The notes under the pieces: generated by a model
What the model was told of the DNA's origin: nothing
Seen by the model: only the letters and a program-made list of their open reading frames with translations
The model's database searches: none
Shown here: in pieces, positions 1 to 28,969 of the stretch
How positions within the stretch are numbered: the first letter of the stretch is position 1
Layout: the number at the start of each line of letters is the position of its first letter
Position numbers and translations under genes: made by a program
Virus record (IMG/VR): IMGVR_UViG_3300031784_000007
Direction: 5' to 3' (one strand)
Length of the DNA stretch: 28,969 bases
From: a virus
Taxonomy: Duplodnaviria; Heunggongvirae; Uroviricota; Caudoviricetes

Positions 1-13
1 TACTATTTACCAC

Positions 14-709
14 ATGATAGAACAAATAAGAGTTAGCGAACTTGAGACTATGTTGGATTTTATGGATTCGTATGAAAAAAATCAAATTAATAATGTCGAC
101 ATAAATAATTTGAAAAATATTCAAGAAATTGAAAAGATTGTTAACTTAATATCAGTTAAAAATTTAATTAAAGAATATTCTAAACAAATAAGTGTTGAAC
201 TTGAAACGGAAAAATGGTTGGTTCTTAGACCCTTAACATATGAAGCTTCTGTAAAATATGGTGCCAATACAAGATGGTGTACCGCATCAAAACACAACCC
301 AAATCAATTTTTTAGATATACTGAATTATCCATATTAGTTTATTGTATAAACAAAGAAACAGGGGTTAAAACTGCCTTCCATTCTTGGATTGATTCCCAA
401 AAAAAACCTTATGATATTTCGTTTTGGAATTCTGCTGATGATAGAATTGACTCGTTATTTACTGATTTGGACGGTGAAGTAATAGATGTTTTGAAAAAAA
501 CAATTACTTCTTCTGAAGTTACGTCTAATAAAGAAATTGGTGGTGAATTTTGGACTAAATCCTACGAAAACAATGTTAGAGAAGAGAAATTGTCTGAAAC
601 ACCCATAAGAGAATTAATAGAACCAGGTGAGGAACAAGGGGTAGATTATGCAATGGAACCTGAAACTGAACAATCAGATGCACGCGATTATCCCTTAGTG
701 AATTATTAA
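14..709 (+). CDS. Uncharacterised phage protein with PLTYEAS-x-KYG-x-x-T-x-WCT motif; may be 5'-truncated by the window edge
   Basis: 231-aa ORF; frame is open back to the window start. Motif WLVLRPLTYEASVKYGANTRWCT recurs as FLLVIPLTHDASCKYGSGTKWCT in 13715..14899. Confidence 0.75.
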   Translation: MIEQIRVSELETMLDFMDSYEKNQINNVDINNLKNIQEIEKIVNLISVKNLIKEYSKQISVELETEKWLVLRPLTYEASVKYGANTRWCTASKHNPNQFFRYTELSILVYCINKETGVKTAFHSWIDSQKKPYDISFWNSADDRIDSLFTDLDGEVIDVLKKTITSSEVTSNKEIGGEFWTKSYENNVREEKLSETPIRELIEPGEEQGVDYAMEPETEQSDARDYPLVNY

Positions 710-774
710 AATTTTTATTAAAATACTAATTTAGTTTGCAATTTGTAATATTTATAAATTAGTACAAAAAAAAT

Positions 775-1395
775 ATGGATTGGTCAAAAATAATTGAGGT
801 ACTTTTAACATCATTCACATCAATATTTATTGCGCTTATTACTGCGGGATATTTTAGAAGAAGGGCTGAAAAAGTAAAAGAACAATTTTCTAAAAAACAA
901 TTAATGAAGCAAATTGAACATGACGAAATTGTTCATTACGCTTTAAGAGAATTGAGAAGAAAATACAATGCAGATAGAGTGTATGTTTGGCAATTCCATA
1001 ACGGTGGAAATTTCTATACATCATCTCCAATGCAGCGAACGTCAATAACGTATGAAAGATGTTCTGAAGGGTTGGAAAGAAAAGCCGAAAAATATCAAGG
1101 AGTTTTAATCAGTAACTTCACAGGATATATCAGAGATACGATGGAATATAAAATGTTCTATCACGATGTTGAAGAACTTCCTGATTTTGCAATTCGTTCT
1201 TTAATTTTGAGTAATGGTACATTTTCACACGCCGCAGTTCCAATCTTTGATAAGGCAAATCATTTAACAGGTATAATGGCTCTTGATTGGGTATTCAGTG
1301 AAATACCTGAAGAATATTTAACTGATGGTCAATTCAGTGAACAATTTAAAAAACAATATACTGCTGAAAGTAGTTCTTTAACACAATACTTATGA
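775..1395 (+). CDS. Single-pass membrane protein with GAF-like domain (holin-T-like or membrane sensor)
   Basis: N-terminal hydrophobic helix IIEVLLTSFTSIFIALITAGYF followed by RRR. GAF-like pattern LRELRRKYNADRVYVWQFHNG...HAAVPIFD...GIMALDW. TATTTATA at 749..756. Confidence 0.65.
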   Translation: MDWSKIIEVLLTSFTSIFIALITAGYFRRRAEKVKEQFSKKQLMKQIEHDEIVHYALRELRRKYNADRVYVWQFHNGGNFYTSSPMQRTSITYERCSEGLERKAEKYQGVLISNFTGYIRDTMEYKMFYHDVEELPDFAIRSLILSNGTFSHAAVPIFDKANHLTGIMALDWVFSEIPEEYLTDGQFSEQFKKQYTAESSSLTQYL

Positions 1396-1841
1396 AAAAA
1401 ATTCGTCAAATCTTAAAAGAAGAAACGTCTGACCCATTTGCTGGTGTTCCGAATGATTTACTATTTGATTTTTTACAAGACTTTGAAGGTGAGTACAATG
1501 AGTCCAAAGCAAAACAATTTTGTAAATATTTGAGTATTAGCTATACTAATGAAAATACTTCTTTTTTTGATGAGTTAATTAATTTAAATCCACGTGTAAG
1601 CTCACCTGATGAAATTATTAGACCCAAAAGAAAAGAATATGAAGTTATATTTGAGGTTAAAGAAAAACTATGGGTTAAGTATGAAACAATAACTAACACA
1701 TTTAGTTACAATAAAGAATCTGTTGAACGACAAGTGTATGATGGTTATATAGGTTGTTTTGATGGTCCTGAAAGACCAAATAGTCGTGAAGTGTATGATT
1801 CTGAGTTTTTAGATGAAAATGCTTACGTAACTGAAATTTGA
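1392..1841 (+). CDS. Hypothetical protein with MKKIRQILKEE leader
   Basis: 149-aa ORF with ATGA overlap to the upstream stop, indicating translational coupling. Confidence 0.75.
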   Translation: MKKIRQILKEETSDPFAGVPNDLLFDFLQDFEGEYNESKAKQFCKYLSISYTNENTSFFDELINLNPRVSSPDEIIRPKRKEYEVIFEVKEKLWVKYETITNTFSYNKESVERQVYDGYIGCFDGPERPNSREVYDSEFLDENAYVTEI

Positions 1842-1878
1842 TTATATAATTTTTAACAATTATCCTTATTAACTTCAT

Positions 1879-2427
1879 ATGAAATATAACGTAGTAATTT
1901 CAGGCATTAGTCAAAAAATTTCATTGGGTTCCGTTTCCAATGAACAAAGAAAAAAAATTATTAACTTTTCAAAAGAAACTAACATTTCAGTTTCTGAGAC
2001 AATTTTCAACGAATTAACCGATGTTTTAAATTGTGAATGGTCAGACATTTGTGACATTGACATTATTGATGGTGCAATTCCTGAAGAATCAAAAATCACA
2101 ATTTACGATGAATTTGATAAAATTGTTTTTGACCGAAAACTTTCAGAATTAAAAACAATAATTGATTTTGAGGAACATGAAGAAAATGCAATTCCTGATA
2201 CTATACATCTTTTAGTAGTACGTAAACAGAAAGGTTCGCTGTTAGATGAAATTATTTACTTGGATGAAAAAATTGATTTGTCTAAAATAGAAATTGTTTG
2301 TGATACATTTACGTTGACTGATGGTTCAGTTTATAGTTGTATTCAAGGTTTCAATTATGGAGATGACTTTTATGTCCTCAATCCATTAGACGTGTGGCAT
2401 TACCAATTCCAATCAAAATTTATTTAA
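1879..2427 (+). CDS. Hypothetical acidic protein
   Basis: 182-aa ORF, ATG start, fills the space between neighbours; no recognisable motif. Confidence 0.75.
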   Translation: MKYNVVISGISQKISLGSVSNEQRKKIINFSKETNISVSETIFNELTDVLNCEWSDICDIDIIDGAIPEESKITIYDEFDKIVFDRKLSELKTIIDFEEHEENAIPDTIHLLVVRKQKGSLLDEIIYLDEKIDLSKIEIVCDTFTLTDGSVYSCIQGFNYGDDFYVLNPLDVWHYQFQSKFI

Positions 2428-2473
2428 TTGTCTTATTGACAATTACCATATATTTATGTATAATATTAAAAAA

Positions 2474-2680
2474 ATGAAAAAAGTATTATTTGCAATCGTA
2501 ATGGTAGGAGCCTTAGTGGCAGCTTGTAACAACTCAACTGAAACTACAAATGTTGACTCAACTGTTTGTGATTCTGTTATGTGTGACTCAATTAAATGTA
2601 TAAACAACTGTGATTCATCTATGTGTGATTCAACTGTGTGTGATTCAGTTTGTGAAACAAAGTGTGAAGTAAAAAAGTAA
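2474..2680 (+). CDS. Small Cys-rich lipoprotein with repeated C-D-S units
   Basis: Start moved to MKKVLFAIV (2474). Signal peptide II with lipobox LVAA-C. Mature part VDSTVCDSVMCDSIKCINNCDSSMCDSTVCDSVCETKCE. Confidence 0.75.
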   Translation: MKKVLFAIVMVGALVAACNNSTETTNVDSTVCDSVMCDSIKCINNCDSSMCDSTVCDSVCETKCEVKK

Positions 2681-2697
2681 TTTAAACCTATCTAAAT

Positions 2698-2728
2698 AAA
2701 AAAACCCCTCTTGTTAAGGGGTTTTTTT
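2698..2728 (+). terminator. Intrinsic terminator (A-tract/hairpin/T-tract)
   Basis: AAAACCCC-TCTTGTTA-AGGGGTTTTTTT directly after the lipoprotein stop. Confidence 0.8.
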
Positions 2729-2749
2729 ATGCTCTTCATATTTATTCAC

Positions 2750-2956
2750 ATGAGAGACGCTAATTTCGTTAAAGGTACCGTTATCAACTATATGGATGAA
2801 GATTGGACGGTAAGTGATTTTTATTTTTATCCAGGTAATCCAAAAATTTATGTTGGACTAAAAAAAAATGGTATTCAAATGAATATTGAACTTGATTTAG
2901 TTAAAGATTTTATCACTAATTTAAACTATAGTTTAGACCTACAAGAAAGTTTTTAA
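2750..2956 (+). CDS. Small hypothetical protein (68 aa, MRDANFVKG...)
   Basis: ATG at 2750 just after TATTTAT (2739..2745). The track start at 2711 runs through the terminator. 3' end overlaps the convergent beta-barrel gene by 41 bp. Confidence 0.55.
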   Translation: MRDANFVKGTVINYMDEDWTVSDFYFYPGNPKIYVGLKKNGIQMNIELDLVKDFITNLNYSLDLQESF

Positions 2957-3635
2957 TATCGTTTGTTGCTCCTGTAGCAAAGAATGATTCATATGCAGTT
3001 GTGTATTGTAATTTAATACCTAATAACTTATTTAAATCAAATTTAACCCACGATTTTGTCATAAGTATGTAATCTGATGTCTCACCTACTTTTGGTTGAT
3101 ACAGACACTCTACAAAGTATTTTAACTTATAATTTTTCATCTCACCAAAGAACTGTGCTCTTGGTGAATGACGAACACCTGAATTTATAATTGTTGGGTC
3201 AACATAAGTGTTATCATAGTATAAAACACCATATGATAATGTGTTTTCCAAATACTTTGTTCTGAAGGTTGTAATACCGCCACCAACACCAGTTTCAATA
3301 CGTTGATTAATTTTCTTTGATGTTAATTGTGATAGCTGACCAAATGTGAATACAGAGTAGTTCTTATCTATAATTCTTGGTTGTACCCTTAACGTAAAAT
3401 CATTGATAAGGATGTTTTTGTTGGTTGTCATCAACTGATAGTTAGTTGACATACCTGTCTCAAACTTTTTCCAATTGACACTGTTAAACGTTGAGAAAAC
3501 AATGTTATTCTGTTGGTTGTTATTTGCATTGTTCATTGAACCTGTTAAGTCCACATTATATTTGTAAGTAATTGAGTCTTGTCCCAAAACAAAATTTGAC
3601 AATATAAGTAAGGGGATTAAAATGTATTTTTTCAT
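2916..3635 (-). CDS. Secreted outer-membrane beta-barrel protein, DUF481-like
   Basis: Start moved to MKKYILIPLLILSNFVLG-Q (signal peptide). Alternating amphipathic strands rich in G/Y/F, KINQRIETGVGGG motif, ends LVGLNYSLN. Confidence 0.65.
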   Translation of the reverse strand: MKKYILIPLLILSNFVLGQDSITYKYNVDLTGSMNNANNNQQNNIVFSTFNSVNWKKFETGMSTNYQLMTTNKNILINDFTLRVQPRIIDKNYSVFTFGQLSQLTSKKINQRIETGVGGGITTFRTKYLENTLSYGVLYYDNTYVDPTIINSGVRHSPRAQFFGEMKNYKLKYFVECLYQPKVGETSDYILMTKSWVKFDLNKLLGIKLQYTTAYESFFATGATNDIKNFLVGLNYSLN

Positions 3636-3640
3636 ATAAT

Positions 3641-3665
3641 AAAAAAGGGGGTTCAAGACCCCCTT
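3641..3665 (-). terminator. Intrinsic terminator after the endolysin gene
   Basis: On the minus strand AAGGGGG-TCTTGAA-CCCCCTTTTTT. Confidence 0.8.
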
Positions 3666-3676
3666 AGTAAGGTTTA

Positions 3677-4501
3677 TTATGCTAATAAGTGATAATACTC
3701 TTTGAAGTGTTTAATTCTATCAGGAAGTCCGATAGTACCACCGTTTACTCTTTTTGTAACTGCGGTTACCGTAGCGTCATCAGCTCCTTTGTCAGCAATT
3801 GCATTCAATCCGTTCTTACTAAAGAACCAACCTGCTGATGCTAATGCGTATTTGGTAGCAACCAAATCAGGATTTGCAACCGTATCTTCACCGATTGATT
3901 TTGCAAAAGATGTGTAGTTTTCTTTTCCTGTCAATTGGATGTAACCTCTACCTCTGAATTTGTAACCTTCTTTTGTTTCCTCACCACCGTTACCCATTCT
4001 TCCACCATAAACTTTTGATGCAATTTTTTCAGGGTTTCTTGCGTATGACTCAGCGATGTTACCAGGGAAATATTTAGGGAAAATCTTCTTGAGACCATCC
4101 GCTGAGTAATTTAAGTTTTCTTGTGTTGCTTTGAATCCACCTGACTCGTGACCACATTGTGCCAAGAAGTGAGCCAATCTCAAAGGTGTGTTGATTTGGA
4201 ATTTTTCCATTACAGTTGGAATCTGTACGATTACAGCTTCAGGAATGTGTCCTTTTAATTTTTCCAAATTAAGTGGGCCACCTTTAGGGATAACAACATC
4301 TTCTTTAATAACTGATGCTGACAATCCTAATTTTTCCATTGATGCTGGACCGATAATACCGTCAGCAGTTAAACCATTTTTTGTTTGCCATTCCTTAACA
4401 ACCTTTTCAGTGCCAGAACCGAAATCACCGTCTGCGGCAATTCCTAATTTTGATTGAAGAGCTTTTACCTCTTCTCCTTTTGAACCTAATTTTAAAATCA
4501 T
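3677..4501 (-). CDS. Endolysin: N-terminal peptidoglycan-binding domain plus GH19 (chitinase class I-like) muramidase
   Basis: LKLGSKGEEVKALQSKLG..ADGDFG..T...VKEWQ..NGL.ADGIIG matches PG_binding_1. RLAHFLAQCGHESGGF..ENLNYS, YKFRGRGYIQLTGKENY and TKRVNGGTIGLPDR are GH19 motifs. Confidence 0.93.
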   Translation of the reverse strand: MILKLGSKGEEVKALQSKLGIAADGDFGSGTEKVVKEWQTKNGLTADGIIGPASMEKLGLSASVIKEDVVIPKGGPLNLEKLKGHIPEAVIVQIPTVMEKFQINTPLRLAHFLAQCGHESGGFKATQENLNYSADGLKKIFPKYFPGNIAESYARNPEKIASKVYGGRMGNGGEETKEGYKFRGRGYIQLTGKENYTSFAKSIGEDTVANPDLVATKYALASAGWFFSKNGLNAIADKGADDATVTAVTKRVNGGTIGLPDRIKHFKEYYHLLA

Positions 4502-4582
4502 ATTTTTTCTTGTTTATTATATATAAATATTTGGTGGATTAGAAAAATGGTTGTATATTTGTATAAGGAAGGAAGACAAACT

Positions 4583-5011
4583 ATGAAAAACATAATCACC
4601 ACTATCGCAATGTTTATCTTGACAATCACCGCTCAAGCACAAGTCTATCAGTTTCATTGTAAGGGTTTCTACAATTTTGAACATACTTCAGGGTTGAATT
4701 CTATGGAAGTTTTGAATAACAACCAAGAAACCAAATTGATGGGTGTAACATCAAATGTTGTTTTTATCTTTGATTGTGTTAAAAATACTATGACCGATGT
4801 TGACTCTTTCAATAAATCAGTAGTTGTAAGACCAATCATTGATTCTCATTCTGAAAATAATTATCAATCATTTACTGTGAGTTCACGTGACGGAACTGAC
4901 TATCTTTATATCTTTGACAAATATAACCCAACATTCTTGATGTGTGTTTGGAGAAAAGATTTGTTCATGACTCAAGGTTGGGTATCTTGGTTACCCAAAA
5001 ATCTTAAATAA
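4583..5011 (+). CDS. Secreted hypothetical protein
   Basis: Start moved to MKNIITTIAMFILTITAQA-Q (signal peptide). Promoter TTTG(4530..4533)-20 bp-TATATTTG(4554..4561). Confidence 0.75.
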   Translation: MKNIITTIAMFILTITAQAQVYQFHCKGFYNFEHTSGLNSMEVLNNNQETKLMGVTSNVVFIFDCVKNTMTDVDSFNKSVVVRPIIDSHSENNYQSFTVSSRDGTDYLYIFDKYNPTFLMCVWRKDLFMTQGWVSWLPKNLK

Positions 5012-5039
5012 AAAAGGGACTATTTGAGTCCCTTTTTTT
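5010..5039. terminator. Bidirectional intrinsic terminator
   Basis: AAAAAAGGGAC-TATTTGA-GTCCCTTTTTT between convergent genes. Confidence 0.85.
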
Positions 5040-5059
5040 AAAATAATGTTAAATATTTT

Positions 5060-5683
5060 TTAAGCTAAACCTAATTGATTTTTTTGTGAAAAATTCTTTA
5101 AATATGGTAACGCTTGTTTAACCGAATCTGTTGGAATTACATTCATTCCAGCCTTTATTTGTGCTAAATAAGTTAAACCATCTTTTAATAGTTTTAAATC
5201 GTTAACCATTGCTAATACTGCAGCGATTGAATTTACATTACCAATCTCCCTACCACCCATCATAGTTCTGTAACCTCCCTCTTGACCTAATTGATATCCA
5301 AGTATTGACATTGATTTGTTAAATTGATTAATTAAATCATCGCCCCAAACACTTGCTAAAGCCGTTTCAAATTGTGGTCCAACCAAACTTTTTTCAATAC
5401 CATTTAATTTTGATGACATAGTTGCCAATGTTTTATAATCCAAAGGTAATTTTTCATTAACAGCTAACATGTCTTTATCAAACATTTGTTTTTGTTGGTC
5501 AGGTGTAACCTCACCAGTTCTAACTTGCTCCTTAGTTTCAACTTTTTCAATTTTTAAACCATTTTGTTCATCACCAAAGGCAACACCACTATATTCATTC
5601 AAATAATGTCTTTTAGTTGCATTTTCATGCATTTCTAAAATTCTATTTTTTTCGTCTTGGTCAATATTAAATAATTTTCTCAT
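5060..5683 (-). CDS. Hypothetical protein with LFNIDQDEKNRILEMHE...LNE leader
   Basis: Start moved to MRKLFNI (5683); the longer track start reads through the TATTTAT motif. Confidence 0.75.
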   Translation of the reverse strand: MRKLFNIDQDEKNRILEMHENATKRHYLNEYSGVAFGDEQNGLKIEKVETKEQVRTGEVTPDQQKQMFDKDMLAVNEKLPLDYKTLATMSSKLNGIEKSLVGPQFETALASVWGDDLINQFNKSMSILGYQLGQEGGYRTMMGGREIGNVNSIAAVLAMVNDLKLLKDGLTYLAQIKAGMNVIPTDSVKQALPYLKNFSQKNQLGLA

Positions 5684-5777
5684 ATTTTTGTGATTTACAT
5701 ATAAATACAATTAATAAAGAAAAAATTGTGCAATTGGAATATTATTTGTATCTTTGTATAAGAAAGGAAAATAAACC

Positions 5778-6251
5778 ATGAAAAACATAATCACCACCAT
5801 CGCAATGTTTATCTCGACTATCACCGTTCAAGCTCAATTTTTGACTAACAACTCTTTTTTTGAGATGTTTCAAGATTCTATCAACATGTATAGAAACTCC
5901 TTAGGTTTGACAAATGTTGTTTTAGAACCAAAATATAAAAACTTTGTTGACCAACACACTTATTATCAAGCAAGTTTGGGGTATAGAACTCACGGTGAAG
6001 GTAATTTTACCTTTGAGAAAAGGGTTGAAAAAGAAATTAATTTAAAAAATATTTCTTGTTATGAAAATTGTGGTGAACGTTGGGTTAGTGAGTTTAACAA
6101 TATTGGATTTGGTGTGTTTGTAATTTTGGATGGTTTAAAAAAATCACCATTACATCATAAAAGTCTAATTGAACCTACCAACACCAAGTTCTACATTTCT
6201 TGTTATAAGAAAGATGACACTGTTTATTTCACTCTTTTACTCTCAGAGTAA
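5778..6251 (+). CDS. Secreted CAP (SCP/PR-1-like) domain protein
   Basis: Signal peptide MKNIITTIAMFISTITVQA-Q. INMYRNSLGL, H..Y....G..THG, EN and KSPLHHKSLI correspond to CAP motifs (IN..R...GL / H / EN / SPGH..N.L). TATCTTTG at 5749..5756. Confidence 0.7.
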   Translation: MKNIITTIAMFISTITVQAQFLTNNSFFEMFQDSINMYRNSLGLTNVVLEPKYKNFVDQHTYYQASLGYRTHGEGNFTFEKRVEKEINLKNISCYENCGERWVSEFNNIGFGVFVILDGLKKSPLHHKSLIEPTNTKFYISCYKKDDTVYFTLLLSE

Positions 6252-6252
6252 G

Positions 6253-7143
6253 TTAAATACTGGTCATTTTATATTGTGCGATAGGGTCCAACCAAACAAT
6301 ATTTGAGTCTTTATTGTATTCTTTTTCACTCTTATACAATTTATCATTATAACCAATAAAACCTTTTGTGTTAGGAAAATGTGATTCATACTCATTTCTT
6401 ATTGAGGGTTTACTTGATTGATAATATTGACCAACATAATTCACACAGTTTGGCGTTAAATTACTTTGAGGATTTTCAGTTAGAGCATTCAAAAATTTAA
6501 TTGCGTTTGTTATTTCATATGTTCTCAACACTCTATTTCCAAAATAAAAATCATATTGTTTACACTTTGGATTATTTGTTTTGGGAACATCTGATTTTCC
6601 AAGTACTTCGAGTATAACTTTAATAAATTGTTCTTTAGTATAATTAGGGTCTTTAGAACCTTTTGCCGGGTCCCAAGGCGTTTCACCGAATACAGGTTCT
6701 GTTTTATTTATTGTAACGTTAGGTAAATTACCAAACTTTTCTTTAACCACTCTCTCAATCTCAGACATTCTTTTTTTTGCTAAATCCCCTAATGGTAATT
6801 TTTTTTCTTCACTGAAATCCACTTTTTTATCACCGGTGGATGGATATTTTTCTCTATCGTAGTTTGGTACTTGAGATTCTCCGGCGCTAATCGTTATATT
6901 TGTTTTTTGTTTTTGGGGAACAGTCTTGAGAAATTCTTGAATTTTAATTATTACAGGGTCAAGTTGTTCTGAATTTTTTATTATGTATTTACCTGAATCA
7001 AATGTTGCTGACAATGGTATTTCAATTTTTTTTTGTGAAGTATCTTGTTCATTCAAAGATGTTCCAAGCTTACTTTTATGTGATTCATGTAAACCACGAA
7101 TATTATTTTTTTCCTCTTCGGATAGTTCAAATAAATTTTTCAT
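6253..7143 (-). CDS. Protein with leader peptide and OmpA-C-like (peptidoglycan-binding-type) domain
   Basis: TFDSGKY...IQEFLK...ITISAGES...LAKKRMSEI...YTKEQFIKV resembles the OmpA-like fold pattern. Leader LFELSEEEKNNIRGLHE...LNE. Confidence 0.5.
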   Translation of the reverse strand: MKNLFELSEEEKNNIRGLHESHKSKLGTSLNEQDTSQKKIEIPLSATFDSGKYIIKNSEQLDPVIIKIQEFLKTVPQKQKTNITISAGESQVPNYDREKYPSTGDKKVDFSEEKKLPLGDLAKKRMSEIERVVKEKFGNLPNVTINKTEPVFGETPWDPAKGSKDPNYTKEQFIKVILEVLGKSDVPKTNNPKCKQYDFYFGNRVLRTYEITNAIKFLNALTENPQSNLTPNCVNYVGQYYQSSKPSIRNEYESHFPNTKGFIGYNDKLYKSEKEYNKDSNIVWLDPIAQYKMTSI

Positions 7144-7201
7144 AAATATTTTCTAATATAAATATCATCAATAATATAAAATGTATAGGTATTTATAAAC
7201 A

Positions 7202-7846
7202 ATGGACAATAATAAAATAAATGAAATTCAAAACTTATTAGAGGATGAAGAATTCAAAGTAGATGGTTTTGAATTTAAATTATGGAATATTAGGAGTAGT
7301 TGGGTAGATTCTTTATTTTTTGATTTCAAAGTTCATAATCCCAATGATGAGTCATTTTGTCGTCAGTGTTTAGAAGATTCTTTATATAATGAATTAAAAC
7401 CTTATTTAAAATATCTTGGAATTGAGGAGAAAGTTATGGTAAACATTTTTGACAAAAATGAAAAATTAGAATCTTTTTATATTACTGATGATTTTATAAA
7501 TGGTTTGTTTGATGAAATAAAAAAAATTACGGATATTAACCATGATGATGAATATGATGATTTGGTAATTAAAATAAAACAAGAACCAACAAAGATTACT
7601 TTGGAAGAACATACGACTGGAAATGCTTTAAATATCACAATTTACGCCAAATACATTGACCATTACATTACTCGTGATGGTAATTTTGTTAATCTTGGTC
7701 CGTTAAATAAAGGTAGTATATGGTCAGTTTTTAAGGAGTATAATAATTTTGGTGAAGAGTGGTATAATGATGTAATCACAAACTATGTTGAAAAATTTAG
7801 ACCTATGCAGTGTGTTGGTTTTTTTATTGAAACCATTTTCATCTAA
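7202..7846 (+). CDS. Hypothetical protein
   Basis: 214-aa ORF, TATTTATA at 7190..7197. Confidence 0.75.
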   Translation: MDNNKINEIQNLLEDEEFKVDGFEFKLWNIRSSWVDSLFFDFKVHNPNDESFCRQCLEDSLYNELKPYLKYLGIEEKVMVNIFDKNEKLESFYITDDFINGLFDEIKKITDINHDDEYDDLVIKIKQEPTKITLEEHTTGNALNITIYAKYIDHYITRDGNFVNLGPLNKGSIWSVFKEYNNFGEEWYNDVITNYVEKFRPMQCVGFFIETIFI

Positions 7847-8186
7847 GTTCAAACTTGATTGTAATATCTCTAGCAATTGATTTAAGTCCTGTCAACTCGG
7901 TATAAATCATTTGGATATCTTTTTCAAATCCTATAATATCATAGTTTTTTCCAAAACATTGTATGAATGGCCAAAAACCTATAGCATCACCTTCCTTAAA
8001 TTTTTCCTTACATTCACTTTTAATTTTTTTGTAAAAACCTTCTTTGGTTGTTAAATGTAAATCACAAATAAACATTCCCATTTTAATACCGGGACCTTTG
8101 GTAATATCAACGCGCTCAACAAATGGATATTTTCTTGGTAGATAAGAATTCAAAGCCTTTTGATACCCTGTGCGTGTTATTTCCAT
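7839..8186 (-). CDS. Hypothetical protein
   Basis: Start moved to MEITRTG (8186), just downstream of TATTTAT on the minus strand. Confidence 0.65.
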   Translation of the reverse strand: MEITRTGYQKALNSYLPRKYPFVERVDITKGPGIKMGMFICDLHLTTKEGFYKKIKSECKEKFKEGDAIGFWPFIQCFGKNYDIIGFEKDIQMIYTELTGLKSIARDITIKFELR

Positions 8187-8237
8187 GATAATAAATATCA
8201 TTTATTAAAAAATAAGATATTTATGTTTAACACTATT

Positions 8238-8972
8238 ATGGAAAACAAAAAATTAAACGAACAGCTTAATAAAATGAAGTCATTAATGACTGAACAAGAG
8301 GTTCAAGAAGATATGTTAGATGACATCAAAGATTACCTTTATGGTAAAGTACAAGGTGTATCAACTAAACTTGGTGCGGCATTTGATGACTTGATTGATA
8401 CAGGAGACTCATCTGAGATTAAAAGTTCATTTACATTACCTGACAAAGATGCAACAGAACTTACACAAAAAGAAAAAATGGAAGTTTTTTCAAAAGTTAA
8501 ATCTGATGATGATTTTTATAAAGCAATTTTATTTGGTATTGGAGCTCCAACGTCAAAAAACAATATTGATTTTCTTCAGTTATGGAGAATTGGTGAGATG
8601 GGAACTGATGGGCCGAATAAGAAAAAAATTACAGCAACTAATAACCCATTCAACACAACATACAATTATAGTATGGACCCTGAAATTAAAAATTATAATT
8701 CTGTTGGTGTGAAACATTATTCAAAACCTGAATATGGTATTGATGCAACAATTAAAACTTTGAAGAACGGTTACTATAATTGTATTGTTCAAAGTTTAAG
8801 AGATAGTAAGTCATTTAATGAAATTGCTGGGTGTAGAACAAGAGATGGTAAAAAAGGTGAGTTAGATGTTTGGGGAACTGGTTCAAAAAATATGTTATCT
8901 ATAATTGAAAAATATAAAGGTCGTGAAGACACCGCCAGAAAAATTGACCAAGAAATACCAAAAATGTCTTAA
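8238..8972 (+). CDS. Leader-bearing protein with putative lysozyme-superfamily (muramidase/transglycosylase-like) domain
   Basis: Start moved to MENKKLNEQ. W..GE.G...ATNNPFNTT...GVKHY....GIDATIKTL.NGYY..I pattern is typical of small lysozyme-like domains; fold call is inference. Confidence 0.5.
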   Translation: MENKKLNEQLNKMKSLMTEQEVQEDMLDDIKDYLYGKVQGVSTKLGAAFDDLIDTGDSSEIKSSFTLPDKDATELTQKEKMEVFSKVKSDDDFYKAILFGIGAPTSKNNIDFLQLWRIGEMGTDGPNKKKITATNNPFNTTYNYSMDPEIKNYNSVGVKHYSKPEYGIDATIKTLKNGYYNCIVQSLRDSKSFNEIAGCRTRDGKKGELDVWGTGSKNMLSIIEKYKGREDTARKIDQEIPKMS

Positions 8973-9229
8973 AGACAATCTATATTAATATCAAAATACA
9001 ATATTAGTCTATCCAATCCTAACAGGTTGGATATTCTTTTTTTTATATCAGACTTGACTATTTGTAAGTTCATTCCCTCTTGATATCTCCAATCCTCAAG
9101 TTTTAAAGATAACCACATACATTTCTGATTCATGTCCTCAAATTCATTTAGTTCAATAATAGAAAATTTATATTTTGGGTTTTCTTGGAAGTCGTGAATA
9201 ATGTCCAACATCAACGTGTTTGTAATCAT
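8969..9229 (-). CDS. Small hypothetical protein
   Basis: ATG at 9229; convergent 4-bp overlap with the upstream gene. Confidence 0.55.
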   Translation of the reverse strand: MITNTLMLDIIHDFQENPKYKFSIIELNEFEDMNQKCMWLSLKLEDWRYQEGMNLQIVKSDIKKRISNLLGLDRLILYFDINIDCL

Positions 9230-9265
9230 GGACAATAGATAAACAAATTAATTTATTGTGTAAAT

Positions 9266-9298
9266 AAAAAATCCCCCACCTTGTTAGATGAGGGATTA
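9266..9298 (-). terminator. Intrinsic terminator
   Basis: AATCCC...GGGATT stem with an A-tract on the left (T-tract on the minus strand), after the 9320..9655 stop. Confidence 0.6.
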
Positions 9299-9319
9299 AT
9301 TAATCTTTAAATAGTGTTA

Positions 9320-9655
9320 TTAAAGTTTGTTTACCTGTGGATGTCTTCCAAGTTCTGCGTGTAATGCTTCAACTGCCTTAATCAAGTTTGTGTACTTAGT
9401 TTTAATTGTTGGATTCTTAGAATAATCTATGTTGTGATAATGTTTTTCAAATTCACCTTTAGCTTTAGCCAAACTATCATATAATTTTTGTGGTACAGGT
9501 TTTTCGGCTTTTGGTTTAGTTTCTTTTTTTGGCTCTTCAGTTGCAGTTGCCTCAGGCATCGGAGACATACCCTGAACACCAACCAATTGGTTTTCGTTAA
9601 CCACTCTATTAATTAGGTCTACTAATTGCGATTCTGATAATCTTACTGTTTTCAT
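9320..9655 (-). CDS. Hypothetical protein with KTVRLSESQLVDLINRVVNE leader
   Basis: 111-aa ORF, TATTTATA at 9668..9675 (minus), Pro/Glu/Lys-rich linker then a helical domain. Confidence 0.8.
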   Translation of the reverse strand: MKTVRLSESQLVDLINRVVNENQLVGVQGMSPMPEATATEEPKKETKPKAEKPVPQKLYDSLAKAKGEFEKHYHNIDYSKNPTIKTKYTNLIKAVEALHAELGRHPQVNKL

Positions 9656-9683
9656 AATTCTTTTCTATATAAATATAACAATT

Positions 9684-10667
9684 TTATTTGTTTTTCATTC
9701 TTGATAATTTTTTTATTAATTTTTCTAATTCAAGTTTCTTTAGTTCCAATCTTTCAATTTCGTTTTCTTTATTGGTACCGTAAGAAAAATGTTGTTTTAC
9801 TTTTTTAATTTGTGGTGAACCAGTATCTTTTTTAATTCCAAAATCAAAATTTGTAATCATTGGTTCCTCATAAAATCTAGAGTATGCGATGCCATCTTTA
9901 ACAATTCTATTTTTTTCATTTGCAAAGATTATAAACTGTTCATCATCAACAAACATAATTACTTGAACGTTTGCCGGTTTGTATTGTGTTGGGTTGTATG
10001 AACTTGACTTGATTTTATAATACACCGTTCCTTCAGGGTCCGTCCATCTTCTTGACATCTTTGTATCAAATGGTTTTACTTGTGTAGAAAAAGATGCGCC
10101 ATTAGGAAGTGTAACAATAAGGTCCTTACCTTTAGAGAAATCTTCTTCAGCACCTGAACAAAATTTTTGTAATGTTATGTTTGGTAACTTATCACTTAAG
10201 ATTTTAATGGCTTGTCTTTCACGGGCTTCACCTTTTAAGAAGGTTTGTAAATTGACTCTAACTAATTCATTAATGTATCTACCATTTGGTGTAAATAAGT
10301 CTTCTGCGTTATTTTTAACCCAAGTGTATAAATTATTTTCATCACCTGATTGTGCATGTAATTCTTTTATCTTGTTGTGAACCAATGAGTTTGTATCAAA
10401 TCTATTAATAATTGACCAATTGTATTTTTCTTCACCAGGATGTGCTAATTCTTTTGGACCAATGACACCTTCTTTGGTTTGACATACATCACTAAATTCA
10501 GGATATACCGATTGTACTGTTGACCATTGTGTTCCTGTCGGAATATTATAACCATTACCCGTATATATGTCTCTTAGTAACGGTCTGATAGTCCTCATCA
10601 TTTCTGTATCGAAACGATAATTATTCTCAAGTATAATTTCTTTTAAAGAATCCAAAAATTTCATCAT
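9684..10667 (-). CDS. Leader-bearing protein with putative PD-(D/E)xK nuclease-like domain and C-terminal coiled coil
   Basis: KGEARE..A...L...EED..KGKDL.....G..FSTQVKP matches the E...D..G.D...QxK restriction-endonuclease-like pattern. Start moved to MMKFLDS. Confidence 0.55.
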   Translation of the reverse strand: MMKFLDSLKEIILENNYRFDTEMMRTIRPLLRDIYTGNGYNIPTGTQWSTVQSVYPEFSDVCQTKEGVIGPKELAHPGEEKYNWSIINRFDTNSLVHNKIKELHAQSGDENNLYTWVKNNAEDLFTPNGRYINELVRVNLQTFLKGEARERQAIKILSDKLPNITLQKFCSGAEEDFSKGKDLIVTLPNGASFSTQVKPFDTKMSRRWTDPEGTVYYKIKSSSYNPTQYKPANVQVIMFVDDEQFIIFANEKNRIVKDGIAYSRFYEEPMITNFDFGIKKDTGSPQIKKVKQHFSYGTNKENEIERLELKKLELEKLIKKLSRMKNK

Positions 10668-10733
10668 ATATAAATACTTCAAACTTTTTTTTAATTCTTT
10701 GGTTTTTTTACCAGAGGTTTGATAATTATTATC

Positions 10734-10787
10734 TTATTATAATATAATATATATTAATATTATTATATATAATATATTTTTATATAA
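10734..10787. other. 54-bp tract with no G or C in a divergent intergenic region
   Basis: ttattataatataatatatattaatattattatatataatatatttttatataa contains only A/T. Confidence 0.9.
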
Positions 10788-10842
10788 CTTATATCTAGAA
10801 CTTATATGGATTTTTTGGTAAAGTTTTTGTATCATTTACTTG

Positions 10843-11106
10843 ATGTCTATTCTACTTTTAACCTTCGTCCAAGTACTTACCATCATTTCAGTATATGAGC
10901 TCGTCAGATGGTCTGTAATGAGTTTATTTGATACATTTTTCTATGATATCACTATTAAAGAAAAACCTGTGAAGGTTAAAACTTGGAAAGACATGACACT
11001 TGACCATTATAGAAAACAAATCAAGAAAAATCAAAACGAACTTTATATGGAACAAAAAACCCCTTCGGGTTGGAAGGGGTTCAAGTGGTTACACAAAATA
11101 TTCTAA
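10843..11106 (+). CDS. Small membrane protein
   Basis: Hydrophobic N-terminus SILLLTFVQVLTIISVYELV; basic C-terminus. Confidence 0.65.
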   Translation: MSILLLTFVQVLTIISVYELVRWSVMSLFDTFFYDITIKEKPVKVKTWKDMTLDHYRKQIKKNQNELYMEQKTPSGWKGFKWLHKIF

Positions 11107-11607
11107 GTCGTCATCTCCGTCATTATCCTCATCGTCTCCGCTTCTATACAAGTCCAATAACTGTTCTCCATACACATCCTTTATGTAGTCAATCAAATCT
11201 TCCTCTATTGCAGTTCCAGCATAGTCAGAAATTAAATAATAAATAATGTTATCAGCATATTCAAACTCATCTGAAAAATCAGATGCGTATGTCGTGTTTA
11301 AAATTTCTTCAAATTTTTCAGATTGAATTAAAGAATCACCAATATCATCAATACTTTCATCTTCATCCATCATTTCATGGATTGTCACACCACCAACAGG
11401 TACAGGTGCAAAACTTTTATCTGTCATTTGTGATGGACCGTGTTTTTTTGCAATTTCTTTTAAAATCCTATCCAAAACCATCATACCACGTTCAGGACCA
11501 AATTCTTTAAAATATTTATTAATTGCTTTGTATAAAGACAATTCCGGTTTATGTTCATCCTCCATTAAGGTGATATTTTTTCTAATTGATTCTTTAATTG
11601 ATTTCAT
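11089..11607 (-). CDS. Leader-bearing protein with C-terminal acidic helical module
   Basis: MKSIKESIRKNITLME leader. C-terminal DFSDEFEYADNII...IDYIKDVYGEQLLDLY resembles modules in 13715..14899, 17497..18432 and 27026..27295. Confidence 0.8.
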   Translation of the reverse strand: MKSIKESIRKNITLMEDEHKPELSLYKAINKYFKEFGPERGMMVLDRILKEIAKKHGPSQMTDKSFAPVPVGGVTIHEMMDEDESIDDIGDSLIQSEKFEEILNTTYASDFSDEFEYADNIIYYLISDYAGTAIEEDLIDYIKDVYGEQLLDLYRSGDDEDNDGDDDLEYFV

Positions 11608-11645
11608 GATTTGTTTTTTATGATAAATATAAGTATCTTTGTCTT

Positions 11646-11816
11646 ATGTACGAATTAATATGTTTTGGTTGGTCATTTTGTTTCTTCAGACTGTTAACCT
11701 TAAAAAAAATGCCTGCGATTACTTTTGGGGATGAAATAAAGATGTTATTTGCTTATGGTATTTGGTATTCTATCATATCAATAATTTTTCTACTAATTTC
11801 GTATTTGTTGAAGTAA
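11646..11816 (+). CDS. 56-aa two-helix membrane protein (not in ORF track)
   Basis: MYELICFGWSFCFFRLLTLKKMPAITFGDEIKMLFAYGIWYSIISIIFLLISYLLK; ATG 4 bp after TATCTTTG (11634..11641); fills the gap exactly. Confidence 0.6.
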   Translation: MYELICFGWSFCFFRLLTLKKMPAITFGDEIKMLFAYGIWYSIISIIFLLISYLLK

Positions 11817-11853
11817 TACCAAATCACAAGTCACTTATATTTATCAATACATC

Positions 11854-13023
11854 ATGCGTGATTTAATTAAAAAAATACTTAGAGAAGAAGTTGGGGTACC
11901 ACGTGGGATTGTGGATTCTGCACAAAGGTTATATAACGATATTATATCAAGATTAAAAAGAAAAACTATAACAGGTAATTCTAACTTTATTTTAACTTTT
12001 AAAAATGTAAATGGGAAATATTCGTTTTCTGATTTCCAAGATTTTGAAAGTATAAAAGTTGAATTTGAATTTAAAGAGTATTCTGAAACTGATATGCACA
12101 AAGGGATATTAATTTTAGGTATGGGTCACAACGGTCAATCACGATTAGATGATGGATTTGAACTAATCAATCTTGACACGGATAATATAAACCTTTCGAT
12201 AGATTTAGCAATTCCAGAAACAATTAATGAAATTGACAATAAAATTATTATTAAAACTCTTGAGGATAATAAACAAATGATTGTTTCTTCATTGTCACAT
12301 GAATTAAAACATGCTTATGACGGTTTTAAAAAACCAAGTGAAGGTTTAAAACAAAGGTCACAATATAACGTATATTCAGGTACTCGTTTTGGTATTGAAG
12401 AAATTGATGAATTTGTATACTTCCTTTATTTTATTACCGTAATAGAAAATTTGGTAAGACCCTCTGAAATTTATAGTTTAATGCAACAGGGTGAAATTTC
12501 CCAAAAAGATTTTTTAAATTTTATATCAAGTAACAGAACGTATTCAACACTTAAAAAAATAAATGAATTTAGTATTGATAAGTTGATAGAATCTTTAAAA
12601 CAAAAACCTGAACAAGTTGATAATTTACTATCAAATGTTGAAGATTATGAAATGCCGGATTCAGTAGATGAAAAAATAAATGATTTATTAAAAGTTATTT
12701 ATTTGGAATTACAGAAAAAAACATTACAGAGAGCTCACTCAATGTTAACAAACAATTTCTTTGAGGCTATGTTTGGTTTGTCAGATGAAAAAATGAAGTT
12801 TTTAAATTCCTTTGAAAGTGAAATTTTAAAATTTAAAAATAATCCATTGAGATATTTTGAATTCCAAGAAAAAAAGTTTAAATTTGTAAGTGAAAAGATG
12901 ATGAAACGATTGTCAAAACTATATTCTTTGGCTAAGCCAAACCCTATTAAATTGGTTAACAAAGACCCAATGACATTTGAGATGAGAATGTTGGAGTCTA
13001 AACCAAGAAATATAAAATCTTAA
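11854..13023 (+). CDS. Putative zinc metallopeptidase (HExxH) with leader
   Basis: SSLSHELKHAYD with downstream IENLVRPSE as candidate third ligand. Leader MRDLIKKILREE; TATTTAT at 11838..11844. Confidence 0.6.
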   Translation: MRDLIKKILREEVGVPRGIVDSAQRLYNDIISRLKRKTITGNSNFILTFKNVNGKYSFSDFQDFESIKVEFEFKEYSETDMHKGILILGMGHNGQSRLDDGFELINLDTDNINLSIDLAIPETINEIDNKIIIKTLEDNKQMIVSSLSHELKHAYDGFKKPSEGLKQRSQYNVYSGTRFGIEEIDEFVYFLYFITVIENLVRPSEIYSLMQQGEISQKDFLNFISSNRTYSTLKKINEFSIDKLIESLKQKPEQVDNLLSNVEDYEMPDSVDEKINDLLKVIYLELQKKTLQRAHSMLTNNFFEAMFGLSDEKMKFLNSFESEILKFKNNPLRYFEFQEKKFKFVSEKMMKRLSKLYSLAKPNPIKLVNKDPMTFEMRMLESKPRNIKS

Positions 13024-13033
13024 TATAAAAATT

Positions 13034-13483
13034 GTGGACATAATTAGTGATTTATCACGAATACGAACTATTTTATCAGAAAACAAAAAAGAAAATTCTG
13101 ATGAAAAAGAAGTTTTAATAGATTTATTAACTTTTTTAATTCCTGACCATAGTGTTTACAGTCCTAATGTGGTTTATTTGGATAGGAATTCGGATGATTA
13201 TCAAAAATTTTACATGCAATACAGTGTAAATAGAGAACATACTATTTTAGAAAAAGAAGAATCTTACGATGATGATGACGTATTAAGTACTGAATATAAA
13301 GGTACGGTCTATCTAACAATAGAAAAACTCAACATTCTTGACGAATATAATAATATTTTGGTTGAAGATGCTGACTGGTACGATGTACCTGAATATGTTT
13401 TTGAAGAATTTGAAGGTGAATTGGGTGTTTTGTGTCACAGATATGGTCTAAATGTAGATTTTGACTATATTGTAGAAGATTAA
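13034..13483 (+). CDS. Leader-bearing acidic protein (TEYxGT module)
   Basis: GTG start. TEYKGTVYLTIEKL...DVPEYVFEE...VDFDY aligns with TEYEGTIYIIVDRL...DIPEYIWDD...VDFDI in 13715..14899. Confidence 0.75.
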   Translation: MDIISDLSRIRTILSENKKENSDEKEVLIDLLTFLIPDHSVYSPNVVYLDRNSDDYQKFYMQYSVNREHTILEKEESYDDDDVLSTEYKGTVYLTIEKLNILDEYNNILVEDADWYDVPEYVFEEFEGELGVLCHRYGLNVDFDYIVED

Positions 13484-13491
13484 ATGAGGTT

Positions 13492-13677
13492 TTATTTCAT
13501 TAATCTGTTAATATCCTGCATAATTAACTGTTGTTTTGATTGAAGTACTTTAATATTTCTTTCCTGCTCTTCAGTAAGATTCACTTGTGTAATCTTAATA
13601 TCCGCAATTTTGTTTCTTAGAACGTCAAATTGTGACATTAAATAATTATATCTTTGGGCTTTTTGTTCGTTGTTCAT
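13492..13677 (-). CDS. 61-aa coiled-coil protein
   Basis: Heptad-like helical sequence; TATTTA-like motif directly upstream on the minus strand. Confidence 0.65.
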   Translation of the reverse strand: MNNEQKAQRYNYLMSQFDVLRNKIADIKITQVNLTEEQERNIKVLQSKQQLIMQDINRLMK

Positions 13678-13714
13678 AATATAAATGTAGTTTTATTAAT
13701 TTAAAAGTATAGGT

Positions 13715-14899
13715 TTAATCATTATTTTCACAAATTGCTTGGTATTCATCCATTAAAACTTCCCCATATTTGTAAAATAACTCATCATATAAGCTTTCAA
13801 TATACTCTTCTGATGTTGGTTCAATAATTTCTTGTGAAACCGCTCTTGATATTGTGTAATTGATTATAGCTTCAGCAAAGTCCAAATCATCGTCAAAGAA
13901 GTCACAGTTGCCTTTATAATCATCAATAACATCAAATAATAGGTCCGATAAACCATCAGGTAATACTGATTCATTTAAAACAGATTCATTCATATATTCA
14001 CCGGTATACATATAAATATCAAAATCAACATCGGTATCAAAATATTTTTTTACTTGCCCCCAAATTGTTTCTTTTAAATCATCCCAAATATATTCAGGTA
14101 TATCATCATATCCATACATTCTCTCCCAAGTATCTTCATCCTTTAAACCAACTAATAATCTATCAACAATTATATAAATGGTACCCTCATATTCAGTACG
14201 AAATCCTTGATAGAACGCCATATTCTCTGATTTAGATTTCCAAACAACACTTTTTTCTACATGATATTCTATGGACACATCTAACGTTACTTCATCATAA
14301 GTGTTATTATATTCTGTGTTGTATTCACCAAAATTATGATTAATAAATTCAGTAATCATTTCACCAACATCATTTTGTTTCTCAGATTCTTTTAATGTAT
14401 CAGAGTTTGTAACATCAGGTGTTTGATTGTTTAAAAATTTATTTTGACTATACTCAATAAATTCATTTAACATCATAGATAATTTACTGTATAAATTTTC
14501 TCTGTCAAATTTATTTGCGATTAATTTAGAATTAATAGGGTTATTTTTGTCATCATAAATAATAAGTCCTGATGGTGATTGAAATCTACCACCCAAATAA
14601 TTCATATTCGGTTTGTTTAAATATAAACCAAATTTCGTGCTACCAATTTTTTCAGATAAACCATTATCTTTAATTATTAGATAACCTAAACTACCTGTGG
14701 TGTTATGTTTATTAAACCATTCCTGACCTTCTTCATCACGTCCGGTTGTACACCACTTAGTACCTGAACCATATTTACAAGATGCATCGTGTGTTAAAGG
14801 TATAACCAATAAAAAATTATCATCTTCATATAATTTTTCATATTCATCAGTACCAACCTTAAATTTTTCGTTGATGGTTTGTAATTTTATTGGTTTCAT
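13715..14899 (-). CDS. Three-module protein: WCT-motif domain, TEYxGT module, acidic helical module
   Basis: Each module has a stand-alone paralog in this window. Modules are joined by TLKES and MNESVLNES linkers. Confidence 0.8.
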   Translation of the reverse strand: MKPIKLQTINEKFKVGTDEYEKLYEDDNFLLVIPLTHDASCKYGSGTKWCTTGRDEEGQEWFNKHNTTGSLGYLIIKDNGLSEKIGSTKFGLYLNKPNMNYLGGRFQSPSGLIIYDDKNNPINSKLIANKFDRENLYSKLSMMLNEFIEYSQNKFLNNQTPDVTNSDTLKESEKQNDVGEMITEFINHNFGEYNTEYNNTYDEVTLDVSIEYHVEKSVVWKSKSENMAFYQGFRTEYEGTIYIIVDRLLVGLKDEDTWERMYGYDDIPEYIWDDLKETIWGQVKKYFDTDVDFDIYMYTGEYMNESVLNESVLPDGLSDLLFDVIDDYKGNCDFFDDDLDFAEAIINYTISRAVSQEIIEPTSEEYIESLYDELFYKYGEVLMDEYQAICENND

Positions 14900-14940
14900 T
14901 AATCATAAATACCTACCGTATATAAAAGATAAGTTTTAAA

Positions 14941-15468
14941 TTAATAATTAACACTAATACTTGGGTGTAAATTAAATTCTTTAGTGAGCATTTCTCTTAT
15001 ATTACTGGTTATAACGTATTTACGAATATTATGTCTTGAACGAGTTTTAAAAGTAATTTTAATTCTTGGATATAAATCGTCATCTCCTCGTTTAAATGAA
15101 ATACCATGAATTGAACCATCGCCAATTTCACGAATACGTGGTTTTATTATTTTTTCAAGAACTTTTTTATTCCAAATTTTTTCATCATCAGATTCAAAAA
15201 ATACTCTAGAAAACACACTTTGATTTTCTTTTAAAAAACCATAGTTTATGATATCTTTTTTAATCTTATAAAAATGTGATTTAATATCGTTTGAATTTAT
15301 ATAAAAATTATTTGTGATTAATTTTTCGTAATTAAATTTTACATGAAAATAAATTGTTATATATCTTTCACTATATGTTAATTGATAATCAAATTTTATA
15401 TTATCTGAAAACATGTTAGAGTCACTAAACCTATTTATAAAATCGTATATTAATTCTTGGTCAGCCAT
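14941..15468 (-). CDS. Hypothetical protein
   Basis: 175-aa ORF; TATCTTTG on the minus strand at 15476..15483. Confidence 0.7.
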   Translation of the reverse strand: MADQELIYDFINRFSDSNMFSDNIKFDYQLTYSERYITIYFHVKFNYEKLITNNFYINSNDIKSHFYKIKKDIINYGFLKENQSVFSRVFFESDDEKIWNKKVLEKIIKPRIREIGDGSIHGISFKRGDDDLYPRIKITFKTRSRHNIRKYVITSNIREMLTKEFNLHPSISVNY

Positions 15469-15475
15469 AACAATA

Positions 15476-15524
15476 CAAAGATACTAAAATCATTTGAATA
15501 TGCAAAAAATAATTACTAACTTTG
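15476..15524. promoter_or_regulatory. Divergent pair of Bacteroidota-type primary-sigma promoters
   Basis: Minus strand TATCTTTG (15476..15483). Plus strand TTTG(15493..15496)-20 bp-TAACTTTG(15517..15524), matching the established Bacteroidota TTTG/TAnnTTTG consensus. Confidence 0.75.
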
Positions 15525-15528
15525 TAAT

Positions 15529-17508
15529 ATGGATTCTACTTATGAAATGGTAAAAGAACTTATTGACTTTAATTCTGAGGGAGTTGACACGTATAACCAC
15601 AATGGAAGTACGTGGTTAATTTTTACTGACCAAAAAAAATGGGTCATAGAATTAACAAAAGAAAAAACTCTTTGGTATAACTATTATTTTTTTACAGGTG
15701 TTTTCAAATACCTTTCTTTAGATGTTGTTGAAAATCAACATTATATAACCAAATGGGTTGAAGATAACGTAATAAATGGGGCGAAATACACCGGAGGATT
15801 AAGAATCAAGGACCAATCTTTGGTTGAAGACACCATAGGAAATGGGGTTAAATACACCATTGATATTGAAGATACCATAGAAAATGGGGTGAAACACACC
15901 ATAGACACCACACATCATAAAAACAAATATGTTGAAGACACCATACAAAATGGGGTGAAAGAAACCAAAGGGGAGTATTATAAAGAAATTCAAAAAGTTG
16001 AATACACCATTCAAAATGGGGTAAAAGACACCATAGTCACCTACAACAACTTCAATTCCCAAGTTGAAAACACCATACAAACTGGGGTGAAATGTACCAT
16101 CCCCCAAAATAATAAAAGTCATGAATACGTTGAACACGCCATACAAAATGGGGTGAAACGCACTATTGCCGATGACATAAGAAGGGGTTGGCCGATTATT
16201 GAAGATACCATACAAAATGGGGTGAAAAAAACGAAACGCAGTTATGAGGGTTCAAGAAAACAGAGAACAAAAGACACCATAGAAAATGGGGTGAAACACA
16301 CTTCTAACCGTAGGCTGGTTGTATCTAAAGATATTGAAGACACCATTCAAAATGGTGTTAAACGCACCTTACAAAAGAATATCAATCGTATTGGGCAAGT
16401 TGAAGACGCCATACAAAATGGGGTGAAATACACACATCCAATGGGTAAAGATAAAGAATCAATTGTTAGTAATGATTTTGGTATGAACGAAGCCATTCAA
16501 AATGGGGTGAAACATACACAAGGTAGTATTTTTGCTAACCCAACAACAGTTAAAGACACCATACAAAATGGGGTGAAAGTTACCTACTCAGATAAGATTC
16601 CTCATGAATATGATTGGTCTAACCAATTTACGGAAGAAATTGACGACATTATTCAAAATGGGGTTAAACACACCGAAAAATCTCTACAAATTGATGGTTC
16701 TTGTGTTATTGAAGATGTTATAAAGGAGGGGGTGAAACATACTGAGTATGGTGATTGGTTAGATGGTGATGAGAGATTGGATGATATTATTGACAATGGT
16801 GTAAAAGAAACAACACCTGGTGGTTATTTGGGTTCCGTTGAAATGAAGGGTAAGACAGTTCATCAGTTTGAACATTCAAAACAAGATGATGATGTTAAGG
16901 ATGTTATTAAAAATGGTATTAAACATACTGAAATTTCTTGGAGTAATTTTGACAGAGTTGACGATGTCTTGGAAAAAAGTATCAAAAAAACTGAGGCGGC
17001 TGCTTTGTTTGACGAATCAAAAATAGATACGGTCATCAGTGAGGGTATTAAAGAAACTCATGATGATGTTATGCCTCATACAGGTAGGGTTGAGGGTGTA
17101 ATTAAAAATGGTGTAAAGAAAACCGTAGACGCTTTATCATCAAGATTACCAAACCCTGTTAAAGATGTTATTAAAAATGGTGTTAAAATATGTATACCCT
17201 CACGTACTCCACTATACAACCCAATGGATTTTTCTGTTCAATATCGTGAAAACCATAGATTAGATGATGTTGCAAGTGTTTTGGAAAAAGGTATTAAAGA
17301 AGTACAACCATTACCCTCTCAAGAAGGTAATATGGATTGGGGTAACTACTATCACAAACAAGAAGATAGAACCAAACCTCACACGAAATATGTTGATGAT
17401 GTAATAACCAATGGTATCAAAAAAACAAAGGCAATGGATGAATGGGTTAATACTGACCGTATTGTGGATGGTGTTATAAGTAAGGGGGTTAAAAAATCAC
17501 CAATTTAA
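15529..17508 (+). CDS. 659-aa repeat protein: N-terminal globular module plus 24 [VI]EDTIQNGVKxT repeats with unique inserts
   Basis: Uninterrupted ORF; all inserts keep frame; repeats show synonymous and conservative changes. Confidence 0.85.
   Translation: MDSTYEMVKELIDFNSEGVDTYNHNGSTWLIFTDQKKWVIELTKEKTLWYNYYFFTGVFKYLSLDVVENQHYITKWVEDNVINGAKYTGGLRIKDQSLVEDTIGNGVKYTIDIEDTIENGVKHTIDTTHHKNKYVEDTIQNGVKETKGEYYKEIQKVEYTIQNGVKDTIVTYNNFNSQVENTIQTGVKCTIPQNNKSHEYVEHAIQNGVKRTIADDIRRGWPIIEDTIQNGVKKTKRSYEGSRKQRTKDTIENGVKHTSNRRLVVSKDIEDTIQNGVKRTLQKNINRIGQVEDAIQNGVKYTHPMGKDKESIVSNDFGMNEAIQNGVKHTQGSIFANPTTVKDTIQNGVKVTYSDKIPHEYDWSNQFTEEIDDIIQNGVKHTEKSLQIDGSCVIEDVIKEGVKHTEYGDWLDGDERLDDIIDNGVKETTPGGYLGSVEMKGKTVHQFEHSKQDDDVKDVIKNGIKHTEISWSNFDRVDDVLEKSIKKTEAAALFDESKIDTVISEGIKETHDDVMPHTGRVEGVIKNGVKKTVDALSSRLPNPVKDVIKNGVKICIPSRTPLYNPMDFSVQYRENHRLDDVASVLEKGIKEVQPLPSQEGNMDWGNYYHKQEDRTKPHTKYVDDVITNGIKKTKAMDEWVNTDRIVDGVISKGVKKSPI
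15757..17499 (+). repeat. Array of 24 imperfect 36-bp direct repeats (consensus GTTGAAGACACCATACAAAATGGGGTGAAACACACC) with unique spacers, mostly 30-33 bp
   Basis: Copies start at 15757, 15823, 15865, 15931, 15997, 16063, 16129, 16198, 16267, 16333, 16399, 16483, 16549, 16639 and continue, increasingly degenerate, to 17464. Confidence 0.92.
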
Positions 17509-18432
17509 TGCAAACGTTTTAATTATAATTCCATAACGGTCTTTGAAGTACTCAGATACCAACGACTCAGATTTTTCTCTACTTTCAATAGAAAAGTATT
17601 TTGTTAACTCGTTAACAATGTCCTCACTTAAAAACATTTTTCCCCACGAATTTTTTTGTGCAATTATATTTTTATCTAATACTAAATCATCTTTTCTGTA
17701 TATACGAAGATAACTGTCCTCATCAGTAATATTAAAACCACCATAGGCCATCTGTACAATATCATCCATAACTTCAAACATGCTTTCCTTGTTGTCCTCC
17801 TCAGATTCATTTAATGAATCTTGATTTTGTTCTTTCCAAAATTGTCTAATTTTATCACCAACCAATTTCTTAAATATTTCCTCATACTCGGCAACATCTG
17901 ACCAATCAATATCATAAATTACCTCAGGTAATAATATCTCAATTACATAATCAACATAATCGTTTTCAGGATATTCTTGAGCTTCTTCACCAATATCGGT
18001 ATTGTTTAACATCTCATACAAGACATCAGATATTTCTGACAACCTTCTTCTAACTGAATTAGGTATGATTTGTTCAAACTGAGATTCGGTAATAATAATT
18101 TTTCTTACTGACTCAGTTCTTAATTTTTTACCACATTTTTTATTATAGTGATTAGCAAGGTAATTACCAAATAAATCAACCATGTGATAATAAAAACTAT
18201 CTCTATCTTTGGAAGATACATCTATATCTTCAAGATAACCGTATGTCATCATATCACAGGCTTCTGCAACAAAATCACCAGCGTTATCAAATTCACATGG
18301 TATCATATGATATTCAATAATGATATCCATTTCTTCTTTCATAACATCCATAGACATTCTTCTACGAAGATATGTGGAGATGGTCTCCAATAAAAATGTT
18401 TGATGTTGTGATTCGGTGATAATGATGTTCAT
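17497..18432 (-). CDS. Three-module protein: two leader-plus-acidic-helical units and a C-terminal module
   Basis: IIITESQ occurs at the N-terminus and again internally (LRTESVRKIIITESQ), each followed by RRR and an acidic module. SLNES precedes a third module related to 27542..27901. Confidence 0.8.
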   Translation of the reverse strand: MNIIITESQHQTFLLETISTYLRRRMSMDVMKEEMDIIIEYHMIPCEFDNAGDFVAEACDMMTYGYLEDIDVSSKDRDSFYYHMVDLFGNYLANHYNKKCGKKLRTESVRKIIITESQFEQIIPNSVRRRLSEISDVLYEMLNNTDIGEEAQEYPENDYVDYVIEILLPEVIYDIDWSDVAEYEEIFKKLVGDKIRQFWKEQNQDSLNESEEDNKESMFEVMDDIVQMAYGGFNITDEDSYLRIYRKDDLVLDKNIIAQKNSWGKMFLSEDIVNELTKYFSIESREKSESLVSEYFKDRYGIIIKTFALNW

Positions 18433-19025
18433 TATTTAATTTTCAACATTTCAACAATAGGTTTACCGTATTTTAAAATAATCCTTTTGCTATTTATTTG
18501 TGAGGTTTCAAAAGATTCCATAACAAAAGGACGATTGCCAACCTTTGTCATAAACTGATATTGGTTTCCAAACTTTAAGGTACCAAAAGTTTCTTTTTCT
18601 CCATAACCAGGAAAATCACTATTGTTTGTTCCAACCAAATAAGAATTCTTTCCGCCTCTTTCCAAAATGGCAACAGAGTCCTGACAATACATTTCACCCA
18701 ATTTAATAATGGTTGAAATAAAGTTAGAATCATCCTTAGTGTTAACAACAAACCAAGAATCTTCCTTAACCTCAACAGAATTATCCTGTAGATAATTTTC
18801 AATATAGGTACCTTTTACTTTTGTAATATCATACCCCATCAACATTAACGCTGATGCCAATTCACGATTACGTTCTTTATTTTGAAATGTATTTACCTTC
18901 TCGTCTGAATCATCACCATTCAAACAATTTATCATCTGAGCTCTAAAGGCTGTAACAATGGCACAATCATGATTTAGAATATGAGCGTAAACTCGTGATA
19001 AACTCTTTTCATTAATTTGTTCCAT
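18432..19025 (-). CDS. Conserved-looking phage protein, DUF3293-like
   Basis: AIVTAFR...NKERNRELASAL...G...VKG.Y.E...E.S.FV...LGEMYCQDSV resembles the DUF3293-type pattern. Start set at MEQINE because the ATG at 19031 overlaps the TATTTAT motif. Confidence 0.5.
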   Translation of the reverse strand: MEQINEKSLSRVYAHILNHDCAIVTAFRAQMINCLNGDDSDEKVNTFQNKERNRELASALMLMGYDITKVKGTYIENYLQDNSVEVKEDSWFVVNTKDDSNFISTIIKLGEMYCQDSVAILERGGKNSYLVGTNNSDFPGYGEKETFGTLKFGNQYQFMTKVGNRPFVMESFETSQINSKRIILKYGKPIVEMLKIK

Positions 19026-19058
19026 ATCCATAAATACAAAGATAATACAATTTATTTA

Positions 19059-19090
19059 AAATAAAAAACCCCCAACATAAGAAGGGGGTT
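19059..19090 (-). terminator. Intrinsic terminator, exact 32-bp copy of 20159..20190
   Basis: AAATAAAAAACCCCCAACATAAGAAGGGGGTT; stem AACCCCC/GGGGGTT with T-tract on the minus strand. Confidence 0.85.
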
Positions 19091-19109
19091 TCATTGATTT
19101 ATAATTTGT

Positions 19110-19781
19110 TTATTTCTTTAAGTAACTACCATGTGGCGGAATTGGTGTTCCAACAGGATACGGAGCTCCTTCTTTAGCTGCGGTTATTGATGTCATACCA
19201 GATTCCACAGGAAGTGCGATACGTAATGGAACAGCTGCTTCGTTAAGTGGACCATAACATTTTGCCAATACAATACCGTTATCCAATGTATCAATGATGG
19301 TACCTGGCATTGCAAACATATTACCTTCACTTGTACTTGGTTGGTCAGTATTCACAATGAACGCTCTATTGTTAGGTGTCATATATTCCCAACCTTTAGT
19401 AGAAGGATTAAATTGTGGAACTTTGGTTGTTGTATCATAATACCAAAATAATGACCATACGGTTTTATCAGTTCCATCAGGGGTTTGGAAATTCTTTTCA
19501 ATGTTAAACTCACCCCATGTACCACTGATACCTCTCATTGCCAAGTTTGAAATTGATGGTCCGTTTAACACGGGACAAATTGCACAACCTTCGTTATACT
19601 CAACACCCTGTACAATAATTTTACGTCCTGTTGGAACCGCTCCTGATGCACCACAGAATGCGAAAGACCCCTGGTGAATCTGTAATACTTTTTCAAGTTT
19701 TGCTTCTTTTACTTCCTCAGTTTTTGTGCTACATCCAAATAACATGGTGACAGCAACAATCATTAATAATAAATTTTTCAT
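19110..19781 (-). CDS. Lipoprotein with Cys-containing domain of unknown function
   Basis: MKNLLLMIVAVTMLFG-C lipobox followed by STKTEEVKE; FAFCGASG, GCAICPV and KCYGP cysteines. Confidence 0.75.
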   Translation of the reverse strand: MKNLLLMIVAVTMLFGCSTKTEEVKEAKLEKVLQIHQGSFAFCGASGAVPTGRKIIVQGVEYNEGCAICPVLNGPSISNLAMRGISGTWGEFNIEKNFQTPDGTDKTVWSLFWYYDTTTKVPQFNPSTKGWEYMTPNNRAFIVNTDQPSTSEGNMFAMPGTIIDTLDNGIVLAKCYGPLNEAAVPLRIALPVESGMTSITAAKEGAPYPVGTPIPPHGSYLKK

Positions 19782-19839
19782 TTCTTTTTTATTTTTAAAT
19801 TTAAGTATACCAAAATGTTTGTAAATAAACCAATTTGTC

Positions 19840-20139
19840 TTATCTACAATTTTTAATTTCCGAATAGTATTTTTCGCTTAAATCAACATAAACCATATTA
19901 AGGATAACCTCAAACAATAACTCATAATCAAAATTATCAATTAAATAAAATTGTGGATGAAGTCCATCCATAATCTGATGTATCACCCTATTAACATACC
20001 TTTCACTATTATCATGATTACAAGGGTTAACGTCTTCAAGTGACTCATTATATTCACGCATGAATAACTCTTGTCTTCTTAAGAGCCATTGTTTCATTCG
20101 TAATTTATTGTGTTGGGATTCTGTTATAATAATCTTCAT
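19840..20139 (-). CDS. MKIIITESQ leader plus acidic helical module
   Basis: LLRRQ..F...Y..SL...NPC...D...Y parallels YLRRRM...IPCEFDNAGDF in 17497..18432. Confidence 0.75.
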   Translation of the reverse strand: MKIIITESQHNKLRMKQWLLRRQELFMREYNESLEDVNPCNHDNSERYVNRVIHQIMDGLHPQFYLIDNFDYELLFEVILNMVYVDLSEKYYSEIKNCR

Positions 20140-20158
20140 TAACTATAAATACAAAGTT

Positions 20159-20190
20159 AAATAAAAAACCCCCAACATAAGAAGGGGGTT
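20159..20190 (-). terminator. Intrinsic terminator, exact 32-bp copy of 19059..19090
   Basis: Same sequence 1100 bp downstream; follows the stop of the 37-aa basic ORF. Confidence 0.85.
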
Positions 20191-20195
20191 AAAGA

Positions 20196-20309
20196 TTACT
20201 TGTTAGATTCTTTTGCTTGTTTTAGAACCTCATTGTTTTGTTTAATTCTCAAAGCAAATTTCTTGCTCATTTTTCTACTTTTTGAATACGTACTCTTTGA
20301 ACTTTTCAT
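20196..20309 (-). CDS. 37-aa highly basic peptide (not in ORF track)
   Basis: MKSSKSTYSKSRKMSKKFALRIKQNNEVLKQAKESNK; TATTTAT 5 bp upstream, terminator directly downstream. Confidence 0.6.
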   Translation of the reverse strand: MKSSKSTYSKSRKMSKKFALRIKQNNEVLKQAKESNK

Positions 20310-20353
20310 AATGGATAAATATTATATTTTTGATATTTGTTCTTGTAAGTTCA

Positions 20354-21286
20354 TTATGGTTCAATTACTTCTGTATCTACAAATTGTTCTTGCCAAGATT
20401 TTATGTGTCCTTCACCTATGAAATAAATTCCACAAACAAGATTGTTTTTAATGTATTCTCTTCTTTTTTGTGTTGCAATTTCTGCCATGTTAGTCAACAA
20501 ATTTTTACCATCTTGGTATCCAAAATTATCTGTTTTTGAATCAAAATTTCCCCACATAACATCAAACCCACTTTGAATAAATTTTCTTATATTTTCAGGT
20601 GTCGGTGCACTTTGTAGTAATGCCATTATATTTTGTGTGTTGGGTGTATTTTTTATTTGTTCAATAAACCATTTTTTATCATTTTCATCAAAAGATAAAC
20701 TACCCTCCCAAAATAACTTTGACCCATCACCTAACATAATTAAATCATAAATTGAATTTATTTTCTGACCACTATTTTTTAATATGGAAAGTTGATTCAA
20801 TAAAATTTTATCTTGGTTGATTCCATCCAACGAAGCTTTGGTTTTCTCATCAACAGCATTCCCATTAGAAAAGAATGTATACATAAAATACTTTTTATCC
20901 GGGTTAGTATCTTCAAGTTTTGGTTCGTAACTTCCATGCTTCGTGATATTATTTAACCCCAATTCTTCTTTGAAGAATCTTTCAATGTTTATTAAATCAG
21001 GTCCACCTATTCCTTCATAGTAATATCCACAGTTAGTGGCAACCTGTTTTATTTCTTCAATTTCTGAAGGATTGATATCATCCTTTTTTAAATAAACTGG
21101 ATTTTTTTCATCAAAATGTGTAACTCCAATTATAAAACTATTAAATTGTTTTCCTTCTTGACCTTCTTGATATGGCTGTTTAATTACAAATCCGTGATTA
21201 GCCCCTTTTACTGCAGGTTGATTTTCATCTTCAGTAAGAAGTCCCATCATTTCTTTAATCCTATGTATGTTCTCTTGTAGGTTCAT
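20354..21286 (-). CDS. MNLQENI-leader protein with possible TraB/GumN/ChaN (Tiki-EreA superfamily)-like hydrolase domain
   Basis: IIGVTH near the domain start, YYYEG, and terminal KRREYI...GIYFIGEGHI echo the G..H / E / R....F..G.GH pattern; fold call is tentative. Confidence 0.45.
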   Translation of the reverse strand: MNLQENIHRIKEMMGLLTEDENQPAVKGANHGFVIKQPYQEGQEGKQFNSFIIGVTHFDEKNPVYLKKDDINPSEIEEIKQVATNCGYYYEGIGGPDLINIERFFKEELGLNNITKHGSYEPKLEDTNPDKKYFMYTFFSNGNAVDEKTKASLDGINQDKILLNQLSILKNSGQKINSIYDLIMLGDGSKLFWEGSLSFDENDKKWFIEQIKNTPNTQNIMALLQSAPTPENIRKFIQSGFDVMWGNFDSKTDNFGYQDGKNLLTNMAEIATQKRREYIKNNLVCGIYFIGEGHIKSWQEQFVDTEVIEP

Positions 21287-21666
21287 ATTACTATAGCTCT
21301 AATTTGTTTACTTCTTATTCCTTCAGTGGTGTGACCAGAATAAAATGACTCACCCATAATAAATATCCTTTTTCCTTTATGTTCTTCCAAGAATGATAAA
21401 ATGAATTCCATTGCCGTTAATATTGTATCTACCATTTCGTATTGAAAATCATCTTGGTCAATTAATTCTTTTCTTATTGAATTAAATTTTGAGGTCAACT
21501 GGTGTTCTATAATTCGAGACACCGTATTTGTTCTTGCTATAAACTGTTTTCCATCAATGTTACTCAAAGAAGTTTCAATTATTTCAAATTCATATGTTGT
21601 ATCTCTCCTTATTATTTTTTCAATTTGATACTCCAATATTTCGTTAAGTTCTTTTTGTAGGTTCAT
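21283..21666 (-). CDS. Hypothetical protein with MNLQKELNEILE leader
   Basis: 127-aa ORF, 4-bp overlap with the downstream gene. Confidence 0.75.
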   Translation of the reverse strand: MNLQKELNEILEYQIEKIIRRDTTYEFEIIETSLSNIDGKQFIARTNTVSRIIEHQLTSKFNSIRKELIDQDDFQYEMVDTILTAMEFILSFLEEHKGKRIFIMGESFYSGHTTEGIRSKQIRAIVI

Positions 21667-21670
21667 ATTT

Positions 21671-22108
21671 TTATAATAAGTTGTATATATTTCTTAATTC
21701 ACCTGTAATTTCAAAAGGTTGGGTATCTTCCCAATCTTCAATCTTATTACTCATGAATGGTTTCCCACCTTCAGGGTTTACTGCTAATGTTACATGTGGT
21801 ATTTTGTTCTGAGATGGAAAGCCTTCAACCCTAACCGCAATTGCCATGTCACTCTTACCTAATTGGGTAACCACAAGTGTTTGAACACTACCTAATAAAT
21901 TTTCATCTTCGATTCCCCTACCCATGGCTATTGTCATGTGGTGCGCATATTTTTTCCATCCATCAGGAATTTCACCTCTGAATCTATCTAATAATAGTTC
22001 ACTTGATTCATGGTCTAAGACGACTGCAGAATAACTTATTGTTTTTTTTTCTTCATTAAGAAGTCCCATCATTGATTTAATTCTTGATATGTTTTCTTGT
22101 AGGTTCAT
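21671..22108 (-). CDS. 2H phosphoesterase (tRNA-ligase CPDase-like) with MNLQENI leader
   Basis: Two H-x-T-hydrophobic motifs, HHMTI and PHVTL, 54 aa apart, plus GGKPFMSN. Confidence 0.8.
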   Translation of the reverse strand: MNLQENISRIKSMMGLLNEEKKTISYSAVVLDHESSELLLDRFRGEIPDGWKKYAHHMTIAMGRGIEDENLLGSVQTLVVTQLGKSDMAIAVRVEGFPSQNKIPHVTLAVNPEGGKPFMSNKIEDWEDTQPFEITGELRNIYNLL

Positions 22109-22467
22109 ATTGTATAATAATCTATTTCTCCACCTTTCATTTCTATTGAGTCAATTACTTGTTGGTATTTTTCTTCATCCCAATTACTTTGTGTATATTG
22201 AACATATGGAATACATTCAATAAATGGTCGGTTGATGGCTTCTTTTCTCCACGGATTGAGTTTTAATTGTTCATCTGTAAGGTTGAGAAGTGTTATTACA
22301 CTACAATCACCCTCCCAATTTGGTTTTGTGACTCCTCCTTGTCCGTCACCTGGTTCTGTGACAAATATAATTCCATCATCCACAAGTTTTTGTATATCAA
22401 ATGTTAAACGAGAATCATCCATTCCCATCATTTCTCTAATCCTTAATATGTTTTCATGAAGGTTCAT
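22105..22467 (-). CDS. Hypothetical protein with MNLHENILRIREMMG leader
   Basis: Start moved to 22467; the track start reads through TATTTAT. Confidence 0.75.
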   Translation of the reverse strand: MNLHENILRIREMMGMDDSRLTFDIQKLVDDGIIFVTEPGDGQGGVTKPNWEGDCSVITLLNLTDEQLKLNPWRKEAINRPFIECIPYVQYTQSNWDEEKYQQVIDSIEMKGGEIDYYTI

Positions 22468-22481
22468 AATGGATAAATATA

Positions 22482-22709
22482 TCAATCCATATTTTCCATT
22501 TCTCTATTTGTTCGTTCCATTTCCTCAGGTGTTACTTCATTTAGTAATTCTTCTATCAAAGGTGATGTATACTCACGTGCTTTATTGTTGGTCATTCTTT
22601 TTTCTTCTAACCAATTGGTTAAACTATGACTTGTTTCATTACTTAATGATTCATCAAGTTTTTGTTCAAGTTTATTCAGGTCTAAACCATTTTGATTATT
22701 GTTGCTCAT
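22482..22709 (-). CDS. Small hypothetical protein
   Basis: 75-aa ORF in an overlapping operon. Confidence 0.65.
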   Translation of the reverse strand: MSNNNQNGLDLNKLEQKLDESLSNETSHSLTNWLEEKRMTNNKAREYTSPLIEELLNEVTPEEMERTNREMENMD

Positions 22710-23028
22710 CTTTCATTTCGTTGTAGTTTTCCATTTCCCATTCCTCTTCCATTTTATTGTAGTCAATTATAGATTGCTCATGGTTATATTCGTAGGTTTG
22801 TTTGTAATGCTGATGGGCTTTATTCATTGCCTCTCTTATTGTTTCCTCACTATACTTTCCTTCCCACTTTTCTGCAATTTCTTTAATCATTTTTTCTTTC
22901 TGTAGTTCTTCATTTACATATCGACCGGTAACCACATCAAAATTATATAGTACTATTATGGCTTGTCTGATTTCCTCTTTTAACATTTTTTCAATGTCAC
23001 CGGATTTAATGATTCTATCGTTGCTCAT
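22696..23028 (-). CDS. Hypothetical helical protein
   Basis: 110-aa ORF overlapping both neighbours. Confidence 0.7.
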   Translation of the reverse strand: MSNDRIIKSGDIEKMLKEEIRQAIIVLYNFDVVTGRYVNEELQKEKMIKEIAEKWEGKYSEETIREAMNKAHQHYKQTYEYNHEQSIIDYNKMEEEWEMENYNEMKDEQQ

Positions 23029-23413
23029 TTGCTATTTCAATTAGTTTTTTAAGACAAGCAAGTTCCGCTTCCTCGTAGGACTCAATTAGTATATCAAAAA
23101 TATAATCACCACCCCTTATTGCAATATCTTTAACATCGGTAATGTACCATAAATATTTTTTCGGTAAATCAATTCTAAAACTAATCCAACTTACTAATCC
23201 ACGTTTATCTCTAAACCATCTAAACGCTTGTGAGAATGTTGGTGCGTTTATCCATCCGGGTCTTAACCATGTCTGGTCAGTTGTCAGAACCATTCTAATT
23301 TCGTGTTTTGGTTCCGGTGACCAACTCTCTTCCCAATTGCAAAAACACTTTTCATCAAATCCAAGTTCTTTAAGTGCCAATGCTTCTTCGTAGGGGATAA
23401 AGTCTTTTTCCAT
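23015..23413 (-). CDS. EKxFxPYEEAL family phage protein, copy 2
   Basis: Start moved to MEKDFIPYEE; shares PYEEAL.LK.LGFDE, PTFSQAFRWFR and SYEEAELACLK with the upstream gene. Confidence 0.8.
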   Translation of the reverse strand: MEKDFIPYEEALALKELGFDEKCFCNWEESWSPEPKHEIRMVLTTDQTWLRPGWINAPTFSQAFRWFRDKRGLVSWISFRIDLPKKYLWYITDVKDIAIRGGDYIFDILIESYEEAELACLKKLIEIANEQR

Positions 23414-23414
23414 A

Positions 23415-23825
23415 TTATTTGTTTTTAGAGATTTCAATTAATTGTTTAAGACAAGCAAGTTCGGATTCATCATAAGATTTTAATCCTTCTTCTTTATGAT
23501 ATGTTTGAGTACTGTAGTTAGCGATATACTCTCCCGTTTTAGAATCAAGTGTTTTAGAAGTAGAGAGTTGCATTACTATTTGAAAACTATCACATAAAAT
23601 TAATGCGGTGTACCAATACTTATACCTAAACCAACGGAAGGCTTGGGAGAATGTTGGTCTTGAAACTATATACCCACTTGTATTATAGTTTTTATAATCA
23701 AATGCATTTACACCATGTGTCGCAACCATTTCTAACTTATCATAACAGGTATTACAAGGTTCATCAAAACCAAGTTTTTTAAGCACCAATGCTTCTTCGT
23801 AGGGGACAAATTCTTTTTCTAACAT
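23415..23825 (-). CDS. EKxFxPYEEAL family phage protein, copy 1
   Basis: Tandem paralog; TATCTTTG at 23833..23840 (minus). Confidence 0.8.
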   Translation of the reverse strand: MLEKEFVPYEEALVLKKLGFDEPCNTCYDKLEMVATHGVNAFDYKNYNTSGYIVSRPTFSQAFRWFRYKYWYTALILCDSFQIVMQLSTSKTLDSKTGEYIANYSTQTYHKEEGLKSYDESELACLKQLIEISKNK

Positions 23826-23997
23826 AACGATACAAAGATAAAATAAATAAATGAAACAAACAACCTTTTTTTGGGATGGACATAATATGACCCATTAAAT
23901 AAGAACCCATATAACGGACGAAGTCCGTCGGACGGAAAAATTTCCGGCATCAGAAAGAAAAGGGGGTAGGGGGATTTTGGACGGTTTCCGGCATCAT

Positions 23998-24180
23998 TCA
24001 ATCTTCCTTATCCATTAATGTATAATAATCAATAAGACAATACCCAACATACAAAATTACCGTTATATACCACCACAAATCACCAATAAATGGGTCCGCC
24101 TTTTTTAATATAGTATTCAAAGCTACGATAATCATCGCACCAATGCACAACTTAAGAACATATTTTATATAATTCCACAT
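23998..24180 (-). CDS. 60-aa two-helix membrane protein
   Basis: Two hydrophobic segments separated by KKADPF. Confidence 0.65.
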   Translation of the reverse strand: MWNYIKYVLKLCIGAMIIVALNTILKKADPFIGDLWWYITVILYVGYCLIDYYTLMDKED

Positions 24181-24183
24181 AAC

Positions 24184-24393
24184 TTATTCATTTTCCAAAT
24201 ATTTCCAATGTGTAGGTTCTGGCCATTTTGGCATACCCTCCACCAATTTTACACTCCAAGTTCCACTTTCTAATAACCAACCCTCGCTAACCCAATCATC
24301 ACATACTGCTGCACCAGTCCTTAACAATCCATAAGATAATTTCACCTTAGTTTTTGGTGGGGGTAACTCCTGTTCAACATCTATCCAATCCAT
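24184..24393 (-). CDS. DUF551-like phage protein
   Basis: MDWIDVEQELP...PTHWKYL matches the W.S...LP...THWMPL family pattern. Confidence 0.7.
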   Translation of the reverse strand: MDWIDVEQELPPPKTKVKLSYGLLRTGAAVCDDWVSEGWLLESGTWSVKLVEGMPKWPEPTHWKYLENE

Positions 24394-24395
24394 AG

Positions 24396-24689
24396 TTATT
24401 TCTTTACTGATTTATGAAATCTTAGAAATGTGAGTTCAGTGCTTTCATCAAATGATTTTCCCAATTCTTCTTTTAAGTTTTTCAAATCTTCATATTGACC
24501 AAGAGCAACTCTACTAACGAAGAATGGAGTTGACATAAGAACCTCAATGTTCATATTACGCATATTTTCAAACGCAGTTGCTTCGTCATATTCAGATTTT
24601 GTTTGGTACCACAACTCCTGATAGATTTCAATTCGTTGTGATTCGGTCTTGCTGTATTTCCTTAACAGGAATAAAAATAGTCTTTTCAT
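24396..24689 (-). CDS. 97-aa hypothetical protein
   Basis: Start moved to MKRLFLFLLRKYSK; the track's 5' extension is translation of the tRNA-like element. Confidence 0.7.
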   Translation of the reverse strand: MKRLFLFLLRKYSKTESQRIEIYQELWYQTKSEYDEATAFENMRNMNIEVLMSTPFFVSRVALGQYEDLKNLKEELGKSFDESTELTFLRFHKSVKK

Positions 24690-24702
24690 ATTATTTTTTT
24701 TG

Positions 24703-24808
24703 TAGTCAGGACAGGATTCGAACCTGTATACGTGGATATGGTATCTACGGTGGATTACCCGCCTCACCTCACCACTTATCCTTGCGTCTACCATTCCGCC
24801 ACCTAACT
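24703..24808 (-). ncRNA. tRNA-like element 1 (106 nt; Leu-type acceptor, D and T arms; no canonical anticodon arm)
   Basis: AGTTAGG/CCTGACT acceptor with one G-U, GCG-GAATGGTAGA-CGC D arm, ACAGG-TTCGAAT-CCTGT T arm, discriminator A. The 56-nt middle folds as a long imperfect hairpin (GGATA/TATCC, TGGT/ACCA, GGTG/CACC). Confidence 0.75.
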
Positions 24809-24814
24809 ATTTCT

Positions 24815-24901
24815 TTAATTTTTAAAGTATGATTTAATTTTCAACCATACTATTTCAGGACAATTGTATAACCACCAAAAAAACCAATATATCTTTTTCA
24901 T
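24815..24901 (-). CDS. 28-aa aromatic micro-protein between tRNA-like elements (not in ORF track)
   Basis: MKKIYWFFWWLYNCPEIVWLKIKSYFKN; A-rich leader; fills the inter-element gap. Confidence 0.55.
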   Translation of the reverse strand: MKKIYWFFWWLYNCPEIVWLKIKSYFKN

Positions 24902-24921
24902 ATCTTTTATTTTGTTTTTTG

Positions 24922-25052
24922 TAGTCAGGACAGGATTCGAACCTGTATGTCAACCTCTACGACAGAGCTGTTCTTATTAACCGTGGCCAGCGGGTTTATT
25001 ACAGTTGTAGTTGACTATCTATGTAGCGTCTAACCAATTCCGCCACCTGACT
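24922..25052 (-). ncRNA. tRNA-like element 2 (131 nt)
   Basis: AGTCAGG/CCTGACT acceptor, GCG-GAATTGGTTAGA-CGC D arm, same T arm. 79-nt middle closed by GTCAAC/GTTGAC with inner CTGT/ACAG and CCG/CGG pairs. Confidence 0.75.
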
Positions 25053-25200
25053 ATATTTCTTTTGATTTTAAGTAATCTTTAACAACCTTTTCTACTGTTG
25101 GGTCTAATTCATCACCAGAATCACATATTTCTAAATGACCATAACCATCAACATGTACTTCTTTAACATACTTGAGAAAATCTATCAATTCTTTTTCCAT
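25051..25200 (-). CDS. 49-aa micro-protein (not in ORF track)
   Basis: MEKELIDFLKYVKEVHVDGYGHLEICDSGDELDPTVEKVVKDYLKSKEI; its TAG stop overlaps the 5' end of element 2. Confidence 0.65.
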   Translation of the reverse strand: MEKELIDFLKYVKEVHVDGYGHLEICDSGDELDPTVEKVVKDYLKSKEI

Positions 25201-25216
25201 CTTATTTTAATTTTAG

Positions 25217-25310
25217 TAGTCAGGACAGGATTCGAACCTGTGTAAAGTTTACAAGCTTTAACTACCACATTCATTAGTGGTATGCGTTATACCAATTCCG
25301 CCACCTGACT
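25217..25310 (-). tRNA. Atypical class-II tRNA-like element 3 (94 nt), identity unassignable
   Basis: Same acceptor and T arm; D arm GCG-GAATTGGTATAA-CGC; anticodon-like arm TACCAC/GTGGTA with 8-nt loop TAATGAAT; long variable arm AAAG/CTTT; no encoded CCA. Confidence 0.55.
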
Positions 25311-25419
25311 ATTTTTCATTTATAAACGGATTGTCCCCATCTTTATCAAATGCTCCAAATAACCCTAAGGTCAAAAAGATTACGTAGATAAAACTTAAAA
25401 CATATCCTATTGTTTCCAT
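25309..25419 (-). CDS. 36-aa single-helix membrane micro-protein (not in ORF track)
   Basis: METIGYVLSFIYVIFLTLGLFGAFDKDGDNPFINEK; ATG 4 bp after TATCTTTG (25424..25431); its TAG overlaps element 3. Confidence 0.6.
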   Translation of the reverse strand: METIGYVLSFIYVIFLTLGLFGAFDKDGDNPFINEK

Positions 25420-25470
25420 ACAACAAAGATAATAATTTCAATTCAAATAAACAAGGGATATATAATTTAC

Positions 25471-25983
25471 TTATGACACAGGACACTTACATCCTGGTCT
25501 ACAATAAGGTAAACTGAAATTAACACCTAACACCTTAACCAAGTCCCCCCACTTTAATAGATACTCATCAGTCATCCATGTATATAAATCCTCATTGTTG
25601 TATTTCCAATTCTTAATCAAGGCAGATAATTTTGGTTTGGTGTTAATATCCTTAAACAAATTAACAATATCACCTGAACCAATACCCTCCATCGCTGATT
25701 TCATTTTCTCACCAATTGGTTTAACCATGTTCCAATCATTTGACGTTGATGTCCATGTCTTGGATTGGATAAATAATTGTTCAACCCTTTCTTGGTTATC
25801 ATACTCACAAGGTAATTCATCAACGGGACTATCCTCAGGAAACCCAATATTACGACCCCCTGAACTCTTAGGTGCCTTACTTAAGTTAAATCTACCCACA
25901 GGTGGTCTTGATGCCATTGTACCAATAATTGACTGTTCAGAATATATCTTAGCCAATTGTTCCTCAGTGATAATGATTTTCAT
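25471..25983 (-). CDS. MKIIITEEQ-leader protein with annexin-repeat-like domain
   Basis: MKSAMEGIGSGDIVNLF...EDLYTWMTDE resembles the annexin repeat AMKGLGTDE..I..IL...DL...L.SE; ends in CRPGCKC. Confidence 0.5.
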   Translation of the reverse strand: MKIIITEEQLAKIYSEQSIIGTMASRPPVGRFNLSKAPKSSGGRNIGFPEDSPVDELPCEYDNQERVEQLFIQSKTWTSTSNDWNMVKPIGEKMKSAMEGIGSGDIVNLFKDINTKPKLSALIKNWKYNNEDLYTWMTDEYLLKWGDLVKVLGVNFSLPYCRPGCKCPVS

Positions 25984-26002
25984 ATTCAATAAATACCCCC
26001 AA

Positions 26003-26299
26003 CTAAGAAAACGTTGGGGAATCAAGTTCATTCATCTTTTCCCAATGTAACATAATTTTGAACCTGAACAAATACTTCATAATTGGAATTAACTCATTGA
26101 CCCTTTTATAATATTCATTATGTACAACACAATCATGTTCATAAGTTTGAACAAACCATTCAGATAGATTACGAGATGACATATTCAAATATTCTTCCTT
26201 GTGTTGTGAAACAAGATAGAATGGATGATTATTTAAATGATAAGTCAAATAAGAATCAATATTAGATACCCTTCTCTTAATTGACGTTGAAATCTCCAT
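26003..26299 (-). CDS. Leaderless member of the acidic/aromatic helical module family
   Basis: Start moved to MEISTSIKRRVSNID (compare SVRRRLSEIS); TATCTTTG at 26304..26311 (minus). Confidence 0.65.
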   Translation of the reverse strand: MEISTSIKRRVSNIDSYLTYHLNNHPFYLVSQHKEEYLNMSSRNLSEWFVQTYEHDCVVHNEYYKRVNELIPIMKYLFRFKIMLHWEKMNELDSPTFS

Positions 26300-26328
26300 A
26301 TTACAAAGATACCAAATTAATGGGAAAT

Positions 26329-26355
26329 AAAAAACCCCCACACTCGGTAGGGGTT
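26329..26355 (-). terminator. Intrinsic terminator
   Basis: AAAAAACCCCC-ACACTCGGTA-GGGGTT. Confidence 0.7.
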
Positions 26356-26451
26356 ATTAATCTTACAAATTACACCATCCAAGACAAACTTTACCAAATG
26401 TAATTTTCTTAACAAATAAACAGATAATTTTTTTCATAATTAATATATTTT

Positions 26452-26940
26452 TTAGTCTCCGTATATGTTAGAAAGTTTTCCTAAAGAAATCATTGATATA
26501 ATATAAGTTACTATACCAACAACTTCAAAACCCATTCCATAAGACACAAATGTTGCCAACAATCCTCCAATGAAAACCTTCTGTAAAATTTGTGAAAGTT
26601 TGTGTTTGTCTTTTTTTACTTCCTCATCATCCATATCCTCATTCATTGACGACATTTGTTCACCATTATCAGCATCTGGTCTACCAGGTTTTTCAACTCC
26701 CATACCCCCACCTGAAACTATTTCGTTTGCAACATCAATCATCATATCTTTTAATTGTGTTTTACCATACTTGTCCAACATCATTTTCAAAACTCTTAAA
26801 TCTCTACGACTCAAAGAACCCTTAATCATTTCTTTTTGCTCTTGGGATAGTCCTTTTTCAGATGCTTGGCTGTTTTCAGTCATAACCCTTTTTATAATTC
26901 TGTATAAATCGGATTCAGTAAGTTTTATAATCTTTGTCAT
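26452..26940 (-). CDS. KLTESDL-leader protein with two C-terminal transmembrane helices
   Basis: Start moved to MTKIIKLTESDL; TATTTATA at 26956..26963; VFIGGLLATFVSYGMG and VVGIVTYIISMISLG are hydrophobic. Confidence 0.8.
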   Translation of the reverse strand: MTKIIKLTESDLYRIIKRVMTENSQASEKGLSQEQKEMIKGSLSRRDLRVLKMMLDKYGKTQLKDMMIDVANEIVSGGGMGVEKPGRPDADNGEQMSSMNEDMDDEEVKKDKHKLSQILQKVFIGGLLATFVSYGMGFEVVGIVTYIISMISLGKLSNIYGD

Positions 26941-26974
26941 AATAATATTTTTAATTATAAATATATTGAAAAAC

Positions 26975-27003
26975 AAAAAACCCCACCTGATTAGGATGGG
27001 GTT
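26975..27003 (-). terminator. Intrinsic terminator
   Basis: AAAAAACCCCA-CCTGATTAGGA-TGGGGTT. Confidence 0.75.
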
Positions 27004-27025
27004 GAAATCGTTTTAAATATATTTT

Positions 27026-27295
27026 TTATCTTTCCCATTGACCCATCAGGATATCATCATATTCCATACGAAGGTCATCAATATCAACACCCATATCTTC
27101 AAGTTCACTTTCAACAGGTGAAAATACATCTTGCATCCAATCGTATACGTCATCATAATCCTCTTGTGGGGTTGATTCGGCTTCCTTCATTAACATATCA
27201 ATAATCATCTCAGGTGTAACCTCAGATTCTTCTTTAATAACTCGTCTAACAATACGAGCTAAATCTGATTCAGTAAGTCTTATAACTTTTTTCAT
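27026..27295 (-). CDS. MKKVIRLTESDL leader plus acidic helical module
   Basis: 89 aa; DYDDVYDWMQDV...LRMEYDDILMGQW parallels the other module copies. Confidence 0.8.
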   Translation of the reverse strand: MKKVIRLTESDLARIVRRVIKEESEVTPEMIIDMLMKEAESTPQEDYDDVYDWMQDVFSPVESELEDMGVDIDDLRMEYDDILMGQWER

Positions 27296-27541
27296 AATTG
27301 TCTTTTATATTAAATATTCCAAAAATTTTTTTTTACACTTTGACCCCTTCACTTGAATAGGGGGTCATGTTTTAAAACCCCCCCTCCCACCATTTACAAA
27401 TATAGGAAAAATTTCCCAAAAATTCTATTTCACATATAGGGGTCCCTTTTAAGAAGGGGGGTCATGTTCCCGAACGGTATTTTTTATAACCATATGTTCC
27501 CCATCCATATAGTATATTCCCGAACGGGAAATTAAGAATGT

Positions 27542-27901
27542 TTAACGATTATACAAATCATTTAAACTTCCCATATTGGTAATGTGTACTTCTTTAGGGG
27601 TCATACCAAACTTATCTGAAAACCATTTTTTAAAAAAGTCATAGAAAAGAAGATTATCAGTTACCGATGGAAAAATTTTTTTCATTCTAATGTACACCCT
27701 TGAGTCAATCCATAATTCATCTTTATCTAATACAAACTGCATTATGTAATTATTATTATTTCTTGAGTAACGAACTAATTTATAACCATAATACACATAA
27801 ACCCAATCTCCTATCCTTTTTGTTTTTAGTTTGGGGTATGAAACCTCAAATACATTATCAAGGACATCAAAAAATTGTTCCTCTGTTATTATATAATCCA
27901 T
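27542..27901 (-). CDS. MDYIITEEQ-leader protein
   Basis: Start moved to 27901; TATTTATA at 27906..27913. ELWID...KKIF...FKKWFSDKFG resembles the last module of 17497..18432 and the first of 15529..17508. Confidence 0.75.
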   Translation of the reverse strand: MDYIITEEQFFDVLDNVFEVSYPKLKTKRIGDWVYVYYGYKLVRYSRNNNNYIMQFVLDKDELWIDSRVYIRMKKIFPSVTDNLLFYDFFKKWFSDKFGMTPKEVHITNMGSLNDLYNR

Positions 27902-27994
27902 ATGGTATAAATACACCCGACTCAGGAAAGGGGGGTTCCAACTTCCCAATAATTTTTTCCCAAAATTTCTTTGACGGGATTGTCCCCCCTTTTT

Positions 27995-28003
27995 TTATCC
28001 ACA
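27995..28003 (+). promoter_or_regulatory. Perfect DnaA box
   Basis: TTATCCACA. Confidence 0.5.
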
Positions 28004-28244
28004 ACCCCTATATAAGGGGGGATACGGGAGGGGGGACCCCCACCCACAGGGGGTAATAGGGGGGTCAATGGTCCATTATGATGGGGTCCCTCCCCATTTT
28101 AGAGGTCCATTAGAATACCCCTCCTCTAATGGGTTATAAAGGGGGGTTAGGTATATGGGGTGTGTATAACTTTATTTTTTTATTAACTATTTTTAACAGT
28201 ATGGTAGGGGGATTTGTTTATGTCAACTATATTGTGTATCTTTG

Positions 28245-28354
28245 TATTGTGATAATGATTAGGTTCAGTCACGGGCGGGGAACAGATTGTTTCGTGGGGT
28301 GTTCTAAGGGACTCTGCTTTTTACGTAAGTAAAAAGGAGCAAGGGAACCTGCCT
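28245..28354 (+). ncRNA. Candidate structured small RNA A
   Basis: Follows TATCTTTG (28237..28244). GGGCGGG/CCTGCCT closing stem and CTTTTTAC-GTAA-GTAAAAAG hairpin with GNRA loop. Confidence 0.4.
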
Positions 28355-28380
28355 TATATATTATATAACCCCTTACTATG

Positions 28381-28456
28381 GTGGGGGCGAGCTACCTCTG
28401 ATTCCTTCAGGTAATGTATTCCCCGCCCGTAGTCCTCTACCCGATTTCCTACAATA
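28381..28456 (-). ncRNA. Candidate structured small RNA B, convergent with and homologous to A
   Basis: Follows TACCTTTG (28457..28464, minus). GGGCGGG/CTCGCCC closing stem with inner TACC/GGTA and TGA/TCA hairpin. Confidence 0.4.
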
Positions 28457-28536
28457 CAAAGGTACGGATAATATGTCAGACCACAAAATTTATTTTACAT
28501 TTTGTTTTTCCCCTTCCCTGTTGTATCTTTGTGTCT

Positions 28537-28767
28537 ATGTATAATGACTTGTTAGAGATGAGAGATATCCTGAGTGATATAGCGTCAGAGCTATATGGTG
28601 AACTCTATGTGTGTAATGATAACTTTTGGGGTTCCCCTACCGAAAGGGAAATGTATAAGGTTGAAGAGTCACTCTCTAACTTGGGGTTTAAATATATCCC
28701 CTCACCTGACATGATGTCCCTTGTTGACATGATTGCCCAAGAGAAGGGGATGAAACGTAGGGACTAA
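28537..28767 (+). CDS. 76-aa hypothetical protein
   Basis: Start moved to MYNDLLEMRD, 5 bp after TATCTTTG (28524..28531). Confidence 0.7.
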   Translation: MYNDLLEMRDILSDIASELYGELYVCNDNFWGSPTEREMYKVEESLSNLGFKYIPSPDMMSLVDMIAQEKGMKRRD

Positions 28768-28772
28768 TATAC

Positions 28773-28969
28773 TGTGGGATAAAGTGGGGGACCATAAAGT
28801 GGGGTTATCACACCCATAACTTATCCACCTGACACCATGTCATATGTGGATAACTATACTGTGAGGGGGAAATATGTTGATAACTTTTCATTGAAATATT
28901 TGGAATTGTCAAAATGTCAGTCACGCTTTCGCTACGACACAATCCCTTTGGGGGTTTATGGTTATCCCA
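28773..28969. promoter_or_regulatory. Cluster of DnaA-box-like sites (candidate origin region, may continue past the window)
   Basis: TGTGGATAA (28845..28853, perfect reverse box), TTATCCACC (28821..28829), TGTTGATAA (28875..28883), TTATCACAC (28805..28813), TGTGGGATAA near 28773. Confidence 0.5.

Follow-up and report, generated by a model that had tools for sequence, protein, structure and literature searches.

CRISPR arrays are usually regarded as non-coding memory; in a large protein family of big freshwater phages, arrays with CRISPR geometry and repeats like those of type VI-B lie within the reading frame. What such a region is, an array, a protein gene or one that has become the other, is the question raised by a locus in a 28,969-nt stretch of DNA (hereafter the window) from a Caudoviricetes virus (IMG/VR record IMGVR_UViG_3300031784_000007), whose source is a large freshwater phage. 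The initial annotation, made from the sequence without database searches, had offered an exapted CRISPR array, a dual-function locus making Cas13b-decoy RNAs, or a gene that grows by polarised addition of repeat and insert. Our analysis points to a region that codes for a genuine phage protein; its repeat part is built like a CRISPR-type array and probably began as one.

A phage protein gene with an in-frame repeat array

The array makes up the 3′ 88% of the longest ORF of the window (15529..17508, Table 1), which is intact, as first described, and stays open for 659 aa. The encoded protein, P0001, is acidic (pI 5.7) and hydrophilic, with no signal peptide apparent by eye. Parsing recovered the 24 repeats of 36 nt that had been reported, from position 15757 onward, and the same lengths of the first 12 spacers, in order 30, 6, 30, 30, 30, 30, 33, 33, 30, 30, 48 and 30 nt (eight of 30, two of 33, one of 6 and one of 48). 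The length of each of the 23 spacers is divisible by 3 and none contains a stop codon, again in agreement with the initial annotation. The decay of the repeats toward the 3′ end was likewise borne out: identity to the reference copy is 74–92% in units 1–14 (one of which is the reference itself, at 100%) and falls to 63–68% in the later repeats still recovered by the repeat finder. Within their codon families, GGG, GTG and ACC, which had been thought rare, account for 7%, 9% and 16% in 25 other genes of the window; they are used in 13/14, 9/14 and 9/14 of units 1–14. Units 15–24 still encode the peptide [VI]xD[VI]IxNG[VI]K, with a conservation of 0.92 at codon position 2 vs 0.62 at position 3, and their linkers are longer and form widely conserved cassettes.

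Table 1. Location of the array gene, its parts and neighbouring features in the window.
Feature	Position	Strand	Remarks
Candidate Bacteroidota-type promoter, TTTG-N20-TAACTTTG	15493..15524	+	Read from sequence; ends 4 nt before ATG
Array gene, 659-aa protein P0001, N-terminal domain and 24 repeat-linker units	15529..17508	+	Intact ORF
Conserved N-terminal alpha/beta domain, phage-specific	15529..15756	+	AF2 pLDDT ~96; dN/dS 0.08
Units 1–14, 36-nt repeats near consensus GTTGAAGACACCATACAAAATGGGGTGAAACACACC	15757..16674	+	Spacers mostly 30 nt; phage-rare codons; 17–23/36 to VI-B
Units 15–24, repeats decayed in DNA	16708..17499	+	10–18/36 to VI-B; phage-preferred codons
Convergent 311-aa gene	17497..18432	-	12-nt overlap with array gene; no family match
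S-adenosylmethionine (SAM) lyase-like gene, T3-type anti-restriction family	18432..19031	-	Pfam PF23780, E = 1.7e-10

The array protein has 540+ homologues, and clustering of its relatives at 50% identity gave at least 571 clusters, from phage or metagenome DNA in every case; a relative was looked for in bacterial genomes and not found. In the array protein, the 76-aa N-terminal domain is strongly conserved and precedes VEDTIQNGVKxT motifs with linkers of ~10 aa, and the 659-aa allele recurs in three other samples at 99.3–99.6% identity. By synteny-based comparison, the N-terminal domain has a dN/dS of 0.08, the repeat core of 0.26, the linkers of 0.62 and the x-T codons of 1.04, and conservation over the 24 repeats is 0.74, 0.89 and 0.63 at the three codon positions. 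The array gene is thus a genuine phage protein gene with purifying selection on the N-terminal domain and the 12-aa motif. The initial annotation had considered protein selection to be real and had suggested dN/dS as a check; this view is fully upheld by both measures.

In the AF2 model, the N-terminal domain has the order helix, four strands, two helices. Its fold matches were to uncharacterised phage proteins only (TM 0.6–0.84); fold searches in PDB, VIA-wide and AFDB gave no clear relative of the domain, and an ESM Atlas search by features with it returned nothing. For the full-length protein, AF2 yielded a pLDDT of ~30 across the array, with short helices on VEDTIQN, and this model, poor over the array, contains no solenoid or fibre fold there. 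Scans with Pfam, PHROGs and PADLOC assigned the protein to no family except phrog_3806 (E = 4e-4). A faint dodecin match in relatives was rejected as a 16-residue helix likeness only. We also set aside a T4-type capsid-targeting or prohead-protease polyprotein, as a consistent [LIV]-x-E site is by inspection missing from the motif, and TALE-like base reading, since the linker downstream of the variable residue x is inherited together with it (88% linkage) and a solenoid is not predicted.

It appears very improbable that the protein is a virion structural component, such as a tape measure or fibre in which the number of repeats sets a length. Copy number is variable, and there are weak tblastn matches to Bacillus phage tape-measure repeats (E = 2e-7, 25% identity), but the fifteen closest homologues vary in length between 480 and 715 aa and phages with 93–97% identical flanks encode 500- to 659-aa versions, AF2 did not produce an extended helical or fibre model, and no tail or chaperone genes are adjacent. 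Rather, scanning of ~30 neighbouring ORFs by Pfam, PHROGs and PADLOC identified the SAM lyase-like gene, next to small opposite-strand genes without an assigned role. The SAM lyase-like gene, whose presence suggests an accessory or anti-defence neighbourhood, is syntenic in L022, L023, L025, L026 and L028. Upstream of the array gene, a candidate promoter was called with the Bacteroidota consensus, which we take to be -33 TTG / -7 TAnnTTTG; such a promoter, at this distance from the ATG, would imply early, almost leaderless transcription by host RNA polymerase. The -33 TTG of this consensus is mentioned in PMC8092290. Judged from promoter and neighbours, the array protein is probably an early accessory protein (host-takeover or anti-defence).

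Likeness of the repeat to type VI-B repeats

Read on the minus strand, the repeat matches three verified VI-B repeats, two from Flavobacterium and one from Prevotella, at 23, 21 and 19 of 36 positions, the match being best on this strand (23 vs 15). The initial annotation had reported 20/36 to a Bergeyella VI-B repeat; this count is correct for the Bergeyella sequence as given there, and the verified repeats give 19–23/36. Among themselves, the Prevotella (Psp) repeat and the Fcol and Fbra VI-B repeats share 24 and 22 of 36 positions (Flavobacterium sequences from PMC5395568, Table 4), and the array repeat therefore matches the Flavobacterium VI-B repeats about as well as the Prevotella VI-B repeat does. 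Repeats of types II-C and V-A give only 11 and 13 matches. The summed VI-B score was reached by none of 537,706 phage 36-mers and by one of 10^6 composition shuffles. The codons chosen in the array place its VI-B likeness in the top 1% of synonymous encodings which, together with the rarity of these codons, indicates that the likeness hangs on codon choice and not on the peptide alone. Per unit, 17–23 of 36 positions match a VI-B repeat in units 1–14, and 10–18 in units 15–24. Members of the family reach 25/36, and the L011 repeat matches at 19 of 21 positions in the stretch 16–36 (hand count). Rfam CRISPR-DR models did not match the array repeat. By these sequence comparisons, the CRISPR resemblance of the repeat is not due to chance, and its similarity to the Flavobacterium and Prevotella type VI-B repeats is significant. 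The proposal of an exapted CRISPR array is in this respect supported for repeat sequence and geometry (23/21/19 of 36; 1/10^6 shuffles).

The hairpin of VI-B (Cas13b) repeats, composed of a terminal GUUG/CAAC stem and a central stem, is by structure prediction lost in the array repeat. Only 1/6 of the central and 3/4 of the terminal pairs are kept, and the predicted fold has an MFE of -7 kcal/mol (z = -0.87), compared to -10.9 to -12.2 kcal/mol (z = -2.5 to -3.7) for real VI-B repeats. This bears on the possibility that the locus is a functional CRISPR element, whose antisense repeat-spacer RNAs would be bound by host Cas13b as guides or decoys, with the protein being secondary. Such RNAs would have the appropriate sense, as the crRNA-like sequence is on the minus strand. 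The convergent gene had been noted to overlap the array gene with no visible terminator, and indeed the overlap is 12 nt and a consensus scan found no terminator between the two genes; given this overlap, read-through from the convergent gene would give the crRNA-sense-like strand. Phage-borne repeat mimics (RNA anti-CRISPRs) are a known idea. Nevertheless, we consider a functional CRISPR element very improbable: the hairpin is predicted to be gone, a match to Rfam CRISPR-DR models is absent, the most decayed repeats are those nearest to the putative antisense promoter, BLAST of the whole array found no protospacers, and the protein is strongly selected. The Cas13b-decoy RNA of the initial annotation is thus unsupported, the window also being without a cas gene.

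Array growth and the source of the inserts

How units are gained can be read from relatives. In the relative L007, two paralogs each carry 4–5 private units upstream of one shared spacer. These units lie beside the N-terminal domain, their repeats are 100% identical, and their spacers are exactly 30 nt with a GC content of 0.37–0.63. Linkers between repeats that are at least 35/36 identical were singletons in 7/7 cases; across arrays, singletons make up 39% of linkers at position 1 and ~10% at positions 9 and beyond. The order of cassettes is concordant in 98.1% of comparisons and discordant in 1.9%. Relative to the shared block, 1153 private units are N-terminal and 425 C-terminal, and 3520 are interspersed. 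Polarised gain of a spacer with a duplicated repeat is therefore supported in relatives, and the site of the new units there is directly 3′ of the N-terminal domain.

Comparison of alleles revealed no recent unit gain in the lineage of the window itself, and its array is old, without recent gain. The polarised growth that the initial annotation had put forward accordingly holds for relatives (the L007 paralogs and the family-wide polarity) and does not hold as a recent event in the window lineage.

The inserts have a composition of their own. Linkers resemble random DNA in translation (KL 0.068) more than they do phage proteins (KL 0.141), and have a GC content of 0.36–0.44 vs 0.30–0.33 for the loci. 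GC3 declines along arrays from 0.35 to 0.22 (rho = -0.29, p = 0.007). Exactly 30 nt is the length of 135/235 linkers family-wide. Similarity between linkers is 8.36 matches per 30 vs 8.14 in codon-shuffled controls, with a small related tail, and linkers between identical repeats are mutually unrelated singletons. Duplication of whole units fails to predict unrelated singleton linkers between 100% identical repeats.

To account for these features, we propose a ruler-type integration that would duplicate a repeat and insert 30 nt of DNA from outside the phage into the coding sequence. As the most economical integrator we consider Cas1-Cas2 of the host, which would work in trans in the way it does on the cas1-less VI-B array of F. 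columnare. Type VI-B (Cas13b) arrays of Flavobacterium have no cas1-cas2 of their own; type II-C Cas1-Cas2 fills them in trans, self-derived spacers included (Hoikkala et al., 2021, PMC8092290). Only in-frame, stop-free inserts would survive, and ageing units would be recoded to phage codon usage until the repeat persists only as the peptide [VI]ED[TV]IQNG[VI]K. The present role would be that of a protein, with an anchoring N-terminal domain and ~24 short helix-Gly-cap motifs that have weakly constrained peptide inserts between them. We tentatively favour this explanation. Its most far-reaching form, in which a spacer-integration reaction, probably by host Cas1-Cas2 in trans on the VI-B-like repeats, writes 30-nt host or other foreign DNA into a phage gene, the resulting peptides are kept or discarded by selection on the protein, and the array of the window is an old, codon-ameliorated product, is somewhat less likely than not.

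As an alternative, the gene could encode an ordinary fast-evolving tandem-repeat protein. Unequal crossing-over and gene conversion would homogenise the 36-nt cores, 10-aa linkers would drift under a length constraint and be shuffled between co-infecting phages, and the 36 + 30 geometry and VI-B likeness would be coincidental. The open frame through all units and the clear selection at the protein level fit such a protein, as does a similar T[IV]WNGIK 11-mer in Bacillus phage tape-measure proteins. Several findings favour it and at the same time count against integration by Cas1-Cas2. Linkers at Hamming distance 1–5 greatly exceed the null expectation, a sign that linkers diverge along a continuum of point mutations. 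Between alleles of the array gene, the differences are patches of recombination and a single indel of an internal unit, so that ordinary recombination also shapes the array. Linkers of 33 nt are common (18% of the short ones), which would rarely be expected from a 30±1 ruler. The 1.9% discordant cassette orders and the many interspersed private units are also in line with a tandem-repeat protein. It does not, however, explain a VI-B likeness of ~1 in 10^6 that is codon-dependent, neighbouring linkers that are unrelated, singleton and GC-rich between 100% identical repeats, their random-like, non-phage composition, or the GC3 gradient along arrays, and AF2, with low confidence over the array, found no solenoid or fibre fold. 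We therefore regard an ordinary tandem-repeat protein as unlikely.

Further observations stand against the Cas1-Cas2 explanation. The growing end abuts the repeat end that, from the text and a figure legend of PMC8092290, would be leader-distal in F. columnare. The first repeat of the window is deviant, differing from the other repeats, and the synonymous sites adjoining the junction of N-terminal domain and array are not unusually conserved. No Cas1, Cas2, Cas13b or reverse transcriptase was detected in the window or in five partial relatives. A PADLOC match to Cas2 at 14941–15468 (-) is at chance level (E = 0.007) and unsupported by Pfam or PDB profile search, and involvement of a DGR or reverse transcriptase was rejected, as RVT_1 was not found in the five partial relatives. 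Finally, sources were not found for the few inserts scanned by exact match, in collections that are without even this phage lineage. Spacer 1 and a 23-mer of spacer 7 had no match in metagenome contigs; a 24-mer of spacer 5 had none in 185,579 species genomes, and the cores of spacers 5 and 7 had none in IMG/VR. Three young L007 spacers matched only themselves in IMG/VR, and a BLAST search with the entire array, which covered phage, plasmid, E. coli and local phage DNA, returned nothing. The protospacers that the initial annotation had hoped to trace were therefore not recovered for spacers 1, 5 and 7 of the window or the three of L007.

Comparison with known repeat systems

The phage array shares with the VI-B arrays of Flavobacterium a 36-nt repeat with a 30-nt spacer, a repeat that is 21–23/36 identical (to 25/36 in relatives) with GxTG..., TTTTG, GG and CAAC in common, a polarised gain of units in relatives that involves duplication of the repeat, arrays that are collinear in the manner of spoligotypes and have decayed repeats at the old end, and the absence of adaptation genes beside the array. 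It differs in that it is carried by a phage, lies inside an ORF, is translated and is selected as protein. In addition, it is without the repeat hairpin, cas13b and an AT-rich leader, its growing end lies next to a coding domain and at the opposite end of the repeat, and spacer sources were not found for those scanned.

In the literature searched, we did not find translated arrays of the CRISPR type described. Al-Shayeb et al. in 2020 reportedly described CRISPR arrays of huge phages, and the RNA anti-CRISPRs of Camara-Wilpert et al. in 2023 are said to be solitary repeat units of phages. Like such Cas-less or mini arrays, the phage here carries repeats that resemble those of its host's CRISPR type without adaptation genes of its own; unlike them, as they are non-coding and act as RNA, its array forms an exon-like part of a conserved protein and has lost the RNA structure.

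If growth is driven by Cas1-Cas2, protein sequence would be generated in a new way, phage and CRISPR would interact in a new kind of cross-talk, and DNA would be recorded naturally into a translated product. If the inserts come from bacterial DNA, a shared flanking motif (a PAM, e.g., NNNNNTAAA-like) would be expected. If growth is otherwise caused, the family would still show repeat proteins evolving in a manner not described before, by duplication of the repeat together with a novel insert. For annotators, such arrays are neither simple false-positive CRISPRs nor simple repeat proteins.

Variable tandem-repeat proteins, such as those with the tape-measure 11-mers of Bacillus phage PBC1 and cassette-variable surface proteins, are comparable in that their repeats are in frame, vary in copy number and recombine with one another, and in that the T-I-x-N-G-[IV]-K motif is similar. 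In the phage array, unlike in these proteins, duplication is limited to the 36-nt part, and the 30-nt inserts are mutually unrelated, fixed in length and foreign-looking in composition.

Coding constraint on the array gene

The initial annotation of an intact reading frame containing an array of CRISPR geometry was confirmed, as the array gene is open throughout. By parsing, we counted 24 units from position 15757 onward, each composed of a 36-nt repeat coding VEDTIQNGVKxT and a linker (the spacer of a CRISPR array). Linkers 1-12 measure 30, 6, 30, 30, 30, 30, 33, 33, 30, 30, 48, and 30 nt, exactly as listed before, and 33-nt linkers are common across the family. The first repeat is unlike the remaining ones. 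Decay toward the 3' end is present as described, with repeats 1-14 near one consensus and repeats 15-24 degraded. The convergent ORF overlaps the array gene by 12 nt, and no terminator-like site was found between the two.

Selection on the protein is real: all 23 linkers are stop-free and multiples of three, and codon-position conservation (0.74, 0.89, and 0.63 for positions 1, 2, and 3 across the 24 window repeats) agrees with dN/dS. Computed against syntenic relatives with flanks 93-97% identical, dN/dS was 0.08 for the N-terminal domain, 0.26 for the 30-nt repeat core, 0.62 for the linkers and 1.04 for the x-T codons.

The family of the array gene (540+ matches in one search; 571 clusters at 50% identity) comprises proteins with 5 to 27 units, found in metagenomes or IMG/VR phage contigs only; near-identical copies of the window locus are present in ENA, JGI, and NCBI assemblies. 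The AF2 model of the N-terminal domain (pLDDT ~96) consists of a helix, four strands and two helices, and its sole fold matches are uncharacterised phage proteins. Several uncharacterised proteins of uncultured Caudovirales also contain this domain, by itself or joined to a different C-terminal part (BFVD TM 0.6-0.84; three all-viral ESM Atlas clusters), and it looks like a reusable phage module. The array was modeled poorly, with short helices over VEDTIQN that each end at an invariant Gly. In the tape measure protein of Bacillus phage PBC1 (record 12802-13434), consecutive 11-aa repeats T[IV]WN[GA]IKS resemble the DTIQNGVK core of the array motif, by homology or convergence.

Resemblance to type VI-B repeats

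The similarity to a presumed Bergeyella Cas13b repeat proposed initially (20/36) looked weak, which would suit an ordinary repeat protein without CRISPR ancestry; VI-B repeats verified in the literature do match, at 19-23/36. The minus-strand consensus shares 23, 21, and 19 of 36 positions with the repeats of Flavobacterium columnare (GTTGGGAAAGCCCTTATTTTGAAGGGTATCTACAAC; PMC5395568 Table 4), F. branchiophilum (same table) and Prevotella PspCas13b (from the literature), where the Prevotella repeat itself shares 24 and 22 with the two Flavobacterium ones. Control repeats from the same table, F. columnare II-C and a 36-nt F. branchiophilum repeat taken as V-A, reach only 11 and 13. The summed VI-B score was reached by none of 537,706 36-mers from related phage loci and by 1 of 10^6 composition-preserving shuffles, and the actual codons rank in the top 1% for VI-B likeness among all synonymous encodings of VEDTIQNGVKHT. 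The rare codons noted previously are indeed so (in other window genes, GGG, GTG, and ACC account for 7%, 9%, and 16% of the codons in the respective families); units 1-14 use them 13, 9, and 9 times out of 14, and units 15-24 return to GGT and other phage-preferred codons. Among relatives the highest VI-B match is 25/36. Repeats nearest that of F. columnare (24-25/36) occur in a subfamily of six related loci (L008-L011, L018, L019), in one of which (L011) positions 16-36 are identical to the VI-B repeat at 19/21 bases by hand count. Here the N-terminal domain meets the first repeat at a junction (…W-FESRFL…) unlike that of the other members.

An active CRISPR array is not indicated. The deviant first repeat, the frequent 33-nt linkers, the mutational continuum in linker divergence and the allele differences described below do not suit one. 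The VI-B hairpin is lost (central pairs 1/6; fold z = -0.87 vs -2.5 to -3.7 for real repeats), which makes the suggested Cas13b-decoy RNA highly improbable. An ordinary repeat protein would also fit the lack of a CRISPR-DR family in the Rfam scan of the window, of signal in the repeat RNA fold and of cas genes in the window; five partial relatives carry neither Cas1 nor reverse transcriptase. Equally in its favor, the spacers match nothing in phage records, in related loci or elsewhere in the window. A local BLAST search of 363 kb from related phages gave no match. Exact matches of spacers 1, 5, and 7 were absent from metagenome, species-genome, and IMG/VR collections, which do not include even this phage lineage, and three young spacers of the related locus L007 gave self-matches only in IMG/VR. 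Against an ordinary repeat protein stand the VI-B likeness of the repeat and the linker patterns described below; we consider it unlikely.

Growth by repeat and insert in relatives

Polarised growth by repeat plus insert, as proposed, is supported in relatives but not among alleles of the window phage, which differ by recombination patches and one internal unit, with no leader-end gain. L007 carries two tandem paralogs (L007:6001-6657 and L007:6712-7963), the first of which comprises only an N-terminal domain and a "pure" array, in which six repeats are perfect and six spacers are 30 nt long; its stop codon lies within a degenerate terminal repeat. The paralogs have one spacer in common, ATCGCACATGGGTTGAT[G/T]TCCGCGAACACC. 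Five private units in one paralog and four in the other separate this spacer from the N-terminal domain, with 100% identical 36-nt repeats and unique spacers of exactly 30 nt (GC 0.37-0.63 vs 0.31 for the locus); past the common spacer, the second gene contains older, diverged, AT-richer units.

Across the family, linkers between repeats at least 35/36 identical were singletons in 7/7 cases (16 distinct genes), and singletons fall from 39% at position 1 to ~10% from position 9 on. In 1,831 array pairs, cassette order was 98.1% concordant. Most private units are interspersed, but on the N-terminal side of the shared block they are 2.7x as frequent as on its C-terminal side. Linker GC3 declines along arrays from 0.35 to 0.22 (rho = -0.29, p = 0.007), and linker composition is closer to translated random DNA (KL 0.068) than to this phage's proteins (KL 0.141), with Arg at 8.0% vs 3.2% and His at 5.0% vs 1.5%. 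Neighboring linkers show no mutual relatedness. These patterns are predicted by repeat duplication with insertion of new DNA, and not by whole-unit duplication.

We therefore favor, as fairly probable, a real phage protein with a VI-B-derived array, ruler-type growth and protein-level filtering. The array part would descend from a VI-B-type array and gain a repeat and 30 nt per event by a ruler-type reaction, with selection on the protein subsequently filtering and recoding units. The simplest agent might be host Cas1-Cas2 in trans, a mode demonstrated in F. columnare, whose VI-B array lacks cas1 (PMC8092290). The growing end, however, appears to adjoin the end of the repeat that lies away from the leader in F. 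columnare, as far as the text and a figure legend of that study indicate, which does not suit an active CRISPR array. Translated CRISPR-type arrays were absent from the literature searched.

Product and genomic neighborhood

A candidate TTTG-N20-TAACTTTG box, possibly a Bacteroidota-type promoter element, ends 4 nt upstream of the array-gene ATG. Given this box and the neighboring S-adenosylmethionine (SAM) lyase-like gene, whose synteny is kept in relatives, the product would be a cytoplasmic, probably early protein, in which the N-terminal domain would anchor short helical motifs arranged as a multivalent string; a structural protein seems very improbable. The divergent neighbor adjoins the array gene in every close relative. 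Its assignment as Cas2 was rejected (weak PADLOC match, E = 0.007; no Pfam or PDB-profile support).

Coordinates of the array gene and other features of the window
Feature	Position	Strand	Remarks
Endolysin	3677-4501		PG_binding_1 + GH19
Divergent neighbor	14941-15468	-	175 aa; small family, close homologues only
Array gene	15529-17508	+	659 aa
N-terminal domain	15529-15774	+	residues 1-82
Convergent ORF	17497-18432	-	
SAM lyase-like gene	18432-19031	-	PF23780, T3-type anti-restriction family; two genes from array gene
145-aa ORF	21671-22108	-	match to cyclic phosphodiesterase domain of fungal tRNA ligase (PF08302, E = 2e-6); close to tRNA-like cluster
tRNA-like genes	24703-25310	-	three Rfam tRNA matches

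At 94-131 nt, the Rfam tRNA matches are longer than the model of 71 positions, which marks these as tRNA-shaped genes with large inserts.
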